Shown here piece by piece: positions 1 through 64,000 of a stretch of 64,000 nt of DNA. Origin of the DNA: a virus (Duplodnaviria; Caudoviricetes); the IMG/VR virus record IMGVR_UViG_3300048502_000142, positions 27,919-91,918 of that record. One strand, 5' to 3'. The translations under genes and the position numbers were made by a program. How positions within the stretch are numbered: the stretch's first letter is position 1; every line of letters starts with the position of its first letter. The notes under the pieces were generated by a model that was given only the letters and a program-made list of their open reading frames with translations, had not been told where the DNA came from and did not search any database.

Positions 1-681
1 CCTAGCGAACTCCTCCGGCGCGAGCGATGCCCACTCGGCGTCGCTGTGGAAGGGACAGAAAACACATGCCGACTTCTGCGGACGCGGATAAGCGTTCTCC
101 TTTATCCACCTCAAACAATCCCCACGAGACATCCCTAGCGCAATCAATGGCCATCGACTCTCCCACCACGCCTCGCGAGACGGCTTCATCCGCTGCGCCT
201 CATCTGCGGATATGCCAATCCATTGTGAGCAGATCGGAGACGTCGGGGACCGCTTCCCGACTATACCTAGCAGCTCGCGCACCCGGCGTCGGATAGGGAC
301 GATCTTAAAGTCACGCGTACAGGACCGGTTAATTATCGCCACGCGCCCGTCGTCGTTCCTTACGAACGCGGGAATATCAACCCTCAGGAACTTCCCTATA
401 GGCCGCTCGGAGGCGACGAGACCCTCCAGGTTCCCGGCCGTAACGTCGTAGACTGGGAAGGGAAGGACGGTCCGCAACCACTCTAGGTGCCGGTAGACGT
501 GCGCCGGCTCCGCCTGCGTATCGGCGAAGATCGCACAGTCTGGCATCGGCAAGATCAACCCTGCGGCAGCCATCAGCGCCATCGTCGTAGACTGCACACC
601 CGCCCCAAGCGATAGGATGTTTAGGCGCAGGGCTCTAGCGACCTTCCTCGCCCGGGCCTGGTCGACCGCTGCGTTGCTCAT
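1..681 (-). CDS. PAPS reductase-like / adenine nucleotide alpha-hydrolase family protein (3' end outside window)
   Basis: Not in ORF track. Manual translation: MSNAAVDQARARKVARALRLNILSLGAGVQSTTMALMAAAG...PDCAIFADTQAEPAHVYRHLEWL...RSCTRDFKIVPI...QWIGISADE. SLGAGVQS PP-loop and FADT motif. ATG overlaps the upstream stop (ATGA at 678-681). Confidence 0.8.
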   Translation of the reverse strand, partial: MSNAAVDQARARKVARALRLNILSLGAGVQSTTMALMAAAGLILPMPDCAIFADTQAEPAHVYRHLEWLRTVLPFPVYDVTAGNLEGLVASERPIGKFLRVDIPAFVRNDDGRVAIINRSCTRDFKIVPIRRRVRELLGIVGKRSPTSPICSQWIGISADEAQRMKPSREAWWESRWPLIALGMSRGDCLRWIKENAYPRPQKSACVFCPFHSDAEWASLAPEEFAR

Positions 682-1901
682 ATTCCTAGCTGCTCCATCT
701 GCCGCATCGCGAGCCTGTACCCGACGAGGCTGTCGATCCCGTTGTAGACGAGGAGCGCGTCCTCGCCGAACCGCTCCACGAACTCGCGGAGCCTGTTCGG
801 GGCGTGGTAGCCGTCCGTCGACCGCATGTACGGATTTATCTCGGTCGACCAGTCGGGGACGCCGAAGTTCAGGAACGCCTGCACGTCGAGCCCGCACACG
901 CCCTGCCGGTTGTCGAGGACGTGCGCGGCGAGCATTGTGTCGAAGGCCCAGGCGATGCCCTCGACGCCCAGATGCACGGCGCTCCACGCGGCCTCGAACT
1001 TGATGTTGTGCGCGATCTTGCCGACCGCGCCGTCCTCTAGGACGTCTATCCAGGCGCGGCGGACCGCCTCCGATCCCGTCCATGGGAACGCGAACGCCTC
1101 CTCGCCCGACGTCGCGAACGACGCGGAGATCAGCTCCTGGACCTCCGGAACGAGCCCCGTCGTCTCGTAGTCGAACGAGAAGAACCGCGCGCGCCGGGCC
1201 GCGGCGAGGGTCGCCACGATCGCATCGTCCCCCCGCAGGATCCGCACCCTCCTGCGCAGGTCGTCCGGCCGGGGAAGCGGGGCGTCGAGCAGCTTCACCG
1301 CCTCCGCAAGGTCGCGGCGCCATATGACACCGACCTCCGGGTTCCGCTCCTCGCGGGCGACGAAGCTCGGGTGGTAGGTCGGGCAGACGTGGCACCCCCA
1401 GTCCGGAACCGGTATCCGCCAGCCGCGCCACTTCGAGATAGAATCCGTCAGCGGCGATATCTGCCCGAGCACCGACGCCGTCGCGACGCCGCCGAGCAGG
1501 ATTATCACCCTCGGCCTGTAGTCCCTGATAGAGGGCTCTACGAACTTCGCCTGGCAGCAGGCGCGCTCGTGAGGCGCCGGCTCGCGATTCTCTGGTGGAC
1601 GACACGCTACGCTGTTGAGACTTATGCAATCCAGGTCCAAGTTCACGTCCACGTCGTACAGAGCATCGCGCAGGAGCCTCCCTGTAGGCCCCTGCCACGG
1701 CTTCCCACGCTTGTCCTCTACCGCTCCCGGCGCCTCCCCTATCGTCATGATCTTCCGACGGAACTCCCCGTGCGGGGGCATCTTCGGGGAGACGACATCC
1801 TTGAACAATCCGCACGAGATGCAAGACAACGTACGCGCCGACGCTACCGACGTGTTGTCGCCGGTCGACGGGCCGATGTCGAATAGGAGACGCGCAGGCA
1901 T
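678..1901 (-). CDS. Family-4 uracil-DNA glycosylase fused to PolA-type 3'-5' exonuclease (no polymerase domain)
   Basis: CISC/CRPP/CC Fe-S cysteines, GEAPG and YHPS UDG motifs; then Exo I DYETTGL, Exo II AHNIKFE, FDTMLAAHVLD, Exo III YNGIDS; stop follows Exo III. Confidence 0.88.
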   Translation of the reverse strand: MPARLLFDIGPSTGDNTSVASARTLSCISCGLFKDVVSPKMPPHGEFRRKIMTIGEAPGAVEDKRGKPWQGPTGRLLRDALYDVDVNLDLDCISLNSVACRPPENREPAPHERACCQAKFVEPSIRDYRPRVIILLGGVATASVLGQISPLTDSISKWRGWRIPVPDWGCHVCPTYHPSFVAREERNPEVGVIWRRDLAEAVKLLDAPLPRPDDLRRRVRILRGDDAIVATLAAARRARFFSFDYETTGLVPEVQELISASFATSGEEAFAFPWTGSEAVRRAWIDVLEDGAVGKIAHNIKFEAAWSAVHLGVEGIAWAFDTMLAAHVLDNRQGVCGLDVQAFLNFGVPDWSTEINPYMRSTDGYHAPNRLREFVERFGEDALLVYNGIDSLVGYRLAMRQMEQLGI

Positions 1902-1904
1902 CGG

Positions 1905-2912
1905 TCAGCGCAGGGCGACAACATGCTCCCACGAGGGTCCGACAAATTTGATGCTGCCCTTCCCGATGACGCAGGATGTTCCAGAGGCGAGCGCCTCTAC
2001 GAACAGCCGCGGCGTAATCGCGAAGGCTGCCGAAGCCTTCCCCTCCCAGCGGACGATCTCGGAAAAATCCGCTCCATCACATTTCGCACCGACAACGATC
2101 TGATTCGGGCGCAGTTCGATTTCGACCTCTTCGTCGATACGAACATCGCGCTTCGCGAAGATCCCGGCCCGGTCGAGGACTTCGGACAGGGTAGCCGGAA
2201 GCGCGATCGGATCACCGTCGACGACATAGAACTTTGCTAGAGCCGGATAAGCTCCCGACAGCAGCCGTGCATAGATCGTCGTGTCTCCGCCGTGTGAGAC
2301 AAAGCGCATCCACTCGCCGCCGTCCGACACGGCGACGCTCTCGACCGGGAAGCCCACGACCTCCTCCGCCGCGGTCGCAGGCAGGAGGGCGGTAGGAAGC
2401 CCCGCGTCGGGGAAGTGGAAGCGCACGGCCCGGAAGCCGTCCGCCCCCTCCAGTCCGTCCTCCCCGAACCTGACGCACGTCACCGCCGGCTTGTTCATCG
2501 TCTTAGCGCAACAGCTCGCGGACATGCCGAGCGCCGCTAGGAAGCCGGAGGGGAGAGGCACGTCGTCGCCGGTCCCGTCGATCTGGTCGATCGGAAGCGC
2601 GACCGGAAGGACGTCGAACGCCGTCTTCGACCGACCACCCCTTAGGACGAGCTTCGCGTTCCCGTCCCGCTCCAGCGTCACGGTCTCCGCCGACAGCTTG
2701 GACAGGAGGGCGTGGAACCGCCTCCCGTCGATCGCACCCTCTATGTCGCCGAGTTCCGGCAGCCTCGCCGAGATCGAGATCGCGTCGTTGTAGGCGACGA
2801 CACGACCGCCCGCGAAGGCGAGCTTGTCGGCCTGCTCAAAAGTCTCTTTCTTCGCCACGGCCGGCAGGACCCGCCCCACAACCTCGATCAACTTCGCCCT
2901 GCTAACTTCCAC
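1905..2912 (-). CDS. DNA polymerase III beta-like sliding clamp
   Basis: 335 aa; start MEVSRAKLIEVVGRVLPAV; GADGFR motif (clamp ATDGHR); RLLSGAYP (clamp RLIDGxFP); replication context. Confidence 0.75.
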   Translation of the reverse strand: MEVSRAKLIEVVGRVLPAVAKKETFEQADKLAFAGGRVVAYNDAISISARLPELGDIEGAIDGRRFHALLSKLSAETVTLERDGNAKLVLRGGRSKTAFDVLPVALPIDQIDGTGDDVPLPSGFLAALGMSASCCAKTMNKPAVTCVRFGEDGLEGADGFRAVRFHFPDAGLPTALLPATAAEEVVGFPVESVAVSDGGEWMRFVSHGGDTTIYARLLSGAYPALAKFYVVDGDPIALPATLSEVLDRAGIFAKRDVRIDEEVEIELRPNQIVVGAKCDGADFSEIVRWEGKASAAFAITPRLFVEALASGTSCVIGKGSIKFVGPSWEHVVALR

Positions 2913-2952
2913 GGTGGAACCCTCCCGGATAGACTAGACTAAGATGCGTCGG

Positions 2953-4878
2953 TCAGGCGACGGGAACTATCCCGCACTCGATCGCGGCCCGGCCGATAGC
3001 GGTTACGACCTGCGGGACCACGGTATTCCCCAGCACCCTTAGCCGGTCGTCCCGCCGACGTCGGTCCACCCCGCGGGGTAGCCCATGTACTGCTCCGCCC
3101 AGCAGGGGTTCATCCGGGACCGCCACCTTTCCGGCATCGAGGGCTCTTCCGAGGGCGCGGACGAAGGATAGCCCCAGATCCACTCCTCCCGCCGCCCTAC
3201 CAGGTCCGACATGGGGACCGGCTCCGCCACCGACAGGTTCGGGAGGTTCCCCATTATCCGGCCCCACTTGTTGTGGGCCGTCCCCTCCCGGCCCCACTCG
3301 TCCCCGCTCAGAAGGGTAGGCCACAATCCACATGCGGTCCCTCTCGTGTAGAGCGCCCACTCGGGAAGCCGGTACGCAGCACCAGACCGCGTCGTACCCC
3401 ACCTCGGAAAGGTCCCCAAGAACGCGGCCGAGTCCCCTTCCAGCGAGCGCCGCGACGTTCTCCACGATCGCGACGCGGGGTCGTACCTCGCGAACCAGCC
3501 GCGCGTACTCGCCCCAGAGCCAGCTTCCGCCCTTGTCGCCGCGTCCCTCGACGGGTCCTCCATCTACGCCCCTCTTGTGTCCGGCATTGGAAACGTCGAT
3601 GCAGTTGTGAACGACGATGCCGTCTGCGACGTAGCTCTCGTCTTCCTCAACCGCAAAGTTATATACGTCCTCTACTGTCCCTTCCTCAACAACGGATCGG
3701 ATCGGCCCGAAGAAGTGTCCGTCGAGGACCCTCCCCTGCTTAGACGTAGTCGCCCCGCGGAGTTCCCAGTGGAATGGCTGCTGATTAACGACGCGTCCCT
3801 CTATCTCACACGTAGTTCCCGCATGCTTGCAATAGTACACCGCGACTGATTGCCCGAGTCCTAGAGCGAGCAGACGCATACCGATCGCGAGCCGCTTCGA
3901 TATCGAAGCGGCGCGCCAACTCCCATCGTAGACGGTCCCGTCGCCGGATATCCACCCGTCCAAGAGAGCCTGCCGACAGGACGCTGGCAGACCGTACACC
4001 CACGACGGCAGCCGCTTATTCGCCGCGCCCTTGTCGAATTGAGACAGGTAATCGAACAGCTTCGCATGTTGCACTACAAACTTCACAACAGTAGATTCGT
4101 TAGCTCGCGTCACGTGGAGACCCGCACCCTTGCGAAGCCGATCAACGAGTTCTCCTACCTCGTTGTAAGCACAACACCAGTGGACGCGCTTTGCCCAACT
4201 GTTCTTCCTGCTGCCGCGTCCATGTGCAACCTTACTCGTCCGCTTAAATGACACACACCGGCCGTCCGCGAGCCAGCGCCCTACGGCCCAATAAAAATCC
4301 TCGTCGCTCTCGCGCTCGGAAGCCGGAATCTCCGGCGCCGGGAGATCCGCCTCTATAGATACGGGGCTTGCCCACAGCATCCCTCTCGAAAGATTGCGGG
4401 CGTCGATCCATTCCGGCTCTACGGCAGCTCTATCACAGAGAGCGTAGAACGGATGCTCTCCCGTTACGCGCATCACAGGCTGCCCTAGTCCTCGGACGTT
4501 TAGAATAGGCGCGTCCCTATTTACATACGTCTCCTTTACCCGACGCCACCGACCCCGGTGTGTCAGGACAACGTCATCAACAACAACCTCGGAGATGTCT
4601 ACCATCCCACGACGGGTCAGGATTAGCGTTCCCTTCGGAAAGCACGGGAAACCACCACAGATTGCATCGACCTGTATATTATCTACCTTTAGTCTTTCTG
4701 CCGTAAGTCCCTGGACGTCCCGGTATCGTCGCACCCCCGGCCAGTGCTCGGCGAGGACGCGCCGGCAGAAGCGGTCCGTATCGCAGAACGCCACGGTGCG
4801 GAAGCGTCCGGTGGCTTCGAGGCCATAAGAAAAACCCCCTATGCCACTGAACAAATCTAGCAGATTGAGAATAGCCAA
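2953..4878 (-). CDS. C5 cytosine DNA methyltransferase (alpha chain) with intein
   Basis: Motif I DLFSGIGG, motif IV GGFP-[intein]-C, VI ENV, VIII HERDRMWIVA, X LGNTVVPQV; TTG start. Confidence 0.93.
   Translation of the reverse strand: MAILNLLDLFSGIGGFSYGLEATGRFRTVAFCDTDRFCRRVLAEHWPGVRRYRDVQGLTAERLKVDNIQVDAICGGFPCFPKGTLILTRRGMVDISEVVVDDVVLTHRGRWRRVKETYVNRDAPILNVRGLGQPVMRVTGEHPFYALCDRAAVEPEWIDARNLSRGMLWASPVSIEADLPAPEIPASERESDEDFYWAVGRWLADGRCVSFKRTSKVAHGRGSRKNSWAKRVHWCCAYNEVGELVDRLRKGAGLHVTRANESTVVKFVVQHAKLFDYLSQFDKGAANKRLPSWVYGLPASCRQALLDGWISGDGTVYDGSWRAASISKRLAIGMRLLALGLGQSVAVYYCKHAGTTCEIEGRVVNQQPFHWELRGATTSKQGRVLDGHFFGPIRSVVEEGTVEDVYNFAVEEDESYVADGIVVHNCIDVSNAGHKRGVDGGPVEGRGDKGGSWLWGEYARLVREVRPRVAIVENVAALAGRGLGRVLGDLSEVGYDAVWCCVPASRVGALHERDRMWIVAYPSERGRVGPGGDGPQQVGPDNGEPPEPVGGGAGPHVGPGRAAGGVDLGLSFVRALGRALDAGKVAVPDEPLLGGAVHGLPRGVDRRRRDDRLRVLGNTVVPQVVTAIGRAAIECGIVPVA
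3039..3563 (-). CDS. Nested alternative-frame methyltransferase beta subunit (motif IX donor, M.EcoHK31I-like arrangement)
   Basis: 174 aa ATG ORF wholly inside the MTase gene in another frame: FARYDPASRSWRTS...TFPRWG...GLWPT...RMNPCWAEQYMGYPAGWTD. The last segment matches motif IX, which the alpha frame lacks. Confidence 0.75.
   Translation of the reverse strand: MEDPSRDAATRAEAGSGASTRGWFARYDPASRSWRTSRRSLEGDSAAFLGTFPRWGTTRSGAAYRLPEWALYTRGTACGLWPTLLSGDEWGREGTAHNKWGRIMGNLPNLSVAEPVPMSDLVGRREEWIWGYPSSAPSEEPSMPERWRSRMNPCWAEQYMGYPAGWTDVGGTTG
3604..4644 (-). mobile_element. Intein with LAGLIDADG homing endonuclease (347 aa) in the methyltransferase
   Basis: Starts CFPKGTLILT, block B VTGEHPF, LAGLIDADG-like VGRWLADG and LDGWISGDG, ends VYNFAVEEDESYVADGIVVHN followed by C+1; visibly lower GC than flanks. 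Confidence 0.93.
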
Positions 4879-5077
4879 TCAAAGCCTCCTCGCCGCGACG
4901 TCGGCGAGGTACCTCGCCAGGTAGTGATCGGTCGGGACGTAACCTAGGTCGTCTCCCGCGGTCGAGAGGTCACGGACGCGCGGCCACCTGCGGAAGATCT
5001 CCGCATGCACCGGTCGTGCCGCGCGCTACGTCGTCCTATTGACGAGCGCGCAAGCGGCCAGCATCCGGAACGGACAG

Positions 5078-5761
5078 CTACGCAGCCGCTCCTAAAACAG
5101 CCTTCTCCGCGCGAAAGGCATCGGAGACGCCGACCGGGAGGACCGCCTTGACGAGGCTGCCGTCGGCGAACGAGAAGCCAATGCCGCAGTCGCGCCACAG
5201 GCAGAAGACGTGCGACGAGCAATTGCCGCGGTCGAGCTGCAATTCGTCGGCGATCTGCGAGATCGTTCGGGTGCCGTCCATGCGGTCGAAGATGTTGCCG
5301 CGAATCGTACCCTTCCGGAGCGGCCGGAACTCGTCCTTCGGCTTCGGGTCCTTGCCGGACTTGGACGAACTCCGGGACGCCTTCGCCTCCTTCGGGGCCT
5401 TCGCCAGCTTCGCGACCTTGACCTTCACCAGCTCCGGCGCCTTCGGGGGTACCGCTTCCTCGACGGGCTTCGCGGCCTTCGCCTTCGGCTCCTTCGGAGC
5501 GGCGGGGGTCTTCTCCGCCTTCGCTACCTTCTTCGGCGGCTCGGGCTTGACCTCCGGCGACATCTCGCCGTCCTTTAGGCTCTTCAGGACATCGGACGCC
5601 AACTCGGACAGCACGTCGTCCGGCTGCACGAGCTTCGCGGCCTCGATGATCTGCGCCTTGAGTTCGTTAACGGTCTTGCTCACGTCGATCGGCGGCTCGG
5701 GGTCGAGGAGCTTGTTCAGCTCCTGCGCGACGTCGACGAAGTCCTTGCGGGTGTGTGCCAC
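5078..5761 (-). CDS. Lys/Ala/Pro-rich (histone H1-like linker) protein with C-terminal helix-turn-helix
   Basis: Central PKKVAKAEK/APKEPKAKAAK low-complexity region; C-terminal RTISQIADELQLDRGNCSSHV HTH. Confidence 0.65.
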   Translation of the reverse strand: MAHTRKDFVDVAQELNKLLDPEPPIDVSKTVNELKAQIIEAAKLVQPDDVLSELASDVLKSLKDGEMSPEVKPEPPKKVAKAEKTPAAPKEPKAKAAKPVEEAVPPKAPELVKVKVAKLAKAPKEAKASRSSSKSGKDPKPKDEFRPLRKGTIRGNIFDRMDGTRTISQIADELQLDRGNCSSHVFCLWRDCGIGFSFADGSLVKAVLPVGVSDAFRAEKAVLGAAA

Positions 5762-5947
5762 GATCTGTGCTCCAGCTGACTCGGGTTGTCTCTGACACTC
5801 ACCTTATACGTCCGGGAGGTGACCCGTGAGAAGTGGAAAAATCTAAAAATCTTTGGAGCCTCGGCCGAAACCGGACGGGCGTCGACGGGGAGGCCGGATT
5901 CCAGGGCGCCTGGAGGGGATCCAGGAGGTTCCGGGTAGGGAAGTAGC

Positions 5948-6286
5948 CTACCGTTCCGCTATGCGCTCTAGCGCCTCGATCTGCCGATCCGAGAGCGTCC
6001 CCGTCCGCTCGAACTGCTCCCGCACGTCGACGACGAACTCGCTGCGGTCGCGCTCCAGCCTGCCTAGCAGGTCCTCGATGTCGGCGCGGCGACGGGGTGA
6101 CTCCGGGGGAATCGATCCCCGCTCTACCGTCGCCGCCCAGACCCGCGACAGGACCTTTACCCAGTCTAGGTCGTGCTTCCGCAGGATCTCGTTCGCCGAG
6201 CGCAGCGCCGTGAGCGCCTCCGCGTCGGACCCCGAGAGGGTCTTGTTCATCAGCACCTTCAGGCGCGACAGGTCGTTCAGGTTCAT
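5948..6286 (-). CDS. Hypothetical protein, related to the N-terminus of the gene at 12973
   Basis: LSGSDAEALTALRSANEILRKHDLDW resembles GSSSEGEIVAAVAAIGRMLVADGKDW; ATGA coupling to the helicase stop. Confidence 0.65.
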   Translation of the reverse strand: MNLNDLSRLKVLMNKTLSGSDAEALTALRSANEILRKHDLDWVKVLSRVWAATVERGSIPPESPRRRADIEDLLGRLERDRSEFVVDVREQFERTGTLSDRQIEALERIAER

Positions 6287-9135
6287 TTCAACAGGTAACT
6301 CCCCGTAAACGGTCGCCCCCTATTTAGGTGCTGCATGACGACGACCTGGTCGTCGACGGAGAACGCCCCGTCGCGGACGAGGATCGCGCCGACCCGGATC
6401 ACCCCAAGGGCCTTCTCGCGCCCGTCCGGGGACTGGTTCAGGGCGAACATGGCTGTCACGTGGGCGTTCTTGCGCTTGTCCTCCGTGAAGTTCCCGACGC
6501 TGAGCTTGCCCTGCTTGTAGCTCGCGGCGTCGGCCTGCGTAACCGTCACGAGGAGGGCGTGGCGCTCCTGGCTCACCCGGCGCAAACCACCCCATATGTC
6601 GTCCTGCTTGTGCCGGAACTCCTTGACGTCGGACGACATAATGTCCGGGTAGTCGACCACGATGACGTCGGGAACGAAGTCGTCCACCCGCTCCCACTCG
6701 TCTAGGCAGCTATCCATCTCGGCCGTCGTCAGCGTATTGCGCGAGTAGGTCGCGAGCTTAAACCGGCGGCGGTGACGCCTGAAGAAGTGCTCGGCGTGCC
6801 GACGCGCTATCTTCCCGGTCAAGACTTCCCGCGCGTCCACGTGCATGAGCCACACGGTGGGGCGCCGGACGGCGCAGGTCCCGCTCTCGCACGGCCGGTA
6901 GTCCGGAAAGTCCCGGGCCTTCTCGGTCAGCGTCGAGAGGCACTCGAAGCTACCGCGGTCCTTGTAGAACTCCTCAAGCTGCCCCTCGTGGATCCCGTGG
7001 TCGCAGTTGCGGTCGGACCGGTCGCAGGCGTCAAATTGGTTCTTGACGCAGTCGCCGACCGCGTACCAGTGCTCGACGCAGGCCTTCGGGTCGTCCGACC
7101 AGCCGGCCAAGTGGACGCCGAAGCGCCGGAGTTGCTGGTCCTGTGTCATGTCACCTCCCTGAAAGAACGCGACGTTCCGCTGCTGGCGGATCGCCCGCAC
7201 GACGATGTCCAGCAGCCACCAGGTATTGTGGACTAAGACATTCTCGGCAACGAAATTATGCTGATTAGCCACCGTTAAATCGAACGTCTCTTCACTCCCG
7301 ACAAAGTCAATCGACAGAATCTCGTCCCACAATATTTGGGAGTTTAGATACTTTACGCCGGCAACGGTGTCCGATACCTCGGTAAACGATTGCCGCATTA
7401 TCGGCAATCCCTTATCCAACTGCTGACGAATGGCGGGCGCTTTCGTAAAGCACTTTACAAAAGCCCTCCACCGCGGATCGTGCCTGTCACGCCGGACACC
7501 AAAAACGCCGAACTCGCGCTCGACATCATCATAAAATCGACGCGCTACTTCCGAGGGGAATTTATCAAGAAAAGACCGAAGTACCGTGGGGCTATCCGAA
7601 GTAACTCGGCAGAGTTTCTCTCCCTTTCCAAATAGACACCCTACTCTATTCCTAAATCGAGTGATATTCTCACAATCACGAACGGCTACCGTCCACGCAC
7701 CCTTGCATATGTTCTCCTTAAAATGCACCCGAGAGACAATCCCGAATCTCGATAGGAGTTCCTGGACCTGCCTTGCTAGACGCTCGTTCGCTACGGAGAA
7801 TCCCACCCCCTTTCCGCTTCCGTCTACCCACCCATCACAAGTATACAAGACGGACAAAAAGAGACTAATCTCGGCCGAGTTCAACCTAAACACAATAGGG
7901 GGAACGAGTTTGTCGTACGACCTCTTATTCATAAGGCCATTCTCAAAAAGGAAATTCCGAACGTGATTGTGCCTGTGCAGGCCGCGAACGGCCTCCGCAT
8001 TATACACGCCGCAATTAATCCCCTTCCAAACGGTCCGACAACCCATCGCGGAGACGCACCGATCAAAATCGCGCCTAATATCCTCATCCGCCGTAGTAAA
8101 CTGCACTCGCTCCCGCATCTCATTACCTAGGCACCCCTCAGCGATAAAATAGGCGAGCAGCCTGATCTTCTCGTCAGGAAGGGTCTCACTACCGAATACC
8201 GGTATCTCCTTAGGTACCGCGATGTACCGACCAATCTCTAGATCCTGTAACTCGACCCACCCATCAGGAGTTAAGAATGGATGATTTTTAGTCACCTTTA
8301 CTTTACGTCCCGTCCGCGTTGTCACACTCCAAACGTCTTTTACACCATTCACATAAAAATCCGTAATAGTTGAGGGGACGAATTGCCCAATAGTCTCATC
8401 ATACGCGATTACATCACGGCGCTCGTCCCGAATAACGTCCCGAATGGGAAGGACGTCCCCATTAGACAATAAGACGCGTTGATCTCCCGGTAGACACTTG
8501 CCGCGCTTCTCGGGGGCGAGGAAGGCGACGAGGGAGGCGCGGGAGAGTTCGGAGTTGAGCATATCCCCGAGGTCGCCGGGGTACTCCACGACGGGCTTAC
8601 GGACGGTGCCGAAGGCGCGCTCGATGGCCTCGAACCCCTGGGGGGAGTTGACGTCGAGCCCTCGGGTCGTCTCGAAGCTCGTCGGCCGGAACGACCGGAG
8701 TGCCCTCTCGACCGCCTCGTCGTCGCCGCGCTCGCTCGCGACCATGACCTCGTCCAGGTAGGTCTTCTGCTCGCGCTGCCGCAGGTACTTGACCGTCCGG
8801 TCGTAGAGGTAGTCGGCGTTGAACAGCTCGTCGCGGCCGTACTCGGCCGAGACCGTCTCCAGCACCCTCTCGATGTACTCGGCCTCGGCCTTGGGAACCC
8901 CCTCGGACTGGACGCGCTCGAAGTAGATCGCCCCCAGGTCCGTGTCGGCGACCCTGCCGTACTTGTCGAAGTGCTCCAGGCACCAGCGGGCGACGCGTCC
9001 CAGCTCCGGAGACTCCAGCAGGTCGTCGCGCCAGAAGCGCCGGATCTTCCGGACGAAGACGCTCGACACGGCAAGGCCGGTGACGATGCGCCGCTCGACG
9101 TCGGAGGCGGACCTCCCCTCTCGGATCGTACCCAA
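6283..9135 (-). CDS. DnaB/gp41-like replicative helicase with intein
   Basis: Likely TTG start at 9135, just after the upstream stop; the ORF-track extension to 10509 is a shadow. Walker A APEKRGK-[intein]-T, Walker B VIVVDYPD, VTQ, and EDKRKNAHVT motifs. Confidence 0.9.
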   Translation of the reverse strand: MGTIREGRSASDVERRIVTGLAVSSVFVRKIRRFWRDDLLESPELGRVARWCLEHFDKYGRVADTDLGAIYFERVQSEGVPKAEAEYIERVLETVSAEYGRDELFNADYLYDRTVKYLRQREQKTYLDEVMVASERGDDEAVERALRSFRPTSFETTRGLDVNSPQGFEAIERAFGTVRKPVVEYPGDLGDMLNSELSRASLVAFLAPEKRGKCLPGDQRVLLSNGDVLPIRDVIRDERRDVIAYDETIGQFVPSTITDFYVNGVKDVWSVTTRTGRKVKVTKNHPFLTPDGWVELQDLEIGRYIAVPKEIPVFGSETLPDEKIRLLAYFIAEGCLGNEMRERVQFTTADEDIRRDFDRCVSAMGCRTVWKGINCGVYNAEAVRGLHRHNHVRNFLFENGLMNKRSYDKLVPPIVFRLNSAEISLFLSVLYTCDGWVDGSGKGVGFSVANERLARQVQELLSRFGIVSRVHFKENICKGAWTVAVRDCENITRFRNRVGCLFGKGEKLCRVTSDSPTVLRSFLDKFPSEVARRFYDDVEREFGVFGVRRDRHDPRWRAFVKCFTKAPAIRQQLDKGLPIMRQSFTEVSDTVAGVKYLNSQILWDEILSIDFVGSEETFDLTVANQHNFVAENVLVHNTWWLLDIVVRAIRQQRNVAFFQGGDMTQDQQLRRFGVHLAGWSDDPKACVEHWYAVGDCVKNQFDACDRSDRNCDHGIHEGQLEEFYKDRGSFECLSTLTEKARDFPDYRPCESGTCAVRRPTVWLMHVDAREVLTGKIARRHAEHFFRRHRRRFKLATYSRNTLTTAEMDSCLDEWERVDDFVPDVIVVDYPDIMSSDVKEFRHKQDDIWGGLRRVSQERHALLVTVTQADAASYKQGKLSVGNFTEDKRKNAHVTAMFALNQSPDGREKALGVIRVGAILVRDGAFSVDDQVVVMQHLNRGRPFTGSYLLK
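7225..8496 (-). mobile_element. Intein with LAGLIDADG homing endonuclease (424 aa) in the helicase P-loop
   Basis: Starts CLPGDQRVLL, TKNHPF block B, LLAYFIAEG and LYTCDG endonuclease motifs, ends TFDLTVANQHNFVAENVLVHN then T+1; markedly AT-richer. Confidence 0.93.
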
Positions 9136-9137
9136 TC

Positions 9138-10118
9138 CTACTGCCCCACCGCGCAGGACTCGCCGGGCTTGAGGGAACCCCCTTGAACGCAGAGTTCGGG
9201 CTGGGCCGGAGGGAGCGGCGAGACGGGACGGCTCCGGTCGGCCAGGACGATCCCGACCGGCGCGCGCCCGGCGCTCTCGTAGCACCTCACGGCGTCGAGG
9301 TTCCCACGATTGACGGTGGCGACGTCCGCGCCGCTCATCGAGTAGGTGAACCCGGTAATGTAGTCCGGCATCAGCGCCTTGCACTCGGCTAACGTCCCGC
9401 CCCCGCTCGTCTGGACCTGGTAGTCGGACCACGCGACCTCGATCGACCACTTCGACCTGCCCTTGGCGCGGTCGGTGTCTTTGCCGTCGCACGGCAGGTA
9501 CATGAGCCCCGAGAATATACCGCGGTTGAAGGTCCAGCAGGCGGGATCGGCGGGTCCGATGTCCTCGTTGTCGTAGTCGTCCCTGTCCCAGTCGAAGTTC
9601 GACCAGCACAGGCGCCCCGGCGCGCAGGTCTGCCCGCGGGCGAGGGCTCCGTCCCTCCGGACGTAGGGCTCGGGTGGCGTCTTGAGATAAGCAGATTTGA
9701 CGGCGCGGGCGAACGACGGGAGCTTCGCGACGTCGTCGTGGCCGTAGACCGACCGCGCGGCGAACTCGGCCGGCACGAAGTCGAAGGTGTACTCGTCCTC
9801 GTCGTCGATCACCTCGACGCACTTGCCGGCCACGTGCGTGGCGTCGGCCTCCTGATCGGACGGCAGCGGATCGGGGAAGCAATTCAGCAGCCATGTCCCG
9901 TCCGTCCCCGAGCTGCCGCCGCCGGTCCCCCACCGCTCCATGTGCCTCAGTCGATTCTGGAGATCCTCGGCTCCGATCGCGGGGTCGCCTGCGGCCCTCT
10001 CGGCCGCAGGCTTGGACTGGACGCGATCGGGGAACATCGGGCGGGTGGAGAGGTAGCAGAGACCGCAAGCCAACGCGACCGCGACTATCGCTGCGCCCCA
10101 GGGGTTTCCGTTCGGCAT
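9138..10118 (-). CDS. Membrane-anchored or exported Cys-rich hypothetical protein
   Basis: 326 aa; N-terminal hydrophobic segment WGAAIVAVALACGLCYL; about ten further Cys; genome-typical codon usage. Confidence 0.65.
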   Translation of the reverse strand: MPNGNPWGAAIVAVALACGLCYLSTRPMFPDRVQSKPAAERAAGDPAIGAEDLQNRLRHMERWGTGGGSSGTDGTWLLNCFPDPLPSDQEADATHVAGKCVEVIDDEDEYTFDFVPAEFAARSVYGHDDVAKLPSFARAVKSAYLKTPPEPYVRRDGALARGQTCAPGRLCWSNFDWDRDDYDNEDIGPADPACWTFNRGIFSGLMYLPCDGKDTDRAKGRSKWSIEVAWSDYQVQTSGGGTLAECKALMPDYITGFTYSMSGADVATVNRGNLDAVRCYESAGRAPVGIVLADRSRPVSPLPPAQPELCVQGGSLKPGESCAVGQ

Positions 10119-10147
10119 GGGATCGATCCTCGGACAGAAGGGAGAGA

Positions 10148-11350
10148 CTACGTACGACCGGAGCGCCCGGTGATCGGGTCACGCCCGAGCGGGTCGCCGG
10201 CCGCCATCTCCGCCCGCCACCTGGAGAACGACTTGCTCGTCGGGACGAACACGGAGGCGGTGTAGTCGGCCCACCCCTGCCCGGATATCCAGTCCAGGTA
10301 CTGCCAGAGCAGAGACGTCGACCCCTGCGCGAAGTCCGCAGGGGGTGTGGCCGCCTGCACCATTCGCCCGATCTCCAGCTGCATGGCCGCAAGGCACCGC
10401 GCGAGGTCCGCCTCGGAGGTCGCGCCGCGGACGGACAGCTCCCGCGCCTTCGGCATAATCTCGGCGAGGAAGTGCCTGGCCCGCCTGGACGGATCCCCGA
10501 GCCCGGCAAACGCGTCCTCCAGGACCTCTTGCACAGTCCTCTCCACCGATCCGTCGGCGTGCCCGTTCAGGCGAGCGGGAGGGCTGCGCCTGGCATCGTC
10601 GCGCGGCGCTCGCTCCTCCTCGTCAGCCCAGCCCTCCTGGTTGAGCCACGTCGCCATGTGGCAGGTGAACGTCTTGTCCTGTCCCGCGCGCTCCCGCGCG
10701 TACCGGACGACGCCGGCCGTCACCGTCTCCAGATCGGTCTTCTTCAGCGCCCGCCTGCACGCTATCCGGGCCGCTCCCTTCCCGACGTGCCGCGGGTAGA
10801 TCTGCCACAGCGCCTCGAACTCCGCCAGAAAGGCCACCTCCCTCGCCGAGGGTGCACGCCGGACGAACCCGTAGACCACCGGCACCGGCAGCCGGGGGGA
10901 TGCGCACACCTCGCGGACCTCCCCGTCCAACCCTACGAGGTGGACGGGAATGCCGCGCCGCAGCGCCCGGTGGTACGAACGCCAGGTGCAGCCGACCTCC
11001 TTCGGCTCCTCCGTCGACGGTGCGACGATCAGCTCGTCCACGGCCTTCACCAGGTCGATCGCGCAGGCGGGGTAGTCCCGCGCCGGCAGCCTCCTGGAGT
11101 CAGGCCGGCAGTCCCTGCACCGGCACAGCGGGTAATCGCCGACCCTGGCCGCGATCGTCGGCGGGTGCAGGATCATCGGGATGTGGCACGCAACGCATAT
11201 GTTGTGGAACACCTTGTCTCGGTGCAGGCCGTCCCCGTGGCGGCCTATCCAGCCGCCCCCGGAGTAGCGGGCGCGCACGAACTGCCGCACGGCCTTGACC
11301 TGCGCATCGGACATGCCCCGACTCGTGCCGACGAACCCGAAGTACCTCAT
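10148..11350 (-). CDS. SLOG (DprA/YspA-like) domain fused to a phage replication-initiator C-terminal domain
   Basis: N-terminal FGFVGTSRGMSDAQ...HGD...HPP...LVKAVDELIVAP...GCTW...RRGIPVHLV; then FEALWQIYPRHVGKGAA...HMATWLNQEGWADE. Confidence 0.7.
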   Translation of the reverse strand: MRYFGFVGTSRGMSDAQVKAVRQFVRARYSGGGWIGRHGDGLHRDKVFHNICVACHIPMILHPPTIAARVGDYPLCRCRDCRPDSRRLPARDYPACAIDLVKAVDELIVAPSTEEPKEVGCTWRSYHRALRRGIPVHLVGLDGEVREVCASPRLPVPVVYGFVRRAPSAREVAFLAEFEALWQIYPRHVGKGAARIACRRALKKTDLETVTAGVVRYARERAGQDKTFTCHMATWLNQEGWADEEERAPRDDARRSPPARLNGHADGSVERTVQEVLEDAFAGLGDPSRRARHFLAEIMPKARELSVRGATSEADLARCLAAMQLEIGRMVQAATPPADFAQGSTSLLWQYLDWISGQGWADYTASVFVPTSKSFSRWRAEMAAGDPLGRDPITGRSGRT

Positions 11351-11356
11351 CCCAAG

Positions 11357-11920
11357 TCACCGCCTCCGTCGAAGTCCGCGAGCGCGTCGTGCGTCCACCC
11401 CACCTTGGCGCCGGACCGGCGGACGAACCTGTACGCAGCCAACGCGCCCTCCTACGCTAACCCTGGCCGCGACGGCCAGTCGGTCGACGCGCTCGTTGTG
11501 CGGGTTCCCGCTGTGCCCGCGCACCCATCGCCAGTCCACTTCGTGCCTCCCGCTCACGGCCAGGAGGCGCTCCCACAGCTCCCGGTTCTTCACCAGCCTG
11601 TTGTCCCGCGTCCGCCACTGCCGCTTTACCCACCCGCGGATCCACAGCGTGATCCCGTTCTTCACGTACTGACTGTCGGTGTACAGCGTGACGGCGCAGC
11701 GCCACTTGAGTGCCTCCAAGCCGGCGATAGCACCCATCAGCTCCATCTGGTTGTTCGTCGCGCAGGGGTCGGAGCCGACGACCTCACGCTCCACGAGCCC
11801 GGTCTTATGCTCGTAAAGGAGGAGCGCGGCGAACCCGCCCGCGCCTGGATTGGGTAAACAGGATCCATCCGTGTAGATCCTTACCCGCGGGTGTCGCGGC
11901 AGCCTCTCGCTGTCAGGCAT
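11357..11920 (-). CDS. rnhA: Ribonuclease HI
   Basis: IYTDGSC..NPGAGG, TNNQMEL, TDSQYV, KNRELW, WVRGHSGNPHNERVDRLA; the C-terminal tail may be frameshifted. Confidence 0.95.
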   Translation of the reverse strand: MPDSERLPRHPRVRIYTDGSCLPNPGAGGFAALLLYEHKTGLVEREVVGSDPCATNNQMELMGAIAGLEALKWRCAVTLYTDSQYVKNGITLWIRGWVKRQWRTRDNRLVKNRELWERLLAVSGRHEVDWRWVRGHSGNPHNERVDRLAVAARVSVGGRVGCVQVRPPVRRQGGVDARRARGLRRRR

Positions 11921-12616
11921 CGGAATGGTTCTCGTCCCTCGTCATCTGGGGGCTCCGGGATAGCCTACTATACGTCGGGACGAGATCCGCGTGGAAGGAG
12001 CCTCCGGAAAACGTCCAGACCGCCGCGAAAAGTCAACGCTGCGCGCCCGAATTTTCTTCATGTCTACCTCTCTACGCGTGCGCGTGCCCTCGCGTGCGCA
12101 TATACGCGCGTACGTGTGCGATACTAAAGCCAATACAGGAAGACAAGCGTTGATTTAGAGCTGAGCGGAGACGTATGTCCCCCGTGACCGGGGAAACATG
12201 CGCCTCCAGTGACTTGACAGTTTGACCCGTCGCCTCGCTTTCAACGTCCGAACCAGCACGCTCAAGATTTTTAGATGGGGAGCCCCGGCGGTCATCCTGT
12301 ACCGAGATTGCTGTGCCGAAGTCCCGCCTCGCGGCGACGACGGTTGTCCCGCGCTCCGGAGCCGGTTCGGCGACTGCCGGGCGCGCCCCGCCATCGCGGG
12401 GTCGTTGGTGCCCATCCCACTCTTCGCCGCTCAGGGGCGGCAGGAGGTCGGTCTCCCGGTGTCTGCGGGTGAGGTGTGGCTTGTGGCGTTGAGCCGGGCC
12501 ATGCCGTCCTGTATCCGGCCACCCGACGCGCCTAGGGACGGGCTCCGCTCGGGAGGCCTCCCAGCCACGCTATGCATCGAACGGAAGGACCGCGGGGAGC
12601 TTTCTTCGGTAGACCC

Positions 12617-12645
12617 TTGCCAGCGACGTGAAAGCGGGCTATATA
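12617..12645 (+). promoter_or_regulatory. Sigma70-type promoter reading toward the tRNA
   Basis: TTGCCA-N17-TATATA. Confidence 0.5.
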
Positions 12646-12849
12646 AGGACCCATCAAGAAAGCTTGCGGCGCACTCCTCATTCTCCTCCGGGCCGGTTTC
12701 CAGAAATGGGTTCCGGCCCGAAGTGTTTCTAAGGTACGACGAAACATCGGCCGCGTAAACGGGGTAGATAAACAACCGGGGTCGGATGTAATTCCCCGTC
12801 CAGCGCTAACGGTCTTGCCGCCCTACGCTTCCGGTCGTGTATAGCTCCT

Positions 12850-12923
12850 GCCCGTGTAGCTCAGTTGGAAGAGTGCCTTGCCTGTAACAAGGAGGTCGGC
12901 CGTTCGAATCGGCCCCGCGGGCT
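12850..12923 (+). tRNA. tRNA-Thr(TGT), slightly non-canonical
   Basis: Acceptor GCCCGTG/CGCGGGC, D arm GCTC-AGTTGGAA-GAGT, anticodon arm CCTTG-CCTGTAA-CAAGG, T arm GGCCG-TTCGAAT-CGGCC; no encoded CCA. Confidence 0.85.
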
Positions 12924-12972
12924 CCTACTCCGTGCGTCTCGTGACCCCGTCCCTCCGGACGTATAGTGGTGC

Positions 12973-13581
12973 ATGTCGAACCTATCCAAGCTCAGCAAGA
13001 TCCTCCCGATGCTCGGCTCGTCGTCCGAGGGCGAGATCGTCGCCGCCGTCGCGGCGATCGGCCGAATGCTCGTCGCGGACGGCAAGGACTGGCACTGGCT
13101 CACGACCCGTCTGTCGGGACCGGGCACCCCGCCGGACTCCTTCGGTGACAACAAGCGCGCGGAGCAGGAAAACCGCCGGTTTGCGGACCCAGGTGTCGGT
13201 CCTGTCGAAGGAGAACGCGGCCCTGCGCGACGACCGCAATGAGCCTCCACAGGGTCGTGCGCCGGCTCGACCAGGAGGTCGCGGCGCTAAGGGCGCAGCA
13301 GCACCGCTCCTGGACGCGTCGGGACCCTGGGGATAACCGGTCTGAAGGCGGGGGATAAGTCGGACGGGGAGTCCGCACGTCGCCGCTGGCTCTTCCGCGT
13401 CGGGAAGATGCTGGAGCGCGCCGATGCCAATCCCGACGTTAACGACGACGCGCCGCGCGCCCTGCGCGCGCTCCTCGGGCTGCTGGAATGCGAGGGGTAC
13501 GTGCCGGGGGAGTACGAGCTGCGCATCCTGACCCCGCTGTGGGCAGCCTACGTCGAGGCGCGCACGGCGGAGCGTGCGTGA
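12973..13581 (+). pseudogene. Coiled-coil hypothetical gene broken by about three frameshifts
   Basis: Coherent protein-like text moves across frames: MSNLSKLSKILPMLGSSSEGE...EQENRR / LRTQVSVLSKENAALR / MSLHRVVRRLDQEVAALRAQQ / ARRRWLFRVGKMLERAD...ARTAERA*. Confidence 0.5.
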
Positions 13582-13583
13582 TG

Positions 13584-13638
13584 TTTTGCGGTTTTCCGCA
13601 AAATGTGACTGGACGGAACGTCGGGGCGGCGCTAGGGT
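13584..13638 (+). promoter_or_regulatory. Palindromic operator copy 1 plus promoter
   Basis: TTTTGCGG-TTTT-CCGCAAAA (13584-13603), then TGGACG-N17-TAGGGT. Confidence 0.7.
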
Positions 13639-13669
13639 GCGGGCCATCGAGAGACGGAGAGATCCCGAG

Positions 13670-15658
13670 ATGCCCACGCAGATCAAGGTAGTCGAGACGA
13701 ACGCGCGCTTCGAGGCGCACTTCCAGTTCGACTACGCGACGAAGGCCCTGGTCAAGGCGGCCGGCATGAAGTTCGACCCGGTCGCCAAGGTCTGGTGGAC
13801 GAAGGACGCCGCCATCGCCGCGAAGGTCGCGGACCCCGAACTCGCGAAGAAGCTAAACGAGCAGGCAATTGCGGCGCAGGCCGCGGTGCGCGTTTCGATC
13901 GAGGCTTCGCAGGCGACGAAGGTGGACGTCGAGATCCCGGCGCCCGCCGGCCTCTCCTACCTCCCCTACCAGAAGGCCGGCATCGCCTACGGGCTCGGTC
14001 GGAAGGACGTACTGATCGGCGACGAGCCCGGCCTCGGGAAGACGATACAGGCCGCCGGCATCATTAACGCCGACGAGACGATCCGCAAAGTCGTCATCGT
14101 CTGCCCGGCCTCCCTGAAGCTGAACTGGCGCAACGAGCTGAACAAGTGGCTCGTGCGGCCGATGACGGTCGAGATCGCGAACGGGATCTTCGATCACGGT
14201 GTTGACATCGTGATCGTGAACTACGAGCAGGTGAAGAAATTCCGGGACGCGATCGACATCTTCGCGCCGGACCTCCTCGTCTGCGACGAGGTCCACATGT
14301 GCAAGAACCCGAAGGCGCAGCGCACGCAGGCGATCTTCGGCGAGTGGGACAATAGCGCGAAGGGCTGGAAGGTCCCGCCGATCAAGGCGGGGCGTCGCGT
14401 CTTCCTGACGGGTACGCCGATCGTGAACCGCCCGATCGAGATGTGGACGATCGTCTCCTCGCTCGACCCCGAAGGCCTCGGGAAGTCCTGGTACAACTAC
14501 GCCACCCGCTACTGCAACGCCTTCCGGACCAAGTACGGCTGGGACGTCTCCGGCGCGGCGAATCTCGACGAACTCCAGGCGAAGCTTCGGGCGACGTGCA
14601 TGGTCCGTCGCCTGAAGGCGGACGTCCTAAAGGAGCTGCCGGCGAAGCGTCGGCAGGTGATCGTCCTCCCGGCCGACAGCGCCGAGGCACGCGCCGCGGT
14701 CAAGTGGGAGAACGAGAACTACGGCAGTCAGGCAAGGTCCCTGACGGCGCTGGGGGCGGACGTCGAACTCGCGAAGGCGTCGGACGACCCGGAGGAGTAC
14801 GAGCGCGCCGTCGCCGCTCTGCGTCAGCAGTCGTCGTCCGCGTTCGCGGAGCTGTCCCGGATCCGGCACGCGACGGCCCTAGCGAAGGTTCCGGGCGTCG
14901 TCGAGCACGTCCGCGAGGCGCTGGAGGCCGGCGACAAGATCGTCCTCATGGCGCACCACCTCGACGTCGTGGCCGCGATAGCCGCGGAGTTTCCGGGCTG
15001 CGCCGTCCTGACCGGCGAGACGAAGCTCGCGGACCGGCAGGCCGCGGTCGAGCGGTTTCAAGGTGACCCCGAGTGCCGCCTGTTTATCGGCACGATCGGT
15101 GCGGCCGGCGTCGGCATCACCCTTACGGCGGCGGCCCACGTAATCTTCGCCGAGCTGGACTGGGTCCCGGGGAACATGTCGCAGGCGGAGGACCGCTGCC
15201 ACCGCATCGGGCAGACGAACTACGTCCTCGTGCAGCACCTCGTCCTGGACGGTTCGGTCGACGCGCGGATGGCGACGGTGATCGTCGAGAAGCAGGAAAT
15301 CATCGACCGGGCGCTCGACGGCGGCGGGAAGCTGCCGGAGGCTCAGAACTTCGCCGATCCGATCCCGGCCGCGGCGACGAAGGAGATCACGCGGGAGCAG
15401 ATCGCGCGCGAGGCGATCGAGGACGACGTCACCGAGTTCCGCGACGCGATCCACCTCGGTCTGAAGCGGCTGGCCGGCGTGTGCGACGGGGCGATCGAGC
15501 AGGACGGCGTCGGCTTCAACGGGGTCGACACCCGCATCGGGAAGGCGCTCGCCGCGGTCGTCAAACTCTCGCCGAAGCAGGCGATCCTGGGCCGGAAGAT
15601 CTGCCGTAAATATCACCGTCAGCTCGGTGCCGAGCTGATCGCAGCGATGGGGAAGTAG
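13670..15658 (+). CDS. SNF2/SWI2-family (SMARCAL1/HARP-like) helicase 1
   Basis: YQKAGI, GDEPGLGKT, VCPASLKLNW, DEVH, LTGTPIVNRP, RRLKADVL, GVGITLT, QAEDRCHRIGQ; ATG at 13670 after GGAGA. Confidence 0.93.
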   Translation: MPTQIKVVETNARFEAHFQFDYATKALVKAAGMKFDPVAKVWWTKDAAIAAKVADPELAKKLNEQAIAAQAAVRVSIEASQATKVDVEIPAPAGLSYLPYQKAGIAYGLGRKDVLIGDEPGLGKTIQAAGIINADETIRKVVIVCPASLKLNWRNELNKWLVRPMTVEIANGIFDHGVDIVIVNYEQVKKFRDAIDIFAPDLLVCDEVHMCKNPKAQRTQAIFGEWDNSAKGWKVPPIKAGRRVFLTGTPIVNRPIEMWTIVSSLDPEGLGKSWYNYATRYCNAFRTKYGWDVSGAANLDELQAKLRATCMVRRLKADVLKELPAKRRQVIVLPADSAEARAAVKWENENYGSQARSLTALGADVELAKASDDPEEYERAVAALRQQSSSAFAELSRIRHATALAKVPGVVEHVREALEAGDKIVLMAHHLDVVAAIAAEFPGCAVLTGETKLADRQAAVERFQGDPECRLFIGTIGAAGVGITLTAAAHVIFAELDWVPGNMSQAEDRCHRIGQTNYVLVQHLVLDGSVDARMATVIVEKQEIIDRALDGGGKLPEAQNFADPIPAAATKEITREQIAREAIEDDVTEFRDAIHLGLKRLAGVCDGAIEQDGVGFNGVDTRIGKALAAVVKLSPKQAILGRKICRKYHRQLGAELIAAMGK

Positions 15659-15659
15659 T

Positions 15660-15938
15660 ATGGCCCGGCAGTTTGATTGGAAGCCAGTCGATTACGGGCG
15701 GGGCTTCCGCGCGGAGATGCCGGACGCGATTTCTCTAAATGTCGCTCCCAATCAGACGGTAGCCTTCGGGACGAAACCGGCGCGCGGGACGTCGTGGTGT
15801 GTATCGATCTCCCGGTATGAAGAGGCTACCCGGACGATCTACCGTTTCGGACGGGATACCTATGGGATCGAGCATCGTACGGCAAAAGACGCGATGCGCG
15901 CGGCAGAGCAGGTTTATCTAGAAGAGGTAGGGAAGTAA
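15660..15938 (+). CDS. Hypothetical protein
   Basis: 92 aa ORF abutting the helicase stop. Confidence 0.6.
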   Translation: MARQFDWKPVDYGRGFRAEMPDAISLNVAPNQTVAFGTKPARGTSWCVSISRYEEATRTIYRFGRDTYGIEHRTAKDAMRAAEQVYLEEVGK

Positions 15939-15940
15939 AA

Positions 15941-16171
15941 ATGTCCTGGCGCAAGTACGTCTTCCGCTGCGACCCGCGGCTGCTCGACGTTGCCACGGTC
16001 CTCGCGGCCCGGTACGTCGGCGGCGTCTACGACCACGTCGTGATCGACGGTCGGCAGCGCCTGAAGAGCCGCGACGCCCTCATCGTCAAGGTCTATACCG
16101 GGACGTTCGCGATATGGGGCGACGTGAGCGAGGGCGCTATGACGCCGATCAACGTAAGGCAAATCAAGTAG
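15941..16171 (+). CDS. Hypothetical protein
   Basis: 76 aa, tight operon spacing. Confidence 0.6.
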   Translation: MSWRKYVFRCDPRLLDVATVLAARYVGGVYDHVVIDGRQRLKSRDALIVKVYTGTFAIWGDVSEGAMTPINVRQIK

Positions 16172-16186
16172 ATCGCGGAGGATACG

Positions 16187-16525
16187 ATGGACGACAGGAC
16201 GCTTGAGGCTCTCTACGGCTCGATTAGGAAGTGGGAAGCTATTGTAGCCGGCGAAGGCGTCGACGAGGGTCCGGATAATTGCCCTCTTTGCTTACTCTTC
16301 TATGCGCCGGCACTGTGCCGGCGCTGTCCGGTTTATCAGAAGACGGGAGCTAGCGACTGTGTCGGAACCCCGTACATTGAATGGCATAAATGGGCAGAGC
16401 TACTCGAAACATCGACCGTATTCGCGAGACCCGACGACGCTATGCCCGATCCTTTGGGTGTGCGTCTCGCACAAGCGGAGGTCGACTTCCTGAAGTCCCT
16501 GCTGCCGCCGGAGGCGCCGTCGTGA
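16187..16525 (+). CDS. Cys-rich hypothetical protein
   Basis: GGAGG SD; SIRKWE...CPLC...CRRCPV...C.GTPY. Confidence 0.7.
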   Translation: MDDRTLEALYGSIRKWEAIVAGEGVDEGPDNCPLCLLFYAPALCRRCPVYQKTGASDCVGTPYIEWHKWAELLETSTVFARPDDAMPDPLGVRLAQAEVDFLKSLLPPEAPS

Positions 16526-16874
16526 CGTCGCGAAACCGGAACAACGCGGACGCCGTCGCAACGCGATCGTCGGGGAACTCCGGCGTCGGCGTCGGGAGCT
16601 GTACATCTCGCAGATCGACCTGAACGACCGGCTAGGCCTCTACGCCCACGTGATATGGTCGTAAGAGAACGGCGTGCGGTTTCCGTCACCCTTTAACCTC
16701 GCCTGCTGGCGCGAGGCCCTGGGACTGTCGGCCGCAACATCGACGGAGAGACCGGAAATTTCGACGCCTAGGGGTATCGAGCCGGTCGGGGCTGCGGGAG
16801 AGTGCCCTTCGCGGCGTAACGTGCTGTACGGGCTCCGGAGCGTCCCGCGTGCTAATCGCATCCTAGGAGGATAA
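16522..16874 (+). pseudogene. Disrupted XRE-type HTH gene
   Basis: ELRRRRRELYISQIDLNDRLGLYAHVIWS*ENGVRFPSPFNLACWREALGL with in-frame TAA at 16662-16664; the start is in another frame. Confidence 0.55.
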
Positions 16875-16875
16875 G

Positions 16876-17079
16876 ATGGCGAAGATGGTAGCGATGATCA
16901 CATTTACCGTGGACCCAAGGGCGACGAAGACCGACATCCGCGACTTCATCAAAGACACACTAGAGAGCTTCGGCGGAGCGAAGCATTCGGAGGATCCGCT
17001 GTTCGACTCGCTCGGGCACGTGTCCGTCGGGGTATTGCAGAAGTTTGTGCCGGGGCGGGAGGAACCGAAGGATGACTAA
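16876..17079 (+). CDS. Hypothetical protein
   Basis: AGGAGG SD, 67 aa. Confidence 0.65.
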   Translation: MAKMVAMITFTVDPRATKTDIRDFIKDTLESFGGAKHSEDPLFDSLGHVSVGVLQKFVPGREEPKDD

Positions 17080-17349
17080 CGCGAGTTGGTATCGTTACAT
17101 TCCACTTCTGCGTCCGGCGACGTTCGGCGCGCTCCCATCCGGTGTCAAGTGGGACTACGCCGAGCGACCGACGTCCTTCCCCATGAATCGACCGGATCTT
17201 CCGCTGTCGACGCATCGGTTCGGCGTGATCGTCATCGATCAGAAGCTTCCCGACGATCGGGCAAGGTATTTCGACCTGCGGTACGATGGAGAGGCGATGT
17301 GACACGTGTCCGTCGGGGTATTGCAGGAGTTTGTGCCGGGGTGGGAGGA
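17017..17349 (+). repeat. 47-bp direct repeat pair (17017-17063 and 17303-17349)
   Basis: CACGTGTCCGTCGGGGTATTGCAG(A/G)AGTTTGTGCCGGGG(C/T)GGGAGGA, two mismatches. Confidence 0.92.
17072..17302 (+). CDS. Stand-alone DarA C-terminal-like (polyvalent-protein) domain
   Basis: YRYIPLLRPATFGALPSG...HRFGVIVIDQKLPDDRARYFDL matches the Y.Y....RP...G..P.G / R.G.I..D..L......F.L pattern. Confidence 0.55.
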   Translation: MTNASWYRYIPLLRPATFGALPSGVKWDYAERPTSFPMNRPDLPLSTHRFGVIVIDQKLPDDRARYFDLRYDGEAM

Positions 17350-17355
17350 TGTGTC

Positions 17356-17826
17356 ATGAGCGATGTCTGGACCGCCTGTGACTGCGAGGGCTACCGTCGG
17401 GGGTGCATGTACAATCCCGGCTGGATGACGGTGGGGGAGGCGCAGAAGGCCGTTGAAGCCGGATTCGGCGACAGACTCATGCTCGACTGGTGGGACACCG
17501 ACGGGGGCGGAAGGCTGTACCTGCTGTGTCCCGCCAGCACCGGCAGCCAGGGTAACTTCGCGCCGGAGCAGCCCGAAGACTTCTGGGAGGCGTACTTCTG
17601 GGAGAAGGGGACCCGCGTCCTCTTCGTCGCGGGAAGGTGCGCGATCCACGAGTCTGGCTTCAAACCGTGGGAGTGCCGACACGCACACCACGATCGGACG
17701 ACCTTCCGCGGCCGCGATCACGCCGATTTCGCGGCGCTCGTCGCCGGTTGGGACACGGCGGAGGGCAGCGCGCTCGTCGAGGCCTGGTCGCGGGATCACG
17801 CCGTGTTCGTGCGGGGACGCGAATGA
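17356..17826 (+). CDS. YkgJ-like cysteine-cluster protein
   Basis: CDCEGYRRGC..NPGW ... RCAIHESGFKPWECR. Confidence 0.6.
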   Translation: MSDVWTACDCEGYRRGCMYNPGWMTVGEAQKAVEAGFGDRLMLDWWDTDGGGRLYLLCPASTGSQGNFAPEQPEDFWEAYFWEKGTRVLFVAGRCAIHESGFKPWECRHAHHDRTTFRGRDHADFAALVAGWDTAEGSALVEAWSRDHAVFVRGRE

Positions 17827-17958
17827 CCGTGTCCGACCGCACCGCCGAGGCGATCAACCGGAGCGCTATGACCGTCCGGTTCCTGGGAGGCTTCCGGTAC
17901 GGCGGACACGACCGCATGGCGGTGTGCGCCGATGGCGACCTCGTCTCCTGGTGGTAGT

Positions 17959-19362
17959 GTGCCTACGCCCTACCCGCACCAGCTCGACGGCGTGCGCTTC
18001 CTGCACGCGCGGGACGGACGCGCGCTCATAGCTGACGAACCCGGGCTCGGAAAGACCGGAACTACCCTGCTGTGGCTCAACGAGCGGCCGGAGCTGGAGC
18101 CCACCGTGATCGTGTGTCCGGCGACGATGCGGTCGGTCTGGGCGCGCGAGATAAAGATGTGGCGGGGGCAGTCCGCCTTCCTGCCCGTCGGAGAAACCCC
18201 CGACCCTGCGGCCTACGCCGGTCAGCCCTTCGTGATCGTCCACTACGATATCTTGGCGGGCGACTCGACGATCGACAAGTCTACCCACCGGATCGTCGTC
18301 GGGGAGAACTCGTGGCTCGCACACCTGCGGGCGCTCAAGCCGCAGTGCGTCGTAGTGGACGAGGGGCACCTGATAAAGTCAACCGCTGCTATGCGGTCGA
18401 AGGCGGTTCGCGCGCTCTGCCGCGGCGTCCGGCACGTGATCGTGCTGACCGGCACGCCGATCGTGAACCGCCCGGTCGAGGCCTACAACATCGTCCAGCT
18501 CGTCGCCCGGCCGGAGGACGGTATTCCCCCGTGGCCGACCTTCACTCGGAAATTTTGCGATCCCAAGCACAATGGGTTCGCTATGAACTACGGTGGGGCG
18601 AAGAACGTCGAACAGCTGAATAGCCTGCTGCTAAAGACGGTCATGCTTCGACGCCGCAAGGCCGACGTTCTCGACGACCTGCCAGCGAAGGTGCGCCAGG
18701 TCGTGCCGCTCCGCCTGTCGAACCGGGGGGATTATCTGGAGGCCGAGAACGACTACCTCAACTACGTGCGGCAGACCGAGGGCGCAACGGCCGCGACGCG
18801 CGCGGGACGCGCCGAGGCGATCACGCGGATCAACAAGCTGCGTGGGCTCGCGGCGGCCGGGAAGCTGGACGAGGCGATCGAGTGGATCGAGGACGCGCTG
18901 GAGACGAACGGAAAGCTGATCGTCTTCGCCGTGCGTCGGTCAATCCTAGACCGGCTGTCCGCACACTTCGGGAGGCGCTCGGTCCGCATCGACGGGGACG
19001 TCCCGCAGGCTGAGCGCGGGGGAATCGTCGACCGGTTCCAGAGTGATCCGAAAGTCGGGCTGTTCCTGGGGCAGATGCAGGCCGCCGGCGTCGGCATCAC
19101 CCTCACGGCCGCGTCGAACGTCGCCTTCCTCGAATTTCCGTGGACGCCGGTGGACCTCATACAGGCGGAGGACAGAGCGCATCGCATCGGGCAGCGCGAC
19201 GTCGTCAACGTACACTACCTCGTGGCGGAGGGGACTGTTGACGAGCAGCTAATGAAACTGCTCGACGCAAAGCGGGCGGTGATCGAGCGGCTCGTGGACG
19301 GTGAGATCGACGGGAGCCCGACGGTCCTCCAGGACCTGCTCCGCGGGTGGCGGACGGCGTAG
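17959..19362 (+). CDS. SNF2/SWI2-family helicase 2
   Basis: PYPHQLDG, ADEPGLGKT, DEGH, LTGTPIVNRP, RRRKADVL, GVGITLT, QAEDRAHRIGQ. Confidence 0.93.
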   Translation: MPTPYPHQLDGVRFLHARDGRALIADEPGLGKTGTTLLWLNERPELEPTVIVCPATMRSVWAREIKMWRGQSAFLPVGETPDPAAYAGQPFVIVHYDILAGDSTIDKSTHRIVVGENSWLAHLRALKPQCVVVDEGHLIKSTAAMRSKAVRALCRGVRHVIVLTGTPIVNRPVEAYNIVQLVARPEDGIPPWPTFTRKFCDPKHNGFAMNYGGAKNVEQLNSLLLKTVMLRRRKADVLDDLPAKVRQVVPLRLSNRGDYLEAENDYLNYVRQTEGATAATRAGRAEAITRINKLRGLAAAGKLDEAIEWIEDALETNGKLIVFAVRRSILDRLSAHFGRRSVRIDGDVPQAERGGIVDRFQSDPKVGLFLGQMQAAGVGITLTAASNVAFLEFPWTPVDLIQAEDRAHRIGQRDVVNVHYLVAEGTVDEQLMKLLDAKRAVIERLVDGEIDGSPTVLQDLLRGWRTA

Positions 19363-19366
19363 GGTG

Positions 19367-19422
19367 ATTTTGCGGTTTACCGCAAAATAGTGATGGACGC
19401 GGCCGGGACGGTCGCTTAGTGT
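19367..19422 (+). promoter_or_regulatory. Palindromic operator copy 2 plus promoter
   Basis: ATTTTGCGG-TTTA-CCGCAAAAT (19367-19388), then TGGACG-N17-TAGTGT. Confidence 0.7.
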
Positions 19423-19442
19423 GAGGACATCGGAAGCGGGAG

Positions 19443-19709
19443 ATGCCCATGTCGGTCGACGAGGCGTTGTGTGTGATCTACGACGCGTGTGTGCGCTTCG
19501 ACGCCGCGCTCCGCGAGGCTGGGCTGCACCGCGCCTACGTGTCCACCGGCACCCTGCATGGTCAGACTTACCTGGTCATGCACCCGGAGGACCCCCGCAG
19601 AGAGGCCCGCTGGTGCCGGACGGAGGACGAGGCCGAGCAGGTGGTGGACGCGCTCGTCCGCGCCAAGAGGGCGCGGGATCGGCTGATGCACGTCGGAGAG
19701 GTCGGATGA
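19443..19709 (+). CDS. Hypothetical protein
   Basis: GGGAG SD; first gene after the promoter. Confidence 0.6.
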   Translation: MPMSVDEALCVIYDACVRFDAALREAGLHRAYVSTGTLHGQTYLVMHPEDPRREARWCRTEDEAEQVVDALVRAKRARDRLMHVGEVG

Positions 19710-19873
19710 TCGCCGTGCCGCCGCCGGACGGGAATCCGCAGCCCTCCCCCGAGGGACGACGCCTCGCTGAGTGGAGGGGTTATCTAAGCGTTCAGTCGTG
19801 GGCACTCGGCGAATTGGCAAAGATCCGGCACGCCGAGTCTCGTATGGAAGAACTTGCGAGGGAACGGAAATGA
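19706..19873 (+). CDS. Hypothetical protein
   Basis: MIAVPPPDG...; ATGA overlaps at both ends. Confidence 0.55.
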   Translation: MIAVPPPDGNPQPSPEGRRLAEWRGYLSVQSWALGELAKIRHAESRMEELARERK

Positions 19874-20019
19874 TCTCCCGCCGCCGCCTCGATCGTCACG
19901 CGAACCGCGTCGCGATCGGGGTCGAGAACGCCATCGAGTGGTGGGGCGCGCTCGTCGGACACTGCTGCAACGGCACTATCGTCGTCGTGGCGTTGCTATT
20001 GATCTGTGGAGCGGTGTGA
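19870..20019 (+). CDS. Small membrane protein
   Basis: C-terminal hydrophobic TIVVVALLLICGAV; coupled start. Confidence 0.5.
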   Translation: MISRRRLDRHANRVAIGVENAIEWWGALVGHCCNGTIVVVALLLICGAV

Positions 20020-20426
20020 TGGACAAGATGCAAACTTCCGACCCGCGTGAAGTCGTCTTCGTCGCGAAGCGAGATCCGGCGCCGGAGGAGGTCGAACTGT
20101 TTCGCGCCGCTGCTCGACATCCCGAGCCGGCCCGCAGCGTCCTGCTTTACGGGTCGGCCCTGCCGGTCGACGTGCGGTCCATCCGGGTTCCTGTCGGCGG
20201 CCCCGGCCTCATGTCGTCCTACGGCGCCCGCCTGCGGCAGCCGGTCGAGGTCCGGGACGAGACGGGGGCGGTCGACCCGCTGCTGTCGCGGCTCGCCACG
20301 AAAGACCGGGCGAACGCGGATGTGCTCCTCTCGTCCGCCGTCCTCGTGATCCGCGGGCTGCTCCGGGGTGTCGCCGACACGCGGGATGCGATTGACCTGC
20401 TCGCCGCGATCGAGGGAATGGGGTGA
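20019..20426 (+). CDS. Hypothetical protein
   Basis: Coupled ATG, 135 aa. Confidence 0.55.
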   Translation: MDKMQTSDPREVVFVAKRDPAPEEVELFRAAARHPEPARSVLLYGSALPVDVRSIRVPVGGPGLMSSYGARLRQPVEVRDETGAVDPLLSRLATKDRANADVLLSSAVLVIRGLLRGVADTRDAIDLLAAIEGMG

Positions 20427-20854
20427 TGACCGACGCATCGAAATTTCACTTCCCGTCGCCGGTGCCCACCCGGCCGCCGCGAGCCAGACAGCACTGCCGG
20501 CACTACGACTACGAGACCGGCATGACGGGGCGCGGACCGATCTGCGGCCTCGCCATCGACCTGTCGGCGCCCCGCGCGGCGCTACGGTGCATGCCACCAG
20601 ACAGCACGCAGGGCGAGACCTGCGAAAAGCGCGAGGACTGGACCAGCAAGGAACGCGCGGCGTGGCAAGCCTGGCTCGAAGAGCACACGGCGCGGACGGC
20701 CATCGTTATGGCCGTGATCCCGGCCAAGGGCTATTCCGGAAACCTGCCGTGCCCAGGCTGCGGCATCGGCATGGTGAGTTGGAGTCGCACCCACTCGAAC
20801 AACCACCTCCACGCGCGCTGCTCGACGCCGCATTGCTTCGCGATTATGCAATAA
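20423..20854 (+). CDS. Zn-finger hypothetical protein
   Basis: CRHY...C...C...C and CPGCG...HLHARCSTPHC. Confidence 0.7.
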   Translation: MMTDASKFHFPSPVPTRPPRARQHCRHYDYETGMTGRGPICGLAIDLSAPRAALRCMPPDSTQGETCEKREDWTSKERAAWQAWLEEHTARTAIVMAVIPAKGYSGNLPCPGCGIGMVSWSRTHSNNHLHARCSTPHCFAIMQ

Positions 20855-20893
20855 GCACGCCGAACTCGACAAGCTGTTGAAGGAGATTAGGCA

Positions 20894-21184
20894 ATGATCG
20901 AACAGACCGCACGGGATCTGGAAGCCGCACTGGCGCTGATACCGGAGGGGAAGTGGGGGAAGGGGCTACCAATGAGCCGGTCACCGCACTGTCTTTGCAC
21001 ACTGGAAGCCATCGAACTTGTCGTGGATGAGGATTTCAACCGCTACATAGCCGCGCGCGAAGCCCTGTTCCCGATCATCGGTGAGAGCGCCGTAATAGAC
21101 TGGAACGACGCCCCCGAGCGCACCCACGCGGAGGTAGTCGAGGCTTTTCAGAAGGCCATTGCGGCAGAGAGGGCGAAGGGATGA
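20894..21184 (+). CDS. Conserved phage hypothetical protein (WND.P.RT..EV family)
   Basis: AGGAG SD; CLCTLEAI...IDWNDAPERTHAEVVEAF. Confidence 0.7.
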   Translation: MIEQTARDLEAALALIPEGKWGKGLPMSRSPHCLCTLEAIELVVDEDFNRYIAAREALFPIIGESAVIDWNDAPERTHAEVVEAFQKAIAAERAKG

Positions 21185-21420
21185 GCAACGCAAAACTTCA
21201 GCGTCTTATCGACCGCACCGTAAAGGCCAACAACGATTTCCAGCGCGCTCAATCAGTTCTCATGGAGGAATGCCTCAAGCGTTACGGGCATGAGCCGGGG
21301 GATGTGGATTGTGATGCAATCATCGATTCGGTGCTTGGCGGTTGCGGCGTTTCGGACGGAATGAGTGCCGAAGACTTTGATCGGGAAATGAGCGCGGCAG
21401 TTTCAAGGAAAAGGCCATGA
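21181..21420 (+). CDS. Hypothetical protein
   Basis: 79 aa, ATGA-coupled. Confidence 0.6.
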   Translation: MSNAKLQRLIDRTVKANNDFQRAQSVLMEECLKRYGHEPGDVDCDAIIDSVLGGCGVSDGMSAEDFDREMSAAVSRKRP

Positions 21421-21887
21421 CCCAGGATCTAAAGATTACCGATCTGCGCGCGGGCGACCGAGTGCAGCGCGGCAGGGCGAGATCGACGGCGACTTCCGCT
21501 CGATCCTCTATCGCATACGGCAACTAGCGCCGCCGGAATCGACCGAGGAAGAAACCGCCGAATCCGTCGACAGCAGCGATTGAAGGAGGAATTGCATCAT
21601 GAAGCCGATCAAGGGTCAGTACCGCCAGGGCGACGTTCTTCTGACGCCGGCCAAGGAAATTCCGGCCGGCGACGGCTGTGGCGATGACGGCGATCCTGTC
21701 GCGAAGCCGGGGCGCAGCGAATTTTGGCGAACGGGGCAGCCGCAGTGACCGTCGTCATTCCCCACCAATCCGCACCCGTTCTGCCCCACTACAATCCGCT
21801 GGTCGCGCCGACCAAGGAGGCACTGCTGACCGACCAGGGTTGGCCCCCCCCATTCACCTTCTATCCAACAACTTGATGAGGCATCCT

Positions 21888-22166
21888 ATGTCACTGAAAC
21901 CTGTAATTGTCCGCACCTATTCCGCAGGCGTCCATTTCGGCTACCTCGCCAGCCGGGATGGTAAGGAAGTCACGCTCGAACGCTCGCGCCGCATCTGGCG
22001 CTGGTATGGTGCTTGGACGCTGTCCGAAATCGCAACCAGCGGCCTCGACGCGAAGCGCAGCAAGGTCGCGGCGCCGGTCAACATCACCCTGACCGAGGCG
22101 GTCGAAATCATCGACTGCACCCCGGCAGCGGTCGAGTCGATCGAGAGCGCAAAATGGGTGGAGTAA
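21888..22166 (+). CDS. DUF6948-like small phage protein
   Basis: VIVRTYSAGVHFGYL...RRIWRWYGAWTLSEIATSG...LTEAVEIIDCT. Confidence 0.75.
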   Translation: MSLKPVIVRTYSAGVHFGYLASRDGKEVTLERSRRIWRWYGAWTLSEIATSGLDAKRSKVAAPVNITLTEAVEIIDCTPAAVESIESAKWVE

Positions 22167-22411
22167 AAACTGGCCACGGCTCCGGCTCCGGCTACGGCGA
22201 CGGCTCCGGCTCCGGCTACGGCGACGGCTCCGGCTCCGGCTACGGCGCCGGCGACGGCTACGGCGACGGCTACGGCTACGGCGACGGCTCAGGCTACGGC
22301 GACGGCTCAGGCTCAGGCTACGGCTCAGGCTCAGGCTACGGCGACGGCTACGGCTACGGCGACGGCTCAGGCTCCGGCGACGGCGCAGGCTCCGGCGACG
22401 GCGACGGCTGA
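22154..22411 (+). CDS. Gly-Tyr-Gly-Asp-Gly-Ser repeat protein
   Basis: Hexanucleotide GGC-NNN repeats encoding GSGSGYGDG...; this type of gene commonly follows DUF6948-like genes in phages. Confidence 0.65.
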   Translation: MGGVKTGHGSGSGYGDGSGSGYGDGSGSGYGAGDGYGDGYGYGDGSGYGDGSGSGYGSGSGYGDGYGYGDGSGSGDGAGSGDGDG

Positions 22412-22543
22412 CAGCACGGTTTCCCCAATCGCCGGCCCGGCACCCTCGCGGTGTCCGGGCCTTTCCCGGCAGGAAGCCCGGCACCGTGCCGGACCTGGAA
22501 AGGAAGATGTGATGTCGTCTCTCGTGTTCTGCGGAAGTGTCCC

Positions 22544-22822
22544 ATGACGACCCTCATCCCATGCAACACCTGCTTCTTCCGCCCCGGCTGCACGCTGCGG
22601 CTGGAATGGCAGGCCAAGATCCGCGGCCTGGGATTCGGCAGCGCCAAGTTCCGGGGTCCCCCGCAGGACGAGGAATACCGTCCCGGCCGGCGCGTCAGCG
22701 CCCGGATCATTGGCGCGGGTTGCGGCGGCTTCACGTCATGCCGATGCCACCCGCCCCACCCTCATCTCAGACCGAGGAGAAGACAGAATGATCGCGCATG
22801 GCTGGATTATTGTGTTCTATAG
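22544..22822 (+). CDS. Hypothetical protein, possibly truncated or chimeric
   Basis: MTTLIPCNTCFFRPGC...; C-terminus looks non-coding. Confidence 0.4.
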   Translation: MTTLIPCNTCFFRPGCTLRLEWQAKIRGLGFGSAKFRGPPQDEEYRPGRRVSARIIGAGCGGFTSCRCHPPHPHLRPRRRQNDRAWLDYCVL

Positions 22823-23009
22823 TGTTTCTTCTGGAACAATCCATTTTCCAACACCGGACGGGCTGTTCTCTAGTGAAGCGACATGCGACAAGCAGATCGA
22901 CCGCGATCAGTCATTAGATCGCAATACGGTGTGGGGATGTTTGGAGATTGGCATTCACATGCCACCAGAATGGAATTCGCCCAAGTCTAATGAGAAGGTG
23001 AAGCCATGA
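22788..23009 (+). CDS. Small hypothetical protein
   Basis: GAGGAG SD; W-hydrophobic N-terminus, FSSEATC...GC pattern; AT-richer. Confidence 0.6.
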   Translation: MIAHGWIIVFYSVSSGTIHFPTPDGLFSSEATCDKQIDRDQSLDRNTVWGCLEIGIHMPPEWNSPKSNEKVKP

Positions 23010-23046
23010 GCCGCCCCGACCTCGACGCCATAGAGGCGAAAGCGAG

Positions 23047-23244
23047 ATGATGCAGATAGCATTCTTCTACCTGTACCACGCCTGCGTCCTAATCGCCGTC
23101 TTCTGCGCCGGATATCTGTGCGCGTCGCTGAGCGCTAAGTCGCGCTGGTGCGACGCGGGTCGCAGGTGGGATCGGATGGAAGCGTCCGCGGAGCGAGGGA
23201 CGGCAGAGATCGTGCCGTTCGCGCACGTCGACCGCAGGGTCTAA
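23047..23244 (+). CDS. Small membrane protein
   Basis: N-terminal hydrophobic helix. Confidence 0.55.
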   Translation: MMQIAFFYLYHACVLIAVFCAGYLCASLSAKSRWCDAGRRWDRMEASAERGTAEIVPFAHVDRRV

Positions 23245-23249
23245 TATCG

Positions 23250-23279
23250 TTTGCGGTTTTCCGCAAAGCGCCGTAAGAT
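23250..23279 (+). promoter_or_regulatory. Palindromic operator copy 3 overlapping a promoter
   Basis: TTTGCGG-TTTT-CCGCAAA (23250-23267); TTGCGG-N17-TAAGAT. Confidence 0.72.
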
Positions 23280-23306
23280 TGACGGACACGCACAGGAGGG
23301 GAGCAC

Positions 23307-23546
23307 ATGACCAAGAGGACGCTGAGGGCGCGCCTGATCGAGGCGCTAGAGACCCGAGGGTGCAAGCGGGTCGAGCATCGCACTACGAAGTACACGGTGC
23401 TGGAGAAGCTCGAATCGATGACGGGCGGCCGGTTCTACTTCGTCGGGAAGTCGGGTTCCCTGCGGACCGGCAAGACGGTAAGTACCTCCGCATCGCTAAA
23501 GGGCTTGCCGGTCTACCTCAAGCTCCTCGAAGAGGTGCCGGCGTGA
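23307..23546 (+). CDS. Hypothetical protein
   Basis: SD; FYFVGKSGSLRTGKTVSTS. Confidence 0.7.
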   Translation: MTKRTLRARLIEALETRGCKRVEHRTTKYTVLEKLESMTGGRFYFVGKSGSLRTGKTVSTSASLKGLPVYLKLLEEVPA

Positions 23547-24091
23547 ACCCCGACGTCGAGCGCGCCGCCTCGTACCAGGCGCACCGCTTCGCGCGGATCA
23601 CCGGCATGGACGTGGACGACCTGATGCAGGAGTCCCGGCTCGCCGCTCTCGCCGCCGTAGGGCGCACCGCCGAGCACTACGACCCGCGCAAGGCGTCGAT
23701 GTTTACCTACCTGAGCGCGGCCATAAGCTGGCGGCTGACGGACGTGGCGAGGAAGGCCGGCCGCCGCGTCCCCACGGTGTCAATCGACACGGCCGGCGGG
23801 GACGACGAGGAGGGGGGAGCGCGCGGCATCGAGGTCGCGGACCCGGGACCGAGCCCGGAGGACCTCGCGATCTTCCGCGACCTGCTGCGGCAGATGCCCG
23901 ACGACGCGCTGGCGGTCGTTCGCCTCGTGCTCGACGACGCGTCGTCCATAGCGAACCTCGTCGACGTGCGCCGGGCGGTCGCGAGGCGGCTCGGGTGGAC
24001 GGCGGACCGGGTCGAGGTCGCGGTCGCCTGCGTCGGCCTCGCGCTCTCGCGGGGAGGGATGTCGCGGCGCCGCGCACCAGCAGCGTCGTGA
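23543..24091 (+). CDS. Sigma70/ECF-like RNA polymerase sigma factor
   Basis: Region 2 DDLMQESRLA...HYDPRKASMFTYLSAAISWRLTDVARK; SPED; region 4-like VARRLGWT; GTGA-coupled start. Confidence 0.72.
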   Translation: MNPDVERAASYQAHRFARITGMDVDDLMQESRLAALAAVGRTAEHYDPRKASMFTYLSAAISWRLTDVARKAGRRVPTVSIDTAGGDDEEGGARGIEVADPGPSPEDLAIFRDLLRQMPDDALAVVRLVLDDASSIANLVDVRRAVARRLGWTADRVEVAVACVGLALSRGGMSRRRAPAAS

Positions 24092-24097
24092 AGGTCT

Positions 24098-24376
24098 ATG
24101 CCTGACCTCCCACGCCAGTGGCTAACGACTGCCCCCAATCCGAATGTCTCGCAGACGGACCCGGACGCCGGGCAGCGGGGATGGTGCCTGCACGCGGTCA
24201 AGGCGACAGAGGATACGTCGTTGTCCGACATCCGGCATCGCCAGGCCGCGTGCGGGTTGCGACCGCGTCACGGCTGGGGACTAGATCTATTCATCTCTAC
24301 GCCGTGCCGGCGGTGTGTCTCGAAGGTAGGGGGATGGGTCGAGATTACCGGCATCTGGAGGCGGACGCGTGCCTGA
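24098..24376 (+). CDS. Hypothetical protein (Cys/His motifs)
   Basis: LHAV...AACGLRPRHGWGLDLF...CRRC. Confidence 0.65.
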   Translation: MPDLPRQWLTTAPNPNVSQTDPDAGQRGWCLHAVKATEDTSLSDIRHRQAACGLRPRHGWGLDLFISTPCRRCVSKVGGWVEITGIWRRTRA

Positions 24377-25310
24377 CCTCCCCACCGTACTCCGACAGCA
24401 CGGGGTCACCCTTGAGCAGCCGGGCTCGGACCGACACGTCCGCCTCGGCTGGTTGGGACACGTTTGCCCCTGGTGCGCGGGCTCGTTCGGCTATCACCTC
24501 GGGTTCAACGTCGAGAAGGGGTACTTCCGCTGCTGGCGTTGCGGTTTTCACCCTACGCGCGACGTCATCCAGAAACTCTGTCACGTCGACCGATCCACGG
24601 CGATCGATATCCTGCGGTCGGCGGACGGCCCGAACCGCGGGCGCAACCGCCGGCTCGACCAGCTCGTTCAGAAGAGGATCGGGCTGCACCGGTACCGCCG
24701 CCCGAGCGGGGTAGCGCCGCTCGCCGCGAACCACCGGAGCTACCTCGCCAGCCGGGGCTTCGACCCGGACAGGGTCGCCGAGGAGTGGGGGATCGAGGGC
24801 ACCGGCCCGGTGTCGTCCCTGGACGGGATCGACTACCGGTTCCGGCTGTTCGTCCCCATCCACTGGGACGGGACGGAGGTATCATTCCAGACCCGCGACG
24901 TCACCGGCAAGTCGGACGCCAAGTACGTGTCGTGCCCGCCGGAGCGCGAGCTGGTCACGCACAAGGACGTCGTCTACCGGCACCCGGACTATGGCGGGAG
25001 GCTGGGCCTGGCCGTCGAGGGTGTGACCGACGCCTGGCGCTTGGGACCGATCGCGTTCGCGACGTTCGGCACGTCCTTCAAGGTCGAGCAGGTGCGGGCA
25101 ATAGCCGGCCTGTACTCGTCGGTTGCTGTCCTGTTCGACGCCGAGCGCGCCGCGCAGCAGCGGGCGGACAGGCTGGTAAGGATGCTCGGCGACGTGGGCG
25201 TGCGGGCGACGTCCTTCCTGCTAGACGGCGACGACGACCCCGGCAGCATGTCGGACGACGACGCAGCTAGGGCGGTCGAGGCGGTGATAGAGTGGGACGC
25301 GCGCGGATAG
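24369..25310 (+). CDS. DNA primase (Zn finger plus TOPRIM)
   Basis: CPWC...CWRCG Zn finger; FQTRDV; AVEGVTDAW, LFDAE, DDDPG TOPRIM motifs. Confidence 0.88.
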   Translation: MPDLPTVLRQHGVTLEQPGSDRHVRLGWLGHVCPWCAGSFGYHLGFNVEKGYFRCWRCGFHPTRDVIQKLCHVDRSTAIDILRSADGPNRGRNRRLDQLVQKRIGLHRYRRPSGVAPLAANHRSYLASRGFDPDRVAEEWGIEGTGPVSSLDGIDYRFRLFVPIHWDGTEVSFQTRDVTGKSDAKYVSCPPERELVTHKDVVYRHPDYGGRLGLAVEGVTDAWRLGPIAFATFGTSFKVEQVRAIAGLYSSVAVLFDAERAAQQRADRLVRMLGDVGVRATSFLLDGDDDPGSMSDDDAARAVEAVIEWDARG

Positions 25311-25372
25311 GGCCGCGCGCGGCGGCCTCTTGCTCCGGTCCTCACATTTTCGTCTCGTCCTTACGAAAAGTG

Positions 25373-25402
25373 TTTGCGGTTTTCCGCAAAGAGTCGTATG
25401 AC
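25373..25402 (+). promoter_or_regulatory. Palindromic operator copy 4 overlapping a promoter
   Basis: TTTGCGG-TTTT-CCGCAAA (25373-25390); TTGCGG-N17-TATGAC. Confidence 0.68.
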
Positions 25403-25441
25403 TATCCGCACGGACGAACCGATCCGGCACGGAGAGACGCG

Positions 25442-25915
25442 ATGAAGATCGCGCTGCGGAAGGTCACGAAGAACGAGCGCATGAGCGAGGAGACGTACTG
25501 CTTCTCGGCGGACGTATGGATCGACGGCGCCAAGGCCGGCGAGGTCTCGAACCGCGGCTGCGGCGGACCGAACGACTACCACCCAACCTCCCTGTGGCAG
25601 AGGCTTGAAGAGCACGCGAAAACGCTCCCGCCCGTCGTGTCGAAATACACTGATGATACGTTTCCGTCGACCGCGGACATCGTGATCGGCGACCTGCTGG
25701 AACTCGAGCTCGCGCGCAAGGACGCGAAGCGGGCGATGTCCGGGAAGATCCTCTTCACGAAGGTCGGGAAGGCCGGCATATGGGGCATGAAGAAGCCGGC
25801 CGGCTGCACCGACGATACGATCCGGACCTTCGCGGCGAAGGCGAAGGGGATCGACCGGGTGTTGAACCTGCTGCCGCTCGACGAGGCGGTCGCGCTTTAC
25901 CGCTCCGCCGCCTGA
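25442..25915 (+). CDS. Conserved phage hypothetical protein
   Basis: MKIALRKV...MSEETYCFSADVWIDG...SNRGCGGP; GGAGA SD. Confidence 0.72.
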   Translation: MKIALRKVTKNERMSEETYCFSADVWIDGAKAGEVSNRGCGGPNDYHPTSLWQRLEEHAKTLPPVVSKYTDDTFPSTADIVIGDLLELELARKDAKRAMSGKILFTKVGKAGIWGMKKPAGCTDDTIRTFAAKAKGIDRVLNLLPLDEAVALYRSAA

Positions 25916-25932
25916 CGGGAGGTACCTATTAA

Positions 25933-27048
25933 ATGCGGTATCTCGCGGCGACGACCATGTTCGACCGGTACCTCCTCGGAAAGCCGGACGTCCACATCGA
26001 TCGCAGGGTGCGCGACGGCGTGCAGTCCGGCCTCCGGAAGGCGAAGCGGTTCGTGCTCGACGCGGAGGCCTCCGCCCAGGTGGGCCGCTTCGTCGTCGAG
26101 CACCGGGAGGGTGTCTTCGATGCGTTCCGGAATGTGCGCGTGCCGTACCCCGACCTCTACGTCGAGATGGACACGATCGCTTTCAACGACGCGATAGGGC
26201 CGATATCTACGGCGGATGTCACGGGCATGGAGCGGGATAGCCACTGCGGCTACCTATTCACTGGGAACACCGTTAATGTTATTGCCGAGAGCACAACAAA
26301 GCCTCCGGTTCTTACCGGCCTCGCCTATCGTCTGAACACCCTAGGGCAGGACGCCGATGTTGACTACATGATCGAGCGTCTCGGCGGCAAGATCACCGAG
26401 AGGCACCTCGCGCACACGCTCGGCAGCAGCATCAACGGCATCAGTACGAAAGACGCATTCGAGCTGGTCAAGCGACACGCCTGGCACCTGACGGTCACCG
26501 GCCGCGCGAGGAGCGAGGTCGACCGGGATCTCGTCGGCTACCTGACGAACTCGAACGGCGAGCTGCGCAACATCGTGAGCCTGCTGCACCTGCTCAATCA
26601 AGAGCGCGTCGTCGAGGAGCGGCCCGGCCGCGAGGTCGCGGAGCGCCACCTGCACAAGGGGAAGAACAGTCAGTTCCACGTCTACCGGAAGCTCATCCTA
26701 CACCTCGACCGGGTCGTCGTCCGGACCGAGCGACCTCCCGAGGGAGCGGCCGATCGCCCGCACCCACGCTGGCACGAGGTCCGCGGGCACTGGTGCCACA
26801 ACAGGAAGGCACACGAGGCGACGGCGATCGGCTGCATCCACGACTGGCTCGACCTGTCGCCGACGTCCCAGTTGTGCAACAGGTGCCACGGGAAGCGCTG
26901 GTGGCGCGAGCTGCCGAACGGCAGGGGAGACAAATCGGCCGGTACCGTGATAAAAGATTACGAGGTTAGGGGAATGTCGCCCGCGCCGGTCGTTACCTTC
27001 GAAGAGATCGACGAGGCGCTCGCGCGACGAAGAGGAGATCGGGCATGA
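25933..27048 (+). CDS. Conserved phage protein with PRxHxVRGHW motif and Zn-ribbon insert
   Basis: 371 aa; HPRWHEVRGHW...CIHDW...CNRCHG...RGD...KDYEV. Confidence 0.75.
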   Translation: MRYLAATTMFDRYLLGKPDVHIDRRVRDGVQSGLRKAKRFVLDAEASAQVGRFVVEHREGVFDAFRNVRVPYPDLYVEMDTIAFNDAIGPISTADVTGMERDSHCGYLFTGNTVNVIAESTTKPPVLTGLAYRLNTLGQDADVDYMIERLGGKITERHLAHTLGSSINGISTKDAFELVKRHAWHLTVTGRARSEVDRDLVGYLTNSNGELRNIVSLLHLLNQERVVEERPGREVAERHLHKGKNSQFHVYRKLILHLDRVVVRTERPPEGAADRPHPRWHEVRGHWCHNRKAHEATAIGCIHDWLDLSPTSQLCNRCHGKRWWRELPNGRGDKSAGTVIKDYEVRGMSPAPVVTFEEIDEALARRRGDRA

Positions 27049-27278
27049 GCAAGCCCGAGCACGCCGTCGCCGGGTCGTCGCAGATCGCGCGCCTAGCCTA
27101 TGACGAGGAGACGTCGGAGCTGACGACCGACTTCCGTGGCACAGTCTACGTCTACGAGGGCGTGCCGATGTCGACCTACGACCGGCTCGTCGCAATCGAC
27201 AAGGCCGGCGAGAGCGTGGGGTCGGCGCACGCGAAGCTCGTCAAGAGGGTCGGCTACAAGTTCCGGAAGCTGGACTAG
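27045..27278 (+). CDS. KTSC domain protein
   Basis: SSQIARLAYDEETSEL...YVYEGVP..TY...ESVGS. Confidence 0.85.
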   Translation: MSKPEHAVAGSSQIARLAYDEETSELTTDFRGTVYVYEGVPMSTYDRLVAIDKAGESVGSAHAKLVKRVGYKFRKLD

Positions 27279-27287
27279 GGACGCGAC

Positions 27288-27584
27288 ATGACGATCGGTT
27301 CGGTGCTGAGGGAGGCGAGGGAGCGGTCGGGGCTTAGCCTGCGGGAGGTCGGGGAGCGCCTCGGCATGTCGCTCTGGTCATGGAACCGCGTCGAGACCGG
27401 CGAGCGCGCCTTCGACCCCGACTGGATCGTCCTCCTGCCGGCGCCGATCGCGCACGCCGCGGCGACCGCGTGGGTCGAGAAGCTCCGGGAGGACATCGAT
27501 AACGTCCTGGGGGCGATGGAGAGGGTCGAGACGAAGAGAGCCCCGTACGGGTTCGTACGGGGCTCTCGGGGGAACGCGGCCTAG
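27288..27584 (+). CDS. XRE/Cro-type HTH regulator
   Basis: LREARERSGLSLREVGERLGMS...NRVETGER. Confidence 0.88.
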   Translation: MTIGSVLREARERSGLSLREVGERLGMSLWSWNRVETGERAFDPDWIVLLPAPIAHAAATAWVEKLREDIDNVLGAMERVETKRAPYGFVRGSRGNAA

Positions 27585-27651
27585 GATGCCCGGAGTAGTC
27601 CCGACGCGTCCAGGCGACCGGGAAAACCGGGTTTCCGTCGACGTCTATCTC

Positions 27652-27915
27652 CTAGGGGATCGAGGACGCCTGCCCGGCCTGGCCCAGGCTCGGGGGCGTC
27701 CAGGGGACCACGACCTCGACCGCCACGAACCCTACTAGGCCGCTCGGATTCGGGTTCTGCCTGACTGCCTCGATCGCGACCTGACCGACCTGGCCGCTCG
27801 GATTCGGGTTCTGCCTGACTGCCTCGATCGCGACCTGACCGACCTCGGCGGAGGGGTTGGCGCTCTGCCTGACGACCTCGATCCCCTGCTGGCCGACGAG
27901 TCCGCTCGTCATCAC
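27652..27915 (-). CDS. Small repeat-containing putative virion protein
   Basis: VGQVAIEAVRQNPNPSG repeats; last gene of the tail operon. Confidence 0.6.
   Translation of the reverse strand: MMTSGLVGQQGIEVVRQSANPSAEVGQVAIEAVRQNPNPSGQVGQVAIEAVRQNPNPSGLVGFVAVEVVVPWTPPSLGQAGQASSIP
27738..27845. repeat. Perfect 54-bp tandem duplication (in frame)
   Basis: 27738-27791 is identical to 27792-27845. Confidence 0.9.
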
Positions 27916-28907
27916 GCCACCAGCTTGTAGCCGGGACGGGCCGCGTTGAGCGCCGCGGCGCTCGCCCAGGGCACGCCAGTAGCCGGATCATTGTCGATGT
28001 CGTCGCGATAGAGCAGCGCGCCGGTGCCGAGGGACCGAGTGCTGCCGAGCGTGGTGCTGGACCCCGACAGGACGTAGTTCGAGTAGGAACGCGCACCCGA
28101 GTCGCTCGCCCAAGCGTACGACATCATGCTCACTCCGTATATCGTGCCGGAGATGGTCTGCATGACGTAGTCGTCGATCTGCCCCACCGTCGAGGACGAG
28201 TTGTAGTTCGCCGTCTGGATGCCGCCGTCGACCATCTGGTAGTTCGACCCGGAGAGCGGCGCCCACGTGATCGTGCCGCCGTTGGCGGTCGGGACGAGGG
28301 CGCGGACGCGGATCGGCCCGAGGTTCGTCGTGTAGCAGGCGATATCGCTGACGTAGGCATTGCCGATCGTGGTGTATCCGAGCTGGTCCCACGAAGCGTT
28401 GCTCGACTGCTGGGTGTTTCCCGTGAACGGGAACTGGCCGCCGACCGAGATCCCGTCGATAAAGACGTCGACCGTCGCGGACGCGCCGATCGCCATCCGG
28501 ATAACGGCGCTGAAGTAGGCATTGATCGGGACGACGTTGACTGCGGACGTCGCGAGCAGCGTGGCACCCCTGTAGAGGCGGACCGTGCCGACCGACGTCT
28601 CCAGCACGACGTGGCACTGCTCGCCGAAGGTCGAGTCCGAGAAGTAGACGATATTCTGCGTGTTGTTCGAGGAGTTGAAGTTCTGGTGGAGGTAGGTGAT
28701 CCCGGAGACCGGAGACGACCCCTGGAAGTAGAAGGAGTTGGCGCCGAGGCCGGGGATGAAGGCATTGCCGCTACCGTTCGGACCATTATTTACACCGATG
28801 CCTGGAGCCTGTTGGCGGCACTGCCACAGGTTCCCAGGCGCCGACGACGCTAGCATCTGAGCGGCGTTCGCGTACGTATCGGCGCTGAAGGCGAATATCT
28901 TGGACAT
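27912..28907 (-). CDS. Putative tail/virion protein (beta-sandwich)
   Basis: 331 aa, G/S/T/N-rich; DNDPATGVPWASAAALNAARPGYKL C-terminus typical of virion proteins. Confidence 0.65.
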   Translation of the reverse strand: MSKIFAFSADTYANAAQMLASSAPGNLWQCRQQAPGIGVNNGPNGSGNAFIPGLGANSFYFQGSSPVSGITYLHQNFNSSNNTQNIVYFSDSTFGEQCHVVLETSVGTVRLYRGATLLATSAVNVVPINAYFSAVIRMAIGASATVDVFIDGISVGGQFPFTGNTQQSSNASWDQLGYTTIGNAYVSDIACYTTNLGPIRVRALVPTANGGTITWAPLSGSNYQMVDGGIQTANYNSSSTVGQIDDYVMQTISGTIYGVSMMSYAWASDSGARSYSNYVLSGSSTTLGSTRSLGTGALLYRDDIDNDPATGVPWASAAALNAARPGYKLVA

Positions 28908-28911
28908 GCGA

Positions 28912-29463
28912 TCAAGTCCCCAATACTAGGCCGACGACGAGTCCCGCAGCGGTGGCGTCGGACGATCCCGTGTTGCGGATGCGGAGGTCGCAGCCGGCGG
29001 GGAGGACGACCGCGCTCGCGACGGAGAACGTCCCGATCTCCGTCCCACCCGAGCCGGCGCCCGCGAACGATATCGTCCCTACGACTGTCTCCGTCGCGCT
29101 CGTCCCGGCGTAGGTGCAGACGACGATCTCCAGCGTCAGCGCCGAGGTCGCACCCTGGTCTAGCGTGGCGGTGGACCCGGGCGCGCCGGCAGCGATGCTC
29201 GACGCGACGCTGCGCCGAGCGACCGCGACCTCGGCGGCCCTAGTGGAGAAGGCCCCTAGCAGTCCCGCCACGCGGATCGAGAAGGCGGGGGTCGTGACGC
29301 CGGGGGCTGGGTCGATCACCGGATTGATCAGCGTCTGGTTCGTCGAGCACCCGCCGTTCGCGTCGACCTTGGCGGCGAAGTAGGCGTTCCACTGCGCGGC
29401 GAGGCGGCCAAACAGGTTGCCCCCGGCCGTGAAGTTGGGGGTAGACTGGGGTCCGCACGCCAT
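28912..29463 (-). CDS. Putative tail fibre-associated protein
   Basis: AAQWNAYFAAKVD N-terminal motif; downstream of the tail fibre. Confidence 0.55.
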   Translation of the reverse strand: MACGPQSTPNFTAGGNLFGRLAAQWNAYFAAKVDANGGCSTNQTLINPVIDPAPGVTTPAFSIRVAGLLGAFSTRAAEVAVARRSVASSIAAGAPGSTATLDQGATSALTLEIVVCTYAGTSATETVVGTISFAGAGSGGTEIGTFSVASAVVLPAGCDLRIRNTGSSDATAAGLVVGLVLGT

Positions 29464-29483
29464 TTGCTAGTCCCTCGCTCCGG

Positions 29484-30584
29484 TCACGGGTACGAACCGA
29501 GCGTGCCGGTGAACTCGTCGATTAGGACGATGCCGTTCATGCCGGCGCCGCCGTTCTGCGCGGTCTGTCCGTTGAACGAGTTCGCGCCGCCACCGCCCGC
29601 ACCGGGGCCGACGCCGGGGAAGCCGTCGACGGAGTTGCCGTCGCGCGCGCGGGCCGATGACCCACCGAACGGGCTGGAGCCACCCGCGCCAGACAGGGAA
29701 GGTCCCCCGCTGCCGAAAATGATAGCTGCGCCGCCCGGCGTGGTGCCGCCGTTGATCACGTTGCCGCCTGTCGACACGGTCGGGGTAGTGCCGGCGACGG
29801 TAAAGCCGTTTCCGGAGGCCGCGGACATCGTGTTGCCGCCCGCACCGCCCGGCGCCGTCAGGATCGATCCGATCGTGCTGGCCGTGCCGTTGTTGCCGTT
29901 GTTGGCGCCGTTGCCGGGCTGGGCGCCGCCCTGGCCTACGGTAACCGCCTGACTAGCCAGGGTAGAGGTTGCGTACACGCCCTCCAGGTAGGCACCGCCG
30001 TCGCCGCCGGAGCCCGAGGCGGCCTCGCCGGACGGCGTGGAGGGAACGCTCGCGCCGGAGCCGCCGCCGCCGCACATGCGGACGCGCACGAAGCCCGCCC
30101 CCGCCGACGACGTGTAGGTGCCGTTCGCGGTGAACACCTGCGTCCCGAGGTAGGTACCGGCGGCGGTCCCAAGTCGGGACTGCGTCCAGTTCGCCCCGCC
30201 CGTGTCCGGGTTCGACGTGTTGTTATCGGTCGTGCTCTGCCACAGGACGCCGGGCGTCGTCGCCGACTGGACGATGGCGCCGTTCGGGTACCCGCCGATC
30301 GTCGTCGACCAGGCCGAGTCCCACTTCCATATGCCGATCGCCTGGGACCACTGGAGGCCGGCGGTGGTCTGCTTGAGCAGTCCGTTGAAGTCCTTGCCGA
30401 AGGGTCCGGCGCCCCCCGAGGCGACGGGCACGAAGCAGTTCGGCGGGAAGCCATCGGTAAACGACGCGGCGCCGTTCGTGATCCCGATTTGTGAGGCCGT
30501 GGGGATCGGGTAGTTGATGTAGGATCCCCCGGCGCTGCTGCCGAACGGGAGCGGGATCTTCGGGGGGATGGCGGATGCGAGCAA
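29484..30584 (-). CDS. Tail fibre protein with glycine-rich C-terminus
   Basis: PKIPLPFG...GAASFTDGFPP...GKDFNGLL...IGGYPNGA N-terminal anchor; QVFTANGTYT...GGGGSG Gly-rich domain. Confidence 0.85.
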   Translation of the reverse strand: MLASAIPPKIPLPFGSSAGGSYINYPIPTASQIGITNGAASFTDGFPPNCFVPVASGGAGPFGKDFNGLLKQTTAGLQWSQAIGIWKWDSAWSTTIGGYPNGAIVQSATTPGVLWQSTTDNNTSNPDTGGANWTQSRLGTAAGTYLGTQVFTANGTYTSSAGAGFVRVRMCGGGGSGASVPSTPSGEAASGSGGDGGAYLEGVYATSTLASQAVTVGQGGAQPGNGANNGNNGTASTIGSILTAPGGAGGNTMSAASGNGFTVAGTTPTVSTGGNVINGGTTPGGAAIIFGSGGPSLSGAGGSSPFGGSSARARDGNSVDGFPGVGPGAGGGGANSFNGQTAQNGGAGMNGIVLIDEFTGTLGSYP

Positions 30585-30597
30585 GTCCTGCGCTCCT

Positions 30598-31284
30598 CTA
30601 GGCGGCTGCCGCGGTGTAATTCCAGGAGGGCGTCACACCGGTAGGCTTCGGGAGAACGCCGCTCTTGACCATCGCGATCTCGAACGGTTCGAGCGGGAAG
30701 TCGAAGTTGTACTGCAACGTCATGTTCGTGGGCGCGATCGAGATCAGATCGCCGAAGGGGCCCGCGTCCGCGTCCGTCTCCGCGAACCGCAGGCGGTCGC
30801 CGGCCTCGCCGAAGCCGAACTCGTAGGGGGCGACGGACCCGCCCTCTGACACCCAGGCGTTGCCGCGTCCGGGGAACAGGATGTTCATCAGGATGTAGTT
30901 GATCGCAGGGATCGACCCATCCGTGATGTTGAACGCGGCCTTCGCGAATATGAGCGCCCGGTAGGCGTCGTCCGTCAGCGTGACGTTCTGCACCGCCGTC
31001 GTGATGTAGTCGCCGAAGGGGCCGAAGTCGAAGCACGCCCGATCGCCAGCCTCGCCGAAGCCGAAGGCGGTGTAGGAGGCGATCGTGAGGACGCGTGGGA
31101 TCACCACGATTCGCCCCCAGACGTTCAGGCCCTCCTCGACGGCGGTGAGGATGTTGAAGCAGTTGTCGTAGAAGCTCTCGATGGGCGCGTCCGGCGAGAA
31201 CCACTGACTGATGGCCCTTAGGATAGTCATGAGAGCGGGGCTGCTCTTGTACTGTCCGAGCACTGTTTGAGAAAAATTCTGCAT
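30598..31284 (-). CDS. DUF2612 baseplate wedge/tail protein
   Basis: QYKSSP...GLNVWGRIV...LTDDAYRALIFAKAAFNITDGS...LPKPTGV. Confidence 0.85.
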   Translation of the reverse strand: MQNFSQTVLGQYKSSPALMTILRAISQWFSPDAPIESFYDNCFNILTAVEEGLNVWGRIVVIPRVLTIASYTAFGFGEAGDRACFDFGPFGDYITTAVQNVTLTDDAYRALIFAKAAFNITDGSIPAINYILMNILFPGRGNAWVSEGGSVAPYEFGFGEAGDRLRFAETDADAGPFGDLISIAPTNMTLQYNFDFPLEPFEIAMVKSGVLPKPTGVTPSWNYTAAAA

Positions 31285-31364
31285 CGGATCTTCCGCGAGG
31301 TCCTGCGGTTGTTATCGTATACTAGATCGGGTATCGGTGCGATGCCGATCTAGGAGGGATTTCC

Positions 31365-31664
31365 ATGCCGCTCGACAACGCCACCGCCCACTTCGGCGCC
31401 GCCTACAAGGTCCTGTTCGAGAACTGGGATCCGGACGGCTGCAACGCACCGGAAAAGCTCAACGCGCTGACGGCAAAGGCGAAGGTAGTTCAGGACTGGG
31501 CATCGACGCAGGAGAAGATTATTTGTGACGCCTACGTGAAGGCATCGCTGGAACTGATGCGTCGCGCCGAGAAGGTCCTGGAGAATAACGTACGATCAAA
31601 TCAAATGAACGAGATGACAAAGACGATCGCACGTCCGCCCGGCTACGAAGTGTCAGACGAGTAA
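31365..31664 (+). CDS. Moron-like hypothetical protein, opposite strand
   Basis: Own TATACT -10-like box and AGGAGG SD; inserted between baseplate genes. Confidence 0.65.
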   Translation: MPLDNATAHFGAAYKVLFENWDPDGCNAPEKLNALTAKAKVVQDWASTQEKIICDAYVKASLELMRRAEKVLENNVRSNQMNEMTKTIARPPGYEVSDE

Positions 31665-33099
31665 TAGCTGAATATTCTGAGCACTTACGGCCGGCGCCTG
31701 ATCTATGTTCATCTGTACATCGTTCGCGAGCGTCGTCGCATTCATCGATTCGCTCGCGAGCGTTTGCGCGACGCTGATCTGATAGGTCCCGGTTCCGCCG
31801 GTCGTACCCGTTAACTGCTGGACGATTATTGTCCCGGGTGCCATCAGCTGATTTACGTCTTGAAGAAGCTGTCCTTTTGCAAGCGTCCCGGTCTCGACTG
31901 CGGAGACGGTAAGAACGGCTCCCGAGGTCGAACCGGTAAATATCGCGGCACCGCCCGACCCACCGATTTGGATCGAAACGATCTGTGCCCAGCTCCCGAG
32001 CGACAGAATCCCGGAATAGAGCCTGGACGCGTAGACAAGGCTGCCGATCTTCGCTCGCGTCCCGCCGTCCGTTCCGGCGAAGGCAGAGATTACCTTAGCC
32101 TGGATCAGGGTTAGGGCATTCGCCGGCACACCCGGACTGTTCGTGATCGTGACGAGGACGGCAAATCCGACGATCGTCGACGTCTGAAACTTTACGGTAT
32201 ATTGTGGTGCCGGCGGATTGTAGGCCGGGTTCGGATCGGTAACGATAACCGACGTGTTGCCGTTCCAGGCGCAGCCCGGCCCCTTCTTGAGCCACATCGC
32301 GTAGGCCACGTCCGAAGTCGTGCCGCCGAGGACGCAGACGTAGACCGAGTTCGGAAAAAGCTCAACACCTCCGAACTCCCCCCGCGCTTGGACTATCGTT
32401 TTCGATCGCGTAGCAGTCAAGCACGCCATCGACGGCGAGAACCTGTCCTTGAATTGCGTCGAGGATCTGGTTAGCATTTGCCGCCACGGACTGCTGACGA
32501 CGTGTCTCGAACTCGCTCGCGGTCTCGACAAGTCGTCCGAGCACGGCATCGCCGGTAGGCGTAATCGATTCCCAGCCAGTACTGCCAGCCGGAACCTGCG
32601 AGATGTTCAGCGACGTCGGACCGGTAACCGGTCCGCTCGTCACGCACGAGAAGTCGAGGGTGACGGTGCCGCCGGAGCCGATCGCGCCGGCCTGCGTGCA
32701 GATCCACTGGATGCCGGTATTCGGATCAATTGCGAGGGCGCCGACCGGGATCGGGGTCGTCGCGAGGCCGGTGCAGACACACGGCTGGACCGTCGGCTGC
32801 GCCGCGATCCGCGTCATGAAGTAGATGCGGCCGACCGCGTCCTGCATCCGCCCCGAGTTCTGTGCCGGGTCGAATTGGTTGAACAGCCACGCGACGATCG
32901 CGTTCGCGTCGCCGATCGCCGCCGCCTCGCTCGTCGCCAGTTGCCCCTGCGGCGTGCTCAGCTGGGTGTTGAGGTTCCCGCCGAACGCCGAGTTCAGATC
33001 CGCGAGAACCCCGACGACGATCGCGTTCTCGGTCGGGAGGACGATGCCGTTCGGGCCGTACGTGACCGAGGGCACATTTGTAACGAAGGTATCGCTCAC
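31653..33099 (-). CDS. Baseplate J-like protein (frameshift near 32380)
   Basis: ORF 32362-33099 (TPQGQLA...GRMQDAVGRIYF...GRLVETASEFE) continues in ORF 31653-32549 (NSVYVCVLGG...KKGPGC..NGNT); the shift is at a G6 run. Confidence 0.85.
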
Positions 33100-33147
33100 T
33101 GCACTCGCTCTCGTATGTAGCGGGAGTTAGTCTGACGGAGGTGGAAT

Positions 33148-33378
33148 ATGAGTGACATCCCGAACGCCCTGTCGATCGTGACCTACCTGCACTGCCGCCT
33201 GAGCGTCGTCGAGCTGCCGCCGGGCACGAGCCCGCGGGACTACGCCAGGGTATCGGTCGGCATGACCGAGAGGGGCTTTCGGGTCTGGTGCAACCGGCAC
33301 GATGTGAACGTCGCGCACGTCGACTTCGAGGGCTGTTGCCCCCGGCTAACACGACGCGCCCGGCGTCGTCGAAGATAA
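33148..33378 (+). CDS. Hypothetical protein, opposite strand
   Basis: GGAGG SD; SPRDYARVSVGMTERGFRVWCNRHDVNVAHVDFEG. Confidence 0.65.
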   Translation: MSDIPNALSIVTYLHCRLSVVELPPGTSPRDYARVSVGMTERGFRVWCNRHDVNVAHVDFEGCCPRLTRRARRRRR

Positions 33379-33379
33379 A

Positions 33380-33724
33380 CTAGATCGGCCAGCCGTAGTC
33401 ACCCACCTCCGATAGGGTAGGTAGCGGGACTTTCTTTCCCGCGAACTCGTGCGGGCTATCTCCGCAGAACTCTATGTACCCGTCCCTAACGAAGTAGTGA
33501 CATATCGTCTGCTCCGGCGTCTCCGTTCCGTCCCCGTGCCTGTGCGCCGGCACGTAGATCCTCATCGAGGGCGAGAAGGTCGGCCTATACAGGTTTCCGT
33601 CGAACGTCCAGCGCGGTCGTTTCCCGTCCTCGACGGTCTTGAATATGTGGGCACACTGGCAGGCCGGACACCAGTGGACGTATCCCATCGAATAGCTGCG
33701 CAGGACAGGACTGACTTGCGACAT
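33380..33724 (-). CDS. DUF6527-like protein
   Basis: HWCPACQCAH...WTFDGN...PTFSPS...CHYFVRDG.IEFCGDSPH.FAG. Confidence 0.75.
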   Translation of the reverse strand: MSQVSPVLRSYSMGYVHWCPACQCAHIFKTVEDGKRPRWTFDGNLYRPTFSPSMRIYVPAHRHGDGTETPEQTICHYFVRDGYIEFCGDSPHEFAGKKVPLPTLSEVGDYGWPI

Positions 33725-33839
33725 GCTTTGTGCTCCTACGACCTGCGGAGAGGTACCGCACATCCCTCCGCCGAGGCTACCCTACCCGGAAGATCCCGGA
33801 GCCCCCTAGGCGGCCGAGAAAACCGGGTTTCCGTCGATG

Positions 33840-34289
33840 TTAGGTCGAGGCCCCGACAGCGATCTCGGACGCGGACTGCACGTACCAGGGCAGCGAACCC
33901 GAGAGATCGCCGGTCGAGGCGACGGCGACGAGCTGCCCGTTCGTGTAGATCTGGATTTGTCCGCCGAGCTGCCGCAACTTGCTCCCTCCCGTGAGGAAGC
34001 ACTTGTAGGTCGTGCCGGACGGAACCGGGACGATCGAGGCCTGGAGGATCATCAGTTGCTTAATGTACTGGAAGCTGACGCGCTCCTTGAATATCAGCGT
34101 GTAGTACGGGATACCGAGCGTCGTGTCGTACCAGCACTCCCTGGAGAACGTGCGGATGGCGCTGCCGACGTCTTGTGCTATCGCGATGCCCCCGGTATTC
34201 ACCGCGATGTTGCCCGCGGCGGTGAGGTAGAGGTCCCAGCCGGCGGAGACGCCGTCGGGCGTCGAGGCGGAGAGCGCGAGCGTGTCCAA
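33840..34289 (-). CDS. Baseplate wedge (gpW/gp25-like) protein
   Basis: WDLYLTAAGNIA...AQDVGSAIRTF..ECWYDTTLGIPY. Confidence 0.78.
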   Translation of the reverse strand: MDTLALSASTPDGVSAGWDLYLTAAGNIAVNTGGIAIAQDVGSAIRTFSRECWYDTTLGIPYYTLIFKERVSFQYIKQLMILQASIVPVPSGTTYKCFLTGGSKLRQLGGQIQIYTNGQLVAVASTGDLSGSLPWYVQSASEIAVGAST

Positions 34290-34293
34290 TTCC

Positions 34294-34944
34294 CTAGCTC
34301 CCCGGCGTGATAGTGCCCGTCGCCGTGATGTTTCCCTGGACCGCGAGGTCGCCGTCGACCTTCAGCGTCCCGCCGTCGCCGACCGTGATCGTGATGGACC
34401 CGTTGGACGAGATCGACATGTTGCCGTCCGAGAAGATCGTGATCGTGCTGCCGTCGTTCGCCGTGACGAGGATGGCGCTGTCCGTGAACCGGACGCACCG
34501 CACCACGTCCGCCTGTCCGAGCCCGAGCCCGAAGTAGATCCCGTACTCGCGGCGGGTCCGTCCCTGCGAGGCCGGGTTGGCCGCCGCGCCCGTCGACTTG
34601 ACGGTGGCCGTGTCCCGGTCGGCGACGACGACGACCCCGATGTCACCAGCCTCCGGGTCGAGGATCACCGCGTTCTTGCCGCCGCCGTAGCGAAAGTAGT
34701 TCAGCCCGTAGACGGTGCCATGGGGGATGGCGTTGCCGTAGCCGTCAACCTGATTGACGAGGGGCTTGACGCTAACGCACCCGATCGCGCCGACCGTGCC
34801 GGGCGCGTTCGTGCAGGCGACCACCTCGACGAGTTCGACGTGCGTGCGCTTGTTCATCAGGCGCTCGACGATGAATGCTATCGCATTCGTGTCCGTCGCA
34901 TCGTCTTTCGGACCCTGCGCGCCTAGAAACGGAACGGCCGACAT
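34294..34944 (-). CDS. Baseplate central spike (gpV/gp138-like)
   Basis: VKPLVNQVDG...YFRYGGGKNAVILDPEAGDIG...ADRD; beta-helix C-terminus. Confidence 0.85.
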   Translation of the reverse strand: MSAVPFLGAQGPKDDATDTNAIAFIVERLMNKRTHVELVEVVACTNAPGTVGAIGCVSVKPLVNQVDGYGNAIPHGTVYGLNYFRYGGGKNAVILDPEAGDIGVVVVADRDTATVKSTGAAANPASQGRTRREYGIYFGLGLGQADVVRCVRFTDSAILVTANDGSTITIFSDGNMSISSNGSITITVGDGGTLKVDGDLAVQGNITATGTITPGS

Positions 34945-35904
34945 TTAGGACCCCGATGCTCCCTTGCTCTGATATCCGCGGACGATCATTTCCCACGGGC
35001 CGTCGGGCATCTGCGAGGCGAGCGAGTAGTCGAGCTTCATGCAAATCCACGGGTTGTCCGGCGGGTTGTTCGCCGCCGTGAGCTGACTCTGGACGGTAAA
35101 GGGCTGGCTGCCCTTGAGCACGAGGCTCGGATCGAAGATCGACCGCACGGTGACGTGCGACTGCTCGAACTGCGGATAACCGATCATTCCCGTCGCGGGA
35201 GAGAACGTCGGACCTGACCCGTCGACCGTGCCGTTGAACTTCGGCCGAACGGTGAAGGTTCCGGCCGTGCCGGAAGCCTGCGGGATCGCGTCGAGACTGC
35301 CATAGGCACCGACGGCATCGACCGCGGCCTTAAGCTGGTCCAAGATCGTGCCGGGGAAGTACGGATTGTGCAGCGTACCGGTCACACCGTTGTTCACGAG
35401 CGTCAGGTTTGCCGTCGCGCACAGCGTCTGAAGGACGGTGTTGATGTCGACGCCGTCCTCGAAGGTCGTGGAGTTCGTGGTCGGCATCGAGAACCCTACG
35501 GACATCGTGGCGCGCACGATGAAGCCCATGTCGGGCTGATGCCCGTCGGGATACGCCTCCACGATGTAGCCGGTGAAGATCGTCGCGCTCCGCGCGCTGT
35601 CCCCGGCCACGACCGACACGAAGTTCGGGGTCGGGCCGCCCGGCGCTGCCGTGAAGTAGTTGAGCCCGGCGACCGTCAGTGCGTTCATGTCCGACAGCTT
35701 CATGCCGTTGATGCGCATGACGAGTCCACCGGTCGTCGGGAGCATCGCATCTACGGCTTGAAGCTCAACGCGCAGACCGGTGAAGGTATAGAGCGGTCCG
35801 GTACGCGTTAGCTGGAACGTCGGGGTAATGAACCGCGTCGCGTAGACCGATTGTCCCGCCGGCTGCGGTGACGGCGCGGATACGTCCGAGGTCGGGCCAG
35901 CCAT
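34945..35904 (-). CDS. Baseplate hub protein
   Basis: Start MAGPTSDV; GLRV...INGMKLSDMNALT...VAGD...IFTGYI...SPATGMIGYP. Confidence 0.78.
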   Translation of the reverse strand: MAGPTSDVSAPSPQPAGQSVYATRFITPTFQLTRTGPLYTFTGLRVELQAVDAMLPTTGGLVMRINGMKLSDMNALTVAGLNYFTAAPGGPTPNFVSVVAGDSARSATIFTGYIVEAYPDGHQPDMGFIVRATMSVGFSMPTTNSTTFEDGVDINTVLQTLCATANLTLVNNGVTGTLHNPYFPGTILDQLKAAVDAVGAYGSLDAIPQASGTAGTFTVRPKFNGTVDGSGPTFSPATGMIGYPQFEQSHVTVRSIFDPSLVLKGSQPFTVQSQLTAANNPPDNPWICMKLDYSLASQMPDGPWEMIVRGYQSKGASGS

Positions 35905-36446
35905 CAGATCCCCTCCGGGATCGTATAGCCCGGCGTGTAGGAGCCCACCGGCCAATAGGTCAAGATGAACCGTGTCCCCATGCCCGGAATCGTCCCCGCG
36001 ATCGACGCAGGAGCCTCGTCGCCGTCCGACAGGGGAAACATGGCAACCTGTGCCGCATTGCGCAGGGCGAGCGGCGGAAGCCGGGGAGGAACACCGTAAG
36101 GATCCTGTCCGGCACCGGACGTGTCGATCACCGCGAGGTCTCCGGAGAAACCGAGGTAGGTGTCCCGGATCAGGAGCTGCCCCTGCCGGGCGAGGATCCC
36201 GCCGAGGATCAATTTGCCGGCTACGTAGAGATCGAGGAAGCACGGGTTGATATTCTCGTACCGCGGTGTCGGATCGGTCCCGATTTCGAGCGGAGCCTGT
36301 ACCGCGATATTCGTCGACTTCGTGTAGAAATTAATCAGGCACGATTGGCCGGCAAGCGTGATACTGATCGACTGATACGGAACCTCCGTCGTCGGCACGA
36401 TCGAGTAGGCGCTTGAGAGCGTCCCGGCGGCGGGCGTGTCGGACAT
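35904..36446 (-). CDS. Baseplate-associated protein
   Basis: VPYQSISITLAGQSC...YLGFSGDLAVIDTSG.QDP...GTRFILTY. Confidence 0.7.
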   Translation of the reverse strand: MSDTPAAGTLSSAYSIVPTTEVPYQSISITLAGQSCLINFYTKSTNIAVQAPLEIGTDPTPRYENINPCFLDLYVAGKLILGGILARQGQLLIRDTYLGFSGDLAVIDTSGAGQDPYGVPPRLPPLALRNAAQVAMFPLSDGDEAPASIAGTIPGMGTRFILTYWPVGSYTPGYTIPEGI

Positions 36447-36453
36447 CCTTTCC

Positions 36454-37194
36454 TCACCTGGGAACGAGTTGTGGGCCGTACGTCGTAGTCGAGCCGTTCG
36501 GCCCGTACGTCGTGATCGTGTTAACGTTAGGATTGTTGAAGCCGGAAGCGTCGAGCGTGTTCGCGGTCGCGGACCCGGCCGGGAACGACGTCGGCTGCAC
36601 GGGACCCGACGACTGCGGGGAAGCGGCACTCGTCGACCCGGTCGTCAGCGTCCCGGCGGGGTTTAGTGGGTTCGAGTTGCCGATCTGGGAGATATTCGTG
36701 CCCCCGGAGGACGTCCCCTGCGACGCGGTGGACGAGACCTGCTGGCCGCCGGTTATCCGAACCTGCTGGACCCAGACCTCGACGAGGATCATCGAGACGC
36801 CGGAGCGCTCGTCCCGCCGGTAATTATAGTGGGTAATGTTCGCACTGTCGTACGCGATGTCCGGCGTGATAACGATGACTTCGGCGAGCGTTGCAGCAAT
36901 CGCCTCGAAGCTGTTCAGAAAATCCTTGCGGGTCTTCGCGATCAAGAAGCCGACCTTCGCCTGGTACGGCTGCTGGACCTTGTTGTAGCTCTCGAAGCTC
37001 CCCTCTTCCTGAGGATAGTCCGAGATGTTGTAGTCCCGCGCGTACTCGACGTGATGCACGGAGTCCCACTCGACGACTGCGCCGGAGCCGTCCTGATGGT
37101 AGATCCCCCAGAGATGGCCGCCGTATTCGGACGTAATGTCCACGCCGTCCTGGGTAAGGAGGGCTCGCCCTACGGAAGTCGGAACCTCGGACAA
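36454..37194 (-). CDS. Distal tail/tube initiator-like protein
   Basis: WGIY...ISDYPQEEGSFESYNKVQQP...TPDIAY; follows the tape measure gene. Confidence 0.75.
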   Translation of the reverse strand: MSEVPTSVGRALLTQDGVDITSEYGGHLWGIYHQDGSGAVVEWDSVHHVEYARDYNISDYPQEEGSFESYNKVQQPYQAKVGFLIAKTRKDFLNSFEAIAATLAEVIVITPDIAYDSANITHYNYRRDERSGVSMILVEVWVQQVRITGGQQVSSTASQGTSSGGTNISQIGNSNPLNPAGTLTTGSTSAASPQSSGPVQPTSFPAGSATANTLDASGFNNPNVNTITTYGPNGSTTTYGPQLVPR

Positions 37195-37197
37195 GGC

Positions 37198-38988
37198 TTA
37201 CTCCTGACCGACGTTGAAGTCGGTGGTCCTCTGCTTGCGCATCTGGAGCGTGTCGACCAGCTCGTTGCCGATCCGGCGCCCGTCGGACCCCGGCGGGACG
37301 TTAACGGAGATGTCCCCGCTCCACGTGTTGCTGTGGTCGTAGGTGACGTCGCCCCCGGCCGTGGTCGGCACGGGCTGGATCGATGCGAGGCTGGACGCGA
37401 GCGTCGCCATCTTCTGCGTGAAGGCTGGGTCTCCGGCGCGCTCGTAGTTCTCCATCGCCATACCGGCCCCGTACGCCGTGGACTGGGAGGCGATGCTGCG
37501 GCCGGCGGCGGCTTCGGGGTTCTTTAGCTCCCACTGCACGTACGCGAGCTGGTTGTCGAGGGAGTTCAGGCCGCCGGGCGCGTCCCTGAACATCGACGAG
37601 TAGCGCGCCCACCGCGTGCTATCCCACTGTCCGATGCCCGTGTGTCCCCCGGCGATGTCGTTGTGCGCAATCGTGTCGAGGCCGCTCTCGCCGTAGAGGC
37701 GCGCGGTGATCCCGGCGGCCTGCTCCCTCGTCCACTCGTTATTCATGAAGAAGCTCATCGCGTGGCCCACCTTGGAGCCGGGGGACGCGTCGGGGGCGAG
37801 CGCGGGCCCGTCGGCGCCTTTCGTCATAGGTACCGCGACCGACGGGGGCGCCGCGGGGACGAGGCCGAGCTGCCTATTTATCCACTTCCCTACGGCGGTG
37901 CCGGCGGTATAGGGGATTGTTACCGGGTAGGCGGCGCCGGCCGCGACGCCGACCGCCGCGTCGGCATGTCCCGTGAACCAGTCGACGATCGGCTTGAGCA
38001 GCGAATTGAGAGCGATAATGGCCGGGGCGAGATGGTCGATCACCGCGCGGGCGAGCGCGTCGAGGGACAGCTTCAGGGCACGCTCGGATACCTCGACGGC
38101 GTGGGCCGCTTTGGCGTCCTCCTCGGTAGCGGCGGCAACCTCCGCCATGCGACGCTGAAGGTCGCCCCAGCCGCCGGAGAGCACGTTGCTCATCTGCATC
38201 GGCATCCCAAACCGGGCGGCGAAGCCCGCGGCGGTGGCGTCGCCCTGGCTCTCCGCGGCCTCCCGCGCCGACCCCTGCGACAGCGCCCTCTGCACGGCCT
38301 CCTGCCGCTTCTCCGCCATCTTGTTGGAGATCTGCTCGATGATCTGCGGGACGACGTCCTCGTCCCGCATCCCATGCCAGCCCGGCAGGAACTGGATCCC
38401 CTGTCGCTGCATCTCGTCGATCGTCGACGTGGCCTGGCCGGCCGATGCGTAGCCGGCGCCGCGGAAGGCTTCGACCTGCTGGCGGAGGTTGACGAGGTAT
38501 CCCTGGGACTGCTCCTGGGGGAGGCCCGTCTCCTTGTAGACGGCACCGGCGAACCGGCTCATCCACGGCGTCGGCGTGCCCGCCCACTTGGCGGCGAAGC
38601 CGAGCTGCTCCGTGGACTTCGCGGTCTCCTTCAACTCGTTCACGGCCGCTGTCGCGGACTTGATCGCCGCGTAGGCAAGGAGGGCGCCGCGGGCGATCGT
38701 CATCATGCCTTCGCCGCCGGCTATCCCCGCCTTTTCGACGGCCTCTCCGGATCGACGACTCTCCGTCGCGACCCGCATCATCCCCTCCTTGATACCCTCG
38801 ATCGGGGACTGGATGAAGTCGAAGAACGACTTGAACTTCCGTCCGCTCTCCTTGTTCAGCCGGTCGGCCGTACTTTCTGCTGACTCCTGGAACTTGCGCA
38901 GCCCGTCGATGGCCTTTCGCTGCCCCTCGTTGAAGTTAGAGGGATCGAGCTTTAGTGCCACTATAAGTTCATCGATCACCGTGCTCAA
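37198..38988 (-). CDS. Tape measure protein with C-terminal phage tail-type lysozyme
   Basis: TVIDELIVALKLDPSNF start, Ala-rich helical body; QAAGITARLYGESG...GIGQW...RW...QLAYVQWEL...YERAG. Confidence 0.88.
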   Translation of the reverse strand: MSTVIDELIVALKLDPSNFNEGQRKAIDGLRKFQESAESTADRLNKESGRKFKSFFDFIQSPIEGIKEGMMRVATESRRSGEAVEKAGIAGGEGMMTIARGALLAYAAIKSATAAVNELKETAKSTEQLGFAAKWAGTPTPWMSRFAGAVYKETGLPQEQSQGYLVNLRQQVEAFRGAGYASAGQATSTIDEMQRQGIQFLPGWHGMRDEDVVPQIIEQISNKMAEKRQEAVQRALSQGSAREAAESQGDATAAGFAARFGMPMQMSNVLSGGWGDLQRRMAEVAAATEEDAKAAHAVEVSERALKLSLDALARAVIDHLAPAIIALNSLLKPIVDWFTGHADAAVGVAAGAAYPVTIPYTAGTAVGKWINRQLGLVPAAPPSVAVPMTKGADGPALAPDASPGSKVGHAMSFFMNNEWTREQAAGITARLYGESGLDTIAHNDIAGGHTGIGQWDSTRWARYSSMFRDAPGGLNSLDNQLAYVQWELKNPEAAAGRSIASQSTAYGAGMAMENYERAGDPAFTQKMATLASSLASIQPVPTTAGGDVTYDHSNTWSGDISVNVPPGSDGRRIGNELVDTLQMRKQRTTDFNVGQE

Positions 38989-38997
38989 TTTGGATCT

Positions 38998-39240
38998 CTA
39001 CTTGTCCTTCGCCCGGTCCATCGCGATCTTCTGGTTGTGCGCGTTGATCGAGGTGACCTCCAGCAGGTCGAAGAGGTCCTCGACTCCGTAGATCGTCTGG
39101 AGTTCGTGGAGCGTCGCGAGCGGTGGCGCGGCGCTTATGCAGACCCCGATGGCGAGGGGGACGTTGGGGTAGGGGACTGGGAGTTCGTCACCTTCGCCGC
39201 CGACCTCATGAACTCCCGAAGTGCGTCGGCCACGCAAAAA
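38998..39240 (-). CDS. Tail assembly chaperone extension (gpT-like, -1 frame)
   Basis: YPNVPLAIGVCIS...ATLHELQTIYGVEDLFDLLEV; lies in the -1 frame of the chaperone just after GGTTTTT. Confidence 0.7.
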   Translation of the reverse strand, partial: FLRGRRTSGVHEVGGEGDELPVPYPNVPLAIGVCISAAPPLATLHELQTIYGVEDLFDLLEVTSINAHNQKIAMDRAKDK

Positions 39241-39629
39241 CCGCTGTGCAGCTCGAACACCTTGTCGCGGAGCCAGAGGCGCGTCTGGACCTCCTCCACG
39301 TCGTAGTCGGTCACGGCGTGCGGCAGCGACTTGGGGTTCTTCGGGTCGGGCACGATCTGGACGCACGCCATCATGCGTTCTAACAGGGGTCGCGCCTTGA
39401 CGAAATCGACCTTCATGAGACCGTCGAGCCCGACGAGCGCCATGCCGGCCCACCCGTAGGAGATTACGCCGTCCGGGAGGTTCACGCCGGTCGACGCGAT
39501 CAGCGTGAGGGCCTCGATCGCCCACGCCTCTGCGTCGCTCGCGGCCATCTCGGTCAGGAGGAAGGTCTTCCCCGCGTCCCGATAGCCGGGACCGCCGAAG
39601 TCGACCTCGACCCGCTTCGTCTTCCTCAT
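39135..39629 (-). CDS. Tail assembly chaperone (gpG-like)
   Basis: MRKTKRV...RDAGKTFLLTEMAASDAEAWA...LLERMMACVQ...EEVQTRLWLR..VFELHSGF. Confidence 0.8.
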   Translation of the reverse strand: MRKTKRVEVDFGGPGYRDAGKTFLLTEMAASDAEAWAIEALTLIASTGVNLPDGVISYGWAGMALVGLDGLMKVDFVKARPLLERMMACVQIVPDPKNPKSLPHAVTDYDVEEVQTRLWLRDKVFELHSGFCVADALREFMRSAAKVTNSQSPTPTSPSPSGSA

Positions 39630-39787
39630 CGGACGGTCTTCGTCTTCGGCGACAGGCGACGCTTCGGTGGCGTTGTGATCGCGTGACCGCCCGTACCCTT
39701 GCAGGTCGGGCAGGCGGCGGCCTCGCGCTTCTTGCCCTGACGGACGACCCTCGTCCCCTTGCAGGTCGGGCAGATAATCTTGGGCAT
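39626..39787 (-). CDS. 53-aa DnaJ-type Zn-finger microprotein
   Basis: Not in ORF track. MPKIICPTCKGTRVVRQGKKREAAACPTCKGTGGHAITTPPKRRLSPKTKTVR*; GGAG SD; stop overlaps the chaperone ATG. Confidence 0.7.
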   Translation of the reverse strand: MPKIICPTCKGTRVVRQGKKREAAACPTCKGTGGHAITTPPKRRLSPKTKTVR

Positions 39788-39938
39788 CAGGAGCTCCGGG
39801 ATGTGTGCGGGATGTTGTCATTCTCGCTGAGGGTTCCCGCATCTCCTCAGATCATCGGAGCGCTACTCCGACACGCCTATAGCGACCCGTGGTATTTAGC
39901 CTCTCACACGGCCGAGGCATCCCTCTTATAGCAGGAAA

Positions 39939-40397
39939 TCAGAACGGCGCGTAGGAGATCGCGGGCGAGCCCGGCCCGTTCGGCAGCCAGTTGATGCGGT
40001 ACTCCCGGTTGCCGAGCACGCGCCGCGCCTCGGGCATGGAGCTGATCCGCATCAGCGCCCCCTGCTGCATCGTGTAGAGGCGCCCGACGCTCGGCAGCAG
40101 GATCGTGCCGGAGGCGGTTATCGCGTCGTTGATGGCGTCCTCGTAGGCGAGCCAGTTCTCGAAGATCGCCACGGACGGCGAGGACGCGAGGAACCGGATC
40201 GACATCGGCACCTCCCGCGGGCGGTAGCCGACGACGCCGTAGCCGTCCACACCGACCTGCGTCTCCGCCGCGTCGACCGTCTCGGCGACGAACGCGTCGT
40301 CGACGCCGAACCCGATTAGCGGGATGCCGCCCGGATAGATCGAGCCTACGGACAGGATGAACGTCGCGTTGGCGCTCGTGATGGTGTTGAAGGCCAT
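39939..40397 (-). CDS. Tail tube protein
   Basis: TITSANA...GFGVDDAF...ETQVGVDG...ASSPS..IFE; directly after the sheath gene. Confidence 0.85.
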   Translation of the reverse strand: MAFNTITSANATFILSVGSIYPGGIPLIGFGVDDAFVAETVDAAETQVGVDGYGVVGYRPREVPMSIRFLASSPSVAIFENWLAYEDAINDAITASGTILLPSVGRLYTMQQGALMRISSMPEARRVLGNREYRINWLPNGPGSPAISYAPF

Positions 40398-40424
40398 GGT
40401 CTAACCCCTTCCTCTGCGGGCGCC

Positions 40425-42476
40425 CTACTGCACGGTGATCGAGGCGATGTTGATGCTCTGGATACTTCCACCATCGACCCAGTAGAAGGTGATCGGCGGA
40501 GACGTGCGGAGGCCGCGGACCTGCGCCGTCGCCGGCTTGATCTGGAGGTACCAGCCGCGCTGCTGGAGCACCGAGGCCGCGTCCAGCCCGGTCGCCTGGT
40601 TGACAGCCTGGATCTGCGCATCGGATAGCGTGACGCCCGCGACGATCGCCCCGAAGTTCACGGCGGCGAGGATCGGGTCGAGGCACCAGCTGTGGACCTG
40701 CGCGTAGCCGGGGTTGGCGTAGGGGACCGAGTTCGCCGCGGCGAGCCCGACCATCACCGCCTCTTGCAGGGCGTTGTTCAGCCATATCTGGTCGGTGTAG
40801 GTGTCGTCCCAGGTGAACGGGCCGGAGACGAAGCCACGCTGCCACTCGTTGAACCCCTGGCTGCGGGTCGTGTAGTCGCCGTAGAAGTTGATGCCGTTGC
40901 CGAACGTCCCGGCCTGCGGGTCGCCCCCGAGGTAGTCGGCGACCTGCCCGTTAGTCACGTCCGCGAGGCCGCCCGCGTAGGACTTGAACGCCGCGGTCTG
41001 CCGGCCGTTCTGCGCGTCGAAGTTCAGGGACGCCGCCCAGCTCATCGAGAAGGCGGCCTTCTCGCCCGCCAGCGTCGTGATCGCCGGGTTCGTCCAGATC
41101 ATGACCGTGCCCGACAGGTCGGCCGAGTTGATCTCCGCGGACGAGGCCGACGCAGGGGACTCCGTCGTGTCGAGGACGTTCGTTTCCCACATGCAGTAGC
41201 GGTAGCCGTTCTTCTGGGCGTTGGTCCACCAGGCAAACGACGAACTCTCGTTCGTCGACTTGTCCGCGTCGGTCGGCTCCCACGTCGTCATGAAGCTGAC
41301 CCAGTTCTGCGTCTGCTGGAGGATCGCGTTCATAAACGTGGCCGGCGACGAGGCGGCGGCGCCCGCCGAACTCGTGGCACCCGTCGACTGCGTGAGGTTG
41401 AGCGACGTCGCGAGGGCACCCGTGGCGAAGGCGACGGACGACGCGCTCCCCTGAGTACCCGAGTGGATCTTGAACGCCGAGTGCTGCACGCTATAGACGA
41501 CCGGGGATGCGTAGGAGGTCACCGTCTCGTTGGACTCGGACGTGGCCGCGGTCGATAGGGTATAGGTGCCGGTGCCGCCCGTCCCCGTCCCGAACGCCGC
41601 GACGTAGGTGTTGGCCGTGAGGCCGGTGCCGGCCACGACGTCGCCGAGGGCGATCACGGGCGCGGGGGCGAAGGCGGAAACGGTCACGCCCGTCTCGGCG
41701 GTCGGCGCCTGGGACAGCGTATAGGTGCCGGCGCCGCCGGGCGCGCCGTCGCCCTCGTAGGACAGGATCGTCGTACCCGCGGTAAGGCCGGTGCCGGTCA
41801 CGACCTGGCCGATCGCGAGGTACCCCTCCGTCACGCTCTCGACAACCATCAGGTTGCCCGAGACCTGGAGGTTGGCGACGGCGACAGCCTGCTGCGGACC
41901 CTGGATCAGGGCGGACACCGTCATCGTCGTGCCCGACAGGGAGGCGGTGAACTCGCCCTTCTGGATACCGGAGAAGCGGGAGCCGAGGGTCGTGCCGAGC
42001 GCGACGCCGATCAGCTCCGCGGCGTTCGAGAAGCTCGTCGCGGTCGCGAGGTTCACCGTCGCGGTCACCGGCGCGTTGCCGTCGACGACGACCGAGATCG
42101 ACTCGTCGAGCGCCTGGAGCTGCCCGAGGGAGATGCCGGCGGCCGAGCCACCGAGCAGGTAGCCGGGCGTGGCGTACAGCGAGTATTGGGCGGCGAGCAG
42201 CCCGCTCGGCGTCACCGTCGCGTTCGTGGGGCCGGTGAAATAGACGGCACCGAGACCCGCCTCCTGCGAGGTGCCGCCGAAGTAGCCCTCGACGTCGGTC
42301 AGGTCGTCGAAGAGCACGACGACGCCGGACGGTAGCACCGGGTATCCGTTGCGGTCGAGGTTCGCGTCGACGATCAGCCCCCAGAACTGGAGGGGCGACC
42401 CCCCGGCCGGGAGGACCGACGGGACGACGTTAACCAGTTGGCTGGCGGGAATTGCCGGAGTCACATTTGACGGCAT
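40425..42476 (-). CDS. Tail sheath protein (DUF3383)
   Basis: IPASQLVNVVPSVL...QNWVSFMTTWEP...ASLNFD..NGR..AFK...QIWLNNALQ...WVDGGSIQ. Confidence 0.9.
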   Translation of the reverse strand: MPSNVTPAIPASQLVNVVPSVLPAGGSPLQFWGLIVDANLDRNGYPVLPSGVVVLFDDLTDVEGYFGGTSQEAGLGAVYFTGPTNATVTPSGLLAAQYSLYATPGYLLGGSAAGISLGQLQALDESISVVVDGNAPVTATVNLATATSFSNAAELIGVALGTTLGSRFSGIQKGEFTASLSGTTMTVSALIQGPQQAVAVANLQVSGNLMVVESVTEGYLAIGQVVTGTGLTAGTTILSYEGDGAPGGAGTYTLSQAPTAETGVTVSAFAPAPVIALGDVVAGTGLTANTYVAAFGTGTGGTGTYTLSTAATSESNETVTSYASPVVYSVQHSAFKIHSGTQGSASSVAFATGALATSLNLTQSTGATSSAGAAASSPATFMNAILQQTQNWVSFMTTWEPTDADKSTNESSSFAWWTNAQKNGYRYCMWETNVLDTTESPASASSAEINSADLSGTVMIWTNPAITTLAGEKAAFSMSWAASLNFDAQNGRQTAAFKSYAGGLADVTNGQVADYLGGDPQAGTFGNGINFYGDYTTRSQGFNEWQRGFVSGPFTWDDTYTDQIWLNNALQEAVMVGLAAANSVPYANPGYAQVHSWCLDPILAAVNFGAIVAGVTLSDAQIQAVNQATGLDAASVLQQRGWYLQIKPATAQVRGLRTSPPITFYWVDGGSIQSINIASITVQ

Positions 42477-42736
42477 CGTATGTACCCTCGGTTAGAGAGG
42501 AGTGCTGATCGTTGCGTGATGCAGAGGAAGTGAAGAGAGCGGCGTGTCGCTCGATGAATACCGGGCAGTGCGCCCCGATTTGCCTCTCCCACTCGTGCCT
42601 CGGTCAGGTCGGGAGCTGCCCGAGCGCGGCCGACGTGTGGACGGAGGAGGCGGTCAAGCACGAGTTCCTGCGGCGCCCGACCGGCCCGCTCCTGCCGCAC
42701 TTCGCGGTCGACGCTCACTAGGAGGCGCAGATCGAT

Positions 42737-43576
42737 CTACGAACTGGAAGGCGGCGGCGCGTAGATTACACCGACCTGCTGGAGCGCAACCCTCGCCTCG
42801 TCGAAGAACATCTGGGGTGTGCGGACCTCGATCACGACGTTGAGGTCCGCCTCCAAGACCCAGCGCCACTCGACCTCCTGCTCTGCGTTCTCGAAGGGTT
42901 GCAGCCCACGAGACACGATGTTTAGCGGCGCGATGCCGTCGTACTGGGAGGCGAAGAAGTCGACCCCGACTTCGGATCGGAAGAGCGCGTCGAGCACGTT
43001 GGAATTGTTCGGCGAGTTCGGCCCGTGCAGGTCGACCTGCACCTTCCACTCCTGGCTCACGACGTCGCTGCGGTAGCCCGCGTAGAGCGTCCCGGAGGGA
43101 AGCGTCTGCGCCACCGTCACCCGGTAGGTACCGACGCCGCCGGGCTGCCCCGTGAGTTGCGCCGCGATCGCCGTCCCCTGCGCGATCCTCCCGTCCGGGT
43201 AGCCGCGGTCGGTGAGCAGCATCCCGACCGGGACTGCTCCACGCGACACGTCCGTGACCGCGAGCACGTCGGCCGCGATCGAACCGACCAGGACGGCGTC
43301 GTAGAACGACGTTTCGTTGTATTCGAGCCGGTCCTGGGACGTCGAGGTGATAACTGCGAAGTCACCCTCGATCGGCTCCGGCACCCGCACGTTCGACCCG
43401 GGCTCCGTCGCGCCGAGCGCGCGGACGACATCGATCGGATAGGGGGTGCAATAGGCTTGAATAAAATTGCCTAGCGCCTCCATCACCTGCGCCTCGATGA
43501 GGTTGACGACGACGCCCGGCGGGGGAGCCGTCGCGGGTGTCGGCTGCGGAGGTAAGCAGGGAGGCTTCGGAGGCAT
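42737..43576 (-). CDS. Neck/tail terminator protein
   Basis: NVRVPEP...VQVDLHG...LFRS...PFENAEQEVEWRW; upstream of the sheath gene. Confidence 0.75.
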   Translation of the reverse strand: MPPKPPCLPPQPTPATAPPPGVVVNLIEAQVMEALGNFIQAYCTPYPIDVVRALGATEPGSNVRVPEPIEGDFAVITSTSQDRLEYNETSFYDAVLVGSIAADVLAVTDVSRGAVPVGMLLTDRGYPDGRIAQGTAIAAQLTGQPGGVGTYRVTVAQTLPSGTLYAGYRSDVVSQEWKVQVDLHGPNSPNNSNVLDALFRSEVGVDFFASQYDGIAPLNIVSRGLQPFENAEQEVEWRWVLEADLNVVIEVRTPQMFFDEARVALQQVGVIYAPPPSSS

Positions 43577-43791
43577 CGATTTCTGGCCGGGAAATCTCGG
43601 CGCCTAGAGGGGTCTAGGTCGTTCGGGGTAGGGTAGACCCGGAATTATCCGGGGGAGGACCGTAGGCCCCCGCCGTCCCTTGCTGCGGCGGCATTGTCCT
43701 AGGCTGCCGCCGCCCTGGGGAGACGCACACGGAGGTCGGTTCCTCCGTCCCACGCACCCCGTATACGCGCGGGGCGACGACGGCGCAAGGG

Positions 43792-44223
43792 CTAGGTCGA
43801 GATCTCGTAGACGTTCGCGACCACGCGGAAGCCGGCCCCCACGAGCGCCTTCGCCGCGTGGACGTTCTGCAGCGTCAGTGTCGTCCGGACCCTGACACCC
43901 TCGCCGATCGCGCGGACCAGCTCCTCCAGCATGTGCCGGAGGATTCCGCGGCGGCGGTACTCGGGGTGGACGAAGGCGACGCCGATCGAGGCGCCGTAGA
44001 TCGGATCGACCGAGTACGTAATGATTCCGACGACGTGGTCGGAGTCGCCGAGCGACACCCTGGCGACGATAGCGGAGTCCGAGACGAGGAAGGCCGGCTG
44101 CGTCGGGTCGAACTGTTGCACCTCGATGAGCGCGGCGAGCGCGGTTACCGCGACGCCGTAGACCGGGGTTCCCCCCATCCTCGGGACGTTGACCGTCTCT
44201 AGCCTCAGGTCTCCCTCGGACAT
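43792..44223 (-). CDS. GNAT-family acetyltransferase
   Basis: AFVHPEYRRRGI acetyl-CoA motif A; N..A.K....AGF motif B. Confidence 0.8.
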   Translation of the reverse strand: MSEGDLRLETVNVPRMGGTPVYGVAVTALAALIEVQQFDPTQPAFLVSDSAIVARVSLGDSDHVVGIITYSVDPIYGASIGVAFVHPEYRRRGILRHMLEELVRAIGEGVRVRTTLTLQNVHAAKALVGAGFRVVANVYEIST

Positions 44224-44224
44224 C

Positions 44225-44626
44225 TCACCCCTCGCTCGTCGGATTCTGCAACACCGCGATGACGGAGCACCACCCGGTCTCGCCGTCCACCCCGTGCCCG
44301 TAGTCCTCGGTTACGACCGCGACCTTCCACTCGCTGCGGTCGGGGAAGACGATCAGGTCGTTGCCCTTACGCAGGCTGCGGATCATGCCGCTGTGCGCGC
44401 CCCACAGGTAGATTTTCCGCTTGGTCCCCTGGAGCCCGATGTTGGCGACGAGCCGGATGTCGTCCGACGACATGCCCTGGATCTGGGCGTTCATCGGAGA
44501 TGACGTGTATGTAGGGGTCCGCGAGAAGTCCGGGTTCTTGACGGTTCCCGTGTTCGTCTTCAGCGTCACCGGATGCATCGGGTTGACCGCGGCGACGACC
44601 GGCGCAACGACCGTGTGCAGGTTCAT
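44225..44626 (-). CDS. Head-tail adaptor/closure protein
   Basis: MNLHTVV...VNP...AQIQGMS..D...GLQGT.RKIYL.G...KGNDLIVF...W.V..V.E...W. Confidence 0.78.
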   Translation of the reverse strand: MNLHTVVAPVVAAVNPMHPVTLKTNTGTVKNPDFSRTPTYTSSPMNAQIQGMSSDDIRLVANIGLQGTKRKIYLWGAHSGMIRSLRKGNDLIVFPDRSEWKVAVVTEDYGHGVDGETGWCSVIAVLQNPTSEG

Positions 44627-44722
44627 GTCACATCCCCGCCATCTTCTTGGCGAAGCGCCGCCAGGCGCACAGGGCGGCGGCGAGCTCGAGGAAGCCGACC
44701 GGCAGCAGGAGGAGCCACCAGC

Positions 44723-45055
44723 TCACAGCAGTGCCGGCAGCACGATCGGCACGACGACCTTGGCGACGGAGAGCACGTCGGCGAGCCACTGCGGCGGCGT
44801 GTCGGACGGGAGGGAGGCGGAGACGGTACCGTCGGCGTTGCACGAGGCCGCGGCGTAAGACAGTGTGATAGCATCGGCCGATCCCGCTGGCGGAGGCACG
44901 ATCGACGGCGCGGCCTTGGCGTAGGCTTGGCAGAGCGTCGCGAGCGTAGCCTGCGAGGTGGCGACCTGTTGCGTCGTGCAAGCGGCTATCAGCACGATCG
45001 CCGCCGTGCCGAAGAGGCCGAGATAGCCGAAACGCTTTTCCCAACGTGGCATCAC
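44723..45055 (-). CDS. Lipoprotein (possible spanin component)
   Basis: Signal with lipobox LIAA-C; adjacent to lysis genes. Confidence 0.6.
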   Translation of the reverse strand: MMPRWEKRFGYLGLFGTAAIVLIAACTTQQVATSQATLATLCQAYAKAAPSIVPPPAGSADAITLSYAAASCNADGTVSASLPSDTPPQWLADVLSVAKVVVPIVLPALL

Positions 45056-45246
45056 ACTTCCTTCCTGATCGGCCCTATGGCCAATATCACGATGTCTAGC
45101 CCATCACCGCAATCTACGTTCACTGTACGGCCGGGTTCCACGTAGCGATGTACGACGCGGACGGATGTGGCAGCGCTTCGCCGCGTGCGCTGCTGCACCT
45201 CGACCGCTCCCATCTCCGGGGTTATGGAGACGGTGACGATAGGCAT
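45052..45246 (-). CDS. Hypothetical protein
   Basis: MPIVTVSITPEMG...; fits between neighbours. Confidence 0.5.
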   Translation of the reverse strand: MPIVTVSITPEMGAVEVQQRTRRSAATSVRVVHRYVEPGRTVNVDCGDGLDIVILAIGPIRKEV

Positions 45247-45248
45247 CC

Positions 45249-45527
45249 CTACGCTCCCGGGGAACGATCCGGAGGTACCTCGGATGCCGCCTGGGCGACG
45301 AGTGCGATGACGGCATTCGGGTCGGACGGTGCGGCCCGAGCCAGGAGCAGTGCGCGCGCCGCCTGCTTCTTCTGATACCACGACCACACGGCGGGCGCGA
45401 TCGACGTGGCGGCACCCGCGATCAGCTCCCAATCTGACGCCGTAACGAGATGGCTATGCGCGATCAACAGGCCGCCGATGCATGCCAGGACCGCGCGGAA
45501 GATGCCGAGGAATTGGTCCTGCGCCAT
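45249..45527 (-). CDS. Holin
   Basis: Two hydrophobic segments, WSWYQKK; next to the endolysin. Confidence 0.72.
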   Translation of the reverse strand: MAQDQFLGIFRAVLACIGGLLIAHSHLVTASDWELIAGAATSIAPAVWSWYQKKQAARALLLARAAPSDPNAVIALVAQAASEVPPDRSPGA

Positions 45528-45584
45528 GGCGCAACGTCCTTGAGAAAGAGGTCGGCGACGACTAGCCAGAGCCGCCAGATTACG

Positions 45585-45758
45585 TCAGTACCACCCGTAG
45601 CCGTAGTGACCGACCCCGCCGAATAGGGCAAGGACCAGGATCACGAGGAGGATCAGGCCCAGCGGGTTCGCCCCGAGGCCGCCGAAGCCCGCCCCGTAGG
45701 CGTGCCAGCCCCAGCCGCCGCCGAAGAGCAGGACGATAAGGATAATGAGCAAGAGCAT
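45585..45758 (-). CDS. DUF3309-like small membrane protein
   Basis: Not in ORF track. MLLLIILIVLLFGGGWGWHAYGAGFGGLGANPLGLILLVILVLALFGGVGHYGYGWY*. Confidence 0.72.
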   Translation of the reverse strand: MLLLIILIVLLFGGGWGWHAYGAGFGGLGANPLGLILLVILVLALFGGVGHYGYGWY

Positions 45759-45770
45759 TTCAAGGACTCC

Positions 45771-46397
45771 CTACGCCGCCGCCGGGAGGTCCGGGACGGG
45801 AACCGTGAACTGGGTCGGGTCGCCGCCCTGCGCGAGGTAGTCAAGTGCGTTATAGCCGCGCGTGTTGCGATTGACCGGCGCAGGTTCGCCCTCCATCGTG
45901 CACTCGTCGCGAGCCGTCGCCCAGTCGCCGTTGTTGATAGCGGCCGTAAAGTGGGGAAAGATGGGCGGGTAGCCCGGCCCCATCCCCCAGGCGAGGGACA
46001 TGACCGCCCATCGCGCATTCGGCGGCAGCGTCGGGAGGTCAGGGAAGTAGCGCATCAGCACCTGCGCGTTCGAGTCGTACTTGGCTGCGACGAGTGACGC
46101 CTCTGACGGCGGCGACAGGCGGAGAGACGTGACCGTCTGAGCGTAGAGAGCGCCCCGGCGCCCCATCTCGACGTTGCCGTTGACCATGTTCCACTCGGCG
46201 ACAATGGCGTCCTGCGTCGCCGGCTGACCCGTCCTCGCGTCGATCCACGGCAGCGTCAGCGCAACGTCGAGCGGCACGTAGTCGCCCTCGCCGGTCGTGA
46301 CGAGCGGCGGGACGTGGGTATCGGCGTACATCCAATACTCCACGCCCTCTAGGTCGGAATTCGTGTTAATCCATGTATCACGGACGATATCGCTCAT
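45771..46397 (-). CDS. Endolysin, lysozyme (GH24-like)
   Basis: EGVEYWMYADT....VTTGEG catalytic E/D/T pattern; FPHFTAAINNGDWATARDEC; start MSDIVRD. Confidence 0.8.
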   Translation of the reverse strand: MSDIVRDTWINTNSDLEGVEYWMYADTHVPPLVTTGEGDYVPLDVALTLPWIDARTGQPATQDAIVAEWNMVNGNVEMGRRGALYAQTVTSLRLSPPSEASLVAAKYDSNAQVLMRYFPDLPTLPPNARWAVMSLAWGMGPGYPPIFPHFTAAINNGDWATARDECTMEGEPAPVNRNTRGYNALDYLAQGGDPTQFTVPVPDLPAAA

Positions 46398-46453
46398 ATC
46401 CGAATACCCATACAAAGTGGGGTGTTGAGATTTGGCGGGGCATTGCTTATCCC

Positions 46454-46666
46454 TCACACATGCCGCATCAATAGCGTGATCAGCATCCCAATCGTAGTGC
46501 CCATCCCCGTGACCATAATCCCAACGAGCCACGCCCACCTGGATGCGCAGGTCGCCTCGTGATCATTGATGCGCTGCATCGCCTGCCTTGCAATCTGCAT
46601 CGCGAGCGCCGCCTCGGTAGCCGTAGAGCGATGCTCATGCTGTTCGTATACGGTTTCGGCTGGCAT
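46454..46666 (-). CDS. Small membrane protein
   Basis: HEATCASRW followed by a C-terminal TM helix. Confidence 0.55.
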   Translation of the reverse strand: MPAETVYEQHEHRSTATEAALAMQIARQAMQRINDHEATCASRWAWLVGIMVTGMGTTIGMLITLLMRHV

Positions 46667-46689
46667 CGGTTCCCTCGCAGGCCCTAGTG

Positions 46690-47061
46690 TTACGAATGAC
46701 CCCAATAATGTAACAAAACAATCGAGCCTAAAGCAACAAGGGCACCGAATAGCCATTGAATCAACGATAGATTTCTCGCGGATGCCAATCGGCCACCTTG
46801 ATTGGCAAATCGTTCTTTCTGCAATTCGTCGATCGAGCGCTCTATCGCTCCCAATCGTAAATCAAGCTCCAGCCTCGGCACGGTAGCAGAGGCATTCGCC
46901 TGAATCATGTTCAAGAGGCCGTTATGCGCCTCGAATTTTTCGGCCTGCGCCACTCCTGCCGTTTTCACTGCCATCTCGCTCGCGGCGAACCGCTGCTCGT
47001 ACCTCTTGTCCCGCTCGTCGATCAGCTCGCGGATAGCGCGGAACTGGATCTTGACGCCCAC
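46690..47061 (-). CDS. Coiled-coil membrane protein (start uncertain)
   Basis: IDERDKRYEQRFAASEMAV...C-terminal TM. Confidence 0.55.
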   Translation of the reverse strand: MGVKIQFRAIRELIDERDKRYEQRFAASEMAVKTAGVAQAEKFEAHNGLLNMIQANASATVPRLELDLRLGAIERSIDELQKERFANQGGRLASARNLSLIQWLFGALVALGSIVLLHYWGHS

Positions 47062-47231
47062 GGTATTAGCGACCGCCGCCGATATCGCCGACCTTGGCTT
47101 CGAGAAAGTCATAGGTGATGGCCGCCACCGCAACAGTTACCATCGCCGTCGCGATATGACCGATATTGAGCGACCAGAATCCCGGACCAGTGGTGTTCAT
47201 CTCGGCCATAAGTCGGGACCCCTGCGCAGGA

Positions 47232-47498
47232 CTACTTCTTCGACTGTGCCGGAGGTTGCGATGCGGCCTGCTGCGCCTGAAGCTGCTTCAAGATCTCCTG
47301 CGATGCCGCGCGCACGTCGGATGCCTTTTGGTCCGACCCCGCCATGGCGTTCAGGATAAATTGCCAGTAGGCAACGGGAAGTTTGACGGCGAATTCCGTA
47401 GGCGGTTGGGGAGCGACCGGCTCAGATGGGGTCGCGGGAAGCGGGGCGGCTGCGCAGGCACCGAGGGCGATAGGCATCAGCAGGAAGAGGCGCTTCAT
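47232..47498 (-). CDS. Small lipoprotein
   Basis: MKRLFLLMPIALGA-C lipobox; AAGGAG SD. Confidence 0.7.
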   Translation of the reverse strand: MKRLFLLMPIALGACAAAPLPATPSEPVAPQPPTEFAVKLPVAYWQFILNAMAGSDQKASDVRAASQEILKQLQAQQAASQPPAQSKK

Positions 47499-47558
47499 AG
47501 TTTTCTCCTTGAGATTGAGATTAAGATAGAAAAGACATCGAGTTCCGGGGTAGCCGCC

Positions 47559-47984
47559 TTAGTTCACCGTCCCGCCCGTCAGATCGCTGTTTGGCACCGG
47601 CTTCATCGAGGAGGTCTGGTGCCCGGTCGCGTCGAGGATCGGATTTCCGTTGGAATCGACATCGGGGAGCAATTGCAGCGTCGTCCCGACCAGCCAAGTG
47701 TCGATGAGTGGCACGGTCGGCGCAGCACCGACCGCAGAGAGAGGGGCTACTACGGATTCGCAAGACACGAAGGCCGCCGGGACGGCCGCTGCCGCCTGCG
47801 TGACGTAATGGCAGACCGAGATCGTCACGACGTTGTTGATCAGGTCGACCGTGTAGACCGTCGGCTGATGCCACGTCGTCGCGATGCCGTTCGGCAGCGT
47901 CAGCGACATGGAGATGCCAGAGGCTAGCGCCGGTAGGGGCGCCAGCGCGAGCAACAGGGCGGTCAGGATGCTGCGGATCTTCAT
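47559..47984 (-). CDS. Secreted hypothetical protein
   Basis: MKIRSILTALLLALAPLPALA signal peptide; GAGGAG SD; two Cys. Confidence 0.75.
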   Translation of the reverse strand: MKIRSILTALLLALAPLPALASGISMSLTLPNGIATTWHQPTVYTVDLINNVVTISVCHYVTQAAAAVPAAFVSCESVVAPLSAVGAAPTVPLIDTWLVGTTLQLLPDVDSNGNPILDATGHQTSSMKPVPNSDLTGGTVN

Positions 47985-47999
47985 TTTCCACTCCTCGGA

Positions 48000-49634
48000 T
48001 CAGGTGCCGCCGCCGGTATAGGTGGTCGAGGTCAGCGAGTTGCCGCGCACGGACGAGTAGGCGATCGCCTGTTTTACGTCCGCGTAGCACCAGTCGGCCG
48101 CATAGGTCTGGTCCGTGAACCCGACGCACGTCCGCACCGTGTTGAGCGCGTTGCCCACCAGCGTCGGATTGGTGGTCGTGACCGTCGTCGAGCCCAGGCT
48201 GTAGGTGATCGAGCCGCCCGTGGTGCCGGAATAGATGTAGGCCGCGGCGCCGCTAGGCGCGCTCGGCGAGTAGAGCCAGTCGCGCTGTTCGGAGTCGGTA
48301 ATGCTGTTGCTGACGATCCCGTCCGATGCCGTGCCGGAGAAGAGCGGGTCGGCGAAGCCGTAGGGCGCGACTCCAGCGGCGCAGTTGGTCAGGGCACCCG
48401 TTGCCGGCACGGCGATGTTCATCGAGAAATGCACGTCGTTTGACGACGCGCTGTGCAGCTCCGCACAACTGCCGTTGGCGTAATACGGGTTCTGGAGATT
48501 GTGCCAACAGACATTGTTGCGGATCGACGCGTGGGCACCGTACTGCGAATAGCCGAAGCCCGCGTAGTAGGGCGCGCCGGACATGTGGAAGACCTGGACG
48601 CACGCGCCATCGACCCCGGCGACGACATTACCCTCGAACACGATGTTGCCGGTATACGTCCGATATTGGTACGGCGTCCCGTTGACCGGCAGGTGTCCTT
48701 CCTGGCAGCCGCACAGATTGTCGATGATCAGGCCATTGCCGTCGCTATCGGACGTGCTGCTGCCGTCGCATCCGTGCGCCGTGCCGGTATTGCCGTAGAT
48801 CAGGTTGTGGTAGATCCAGATCGGGTGCTGGAAATCGCCCGTGTAGTACCCGTGGTACGAACTGTGATTGTCGTAATCCATCAGCCCGAAGGCGTCGATG
48901 TTCGACGGGCAGGTGCTGGAGTTTCCGGCGGCGGCGTTGAAGACGACGTTATCGTGCCACTGCTGGTAGTCGGCGCTGTACTGGTAGGTCGGCTGGGTGC
49001 CGGTCGGCGTGCCGGTGGGAACGGTGCCGGAGACCGCCGGCACAGTGCCGGTCGGGCACGTGCTGCGCACCGTCGCGATGCCGCCGAGGATCGCCGGCCC
49101 GATGATGTTGTTGGTGATCTCGTCGTCGATCGGGGCGGGGCTCGGCGACGACGGGCAGGACGGCGAGGATGGAAACGCCTGTATTAGGATCGCCGGCCCG
49201 TTGGTGTTGCTGACGTTGAGGCACTTGATCGTCCAGTGCGACTGCGTGAGCTGGAGCGCGCCGTAGGATGCGCTCGTGCCGGTGATGATGCCCTGAAGGC
49301 AAACGTCGGCGGTGAGCGTCGCACGACCGCTGGTGTAGTTGACGGCCGGCAGGTTGAAATAGCCGGTCCCCTCGTTGTAGGCGCCGCCGGCCGTGTAGAT
49401 CATGATCGTATCGACGGACTGCACCGTGTGGCTAGTGCCGGACCCGGCTGCCGTGCACCAAGGGGTCGCGCTGGATTGCGCCTGCGTGTAGGTGTAGCTG
49501 TCGCTGCACGTCGGGCCGCTCAGGCCGGCGGAGATCCAATAGGTAGCCGCGAGCGCGACCGATATGGATTTCAGGAGCGCGCCGACGCCGATTGATAGCG
49601 CCAGCGCCCAGCGGATCATCGGATGACGCACCAT
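48000..49634 (-). CDS. Secreted right-handed beta-helix (pectin-lyase-like) protein
   Basis: Signal peptide ending VALA/ATYWIS; Asn-ladder repeats ITNNII, WHDNVV, IYHNLI, FEGNVV, IRNNVC; DGNGLIID; many Cys. Confidence 0.78.
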   Translation of the reverse strand: MVRHPMIRWALALSIGVGALLKSISVALAATYWISAGLSGPTCSDSYTYTQAQSSATPWCTAAGSGTSHTVQSVDTIMIYTAGGAYNEGTGYFNLPAVNYTSGRATLTADVCLQGIITGTSASYGALQLTQSHWTIKCLNVSNTNGPAILIQAFPSSPSCPSSPSPAPIDDEITNNIIGPAILGGIATVRSTCPTGTVPAVSGTVPTGTPTGTQPTYQYSADYQQWHDNVVFNAAAGNSSTCPSNIDAFGLMDYDNHSSYHGYYTGDFQHPIWIYHNLIYGNTGTAHGCDGSSTSDSDGNGLIIDNLCGCQEGHLPVNGTPYQYRTYTGNIVFEGNVVAGVDGACVQVFHMSGAPYYAGFGYSQYGAHASIRNNVCWHNLQNPYYANGSCAELHSASSNDVHFSMNIAVPATGALTNCAAGVAPYGFADPLFSGTASDGIVSNSITDSEQRDWLYSPSAPSGAAAYIYSGTTGGSITYSLGSTTVTTTNPTLVGNALNTVRTCVGFTDQTYAADWCYADVKQAIAYSSVRGNSLTSTTYTGGGT

Positions 49635-49636
49635 GG

Positions 49637-52579
49637 TCAGAGTGCCATGCAGTTCACGGCAACGAGATCGCTTGCCGTAAATGCCGTCGCGACGGAGATA
49701 TCGCTATAGTTCGTTATAACTACGCTGGTCGTGGTCTGCGATCCGCTCGGGGCCTGTCGCTGCACGGCAATCGACGTGGACTGCGTCGTAAGATCGTTAG
49801 CCATGCAGTTCCAGCCATTCGATGCCGCCGGCATCGTAATCGTGCATGCGCTGCCTGGGGACGTGCCGACGTTGATGCGGAATGCCGCAGTACCATTGTT
49901 GGAGTTCATGGCGGCACCCGAACCTCCGCACCCGGCTGATGCGATGGACGGCTGGGTGGACGACTCCAGCAAGTTGGTAACAAAGAGTTGCCCGGGGATC
50001 TGAACGTTGGTCGTGCCGCTCAGGACTTCGAGTGCGGCAGCGCCGGAGTGGTTCTCGAGGGTTACGTCCGCGGTCGAGGCGTAACCTTGAAGGATCGAGC
50101 CGAGCGTCGCGCTGAGGTACAGCGCGCCGTTGCCGCCACTGACGAGCGTCGGGGCTCCGGCGATGCCCGTCACCGACATCAGGCCGGCGGACTGCGTGCC
50201 GTAGCCGGTGCCTTTGGTCTGGAATACGATGTTGGCGCTGACGTAGGTGCCGGTGATGACGAGCGGCGTCACATTGCCAATCGTCACGTTGTTCATCGAG
50301 CCGGCCGTCGCCGGGTTAATCGTCACGATGCCCGTGCCGGTCGGCGAAAGCACGTCGTTGACGTTCGCGCCGCTGGCCGTGAAGCCGCCGTTCGCGGCCA
50401 GGGAGCCGGTCAGAACGTTCTGGGCGGTGCTGGTCTCCCAATAGCCATAGTTCGTCGAGGACGCGCCGCCGTTGCCGTCAATCACAAGCCCAGCGTCAAC
50501 CGTGGTGGCAGAATTGCCGGTTCCGAGAGTTAAATATGCCCCGTAGTTGTGGACGATGCCGCCGGTTCCCGCGGCACCTGTCGCACCCGCATCGCGGAAG
50601 GCGTAAGCGTTTGCCTGTCCCGTCGTAATAGTATTACCCCAGGAGCGCGCGTCCGAAAGGAACCCGATGAGGTTCCCTGACTGCGCCGCAGACCCACTAT
50701 CGGTAAGGTTCTGCGCCTCGTAATAGGTGAGCGCCGGATGCGTGCCGGTGTAGGTGCTGTCGATGTTTAGCTGCGTCAGGGTGCCTTCAAAATTGACCTG
50801 CGCGTTTGTCGCGTTGCCAAGATGAGGCGACAACAGAACGGCGTAGCTCGACGTAACGACGGTCGGCGCCTGTATCGCGGTAATCGCGAGCGAGCGGCTA
50901 GCACCGGAGGAGGCGGTTGCGGCGTTCGTGCCATTGATTAGAAACTGATCAAGATTATCGTTCGTATTGCCGCTAGTAACCTGGAGTCCTGCCCCAAATG
51001 ACGTAAGCCCGGATGCCGCCGTACTCCACGCTGCGGTGCCATTCGCGCAATATCCGATAGAGTTGGTCGCGAGCTTGTATAGGCCAGTAGCACTATCACC
51101 AAAGGTCAATGCGGGGCCGGGGCATGCTCCAGCTTCATTTACGAGTTGCCCTGTCAGCGTGCAATTCGATCCGCCGATCAGCGCGCAGTAGGCCGATGCC
51201 GCCTGCCCGGCCATCGTGCCGAACAACGTCCCGCCGCCGTAGCTGTTGACCGTCGTGACGCCGGACGCGTTGTTCGTCACGTCGCCCGTGAACGTCGTCG
51301 CCGTAACGGTCGAACCGGACGACGCATACATCGGAATCTGGCCGGCCGTGCCGGACGGGATCGTCCCGCCGCCGCACGCGCCCCACGACGGGTTAGCGCC
51401 GGTGCCTCCGGTCTGGAGACAGTTGCCGGACGTGCTAGGCACCAGCACGGCCCAATTGGAAGCACCGCGATAGAGGATGTCGCCCTGCGCCAGACCGATC
51501 GTGTCGAGCAGCGACGTGAGCGTCGTCGCGGCCGGCGCCGCGCTCGATCCCGTCGAGTTGCCTAGCAGCGAGCCCGATGCGATAGACGGAAACGTCGGCA
51601 GCGTCGAGTAGGTCCATGTGCCCGAGGCCGTCGGCGACCCCGAGAGGGTGCCAGACAGCGCCGCCCCGTTGATGGTCGGCGTGGTCAACGTCTTGTTCGT
51701 CAGCGTGTCGGTCGTGGCGCGACCAACGAGCGTATCCGTCGCGGCGGGCAGCGTCAGCGTTCCTGACGCCGTCGCCGCAGCATTCAGCGTGGTCGAGCCC
51801 GAGGTCGAGCCCGCGAGCGCGAGATCGCCGCTGTTGTGCGTCTGGACTCCGGACCACGTGTTCGCCGCGTTCAGTAGCGGGATCGTGGCGCCGCTCGTGC
51901 CGGTGTTTTGCGTGGCGGCCGTGCCGAGCCCGAGGTTCGTGCGCGCGGTCGAGGCACTCGCCAAATCGGACAGGTTGTTCGATTGAGCCAATGCCCCGAT
52001 ATTGTTAGCCGCCGTCGCCCCGGCAGCAGTTGCACCCGTGCCGCCGTTGGCAACCGACACCGGCGAGGCGAGCGCGAGCGTGACGACACCCGGACCCGAG
52101 CCGCCGCCGGTCAGGCCGTTGCCGGCAACGACCGACGTGACGGCGCTGCCGCCGCCAGGGATCGCCAGGATCGGGACGAGCACCTGCTGTGACGTCCCGA
52201 GGGCGAACGTCTCCGTTCCGGACGAGTACGCCGAGATGTTAACGCGACAGGAGATGAAGTTTCCGACGTTGGCCGCGTAGAACCCGTCGCCGGTCGCCGA
52301 CGTAACGGGGGTCGAGGCCGGTGCAGCCGGCGAGGACATCGCCACCGTCTGCCAGACGTTGTTCTGGTCGAGGCACTGGAGGCCCCACGTCAGGGACGCC
52401 GCGCCCGTCGCCGCGACGGACATCGTCGCCGGGGGCTGCTGGTACGGGAAGTTCCAGGTAATCGTCCCGGTCGCGGTGATCGGGACGGGCTGACCCTGCC
52501 ACGTGACGGCCGCCGCCTCCGCCGCCGAGCCGAGAGCCAGCGACAGGATGAGGGCGGCGACGGTTCGGAAGATGTTCAT
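49637..52579 (-). CDS. Tail-fibre-like protein (980 aa) with N-terminal signal peptide
   Basis: MNIFRTVAALILSLALGSAAEA; fibre motifs VANGGTGA, NNLSDLASASTARTNLGLG, TDTLTNKTLT, GDILYRGASNW. Confidence 0.8.
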   Translation of the reverse strand: MNIFRTVAALILSLALGSAAEAAAVTWQGQPVPITATGTITWNFPYQQPPATMSVAATGAASLTWGLQCLDQNNVWQTVAMSSPAAPASTPVTSATGDGFYAANVGNFISCRVNISAYSSGTETFALGTSQQVLVPILAIPGGGSAVTSVVAGNGLTGGGSGPGVVTLALASPVSVANGGTGATAAGATAANNIGALAQSNNLSDLASASTARTNLGLGTAATQNTGTSGATIPLLNAANTWSGVQTHNSGDLALAGSTSGSTTLNAAATASGTLTLPAATDTLVGRATTDTLTNKTLTTPTINGAALSGTLSGSPTASGTWTYSTLPTFPSIASGSLLGNSTGSSAAPAATTLTSLLDTIGLAQGDILYRGASNWAVLVPSTSGNCLQTGGTGANPSWGACGGGTIPSGTAGQIPMYASSGSTVTATTFTGDVTNNASGVTTVNSYGGGTLFGTMAGQAASAYCALIGGSNCTLTGQLVNEAGACPGPALTFGDSATGLYKLATNSIGYCANGTAAWSTAASGLTSFGAGLQVTSGNTNDNLDQFLINGTNAATASSGASRSLAITAIQAPTVVTSSYAVLLSPHLGNATNAQVNFEGTLTQLNIDSTYTGTHPALTYYEAQNLTDSGSAAQSGNLIGFLSDARSWGNTITTGQANAYAFRDAGATGAAGTGGIVHNYGAYLTLGTGNSATTVDAGLVIDGNGGASSTNYGYWETSTAQNVLTGSLAANGGFTASGANVNDVLSPTGTGIVTINPATAGSMNNVTIGNVTPLVITGTYVSANIVFQTKGTGYGTQSAGLMSVTGIAGAPTLVSGGNGALYLSATLGSILQGYASTADVTLENHSGAAALEVLSGTTNVQIPGQLFVTNLLESSTQPSIASAGCGGSGAAMNSNNGTAAFRINVGTSPGSACTITMPAASNGWNCMANDLTTQSTSIAVQRQAPSGSQTTTSVVITNYSDISVATAFTASDLVAVNCMAL

Positions 52580-52582
52580 GTG

Positions 52583-53125
52583 CTACCCCACCTGCCAGAA
52601 GAACGACGCGGGACTACCCGTCTTGACGAACGGACCGGTCGTCGAGAACGCGGCGACGATGCCGTTCGTGAACTGGAGGGGGCGCGCGAACTCCCGCTCG
52701 TAGCCGCCCTCCGTCCCGCTCGACGGGACGTAGACGGCGTAGGCGAGCGTCCCCGGGGCGACCGCGCCGTCGGACGGGACCGTCGCCGCGTCGATCAACA
52801 GCAGCCAGCCCGACGTCGCGCCGATCGCCACGGAGATCGACAGGAGGGCCGCGGCGGCGTTCGACAGGAGGTGCGCGTCCTCCGCCTGCGCCGAGGCGCC
52901 CCACGCGAACGCCGCGTCGAGCGTCGGCATGGGGTAGGACGGCCCGAGGATCTCCTCCGGGCTGCCGTCCGAGCCGCCGCCGACGTCGAGCAGGAACGCC
53001 TGCGTCTTCGCCCCCGAGTTCGCCGTCTTCTGGACGGTGCGGACGACGTCTCCGCCGGCCCCGGGATTTAGCTGGGTATTGTCACTGGGCAACGCCGTCT
53101 TCCTCGATTTAGAGATGTCCGACAA
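52583..53125 (-). CDS. Putative virion protein
   Basis: DNTQLNPGAGGD...PLQFTNGIVAAFSTTG. Confidence 0.65.
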   Translation of the reverse strand: MSDISKSRKTALPSDNTQLNPGAGGDVVRTVQKTANSGAKTQAFLLDVGGGSDGSPEEILGPSYPMPTLDAAFAWGASAQAEDAHLLSNAAAALLSISVAIGATSGWLLLIDAATVPSDGAVAPGTLAYAVYVPSSGTEGGYEREFARPLQFTNGIVAAFSTTGPFVKTGSPASFFWQVG

Positions 53126-53143
53126 CGCGTGTTGTCGCTCATT

Positions 53144-53356
53144 TCAGCCGTCGTAGTAGGTTTCGGAGGCAAGGACCGTCACGGGCGTCGCGAGGACCTG
53201 GTTATCGGAGAGGAAGGCCTTTGCCTGGCGGTCGTAGATCCACCAGTCGCCATCGAGATCGAAAGCCTCGGTCGAGGGATCGACCCGTGGGACGAAGCGA
53301 GCCGGTGGCGTATTGCACCACACGGTGTCGAGGCGAAGTTCGAGGGCGTCGGTCAC
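53144..53356 (-). CDS. Hypothetical protein
   Basis: 70 aa; GGAGG SD. Confidence 0.55.
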   Translation of the reverse strand: MTDALELRLDTVWCNTPPARFVPRVDPSTEAFDLDGDWWIYDRQAKAFLSDNQVLATPVTVLASETYYDG

Positions 53357-53369
53357 GTTCGATCCTCCC

Positions 53370-53612
53370 CTAGAAAGGGATGTCGTAGTCGAAGCGGCCG
53401 GTCACGGTATTGCGGTAGTTCCGGCCGCGGGAGCAACCGCAGGACTTCTGGTTGCCGACGATCAAGTTGAAGCCGCTGACGACCGTCTCGGCCCCGCACT
53501 CGCACCGACAACGCCAGTAGCGGTAGCGGGAGGCCGAGAGGTGGGAGAACGCGAGGACTGTGAGCCTGTAAAATACCCTGCCGACGAGGTCGATGTTGTA
53601 GGACAGGCTCAC
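53370..53612 (-). CDS. Truncated HNH/AP2-associated Cys-repeat protein
   Basis: DLVGRVFYRLTV...WRCRCECG...NL..G..KSCGC; no nuclease domain follows. Confidence 0.65.
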   Translation of the reverse strand: MSLSYNIDLVGRVFYRLTVLAFSHLSASRYRYWRCRCECGAETVVSGFNLIVGNQKSCGCSRGRNYRNTVTGRFDYDIPF

Positions 53613-54154
53613 TTCTTCGTGGACTCCCACCAGCCGGAGACGGTCCAGTCGACGGAGTTCAGCATATGTCCGGTGTCGATCAGCGGCCGATCGTGCTTCT
53701 TCTTGCTCTTCGACTTGCTGCTGTAACGCGCCATACGCCGAGCAACGGTCACGCCTGCAAGAGGCTGCCAAGGGCCGATCCGGATCGATCTCTGAAGCTG
53801 TCCCTTCATGACGGCTCCCAGGCGGTTAAGCGCCCTGACCGCGTCGTACTTGCCCTTCACGAGTTCGACGGCGAGCAGGGGCGCCCACCCGGAGGACTCC
53901 GCCTTGATCATATTCGTGAAGAACGGGCGTGGCGGGATGTTGCGCCGGGGGGCGCCGAAGTTCTGTATGGCCGCGATCATCGCGACGGGCTTGCCGTCCG
54001 GGTAGGTGGCGCCCGCGAGGAAGCCGACCTTGAGAGTGGACCCGTTGCGGAGCTTGTCCGACACGCCCTCCAGAAAGGCCTTGAGCTTCTGACCCCCCTG
54101 CACGCTGTTCGCGCTGTTGGTGGACGAAAGGGAGACGCCCCACCCGGATGCCAC
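53609..54154 (-). CDS. Neck/virion morphogenesis protein
   Basis: LKVGFLAGATYPDG.PVAMIAAIQNFGAP..NIPPRPFF...PLIDTGHMLNSV. Confidence 0.85.
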   Translation of the reverse strand: MASGWGVSLSSTNSANSVQGGQKLKAFLEGVSDKLRNGSTLKVGFLAGATYPDGKPVAMIAAIQNFGAPRRNIPPRPFFTNMIKAESSGWAPLLAVELVKGKYDAVRALNRLGAVMKGQLQRSIRIGPWQPLAGVTVARRMARYSSKSKSKKKHDRPLIDTGHMLNSVDWTVSGWWESTKK

Positions 54155-54156
54155 GG

Positions 54157-54585
54157 CTACCCTCCGATCAGAGACGCGAAGGTCGACTGCTCGACCTGGA
54201 AATAGACGTCGCCCGAGGCGACGGGGGCGTAGCCGGTCCCGACCCAGTCATAGATCCAGGGACCGGGCGCGCCGACGACAATGTCCAGCGAGTAGGCGCC
54301 GGGTCCGTCCCGGACGATCTGCCCGACGCCGGAGTTCCCCGGCGAGTAGGCGTACTCGGTCACGGCCCCGTCCGGGGACTGGACGTAGGCGAGCACGGCG
54401 GAGGGATCCACCGGCGTCGTTCCGCAGCTCTCAGAGAACGAGGCGGACAGGGACACCAACTGGCCGAGCTGGTACGACGCCGCGCAGGTGCCGTTGCGCA
54501 CGATCGAGCCCGACGAGTCCGCCACGGCGATCGAGGCCGCCACGGGCGTCGCATAAGACGTGTTGGAGTAGAGGGTGAGGAGCAT
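54157..54585 (-). CDS. Ig-like putative virion protein
   Basis: VDPS.V...V.SPDG...IVRDGPGAY...GPWIYDWVGTG. Confidence 0.6.
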   Translation of the reverse strand: MLLTLYSNTSYATPVAASIAVADSSGSIVRNGTCAASYQLGQLVSLSASFSESCGTTPVDPSAVLAYVQSPDGAVTEYAYSPGNSGVGQIVRDGPGAYSLDIVVGAPGPWIYDWVGTGYAPVASGDVYFQVEQSTFASLIGG

Positions 54586-54720
54586 CGAGAGGACGTCCGC
54601 GCGTAGGCGCCCGTGCGGCGTCGACCGCTCCGGCTAGGGGGATAGTAGCCGGACGCGCCCGGACCGCGTTGCACAGCCCGGAATCCGGCCTCTCCGTCGA
54701 TGTCGGAGGAAGGTCGACCC

Positions 54721-55104
54721 CTACAGGAAGGGGACCCACATGAACGAGACGACGAGCGTGCCGTTCAGCGCCGCGGAGGCATGGATGTTCTGGAGTAGGA
54801 CCGTGATCACGCCCGCGGCGGTTACGGCCGCCGTCGCGACGACCGGGGTGCCGGTGGTAGCTGACCCGTCGCGGACGGAGGCGAACACGATGTCGCCGAC
54901 GGACACGAGGCTGTCGTCGATCGTCAGCGTCGCGGTGCCGCCCGCCGCCGTCGTAAGCGACGTCGTCGTCACCCTGCCGACGGGGGCGTTGACGGTCGCG
55001 GTGCCGGCGCCGGAGCCCGTGGCGGTCGCGGAGCCGGCGGCGCCACCCTGGATCTGCTGGAGGCTCAGGTCGCCGATAGACGTGAAGATAGTCGGGTTGG
55101 GCAC
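54721..55104 (-). CDS. Putative head fibre/decoration protein
   Basis: GRVTTTSLTTAAG...NIHASAALNGTLVVSF; GGAGG SD. Confidence 0.65.
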   Translation of the reverse strand: MPNPTIFTSIGDLSLQQIQGGAAGSATATGSGAGTATVNAPVGRVTTTSLTTAAGGTATLTIDDSLVSVGDIVFASVRDGSATTGTPVVATAAVTAAGVITVLLQNIHASAALNGTLVVSFMWVPFL

Positions 55105-55122
55105 GCTATGTCCTCCGAGTGA

Positions 55123-55635
55123 CTAGAGACCGCCGAGTCCGCCTCCGAAGAAGCCTCCCCCGCGGACCGGCGGGTTGTAGCGGCGGCGCGGACCCGGCAG
55201 GTACCGCATGGTGCGGAAGGGTGCGAGCATTCGGTAAGCCGTCGCCCCGTACTGCGTCTGGTTCCACCAGGCCGAGGCGGCCCCGTCGCTCTCGAACTCG
55301 GTCGAGACGGAGACGGAGCCCTCGGTCGCGGAGGAGATGCGCCCGACCAGGCCGGCCGGGGCCTCCCCGCCGCTCGACGACGGCTGACCGTTCGACTGCA
55401 TCGAGAACAGCTTCGCGACGTGCGCCGTCGTCAGGTTGAGCAGGTTCCGCAGGAGGTGCGGATTGCGGACGGGTCCCGTCCCGTCGTTCTTAACGAACGA
55501 CGTCGCGATGCCGAAGTAGAGGTCGGCCTGCGGCTGACCCACGCCCGCGAACTCCGGGAACGTCATGATCCACGTGGCGTAGTCAAAAATATATGGGATC
55601 GTGGGCGGCAGGTTCGGGGGGAGCGGCGCGGGCAT
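55123..55635 (-). CDS. DUF4054 head-tail connector
   Basis: FPEF...LLNLTTAH...VGRISSATEGSVSVS...WWNQTQYG. Confidence 0.88.
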   Translation of the reverse strand: MPAPLPPNLPPTIPYIFDYATWIMTFPEFAGVGQPQADLYFGIATSFVKNDGTGPVRNPHLLRNLLNLTTAHVAKLFSMQSNGQPSSSGGEAPAGLVGRISSATEGSVSVSTEFESDGAASAWWNQTQYGATAYRMLAPFRTMRYLPGPRRRYNPPVRGGGFFGGGLGGL

Positions 55636-55707
55636 CGGCTGTCACCAGTCGGTTCTAGGGGCTAGGCCGGAGGCCGTCTGGAGGATCCCGCCGACGCCCA
55701 CCCCTGG

Positions 55708-56295
55708 TCAGGCGCCTTGGAGAGCGCCGACCTGCTCGTCCGACTCCATATCCTTCGGGTCGTACTTGCGGATCGTCCGGCCGGTGGGGACCCGGTAGTC
55801 CCCGGCCTGGGCCAGGCCCTGCAGCCCGGACCGGAACTCCGCGTACTCCCGCGAGCGGGCCACGGCGCGCGCCTCGGTCGCCTCGGCGAAGACGTGCTTG
55901 TTCAGGACGAGCGGGGACTGGGCATTGTCCTCGACCCACTTCCGCCAGAAGTCCTCCGGCACGTCGAGGGTCAGGGCGTAGCCGGTATCGGGCGCCTTGC
56001 CGCGGATCATGCGGTAGTCGTCGGGCAGGCGATCGCCGCGGCCGATCGCGGCGAGGCTGCTCTGGTTCACCGGCCCGCGCAGGGCATACTGGCCCGCCGC
56101 GAGGTTCAGCGTCGCCTGGATCTCCGTGACGGGGTGGCCGTCCCTGTAGAAGGAGACCTCCTCCTTGTCGTAGATCTGGAGGATCAGCCCCTGCGGCAGG
56201 TTGCACGCGACGACGACGGTCGCGGTGCCGGTGGCGCGGTTGCCACGCCTGAACGCGGCGCCGGTCTCGGGCTTGGTCGGATCGGTCTCGGACAT
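55708..56295 (-). CDS. Conserved head-region protein
   Basis: VVVACNLPQGL...GYALT.DVPEDFW.KW; start MSETDPT. Confidence 0.75.
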   Translation of the reverse strand: MSETDPTKPETGAAFRRGNRATGTATVVVACNLPQGLILQIYDKEEVSFYRDGHPVTEIQATLNLAAGQYALRGPVNQSSLAAIGRGDRLPDDYRMIRGKAPDTGYALTLDVPEDFWRKWVEDNAQSPLVLNKHVFAEATEARAVARSREYAEFRSGLQGLAQAGDYRVPTGRTIRKYDPKDMESDEQVGALQGA

Positions 56296-56344
56296 ATTAC
56301 CTCTCTCACTGTGGGTCTCTCTACGTCGTATTAGTAGAGAGACC

Positions 56345-57454
56345 TCAAATTCCAACCATTCCTGCGACGCCCGCGGCGTAGCGCACAACGGTGCCGAAGG
56401 TGCCGGACACCATCTTCTGCCGGGCGGCCGACAGGTCGAACACGACGCGCTGCGCGATCAGCTTCGCGTTGAACGCGGGGATCGCCGTGCGCTGGTCCTC
56501 GACGTTGACCGCGATCAGCTGCATGAACGACAGGCCGGATGCCTGGCCCTGCGGCTGCTGCGCCGACTGCGGGCCGTACTGGACCGCGGACCAGACGCGC
56601 ATCTTCGGGAAGTTCTTCTTCAGCAGGTCGGAGACGTTGACGTTGAAGCCGTTCGTCGCCGTCAGGGCCGCCTCGTGCTGCGGGTCGAGCGCCAGGACCA
56701 GCTCGGTCTCGCGGTCGACGAGGCCGGAGTTCTGGTTGACTAGCTGGATGAAGAGCGCCTGGATGTCGTTGAAGATCTCGTTCGCGGTCGCCCGGACCTG
56801 GGTCCCGACGAGCCACGTGGTCCCGCCGTACGCCTTCGGGGCCGGCGAGATCGAGGCCGGTAGGTTCGGGTCGTTGAGCAGGCCGTAGTTGGCCAGCCCG
56901 GCCACGCCGTAGAAGTAGGCGTAGTTCATGAAGGTGTTGAGCGCGCGCATCCGCGCCCGCTGCTTCTCGGTGATCCAGTTAATCTTGGCCTTCGCGTAGC
57001 GGGCGACCTCCAGGTCGCCGTACTCGATGATGCCCTGGAACAGGAAGCTCTGGCGCTGCGGGAAGTTCGCGTTGGCGCTGTTCTGGCCGCCGCCGCTGTT
57101 GTAGTCGCCGTACGCCGTCGTCTCGCCGACGACCTCGACGACCGGGAACATGGCGGTCTGCTCGGTCCAGTCGCCGATCTGCCTCTCCGGGCCGCAGATC
57201 TCGACCGCACGGAGCGGCGAGAACAGGGCCTGGTAGATCTTCGGGTCGACCCACGTGGTGAACATCGTGGGCACGCCGGCGTTGGGATCCAGCGTGAGGG
57301 TGGGGAGGGCGTCGTACGCCATCCCGAGATCCGCGCCGAGGTCCGGGTCGGACGACACGAACCCGTACGGCTCCGGCACGTTGTTCCAGTGGACGTGCCG
57401 CAGCTCGTTGGCCCGCATCGCCAGGAAGGCTGCCCGGGCCTCATTGATATTCAT
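56345..57454 (-). CDS. Major capsid protein (DUF2184)
   Basis: MAYDALP...GDW...FPVVE..GE...YGDY...NFPQRQS...YFYGVAGL.NYGLLNDPNL. Confidence 0.92.
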   Translation of the reverse strand: MNINEARAAFLAMRANELRHVHWNNVPEPYGFVSSDPDLGADLGMAYDALPTLTLDPNAGVPTMFTTWVDPKIYQALFSPLRAVEICGPERQIGDWTEQTAMFPVVEVVGETTAYGDYNSGGGQNSANANFPQRQSFLFQGIIEYGDLEVARYAKAKINWITEKQRARMRALNTFMNYAYFYGVAGLANYGLLNDPNLPASISPAPKAYGGTTWLVGTQVRATANEIFNDIQALFIQLVNQNSGLVDRETELVLALDPQHEAALTATNGFNVNVSDLLKKNFPKMRVWSAVQYGPQSAQQPQGQASGLSFMQLIAVNVEDQRTAIPAFNAKLIAQRVVFDLSAARQKMVSGTFGTVVRYAAGVAGMVGI

Positions 57455-57491
57455 TCTAGGACTCCTCTGTTCGCCTTCCCGGCGCCGGCCG

Positions 57492-58445
57492 TCACAGGAC
57501 GGAGCTGATCTTCACCAGCTCGCCCGCGAGGCCGGACGACTTCGCGTAGAACTTCGTCTCGACGTTCGTCGAGGTGGTCATCGTCCCCGACCCGACGGTC
57601 TGCGTCGCGTTGACGATGTAGGTCCCGAGGCCGCCGCTGCCCGTGCCGAGCGCCGTCACGTAGGTGCCGGCGGCGACGGTGGCGCCGTTCGAGCCGAGCA
57701 GCGCGCCCACCTCGATGCCGGAGCCCACCGTGACCGTCAGGGTCCCGTAGGAGCCGCCGACGCTCGTGCCGGCCGCGACGGACTGCTCGCCGACCGACAA
57801 GGCGTAGGACCCGGCGCCGCCGGGGGTACCCGAGAGCTGGGCGACGACGTTGCCGGAGCCGCCCGAGGTCAGGACGGAGCCGACCGCGATCGTGCCGGTG
57901 ATCGTGCCTCCCGCGGTCAGGACGTTGCCGGCGATCTGGGACGACGACGCGCTCCACGTCGCGGCGGCGATCGAGCCGGTGATGCCCACCGTCGATGCCG
58001 CGCCGGACGCGGCGAAGCTCACCTTTCCGGTGGCCAGGTCGGCGTATGCCTTCTGGTTGTAGAGCGCCTGCGTCGACCCGTCGTTCTTGCACCAGTAGCC
58101 GCCGCTGCTCCACAGCGGGACGGGGCTCCCGGGCTGGATCAGCATCGTCGCGTCAGCGAGGTAGGTCGTGATGATCGCCGGGGCGTCCGGACGGCTCACG
58201 AACCCATCGGGGGCGACCCCCGGCAGGCCGGGCGACGGGAAGTTGTTGACGATCGTCGCGGCGTTGTCGGGGTCGATCGACGACTGGTTCAACCACGCGA
58301 AGCGACCCACCGTAACGCCGAGGGTGCCAGTGACGAGACCCCCAGGTCCGCCGAGCGCGCGGAAGCGCGGGTTGCTGTCCGCGTAGTCGCCGGCTACGGC
58401 CGGCGCCTGAACACCATTCACCTGTGACTGAATGCCACCGGCCAT
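57492..58445 (-). CDS. Head decoration/cement protein
   Basis: QAPAVAGDYADSNPR...GVTVGRFAW...VETKF...GELVKISS; directly upstream of the capsid gene. Confidence 0.85.
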   Translation of the reverse strand: MAGGIQSQVNGVQAPAVAGDYADSNPRFRALGGPGGLVTGTLGVTVGRFAWLNQSSIDPDNAATIVNNFPSPGLPGVAPDGFVSRPDAPAIITTYLADATMLIQPGSPVPLWSSGGYWCKNDGSTQALYNQKAYADLATGKVSFAASGAASTVGITGSIAAATWSASSSQIAGNVLTAGGTITGTIAVGSVLTSGGSGNVVAQLSGTPGGAGSYALSVGEQSVAAGTSVGGSYGTLTVTVGSGIEVGALLGSNGATVAAGTYVTALGTGSGGLGTYIVNATQTVGSGTMTTSTNVETKFYAKSSGLAGELVKISSVL

Positions 58446-58484
58446 GTCAATTCTCCTCTGTCTTGATCCGGTGCGGTCCGGCGG

Positions 58485-59788
58485 TTAGAACGATTCGGCC
58501 GTGTTGCCGCCGGCCAGCAGGCCCCGCAGCTTCGTCAGCCTCTCCGGCGCCGCGTCGAGGGCGAGCTTGGTCTCGCGCTCCCGCTCGCCGCCGATCCTCG
58601 GCGCCATGTTGAACATGGCCTTGAGCGCGGCCGTCTCGGTCACCCCCGCGTGGGAGACGCCGAGGACGTCTAGGGCGCGGCCGAACACGTCACCCTCGTC
58701 CTTGATCCCCTCGTCCATCGCGATGCGTCCGACCTTCGGACGCACGGTGTCCAGAGCAGTAGTGATGCGGTGGTGCCGCGCGTCGTTGTCCGCTAGCGCG
58801 GTCGAGACGCGGCGCTCGATCGCAGCGTCCATTGCGGCCTTCGAGACCTTGTCCTCGCCGGGCTTGGGCATTCCCTTGAACTCCTCCGGTTCGTCGTGTG
58901 CGCGCCGGGCGTCCCGGGCGCGAGCCCGGGCGTCCCGGGACTGCCGCAGCGCGTCGTGCGCCCGGCGGATGTCGTCCGCGACCTTCCGCTTGCCGTCGTC
59001 CGCACGCTGCCGGTCCTCGGCCGCCTTCTTGCCCCCGTCCGCGTCCTTCGCGTCCATGGCCTTCCGATGGGCGTCCTCGGCGGACTTGCAAGAGTCGTCC
59101 GCGCGCTTCCAGTCGGCCGCGTGCTTCCGCATCGCGTCCATCGCCCTGTGATGGGCGTCCCGGGCGCGGCGGTAGTCGCGGGCGGTGCGGTAGCGGTTGT
59201 GCGCCCGACGACGGTCCTCCGCCTCATCCTCGCGCTCGCGCTTGGTCCTCTCCTCCTCCGACTCGTCCCGGCGAGATGGCGGCGGGCGTCGGCGGCCCGG
59301 CGGGCTCGCAGCGCGTCGCGGGCGGCGTTGTCGGCGTCCGGCTTGAACTCCCGCTCCTCCTCGCGCGTGTCGCTCTCCTCCGCGGTCTCGTCGCGGCCCA
59401 GCAGGCGGCGGGCGTCCATCACCCGGCGCGCGCTGTCCTCGTCGATGCGCCGCTCCTCGGGCGTCTCGTACCGGTCGTCGCGGTCGTCCTCGTGCTCGGC
59501 GAGGAAGGCGGGAATCCCGGCGTTGGGATCCGCATCCTCCGTCTCGATATCGGACATCGCGTCCATGACGTCGTCGAGGTCCGCGTCCATCGCGAGCGCG
59601 CCCTTGGCCTTCAGACGCTCGGCGAACTTGCGCTTCGCGGCGGCGGACAGTCGTGCCATGTCGGTCTCCTGGTCTTCCGTGTTTTCGAGCAGTGCGGAGT
59701 CGAGCCCCAGGGCGGCGAGGGCCGCCTCCGGGGTGGGGTACTTGCGCCGGAGCGCTGCGGCGATCTCGGTGGCGGTCTGAACCGTCAT
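58485..59788 (-). CDS. Scaffold-like head protein (frameshift near 59272)
   Basis: MTVQTATEIAA...AMDAD...RRLLGRDETAEE...ADARRHL/GRDESEEE...KAAMDAAI...VRPKVG...LALDAA; charged coiled-coil; one base missing. Confidence 0.75.
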
Positions 59789-59790
59789 GT

Positions 59791-60045
59791 CTATGCTCCG
59801 TCGTCGTCGCCGGTCTGCGCGGCGGGTGCGGGTGCGGGTGTGGGTTTCGCCGCGTCCCAGGTCGCGTGCAGGGCGTCCCGGCGGATCGCCAGGCAGTTGC
59901 AGTAGGTCAGCGAGGCGCACGGCGGCTTCCTCGCCGGCACGTCGTCCAGGCACCGCGGGCACCGGACGAGGCCCGGCGCGGGGTCAGGCCGCCGCGAGGA
60001 TCCTCGCGAGCCGGTCGAACCCGTCCTCGGAAGCCTCATCTCCAC
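59791..60045 (-). CDS. Small Cys-rich hypothetical protein (start uncertain)
   Basis: RCPRC...C...YCNC fills the gap between protease and scaffold genes. Confidence 0.35.
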   Translation of the reverse strand: MEMRLPRTGSTGSRGSSRRPDPAPGLVRCPRCLDDVPARKPPCASLTYCNCLAIRRDALHATWDAAKPTPAPAPAAQTGDDDGA

Positions 60046-62935
60046 CCACCTTCGATCCGGGGACCCGCGGGCGCTCCACCTGCGCCAGGTGGTTGCCCAC
60101 GAGGTCCCTCATGATCCCGTCGTAGTCGTGCCCGTCGTAGCTGCCTGGCGTCATGTCGGCCTTGTAGCCGTAGCCGCAGCTCAAATTCTTCTTCGACTCG
60201 TCCTCGACCGCCTCGACGGCGTACTTCGGCCAGAACACGAGGTCGTTCGTCAGGTCGGTGCCGTCGAACTTCGCGTTCGTGCCGGTGGCGCCTACGACGA
60301 TGTCGGTCGGGTGGTCCTCCGCGGAGGTCGGGACGTGCTTCCAGACGATCGGGAGGCCCTGGAACGTCTTGGCGGCTTTCCGCAGCTCGTCCGGGTGGCG
60401 CAGGAGCCTGTAGGTGCGCTCGGCTTCGAGCGGCACCCAGCCCTCCTCGCCCTCCATCACCCGGTTGATCTCTTTTCCCAGGTAGGGGGAAACGACCGCC
60501 TTGCTGATGACGCTGTCGGAGATATGCATCCGGCCGACGTCGTCCTTCCAGCGCTCGGGCTCCTTGTCCTCGGCCAGCCCGAGCAGCGCGTCGAAGGCCA
60601 GCCCGTCGGCGGCCCCGTCGAGCGCCAGGTCAAGCACGCGGGCGATTGCGTCGAACCCGTCGAGCGCGCCCTCGGGCGTGGGTTCGCGCTCGGAGGGGGT
60701 GCCCGGCTTGCCGATCACCCTGCGGTCGGGATCGGCGACGTCCTCGGCGCCGCGGACCTTGACGGCCTCCACCGCCTTCGGATTGATCGTGACCGAGCCG
60801 TCGGGGACGTGGACGAAGTCGACCTTGAAGCGTTTCTTCAGCCACTTAGTCCAATCCGGGTTGTCGTACGCACCCGCAGAGTCGACGATGTTGCCCGGCG
60901 AGAAGCTCTCCTCCACAACCTCGCGGAGCGCGTCGGCCTTCTCCTCGCGGGAGAGACCGCGCAGATCCCTGGAGTTGTCGAAGTCGTCGGCCCACGGCAG
61001 CTTCCCGCTCTCGTAGTCCTCCACCGCCGCATCCGCAACCCGACCGATGTCCCCCGACGACGTGCCGGACAGGTCGAGCGTCCTCGCGTCGGCCTTCGGC
61101 CGCAGGTACCAGACGCTCCCCTTGCTGCCAGCGTACTGGTGGGAGACGTCCAGGTCACGCGTCGATTGGATGACGTTGCCGGTCTTCAGGTCCTGGCGCA
61201 TGGCGCGGCCGTGCGTGTACCATCCCTCCGGCACCGATCCCTCCTCGTACGCTTTCTTCAGATGCTCCGTCCCACTCGGCGGTCCGCCTCCACCCGACCC
61301 GAACTTGCCGTCGCTGCGGCGCGGATGGTCACCCTCCCGAAACTCGCCGTCAGCCGCCTCCGGGAACTCGCGAGCCCGGATCGCGTCGGCGCGGGCCGCG
61401 AGCTTCGGGTCGCCCTCCATGCGGGCGCGGCGGCCCGCGGCGAGCAGCAGGGCACACGTGTAGGTCCACTTCCCGTCCCGCAGCTCCTGCACCGGGTACT
61501 TGCGCCGGGCGGGCTCCAGGAAGGCGCTCTCGGGCATGCTCTTCCGACGGCCGGCGGAAATATCCTCGCGGGTCGTCGCCGAGAGCCTGCCCTCGGGGTT
61601 CTCGACGTCCTCGGCGCGCCCGTCCAGGATCACGCCGTCCACGCACTTCTTAACGCCGGGATGCACCGGGTCGGGCAGCGCGTCGGGGTGCGCCCATGTC
61701 CAGTCGTCGTGCTCGTCACTGAGGCGGGGCACGAACGCGTCGCGGACGGGGATCGCGTAGGTGACGTGCTCCCAGTCGTTCGGGGTGCGGGTGCGGAGCA
61801 GCTCGCGACCGCCCTCGTCCTCCCACCCATCGGTTCCAACTTCCTCACCGGCTTCACGCAGGGCACAGTTGTAGAATCCCTCGTCTCCCTCGGCCTTGCC
61901 CCCCGGCAGGCACCACTCGCCCGGCTTGTGATCGTCCTTGGCACTGCGCTTAACAAGCAGCACGCGGCCGTCCCCGGTCACGAACGCGATCGATGCGGCC
62001 CTGCCCTTCCGGTCCCAGGGACGCTCGTCGGCGCCGACTTCCATCTTCCTGTCCGCGTGCGCATTTAATACGGATTCCGCCGTCTCGGCGCCCCCATGCG
62101 ATAGATCTTCATGAGGATAGAGAGAAATCAGAACTTCTTGCGCTTTATTTCCCTGAAAACTCGGATGATGATATCGGAGATATCGAGCACCGGCCTTTCC
62201 AGCGCGTTTTTCCGACTTGATAATTTTACTAATCAGGGTATCCGGATCCCCGCCCTGCTCAAATTCCCTCGCTATCGCCTGATCTATATCGAGGATCGAG
62301 CCTTCGTGGGCATTCAACGTATGAACTCGGGCTTCGCCCTTACCGCTCCCGCCGAGGTGTCCGCCCATGGCGTAGTGGGCTGCCTCTACTGGATCGGTAG
62401 TCGTATATGCCCCTTGACCCGGTTTAAATCCACGCTCAATGCCAATCTCGCGCGATCCGTGATAAACCGTCGCAAACTTACCGCCTTTGTCACGCAGGTG
62501 TTCGTTTTCAACAAATTTGATATCGTTCGCACGATGCTCGGGCTCCGCCTCCTCCTCGCTTAGCCACTCGCCGAAGAGGCGCTTGAGCACGCCCCACTTC
62601 GTCTTGGACATGTCCTTGGCCGTCGCCGGCAGCTTCCCGCCCGGGTCGCTCGCGACGAACTCGCGCCCTACGCCAGTGGGAATGCCGAGCGGGCCGTGAC
62701 CGGCCGCTGCCGCCCACATCGCGCGTCGCTGGGCTTCGGAGAGAGGGGGCAAGTCGGATTCCCTAGGGACGAAGGCCAGTCCGCGGTCGCCCTCGACGGG
62801 CTTCCGGTGGTCGACGACGGACGCGAGGATCTCGGTCGGGATGCGGTCGAACGCAGCGCAGGACCATCCCGCGTCGGGGACGAGGCCGCGGAAGCGTTCG
62901 CAACCGAAGCAGATCGGGACGAGGGTCTCGGTCAT
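59984..62935 (-). CDS. DUF2213 head-maturation protein fused to ART-like, Nudix and other domains
   Basis: C-terminal ISKAVVSPYLGKEI...LRHPDELRKAAKTF...LSCGYGY...GNHLAQVE (DUF2213); Nudix box GGKAEGDEGFYNCALREAGEEVG; VYHGS...YTTTD...A.HYA ART-like domain. Confidence 0.88.
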   Translation of the reverse strand: MTETLVPICFGCERFRGLVPDAGWSCAAFDRIPTEILASVVDHRKPVEGDRGLAFVPRESDLPPLSEAQRRAMWAAAAGHGPLGIPTGVGREFVASDPGGKLPATAKDMSKTKWGVLKRLFGEWLSEEEAEPEHRANDIKFVENEHLRDKGGKFATVYHGSREIGIERGFKPGQGAYTTTDPVEAAHYAMGGHLGGSGKGEARVHTLNAHEGSILDIDQAIAREFEQGGDPDTLISKIIKSEKRAGKAGARYLRYHHPSFQGNKAQEVLISLYPHEDLSHGGAETAESVLNAHADRKMEVGADERPWDRKGRAASIAFVTGDGRVLLVKRSAKDDHKPGEWCLPGGKAEGDEGFYNCALREAGEEVGTDGWEDEGGRELLRTRTPNDWEHVTYAIPVRDAFVPRLSDEHDDWTWAHPDALPDPVHPGVKKCVDGVILDGRAEDVENPEGRLSATTREDISAGRRKSMPESAFLEPARRKYPVQELRDGKWTYTCALLLAAGRRARMEGDPKLAARADAIRAREFPEAADGEFREGDHPRRSDGKFGSGGGGPPSGTEHLKKAYEEGSVPEGWYTHGRAMRQDLKTGNVIQSTRDLDVSHQYAGSKGSVWYLRPKADARTLDLSGTSSGDIGRVADAAVEDYESGKLPWADDFDNSRDLRGLSREEKADALREVVEESFSPGNIVDSAGAYDNPDWTKWLKKRFKVDFVHVPDGSVTINPKAVEAVKVRGAEDVADPDRRVIGKPGTPSEREPTPEGALDGFDAIARVLDLALDGAADGLAFDALLGLAEDKEPERWKDDVGRMHISDSVISKAVVSPYLGKEINRVMEGEEGWVPLEAERTYRLLRHPDELRKAAKTFQGLPIVWKHVPTSAEDHPTDIVVGATGTNAKFDGTDLTNDLVFWPKYAVEAVEDESKKNLSCGYGYKADMTPGSYDGHDYDGIMRDLVGNHLAQVERPRVPGSKVGGDEASEDGFDRLARILAAA

Positions 62936-62999
62936 CCGACGTATCTACCCGTAGGGGCCGGGTCTAATCCGCGTTCCGTAAGCTAAGCAAAAAAGGGGA

Positions 63000-63317
63000 C
63001 TAGCGCAGGGTCACCGGCGTCTGCGGCGCCCGGTGCGTGCCCTGGACGCGGGCGTTCCAATAGCACCAGGCCTCCAGCTCGACCGGATCGGAGCAGCCGT
63101 GGACCAGGCCGTTCGTCACGATCGGCGAGTTCCGGTTGTCGCGCAGCCACCGCTCCCAGACGTCGTCCGGCACGTCGTGCGTGATCGCGTAGCCGCCGAT
63201 CTGCCCGGTGCCCATCGGCTTGAGGGTGGTCTGGTCGAGCATGGCGCTGTGCGCGCCCTTGAGGACGAACCCGCCGATGTCGAGGCCGTTAGGGAGCTTG
63301 CAGGCAACGACGATCAT
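63000..63317 (-). CDS. Paralogue of the gene at 55708-56295
   Basis: IVVACKLPNGL...GGYAITHDVPDDVWERW. Confidence 0.75.
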   Translation of the reverse strand: MIVVACKLPNGLDIGGFVLKGAHSAMLDQTTLKPMGTGQIGGYAITHDVPDDVWERWLRDNRNSPIVTNGLVHGCSDPVELEAWCYWNARVQGTHRAPQTPVTLR

Positions 63318-63931
63318 TCCTTGTCGCCCTCCCCTTCCTTCTCGGGCTCTCCGTCCGCCTCCCGCATCTGGGCCTGCGCGCGGTAGCCGAAGATCCGCAC
63401 GAAGCCCTCGCCAATCGCGCGGGACAGGACGGCGACGTTGTGACCGGTCACTCCGGCAGCCGCCGCGGCGTCGTGGGCGGCCTCGACGTGCCTCACGAAG
63501 TCGTCGACCAGCTCCGCGTGCTCGGGTCGGATGTCCTCGGCGTCGTCCGCATGGGCGTGCGGCGCGGCGACCTCCTCGGGCGACAGCTCGGCCGGAGGGT
63601 CGAGTGGCTGTAGCTCCTCCGGGAGCGGGGCCGGCAGGGTAACGCCAGCGTTCACCGGCGGCAGGTTGCCATCGTGCGCGTCGCTCGGGATCGCCTGCAC
63701 GGCGGGGTGGTTCGGCTGCACGGGCGAGATGCGGGGAGCACCGTCGTCGATGGGATCGGATTCGGGCGGCTGCTCGGTCGAGGTCGACCCCTCGGCTACC
63801 TCGGGGGACGCTCCGCCGTCGGCGGAAGTTTCCGCACCCTCCTCTGCCGGCGGCGTCGCCGGGACCTCGGGAACGGGCGCGGCGGAGGCGCCCTCGGGGG
63901 CCGGCTGATCGGCATCGGTCTGGTCGGTCAT
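63314..63931 (-). CDS. Acidic Pro/Ala-rich hypothetical protein
   Basis: 205 aa, ATGA-coupled to the next gene. Confidence 0.6.
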   Translation of the reverse strand: MTDQTDADQPAPEGASAAPVPEVPATPPAEEGAETSADGGASPEVAEGSTSTEQPPESDPIDDGAPRISPVQPNHPAVQAIPSDAHDGNLPPVNAGVTLPAPLPEELQPLDPPAELSPEEVAAPHAHADDAEDIRPEHAELVDDFVRHVEAAHDAAAAAGVTGHNVAVLSRAIGEGFVRIFGYRAQAQMREADGEPEKEGEGDKE

Positions 63932-64000
63932 TCTCGGTCTCCGTCCATCTCCAGGTATTCCTCCCCGCCCGCGTCAGTACTCTGCGTTGATACCACTGCT

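Follow-up and report, generated by a model that had tools for sequence, protein, structure and literature searches.

The locus and its features

The window (the whole stretch of DNA analysed, 64,000 nucleotides) carries on its minus strand a gene for the catalytic chain of a C5-cytosine DNA methyltransferase, here called alpha. This gene is interrupted by an intein within motif IV and contains, in another frame, a second gene, beta. The features of the locus are collected in Table 1.

Table 1. Coordinates of the methyltransferase features in the window
Feature	Position	Strand	Remarks
Alpha precursor gene	2953..4878	-	641 aa; intein-interrupted C5-cytosine methyltransferase large-domain chain; TTG start 4878
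Shine-Dalgarno of alpha, GAGGAGG	4885..4891	-	6 nt 5' of the TTG start; read in sequence
N-extein	4645..4878	-	residues 1-78; motif I FSGIGG to ..GGFP of motif IV
Intein, class 1	3604..4644	-	residues 79-425 (347 aa); in-frame LAGLIDADG homing-endonuclease domain
C-extein	2956..3603	-	residues 426-641; catalytic Cys, motifs VI and VIII, linker, motif X
Motif VI, ENV	3454-3462	-	alpha C-extein
Motif VIII, RDR	3334-3342	-	alpha residues 513-515
Alpha linker	3061..3309	-	residues 524-606; G/P/V-rich; overlies beta recognition region and motif IX
Motif X, GNTVVPQ	3010..3030	-	alpha residues 617-623; alpha frame, just 3' of beta stop TAA 3039-3041
Nested beta gene	3039..3563	-	174 aa; ATG 3563; +1 frame of alpha; wholly inside alpha 2953-4878
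Beta parts	3039..3563	-	N-terminal hairpin region, PT(P)-type recognition module (LWPT..), motif IX
Shine-Dalgarno-like AAGAGGGG of beta	3569..3576	-	GAGG ends 7 nt 5' of the ATG
Motif IX, RMNPCWAEQYMGYPAGWTD	3060..3116	-	beta frame; beta C-terminal part
Doubly coding stretch	3320..3563	-	alpha VI-VIII over beta N-terminal part (..YDPASRSWRTS.., ..FPRWG..)

Alpha matches PF00145 at 1e-24 with 88 bits (cut-off 22), an alignment that the original prediction had proposed as a check, and phrog_363, annotated as 'DNA methyltransferase', at 4.7e-54. Motifs I (FxGxG), IV (Pro-Cys), VI (ENV), VIII (RxR) and X (GN) of the C5-methyltransferases are present. The invariant residues and the intein boundaries were judged by alignment to 127 intein-less relatives, and all the family invariants are kept (G24, G76, P78, C426, S430, E473, N474, R513, R515, G617, and N618). 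Motif IV reads PCI where the family usually has PCQ, and PCI, PCV or PCT are also found in some relatives. The closest relative found in the viral contigs searched, and in the metagenome contigs searched with the C-extein, is at most 50% identical to alpha. The N-extein has a GC3 of 0.60 versus 0.79-0.90 in the neighbouring genes.

Motif IX is absent from alpha between motifs VIII and X, both on direct reading and in the alignment to the 127 relatives. The frame passes instead through the linker, in which 22 of the 83 residues are Gly, 11 Pro, and 10 Val, as had been predicted from the sequence. In the AF2 model, pLDDT is 94-98 in the N-extein, 87-97 over residues 440-525 and near 90 over residues 606-634, and falls below 50 in the linker at 528-544, 549-563, and 593-605. 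Superposition on M.HhaI aligned 212 of 327 residues (Z 24.4, rmsd 2.6), approximately the share of the large domain alone; alpha is thus modelled without a complete fold, in agreement with the prediction.

The intein appears canonical in sequence. Its first residue is Cys79 and its last two are His424-Asn425 (..VVHN), followed at +1 by Cys426, the catalytic Cys of the PC motif; it is inserted exactly between the invariant P78 and C426. As the Pro-Cys pair is split in this way, it would form only after splicing. The Pfam scores are all under the gathering cut-offs (Hint_2 20.8 versus 28.4, Intein_splicing 20.0 versus 35.8, LAGLIDADG_3 14.4 versus 22.5). The intein matches phrog_26446 at 5e-26 and, in the PDB, PI-PkoII at 8e-5 and an intein-like domain at 2e-4, and tblastn gave full-length matches to inserts in other phage methylases that are bounded by Cys at one end and by HN or KN before a Cys at the other. 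Two LAGLIDADG-like motifs (..WLADG.. and ..ISGDG..) keep their acidic residues. The AF2 model of the intein part is unreliable. Both splicing and homing activity would be expected from these features.

The inteins in the methylases of Pseudomonas phage Lana, EBPR siphovirus 2 (gp44) and the Pacc40-type actinophages (PMC9957025) show 30-35% similarity to this intein over all 347 residues. The Lana insert also lies directly 5' of the Cys in the C5 catalytic motif, starting with Cys and ending in ..VVHN. Lana and Pacc40 were considered as further cases of an intein combined with a nested beta and were rejected: unlike alpha, the Lana host gene encodes a different type of C5 enzyme, made as a single chain, and Pacc40 gp60, which gave no match to the C5 alpha and beta profiles, looks like an amino-methyltransferase fusion; neither contains a nested beta. 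Among about 160 relatives of the nested family examined, none has an insertion in motif IV.

The nested beta gene

A 174-aa ATG reading frame with a motif IX-like end had been predicted in another frame of the same DNA, starting about 40 nt after the intein. This frame was confirmed, its ATG at 3563 lying 40 nt 3' of the intein end at 3604, 13 codons past the catalytic Cys. A TAG stop at 3564-3566 adjoins the ATG, and the alpha codons that make up the Shine-Dalgarno and start region are seldom used by this phage (AGG for 14% of Arg, GTA for 3.6% of Val, and GAT for 11% of Asp). In the phage's own genes, stops occur in the +1 frame at 2.9 per 100 codons and stop-free +1 runs reach 174 codons in 2 of 197 cases. 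The openness of beta is by itself only mildly unusual in a GC-rich phage, and its significance comes from homology and conservation.

Homologues of beta are abundant. The chain matches phrog_1008 at 3.9e-14 over residues 8-89, phmmer retrieved 5282 cluster representatives at E<=1e-3, and tblastn matched 82-95% of its length in 57 phage records, among them gp6 of Mycobacterium phage Corndog, annotated as a methyltransferase; a word-indexed protein search among proteins of similar length found none. The nearest beta, P0005, is 51% identical, and none closer was found in the viral contigs searched with beta and P0005. These relatives are named 'hypothetical protein' and nearly all are without a Pfam family. 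The claim that standard annotation would miss the second gene held for the full frame, which was not called, and has to be qualified for its end, as the protein collection contains a 71-aa piece (P0004) identical to beta residues 104-174.

All the family invariants of beta are kept (W34, P53, G56, G61, P82, T83, P153, E157, M160, G161, P163, W166, and T167), and residues 150-168 align with the block ..LNPxWVEWLMGFPxGWTD of the family and of Corndog gp6. The conserved blocks of the recognition region (..LWPT.. and the PT(P) modules of relatives) are likewise read in the beta frame, and the alpha stretch over this region mostly has pLDDT <50 and is poorly conserved in relatives. Beta encodes the recognition region and motif IX that alpha lacks. 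Its original description as a motif IX subunit was right about motif IX and too narrow, since beta carries the whole recognition region too.

Some features of beta weigh against the two-chain reading proposed below. Its N-terminal stretch is less consensus-like (TFPRWGTTRSG versus TWPRSGMMRNG), and in most relatives the open frame extends over about 20 N-terminal profile columns that this beta does not have. Modelled alone, beta reached a mean pLDDT of 62.6, with the hairpins 23-36 and 56-65 at about 80 and the helix 153-160 at about 78. Foldseek gave no match of this model in the PDB, a result uninformative on the fold as the model is of low confidence.

Conservation and selection in both frames

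Loci were found with a beta alignment of 6 sequences, a 17-sequence version being too diverse. All 84 related phage loci, with a GC content between 0.43 and 0.72, place beta in alpha's +1 frame. No stop interrupts alpha between motifs VIII and IX in 82 of the 84, versus 3 for the third frame (mean 4.6 stops), and 77 have their motif X in the alpha frame. A second set, picked by alpha similarity alone, comprised 80 loci of prokaryotes belonging to many phyla, and a +1-frame beta match was present in each of them. The openness of the beta frame in homologues, on which the original prediction had been staked beforehand, was thus found in 84/84 viral and 80/80 alpha-selected loci. Throughout a very large phage family, nesting of this kind is the rule; the layout is neither chance nor a sequencing error.

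Codon choice in alpha reveals what is being preserved in beta. The residue before ENV is V, L or M in alpha, yet the codon is xTG in 75/81 loci and a Trp is kept in beta. When the residue is Val, it is encoded by GTG in 48/48 phage loci versus a 29% baseline; in the alpha-selected set GTG was counted 22 times and GTT 5 times, with no GTC or GTA, versus a 54% baseline. The residue after ENV is mostly A, S, P or T, with an xCA codon in most loci, and the beta Gln is kept. Among synonymous codons, alpha uses those that retain beta residues, which shows selection on both frames. GC3 along the locus passes from 0.75 in alpha to 0.91 in beta, versus 0.59 in alpha over the same stretch (3042-3319), and back to 0.82 in alpha.

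The most conserved beta block is motif IX, its pairwise identity being 0.71, compared with 0.52 in alpha and 0.47 in the third frame. Over the N-terminal stretch, family identity is 0.42-0.61 in beta versus 0.32-0.55 in the non-coding third frame, and beta rises above this control frame from profile column ~40 on. Motifs in this stretch are partly a +1-frame shadow of the conserved alpha motifs IV and VI. Beta similarity in the motif IV region was rejected as evidence of a domain, because the beta residues vary there; from about profile column 40 the N-terminal similarity was kept as such evidence after the codon-choice tests. Among about 175 overlapping codons, about 80 are under protein-level selection in both frames. 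These constraints were measured in the family, whose members are at most 51% (beta) and 50% (alpha) identical to the chains of the phage; with no relative closer than about 50%, the constraint is one seen in the family and not within the phage lineage itself.

Most relatives have a beta frame that continues open upstream through motif IV and holds start codons about 80-100 codons before motif VIII. Here, the frame is bounded by the TAG and the intein. The ATG at 3563 is still upstream of where the family begins to show constraint specific to beta.

Other readings of the locus have to be weighed against these data. One polypeptide might be produced through two programmed frameshifts, +1 after motif VIII and back before motif X, and the resulting alpha-beta-alpha reading does give the single-chain order of motifs I-VIII, recognition region, IX, and X. 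Frameshifting, however, needs neither an alpha frame kept open across about 90-170 beta codons, as it is in nearly all the phage loci, nor an open beta frame with starts far upstream of motif VIII, and would not yield the beta-preserving codon choice under alpha ENV. In M.EcoHK31I, moreover, methylation is restored when the two chains come from separate plasmids and is abolished when the beta-frame start codons are removed (PMC2836561). This reading is considered very improbable. Still less credit can be given to an artefact or a dying gene, in which two compensating indels, by assembly error or mutation, would have broken a single-chain methyltransferase. The record is an uncultured-virus contig, open +1 runs of this length do arise by chance in a GC-rich phage, and a few relatives (L150, L157, L159, and L161) look broken; but cultured phages with finished genomes (Che9d, Corndog, Microcystis phage Mwe-JY08) and about 160 further loci share the layout, every family-invariant residue is kept in both chains, and beta has its own Shine-Dalgarno and ATG.

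The extent of beta leaves somewhat more room for doubt. The chain could be shorter, made from about residue 80 (LWPT..) or from residue 104, with its first ~80 codons a shadow of alpha VI-VIII. In the +1 frame, GFPCQDxS, (I)VENV and G(Y/F)DAEW do read as 'DSPARTS', 'SSWRTS' and 'MTRNG', respectively, the beta residues over motif IV are variable, and the third frame nearly matches beta conservation over the VI-VIII stretch. The stored gene call is the piece that begins at Met104, and a TTG at beta codon 80 is preceded 11 nt upstream by GAGGGA. A short chain is nevertheless judged improbable, given that the beta Trp and Gln are kept by codon choice while alpha varies and that beta conservation exceeds the control frame from profile column ~40 on. 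In Corndog, furthermore, the beta sequence 'WDP..W..FSGTWP' overlies an alpha-specific insertion and not ENV. The two predicted hairpins fall within the disputed part, no ATG but that at 3563, which has the best Shine-Dalgarno, occurs upstream of residue 104, and a start at Met104 would lose the near-invariant P82 and T83.

A probable two-chain methyltransferase and its relatives

The preferred reading, to which a probability of about 0.8 is given, is that one transcript yields two polypeptides that together form one C5-cytosine DNA methyltransferase. Initiation at TTG 4878 would produce the 641-residue alpha precursor, from which the class-1 intein (residues 79-425) would splice itself out, joining ..GGFP to Cys426. 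Spliced alpha would have 294 residues and comprise the large catalytic and AdoMet-binding domain with motifs I-VIII and the motif X helix, separated by a mostly disordered G/P-rich linker. Internal initiation at ATG 3563, served by its own GAGG, would yield in the +1 frame the 174-residue beta, which may constitute the small domain, with N-terminal hairpin region, recognition region and motif IX. The two chains are thought to associate as in M.EcoHK31I. Both frames have homologues, are conserved throughout the family and are under protein-level selection; this selection suggests that both chains may be made and needed for methylation, and the enzyme would also need splicing. The interpretation put forward in the original prediction is supported.

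The closest known enzyme appears to be M.EcoHK31I, the alpha/beta C5-methyltransferase of E. coli HK31 that recognizes YGGCCR. Its beta gene is contained entirely within the alpha gene in another frame, alpha carrying motifs I-VIII plus X and beta motif IX, and both chains are required (PMC2836561, PMC3404938), as the precedent had been stated originally. The beta N-terminus contributes to association, which is weakened by N-terminal deletions of at least 42 residues (PMC2836561). The nested second chain and the distribution of motifs are the same in the phage, a likeness drawn from the published description. The two differ in that the recognition region is reported in alpha in M.EcoHK31I (PMC2836561, PMC3404938), whereas here it is in beta and alpha has a low-complexity linker, and in the intein present in the alpha of the phage. 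Enzymes of the M.AquI type, with motifs I-VIII on alpha and the rest of the variable region, IX, and X on beta (PMC3404938), are also two-chain C5 methyltransferases split in the variable region. In them alpha does not extend past motif VIII, and beta has motif X; here motif X is back in the alpha frame, 3' of the beta stop, which places the enzyme outside this type. Among the 84 phage loci, an AquI-like layout is found only in Corndog (L002) and L069. The overlap between Corndog gp7 and gp6 is 209 nt long, and their frames stand in the +1 relation of alpha and beta.

The phage locus shares +1 nesting, motif distribution and alpha read-through to motif X with the phage and prophage family formed by phrog_363 (alpha) and phrog_1008 (beta), examples of which are Mycobacterium phage Che9d, where gp80 has an unannotated nested ORF, and Microcystis phage Mwe-JY08. 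It departs from this family in its interrupted motif IV. In the literature, no description of the nested layout across the family was found; only the M.EcoHK31I and M.AquI precedents and the papers on the actinophage methylase intein and ShiLan were found. What is particular here is the combination, a nested beta downstream of an intein, which distinguishes the locus from the relatives examined. It is a well-supported combined variant and no new principle.

Because the intein sits there, beta is unable to begin upstream of motif IV, as the frame of most relatives allows. The intein may have invaded an already two-frame gene and cut off the upstream part of beta, after which selection built a new beta start, namely, the TAG-ATG junction and its Shine-Dalgarno, from alpha codons rare in the phage. 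This history is tentative and, on the present evidence, rather unlikely. The double constraint on the DNA could possibly make it a stable homing target.

To our knowledge, few bacterial viruses have same-strand overlapping genes this long, and gene callers miss them. Annotated alone, alpha looks complete yet has no DNA-recognition part, so that specificity predictions, and expression for epigenetic or anti-restriction studies, would fail without beta. The locus offers a compact natural test case for an intein coexisting with an overlapping gene, together with a genetic handle, as the beta start can be removed by changing a single base without altering the alpha protein. If the intein did enter a gene already read in two frames, a mobile element would have reshaped an overlapping gene, and the activity of the enzyme would hinge on internal initiation, protein splicing and heterodimer assembly, all encoded in one stretch of DNA.

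The methyltransferase locus and its intein

The 91.9-kb record that contains the window comes from an uncultured virus. The large chain (alpha) of a C5-cytosine methyltransferase is encoded there by an ORF matching PF00145 (1e-24) and phrog_363 'DNA methyltransferase' (4.7e-54), and the neighbouring ORFs place the gene within a replication module. In a nearby ORF, a domain of the uracil-DNA glycosylase superfamily is fused to a 3'-5' exonuclease domain of the DNA polymerase A type; the 335-aa ORF that follows it has no Pfam match. The large ATPase gene has an intein with a LAGLIDADG domain, and the insertion apparently interrupts the Walker A loop (..EKRGK/C ... VHN/T..). This gene is listed as a 1408-codon ORF, whose long, Arg/Pro-rich, out-of-frame-looking N-terminal extension is probably non-coding.

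Features of the methyltransferase locus and its surroundings (window positions; alpha residues numbered on the intein-bearing precursor)
Feature	Position	Strand	Remarks
Alpha precursor ORF, 641 codons	2953-4878	-	TTG start at 4878
GAGGAGG ahead of alpha		-	6 nt before TTG 4878
Intein in alpha, residues 79-425	3604-4644	-	First residue Cys, last His-Asn, then Cys426
Beta ORF, 174 codons	3039-3563	-	+1 frame; ATG 40 nt downstream of intein
UDG/3'-5' exonuclease fusion, 407 aa, one ORF	678-1901	-	PF03167 6e-22; PF01612 1.8e-6
Large ATPase gene with own intein, on the methyltransferase's other side	6286-9072	-	PF14890 2.4e-21; PF14528 2.6e-18

In an alignment with 127 intein-less relatives, two invariant residues directly flank the alpha insert, Pro78 (..GGFP) on one side and the catalytic Cys on the other. 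The Pfam Hint, intein-splicing and LAGLIDADG models match it at sub-threshold scores, and it also matches an intein-bearing PHROG (5e-26) and PI-PkoII (8e-5). It is similar over its full length to inserts in other phage methylases, which begin with Cys and whose last residues, HN or KN, precede a Cys. Acidic residues are retained in both LAGLIDADG-like motifs. From its sequence, the insert is read as a canonical class-1 homing intein that is presumably spliced out. In contrast to the window, about 160 relatives have an alpha without intein. A different intein-bearing gene, Mycobacterium phage Pacc40 gp60 (L176), is named 'anaerobic ribonucleoside reductase large subunit' in RefSeq and DNA methylase in GenBank, the former name having probably been transferred from another intein host. 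The GC3 of the N-extein and of the intein (3604-4878, minus strand) is about 0.60-0.63, versus 0.79-0.90 in neighbouring genes and 0.75 and 0.82 in the alpha frame over motifs IV-VIII and the motif X tail. Such a pattern would be compatible with the intein having brought the 5' part of the gene with it from a donor of lower GC, through co-conversion at homing.

Two reading frames over one stretch of DNA

The predicted spliced alpha counts 294 residues and includes motifs I (FSGIGG), IV (PC), VI (ENV), VIII (RDR), and X (GNTVVPQ). As originally noted, motif IX is absent from the stretch between motifs VIII and X, 83 residues rich in Gly (22), Pro (11), and Val (10). The precursor was modelled with AF2: pLDDT is 87-98 in the exteins, and in the linker it falls below 50 at residues 528-544, 549-563, and 593-605. 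One helix stands out in the otherwise disordered linker, at residues 568-582 (3133-3177, minus strand; LGLSFVRALGRALDA; pLDDT ~90). It overlies the middle of beta, which is of low confidence in the beta model, and the predicted helix is a putative element of alpha. The alpha model aligns to 212 of the 327 residues of M.HhaI (Z 24.4, rmsd 2.6; the alignment being given by its two end residues), and this is taken to mean that modelled alpha alone would be without the small domain. The aligned length is presumably about that of the M.HhaI large domain.

High GC3 is found in the alpha frame over motifs IV-VIII (0.75), in the beta frame over the linker (0.91, versus 0.59 in alpha), and again in the alpha frame at motif X in the C-extein tail (0.82). 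Owing to the high third-position GC of beta over the linker, the first codon position of alpha is 91% G+C, which makes the linker rich in G/P/A/V/R and low in information.

The 174-aa ATG ORF originally noted about 40 nt past the intein is indeed present in the +1 frame. A TAG immediately precedes its ATG, and a GAGG ends 7 nt upstream. The alpha codons forming these start signals (AAG AGG .. GTA GAT G) are rare in the phage (AGG 14%, GTA 3.6%, GAT 11%). The intein and the TAG bound the beta frame, and therefore beta starts past motif IV. Beta has no Pfam match; it matches phrog_1008 'DNA methyltransferase', and 57 phage records match it over 82-95% of its length (tblastn). An exhaustive search yielded 5282 cluster representatives, mostly of 160-350 aa, nearly all without a Pfam family and, where named, called 'hypothetical protein'. 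The window beta has every residue that is invariant or nearly so among 140 relatives. A stored 71-aa protein is identical to beta residues 104-174, so automatic gene calling caught only the tail; the expectation that standard annotation would miss the second gene thus holds for beta as a whole but not for its C-terminal part. For beta, the AF2 model is of mediocre confidence as a whole (pLDDT 62.6); two hairpins in the doubly coded part are at ~80, and a motif IX helix is at ~78.

Conservation of the nested layout

Open +1 runs of 174 codons are uncommon in this GC-rich phage (2 of 197 runs), not unheard of. At the sequence level, comparative evidence decides the question of chance or error. 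Three cultured phages share the arrangement: a +1 beta is nested in the alpha of Microcystis phage Mwe-JY08, Che9d gp80 contains an unannotated nested ORF of 198 codons, and Corndog gp7/gp6 are two annotated methylase genes with a 209-nt overlap, the same +1 relation, and motif X on beta. Together with the window and 80 IMG/VR loci retrieved by means of a beta alignment, these form a set of 84 loci with a GC of 0.43-0.72. Beta is +1 to alpha in all 84, motif X lies downstream in the alpha frame in 77, and no stop interrupts alpha between motifs VIII and IX in 82, versus 3 for the third frame (mean 4.6 stops). A second set of 80 prokaryote-genome loci from many phyla, selected on alpha similarity alone, gave a +1-frame beta match in 80/80, and a single ORF spans the beta N-terminal part and motif IX in 63 under strict criteria. 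The beta frame is thus kept open in homologues, as the original prediction required. No paper on a family-wide nested layout was found in the literature searched.

Several conserved beta motifs are plain +1 readings of conserved alpha motifs: GFPCQDxS gives 'DSPARTS', and (I)VENV gives 'SSWRTS'. The beta residues over motif IV vary, and codon bias there is modest. The alpha residue before ENV varies (V/L/M), and its codon is xTG in 75 of 81 loci; Val is encoded by GTG in 48/48 cases, against a 29% baseline, a choice that keeps the beta Trp. Likewise, the residue after ENV varies (mostly A/S/P/T), and an xCA codon in most loci keeps a beta Gln. In the set selected on alpha, the Val codon ahead of ENV is GTG 22 times, GTT 5 times, and never GTC or GTA (baseline 54%). 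The corresponding beta segment of Corndog overlies an alpha-specific insertion, not ENV. In a frame-wise comparison, beta is more conserved than the third, non-coding frame from profile column ~40 on, with a peak of 0.71 at motif IX (alpha 0.52, third frame 0.47). The window beta begins before column 40 and therefore retains the whole constrained part.

Variant layouts also occur. In L004:2275-3806, an IMG/VR locus, the alpha frame (416 aa) itself goes on through PTPxxxD modules to motifs IX and X, and a beta-like N-terminal part in the +1 frame ends where alpha's own recognition modules start. An 'AquI-like' layout, with alpha ending just past motif VIII and motif X in the beta frame, is limited to 2/84 loci, L002:1589-2534 (Corndog) and L069. 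At L035:4324-5502 and L050:2871-3610, a second, weaker alpha match lies just downstream of the first and a beta match is one frame ahead of an alpha match, which suggests tandem nested methyltransferases. The beta frame of L062:2363-5266 is open for ~970 codons, far past motif IX, suggesting a fusion to a large extra C-terminal region. P0012, a 283-aa metagenome protein, passes from alpha motifs I and IV directly into the beta frame, skipping motifs VI-VIII, and most likely reflects a broken gene or a frameshift in the read.

A two-chain reading of the enzyme

Frameshifting, an assembly error, and a shorter beta could each be proposed for the overlapping frames; the conservation of two open frames and the codon data speak against all three. 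The locus is best read as that of an M.EcoHK31I-type enzyme with two chains, in which beta is encoded inside the alpha gene (PMC2836561, PMC3404938). In contrast to M.EcoHK31I as described in the literature, it is beta that holds the recognition region here. Alpha would provide the large domain once the intein is spliced out, beta would be translated from its internal start as the small domain, and the two chains would then associate.

Follow-up and report, generated by a model that had tools for sequence, protein, structure and literature searches.

The reducing cytoplasm is taken to be the place where host-recognition proteins of tailed phages fold and assemble. A locus in the genome of a large, uncultured, contractile-tailed and apparently lytic myovirus (record of 92 kb) raises the question of what fibre-like proteins would do if they were sent out of that compartment. 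Within the window, the whole stretch of 64,000 nucleotides that was analysed, four consecutive genes on the minus strand just upstream of the lysis genes encode proteins of 980, 544, 141 and 88 residues (p980, p544, p141 and p88; Table 1), each starting with an export signal. All four open reading frames described in an earlier sequence-only reading are present. Two other features that it named, a lysis cassette and a separate ordinary tail fibre, are borne out by the family matches of the holin and of the fibre.

Table 1. Features of the exported block and its surroundings, in coordinates of the window.
Feature	Coordinates	Strand	Remarks
neck1/tail-completion gene	53609..54154	-	phrog_222, E 1e-44; upstream border of variable hot spot
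p180, no signal peptide	52583..53125	-	coupled to p980 (stop, 3 nt, ATG)
p980, fibre-like, Sec signal, 12 Cys	49637..52579	-
p980 signal peptide, residues 1-22	52514..52579	-	cleavage predicted at AEA↓A (heuristic)
p980 N-terminal domain, residues 23-140, 2 Cys	52160..52513	-
p980 fibre-repeat stalk, residues 141-335	51575..52159	-	VANGGTGA, NNLSDL..ARTNLGLG, TDTLTNKTLT
p980 tip, residues 871-980, four Cys	49637..49969	-
p544, Sec signal, 16 Cys, probable right-handed beta-helix	48000..49634	-
p141, small, Sec signal, one Cys pair, orphan	47559..47984	-
p88, lipoprotein (lipobox LGAC)	47232..47498	-
p147 and p100, coiled-coil proteins, C-terminal membrane anchors	46454..47133	-	GC3 0.63
lysis cassette: p255, p57 (membrane peptide), holin, p110	44723..46538	-
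p255, candidate endolysin	within 44723..46538	-	motif by eye only; no database match supports the endolysin assignment
holin	45249-45527		PF23987, 3.7e-12
p110, spanin-like lipoprotein	44723-45055	-	lipobox and C-terminal membrane segment
p133, conserved structural gene	44225..44626	-	phrog_1912, 1.9e-28; downstream hot-spot border
ordinary tail fibre, no signal	29484-30584		PHROG tail-fibre families, E down to 3e-40

The ATG of p544 lies 2 nt past the p980 stop, and p980, p544, p141 and the signal-less p180 would form one translationally coupled unit. In related phages neck1, p133, p279 and the sheath gene are contiguous (p133 synteny in 15 relatives), and on L014, L015, L017 and L018 the p133 homologue is found only 6-12 nt past neck1. 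Since the neck gene and the next core gene adjoin in relatives, the variable hot spot between them holds here an insert of 9 kb, made up of the four genes and the lysis cassette. Morons are independently transcribed accessory genes with a promoter and terminator of their own and a deviant composition. Measured against these criteria, p980 and p544 show coupling to adjacent genes, and GC3 is lower in p88 (0.74), p147 (0.63) and p100 (0.63), which have AT-rich spacers; the block's coding strand holds no excess of promoter- or terminator-like sites.

Export signals were called by a home-made rule that combines n-, h- and c-regions with an AXA site or a lipobox. Substrates of Sec and signal peptidase I are expected to have a positive n-region, an uncharged hydrophobic h-region (about 10-17 residues) and, at -3 and -1, small residues; lipoproteins are expected to have [LVI][ASTVIG][GAS]C closing a short hydrophobic segment. 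The N-termini of p980 (MNIFR-TVAALILSLALGSAAEA↓A), p544 (MVRHPMIR-WALALSIGVGALL-KSISVALA↓A) and p141 (MKIR-SILTALLLALAPLPALA↓S) have charged n-regions (R5; R3 and R8; K2 and R4, respectively), h-regions of 13-17 residues and Sec-type sites (AEA↓A, ALA↓A and ALA↓S). That of p88 (MKR-LFLLMPIA-LGAC) has its lipobox cysteine at position 15 and fits a bacterial lipoprotein. Across the 92-kb record 6 of 108 crude gene calls are flagged, namely these four, the spanin-like p110 and one weak case, and the chance probability of a run of at least four signal genes is 7e-5 to 2.5e-4. GC3 is high in all four genes (0.74-0.87), including their first 25 codons (0.76-0.92; 0.92 in p980), which marks the hydrophobic N-termini as coding. 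An in-frame start that leaves out the hydrophobic segment first occurs at codon 53 (p980), 71 (p544), 26 (p141) or 52 (p88).

The signals are also conserved. About 20 of the 31 best p980 relatives (P0003, P0005 and P0008-10 among them) keep one while their mature parts align, and the classic fibres lower in the match list have none. P0122, the only homologue of p544 (33% identity), is likewise signal-bearing (...SSAEA↓TDYY), with homology beginning just past the cleavage site. The Sec-type signals that had been read on all four genes therefore stand, under this heuristic rule, as three Sec-type signals and one lipobox, those of p980 and p544 being kept in homologues.

Cysteines point the same way. 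The closely spaced pairs that had been remarked on in the two large proteins are seen in p980 (12 cysteines, including 387/402, 465/473, 486/511 and 912/925) and in p544 (16, including 43/60, 308/310, 376/390 and 503/516), and p141 has two. Among signal-bearing relatives of p980, 30/30 have an even count of mature cysteines (28/28 of those with any cysteine; 26 independent clusters), versus 22/54 among signal-less ones (Fisher 2e-8). Applied to viral contigs, the same parity test gives even counts in 10/10 signal-bearing versus 11/35 signal-less proteins. Between p980 and P0003 cysteines have been gained or lost pairwise. As read from these sequences, so strict a link between signal and even count is without a cytoplasmic explanation. 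Because the relatives share the signal, and because signal-less fibres lack their strictly even counts, export and disulfide folding of the signal-bearing proteins are well-supported predictions. With signals on all four, the proteins almost certainly fold outside the compartment in which particles are built.

The classic phage fibre repeats reported for p980 are confirmed by two kinds of match. With tblastn, residues 199-271 align to annotated tail fibres from phages of Klebsiella, Escherichia, Shigella and Sinorhizobium (1e-8 to 5e-6), and the family profile matches a solved 'short tail fiber gp92' in the PDB. Likeness to known tail fibres is confined to residues ~165-335, and p980 has no family match in Pfam or PHROG and no S74 domain. 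Against its full-length homologue P0003, the stalk is 64% identical and the N-terminal domain, at 24%, is the least conserved part. This domain shows strands in a low-confidence model, and it has no match in the fetched loci, in the phage relatives or among the other proteins of its own phage. The tip is 37% identical over 120 residues to that of a signal-bearing 729-aa fibre on viral contig L130. It has nothing in common with the phage's own fibres, and thus gives no direct hint of a shared receptor.

For p544 a pectin-lyase-like fold had been proposed. No match was found in Pfam (even at E 10), PHROG, NCBIfam or the PDB, and the proposal survives through Atlas look-alikes. A search by features gave a score of 0.93, with all ten family-bearing matches in the beta-helix clan, and a search by structure gave TM 0.52-0.63, with Beta_helix/Pel9A clusters or unnamed ones making up nearly all of the matches. 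The models are of low quality (AlphaFold pLDDT 29.5) or mediocre (ESM pLDDT 0.53). A probable beta-helix protein is thus moderately supported, by look-alikes of the language-model and ESM-model kind only. No enzymatic motif was found in p544. From the earlier picture of exported, disulfide-bonded fibre or depolymerase components, export and disulfides hold; depolymerase activity does not follow, the beta-helix fold being only a lead.

The smaller proteins are less informative. The C-terminal 100 residues of p180 match a signal-bearing ORF on metagenome contig L101, where this p180-like ORF directly precedes a signal-bearing p980-like fibre; p180 shows no similarity to any neck or baseplate protein. 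The signal-bearing block is missing from most relatives. No homologue was found for p141 and none could be detected for p88. Mature p88 is rich in Pro towards its N-terminus and looks helical towards its C-terminus, and its gene, with lower GC3, is flanked by AT-rich spacers. This deviant composition and these spacers make a separate acquisition probable, p147 and p100 having probably been acquired together with p88. p88 looks more like one component of a membrane cassette acquired on a separate occasion than like an anchor for p980.

Outer-membrane spanin subunits of the Rz1/LysC type and unimolecular spanins of the T1 gp11 type have been described (PMC3556154). p110 resembles the latter in its lipobox and C-terminal membrane segment. 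Like the outer-membrane spanins LysC and that of phiCbK (PMC3556154), p88 combines a lipobox with a mature N-terminal part rich in Pro and a helical-looking C-terminal part. A role as the outer-membrane subunit of a two-component spanin was nevertheless rejected, since no inner-membrane partner with an N-terminal anchor adjoins: upstream, p141 is not coiled-coil-like, and downstream p147 and p100 carry C-terminal anchors.

Among described systems, the MAT (mosaic adhesive trimer) fibres of Bdellovibrio bacteriovorus come closest; they are Sec-exported, phage-fibre-like trimers (Caulton et al. 2024, PMC10769870). MATs are encoded by chromosomal genes of the predatory bacterium, and its cell surface displays the fibres (PMC10769870). 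In both, the signal is followed directly by a further domain (beta-rich and of ~130 residues in MATs, 118 residues in p980), then by a long stalk like that of phage tail fibres and a variable tip. MATs and the signal-bearing relatives of p980 also both divide into forms with and without an S74 chaperone-protease end. Unlike a MAT gene, that of p980 belongs to a 92-kb virus record and lies in a late operon between neck and lysis genes, and its N-terminal domain has no sequence match to Bdellovibrio loci L070, L080, L083 and L096. The block had been put forward as an undescribed system. None like it was found in the literature searched, although Sec-exported phage-fibre-like trimers as such are known from Bdellovibrio (PMC10769870).

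Ordinary fibres and tailspikes (Klebsiella phage RaK2/K64-1, Sinorhizobium phage phiM6, the T5 L-shaped fibre, K1F endosialidase) share the fibre-repeat stretch with p980, and p980 paired with p544 resembles a fibre plus tailspike set. Unlike p980, ordinary fibres have no signal peptide (phiM6 and the lower match list were examined), contain few cysteines with random parity and assemble onto the baseplate in the cytoplasm. Lom and Bor of lambda, Llp of T5 and Cor of phi80/N15 are Sec- or Lol-targeted envelope proteins encoded in variable spots by host-recognition or lysis genes. In contrast to p980, they are small outer-membrane proteins or lipoproteins, mostly expressed from prophages or early, and serve exclusion or serum resistance. 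Porphyromonas phages carry genes of unknown function with Sec signals that have been read as envelope modifiers (Matrishin et al. 2023, PMC10367356); the proteins named there are capsid proteins, spanins and unknown genes, not fibres or tailspike-like proteins.

We favour, while giving it slightly less than an even chance, an exported accessory module that acts on envelope glycans around lysis; its timing and role are what we infer. A late 'envelope' module would have been inserted, with the lysis cassette, at the hot spot that follows the neck gene and precedes the next core structural gene. p980, p544 and p141 would be exported by Sec, cleaved by signal peptidase I and folded with disulfides in the periplasm. 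There p980 would become a long fibre, presumably a trimer, whose small tip has four cysteines, and p544 a beta-helix protein of the polysaccharide-binding or -cutting kind; p88 would belong with the low-GC3 membrane genes and the lysis machinery rather than with the fibre. Since these proteins leave the cytoplasm, they would not be built into the particle there. From the periplasmic side they may bind or cut what are presumably glycans of the host surface or matrix. After the burst, the free, oxidation-hardened proteins could make release and spread easier, or lessen re-adsorption to debris. Tight coupling in the late operon, the orphan status of p544 and p141 and the presence of the phage's own signal-less fibre speak for such a module. 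Less easily accommodated are the cost of a 980-residue fibre as a free protein, the competition with progeny for receptors that a free adhesin might cause, and the positions of p980 and p544, which make them look like host-recognition parts; p180, signal-less and coupled to p980, could be a virion-side adaptor. In a two-compartment assembly p980 and p544 would be true host-recognition parts of the virion: oxidised in the periplasm, they would dock, perhaps through p180 near the neck, onto cytoplasm-built particles at lysis, once holin, endolysin and spanin open the envelope. We consider this unlikely, yet a good deal is consistent with it. The genes lie in the structural operon directly past the neck gene, and the order of p180-like before p980-like gene recurs on L101. 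Related phages carry large signal-less proteins, possibly virion fibres or spikes, at the same hot spot, and on L013 and L016 a post-neck family has a signal exactly ahead of the residue where signal-less versions begin. In many prophages signal-bearing fibres hold the canonical fibre slot, past J (the central tail fibre) or the baseplate. In the nine contexts inspected, those of prophages come behind genes for J, tail or baseplate, and those of viral contigs adjoin lysis genes or close the tail module. In the signal-bearing relatives P0017, P0023 and P0073 the last domain is the S74 chaperone, which is typical of virion fibres, and the divergence of p980 is greatest in the post-signal N-terminal domain, as expected of a partner-specific docking domain. 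However, no tailed phage is known to assemble in this way, the source phage already encodes a complete signal-less tail with its own fibre, most relatives do without the block, and neither the p980 N-terminal domain nor p180 is like any neck or baseplate protein. Mixing time at lysis would also be short. Moreover, in 9/9 inspected contexts a signal-less protein of tail-tip or fibre type (J-like, H-like or simply large and upstream) lies alongside, so the signal-bearing fibre is always an extra.

Display of the fibre on the infected cell, perhaps held by p88, where it would alter adhesion or block superinfection, is improbable. Exclusion factors are known among exported outer-membrane proteins encoded beside fibre genes (lambda lom, T5 Llp, Cor), and a lipoprotein gene lies two genes downstream of p980. 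The order of signal, N-terminal domain of ~120 residues, fibre stalk and variable tip is also that of MATs (PMC10769870). Yet a way through the outer membrane is neither encoded nor evident, the genes are coupled to structural genes and apparently late, p88 was probably acquired separately, and the p980 N-terminal domain is without sequence match in the fetched Bdellovibrio loci. Lysogenic conversion is unlikely too, as no integrase was found in the record, which is estimated to be 90% complete. Least probable is that the proteins are not exported, their N-termini being structural helices or mis-called starts of cytoplasmic virion or accessory proteins. The home-made rule and the uninformative single-chain AlphaFold models leave some room for it. 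Against it stand classic n-, h- and c-regions with AXA or lipobox in 4/4 proteins, the coding character of the first 25 codons with alternative starts far downstream, homologues that share the signals while mature parts align, and the strict link between signal and even cysteine count.

On any of the readings with export, fibre-like proteins with export signals and a strict disulfide signature are encoded in the late operon of this phage and also by many prophages and viral contigs. If the accessory module is right, they represent a neglected class of accessory function, in which phages widely make exported, oxidation-hardened adhesins and glycan-active proteins for envelope and lysate, with a bearing on phage spread in polysaccharide-rich soils and on the search for stable depolymerases and binders. 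If docking is true, part of the virion would be built outside the cytoplasm by a two-compartment route undescribed for tailed phages, and the textbook picture of assembly would change; such a route could be widespread in soil phages, since signal-bearing fibres recur at fibre positions. The cysteine-parity test offers a simple sorter of exported from cytoplasmic fibres in sequence data. Two cultivable carriers of signal-bearing fibres, Bryocella elongata DSM 22489 (in a prophage, locus L086) and Rhizobium lusitanum P1-7, make the question testable.

Four neighbouring genes in the late region of this phage, p980, p544, p141 and p88 (each named by its residue count), carry N-terminal export signals. 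All four are real open reading frames, with GC3 of 0.74-0.87 overall and 0.76-0.92 across the first 25 codons. Each N-terminus has a short basic stretch and then 13-17 uncharged hydrophobic residues, and the run of four signal-bearing genes described in the sequence-only reading holds, with three AXA-type sites and a lipobox in p88. The first in-frame start that would skip the hydrophobic segment is codon 53 in p980, 71 in p544 and 26 in p141. Signals were called by a home-made rule (n, h and c regions plus AXA or lipobox) applied to 108 crude gene calls from the whole record; the positives were the four genes, the lysis-cassette lipoprotein p110 and one weak case. The probability of a run of at least four among 5-6 positives in 108 genes is 7e-5 to 2.5e-4. 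Pfam, PHROGs and NCBIfam returned no match for p980, p544, p141, p88, their neighbours p180, p147 and p100, or the presumed endolysin p255. The signals are judged genuine because of three independent lines (conservation, cysteine parity and a natural comparison within the phage group), and the predicted export of the module proteins is well supported.

Conservation was assessed among 5.8 billion proteins, where about 20 of the 31 best p980 relatives begin with a signal or lipobox, including the sole full-length homologue, P0003 (49% identity). An exhaustive HMMER search gave a single p544 relative, P0122, whose signal ends ...SSAEA↓TDYY; its alignment with p544 starts just past the predicted cleavage site. 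The homologues P0003 and P0122 do not start downstream of the hydrophobic segment; both possess it. Many classical fibres lower in the p980 match list (MAGYTRQS..., MATQVQFRRGTT...) have no signal, and the phiM6 fibre, which shares the p980 repeat, begins without one. A collection of 50,697 cultured-phage records contained no close signal-bearing relative. A viral-contig scan with p980 alone gave no relatives.

Oxidative folding outside the cytoplasm predicts an even cysteine count tied to the signal. Signal-bearing members of the p980 family have an even mature count in 30/30 cases (28/28 of those having any cysteine; 26 independent clusters), against 22/54 for signal-less members (Fisher 2e-8). 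A separate viral-contig set gave 10/10 with signal and 11/35 without (Fisher 1e-4). The cysteine counts are 12 in p980, 16 in p544 and 2 in p141. A comparison of p980 with P0003 shows gains and losses of cysteines as neighbouring pairs (387/402, 465/473, 652/655, 706/715) and retention of the pair 486/511. Disulfide folding of the exported proteins, proposed earlier, is as a prediction from parity well supported. Cysteine density was discarded as an argument, since within this genome the mean for crude signal-less genes is 1.42 cysteines per 100 residues, against 1.2 for p980; parity was relied on instead.

The natural comparison comes from a protein family encoded directly past the neck gene, which is signal-less in two fetched loci (L011, L003) and signal-bearing in two others (L013, L016). 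The signal-less forms open at M-x-x-T-M-F-T-P-I-G-D, generalised as (T/M)F-T-(S/P)-I-G-D; in L013 and L016 a 25-residue signal stands exactly ahead of this start motif (...AYA↓ANTTFFTSIGD). This placement indicates that the lineage gains its signals as discrete modules. In the window, p127 has the start motif of this family without a signal.

Features of the window and of fetched loci (L-handles)
Feature	Location	Strand	Remark
p980	49637-52579	-	signal site AEA↓A
p544	48000-49634	-	signal site ALA↓A
p141	47559-47984	-	signal site ALA↓S
p88	47232-47498	-	lipobox LGAC
p147, p100	46454-47133	-	coiled coil and single C-terminal membrane segment
p255	45771-46538	-	presumed endolysin; motif by eye
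p57	45585-45758	-	57 residues, glycine/leucine-rich, double-hydrophobic
p110	44723-45055	-	lipobox LIAAC; hydrophobic C-terminal 20 residues
GNAT acetyltransferase gene	43792-44223	-	
Zinc-ribbon-like ORF	53370-53771	-	
Neck1	53609-54154	-	
p127	54721-55104		post-neck family
Tail sheath	40425-42476	-	
Ordinary tail fibre	29484-30584	-	
DUF2213-type maturation protease	late region	-	
Minor and major head proteins	late region	-	
DUF4054 protein	late region	-	
Chaperone, tape measure, baseplate hub	late region	-	
Post-neck family, signal-bearing	L013:11008-11613; L016:10902-11546		
Post-neck family, signal-less	L011:2613-3167; L003:10458-11060		
p133-p279 gap	L013:12153-15894		
Signal-bearing fibre, L020			Devosia MAG; past central tail fibre J (phrog_31, 1e-108)
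Signal-bearing fibre, L063			acidobacterial MAG; past tape measure and J-like protein
Signal-bearing fibre, L036 and L045 (Rhizobium lusitanum)			past baseplate wedge genes
Signal-bearing fibre, L086			Bryocella elongata; past tail protein
P2-like layout	L130:4923-11630		viral contig IMGVR_UViG_3300001979_000002
Run of signal-bearing large proteins	L099:268-10455		metagenome contig Ga0335085_10017116

p980 has five parts: signal, N-domain (118 residues, two cysteines), fibre-repeat stalk, shaft (500 residues) and tip (110 residues, four cysteines). Its phage-fibre repeats, noticed earlier, are confirmed by matches of residues 199-271 to tail fibres annotated in phages of Klebsiella, Escherichia, Shigella and Sinorhizobium and of the family profile to a solved short tail fibre. 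P0003 is most similar to p980 in the stalk (64% identity), less so in the shaft (52%) and least in the N-domain (24%), and the tip is mostly replaced. Viral contig L130 encodes a 729-residue fibre, likewise signal-bearing, in which the p980 tip recurs (37% over 120 residues). AlphaFold2 with p980 and eight relatives gave no usable model (pLDDT 32.5). A receptor-masking decoy acting through a shared tip was rejected, as p980 and p544 share nothing with the phage's own fibres. The gene upstream, p180, is signal-less. On metagenome contig L101 an ORF that does have a signal matches the C-terminal half of p180 and lies directly upstream of a signal-bearing p980-like gene.

For p544 the earlier beta-helix assignment stands in part. 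Atlas language-model features place it among right-handed beta-helix clusters (score 0.93) and its ESM model (pTM 0.66, pLDDT 0.53) gave TM 0.52-0.63, so that a right-handed beta-helix is likely on modelling; a family or PDB match was lacking in sequence and profile searches. AlphaFold2 with its one homologue yielded no usable model (pLDDT 29.5). The viral-contig scan and a word-indexed search found no p544 relatives, P0122 coming from HMMER alone, and hhalign detected no relation to the large hot-spot proteins of relatives or of L099. Most of the closest p980 relatives come from Alphaproteobacteria, and the p544 look-alike clusters nearest in structure from Acidobacteriota; both groups are candidate hosts. 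p141 is an orphan, with no relative in the word-indexed search.

The window covers bases 27919-91918 of an IMG/VR record of 91,918 bases, which is classed linear and has a completeness estimate of 90%. On the minus strand, an arm running roughly from 27 kb to 63 kb is identified by gene family assignments as the late region of a phage with a contractile tail, and the separate ordinary tail fibre noted earlier is present in it. No tyrosine integrase was found anywhere in the record. Eighteen related viral contigs were collected via the neck protein. In compact relatives (L014, L015, L017, L018) the p133 homologue lies 6-12 nt past Neck1, followed by the p279 homologue and then the sheath gene. 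Here 9 kb separate Neck1 from p133, comprising a zinc-ribbon ORF, p70, p180, the four genes, p147, p100 and the lysis cassette. Because the two genes are contiguous in the compact relatives, the Neck1-p133 site is, on gene order, a hot spot. In L003 and L005 large signal-less proteins take up over 10 kb of it. In L011 the gap from p133 to p279 encodes proteins of 697 and 747 residues; the same gap in L013 encodes a 571-residue Sec-signal protein and a twin-arginine-signal protein of 674 residues (MRRREFLTGAAALAAYA), and Pfam matched neither of these two. In the window a GNAT acetyltransferase gene fills this second hot spot. Small signal-bearing two-cysteine proteins lie just past the p133 homologue in L006, L007/L008, L010 and L012; in L006 and L010 they sit between p133 and p279.

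The four genes are read as two units, since p180, p980, p544 and p141 are tightly spaced (3, 2 and 15 nt) whereas p88, p147 and p100 have lower GC3 (0.74, 0.63 and 0.63) and are separated off by AT-rich spacers (60 and 98 nt). A scan of the coding strand for promoters and terminators gave nothing above chance level. The zinc-ribbon-like ORF (motif CxCxC...CGC, RCRCECGAE...SCGCS) overlaps the 3' end of Neck1 in another frame and fills an apparent 252-nt gap between Neck1 and p70; it is possibly a small mobile or regulatory gene at the insert edge.

Signal-bearing fibres occur elsewhere. A stalk-motif scan, one genome per species, gave 79 loci from many phyla, and many of the motif-bearing ORFs have signals; in the fetched loci genes were called crudely, as the longest ORFs with a GC3 weighting. 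In five annotated bacterial loci the signal-bearing fibre lies one or two genes past tail genes; the Bryocella elongata fibre belongs to a prophage of strain DSM 22489 (NZ_FNVA01000006.1, about 379-399 kb), and Rhizobium lusitanum P1-7 (locus L028) is another cultivable carrier of such a prophage. In viral contigs L121, L183 and L110 the signal-bearing fibre follows J-like proteins, before or after lysis genes. In L130, baseplate W/J/I precede a signal-less H-type fibre (405 aa) and the 729-aa fibre with its four-cysteine, p980-like tip; after these come a coiled-coil protein of 87 aa that has a signal, a gene resembling methyltransferases, and then endolysin and lipoprotein genes. In 9/9 contexts examined, the signal-bearing fibre was accompanied by a tail-tip or fibre-type protein lacking a signal. 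L099 encodes four or five consecutive signal-bearing large proteins, the first four (337, ~375, 605 and 684 residues) with Sec-type signals and the first with the fibre repeat. Further on are a 680-residue repeat protein, a small membrane/coiled-coil protein and a cadherin-like protein with a twin-arginine-type signal.

We tentatively propose an accessory envelope role for the block. During late infection the periplasm would be where these glycan-directed proteins fold and first act; once the cell has burst, they would remain active as free, stable proteins. This role is preferred because the block is an insert adjoining lysis genes and includes two orphans, because the phage encodes a tail fibre of its own, and because signal-bearing fibres elsewhere are always extras. 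Retention in the cytoplasm is highly improbable, as it cannot account for the parity result. Docking of the exported proteins onto virions at lysis would suit genes placed in the structural operon directly past the neck gene, the coupling to signal-less p180, the large signal-less proteins at the equivalent hot spot in relatives, the S74 chaperone domains of some signal-bearing relatives (P0017, P0023, P0073) and the fast-evolving N-domain after the p980 signal; we regard docking as rather unlikely.

Among described systems the Bdellovibrio MAT fibre family comes closest; its proteins have a signal peptide, a beta-rich domain of ~130 residues and then a phage-like fibre part with or without an S74 end (PMC10769870). 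p980 resembles these in architecture but by the tests run is not a member, being phage-encoded and having an N-domain without match in the fetched Bdellovibrio loci. A MAT-like surface appendage would have no route across the outer membrane and fits poorly with a phage lacking an integrase; we think it improbable. Signal peptides have been described for Porphyromonas phages, on genes whose function is unknown (PMC10367356); the literature searched yielded no printed report of them on phage fibres or tailspike-like proteins.

The lipoprotein p88 has a proline-rich start and a helical-looking end, a layout resembling the outer-membrane spanins of P2 and phiCbK (PMC3556154); unlike those it has no adjoining inner-membrane partner, and an Atlas search with it gave nothing usable. 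A spanin pair of p141 and p88 was rejected because p141 does not resemble a coiled-coil inner-membrane subunit. p147 and p100, without homologues or family matches, sit between p88 and p255, and their GC3 is far under that of core structural genes (0.86-0.95). The lysis cassette comprises p255, p57, p110 and a holin (PF23987, 3.7e-12). p255 had no PDB match by sequence or profile; two pointers to a lysozyme are an E-x8-D-x5-T-like stretch (LEGVEYWMYADTHVPPLVTTGEG), seen by eye only, and a weak match adjoining a signal-bearing fibre in locus L091. p57, between p255 and the holin, is possibly another holin or a membrane protein of antiholin type. p110, downstream of the holin past one short unannotated ORF, matches T1 gp11-type unimolecular spanins in its layout.
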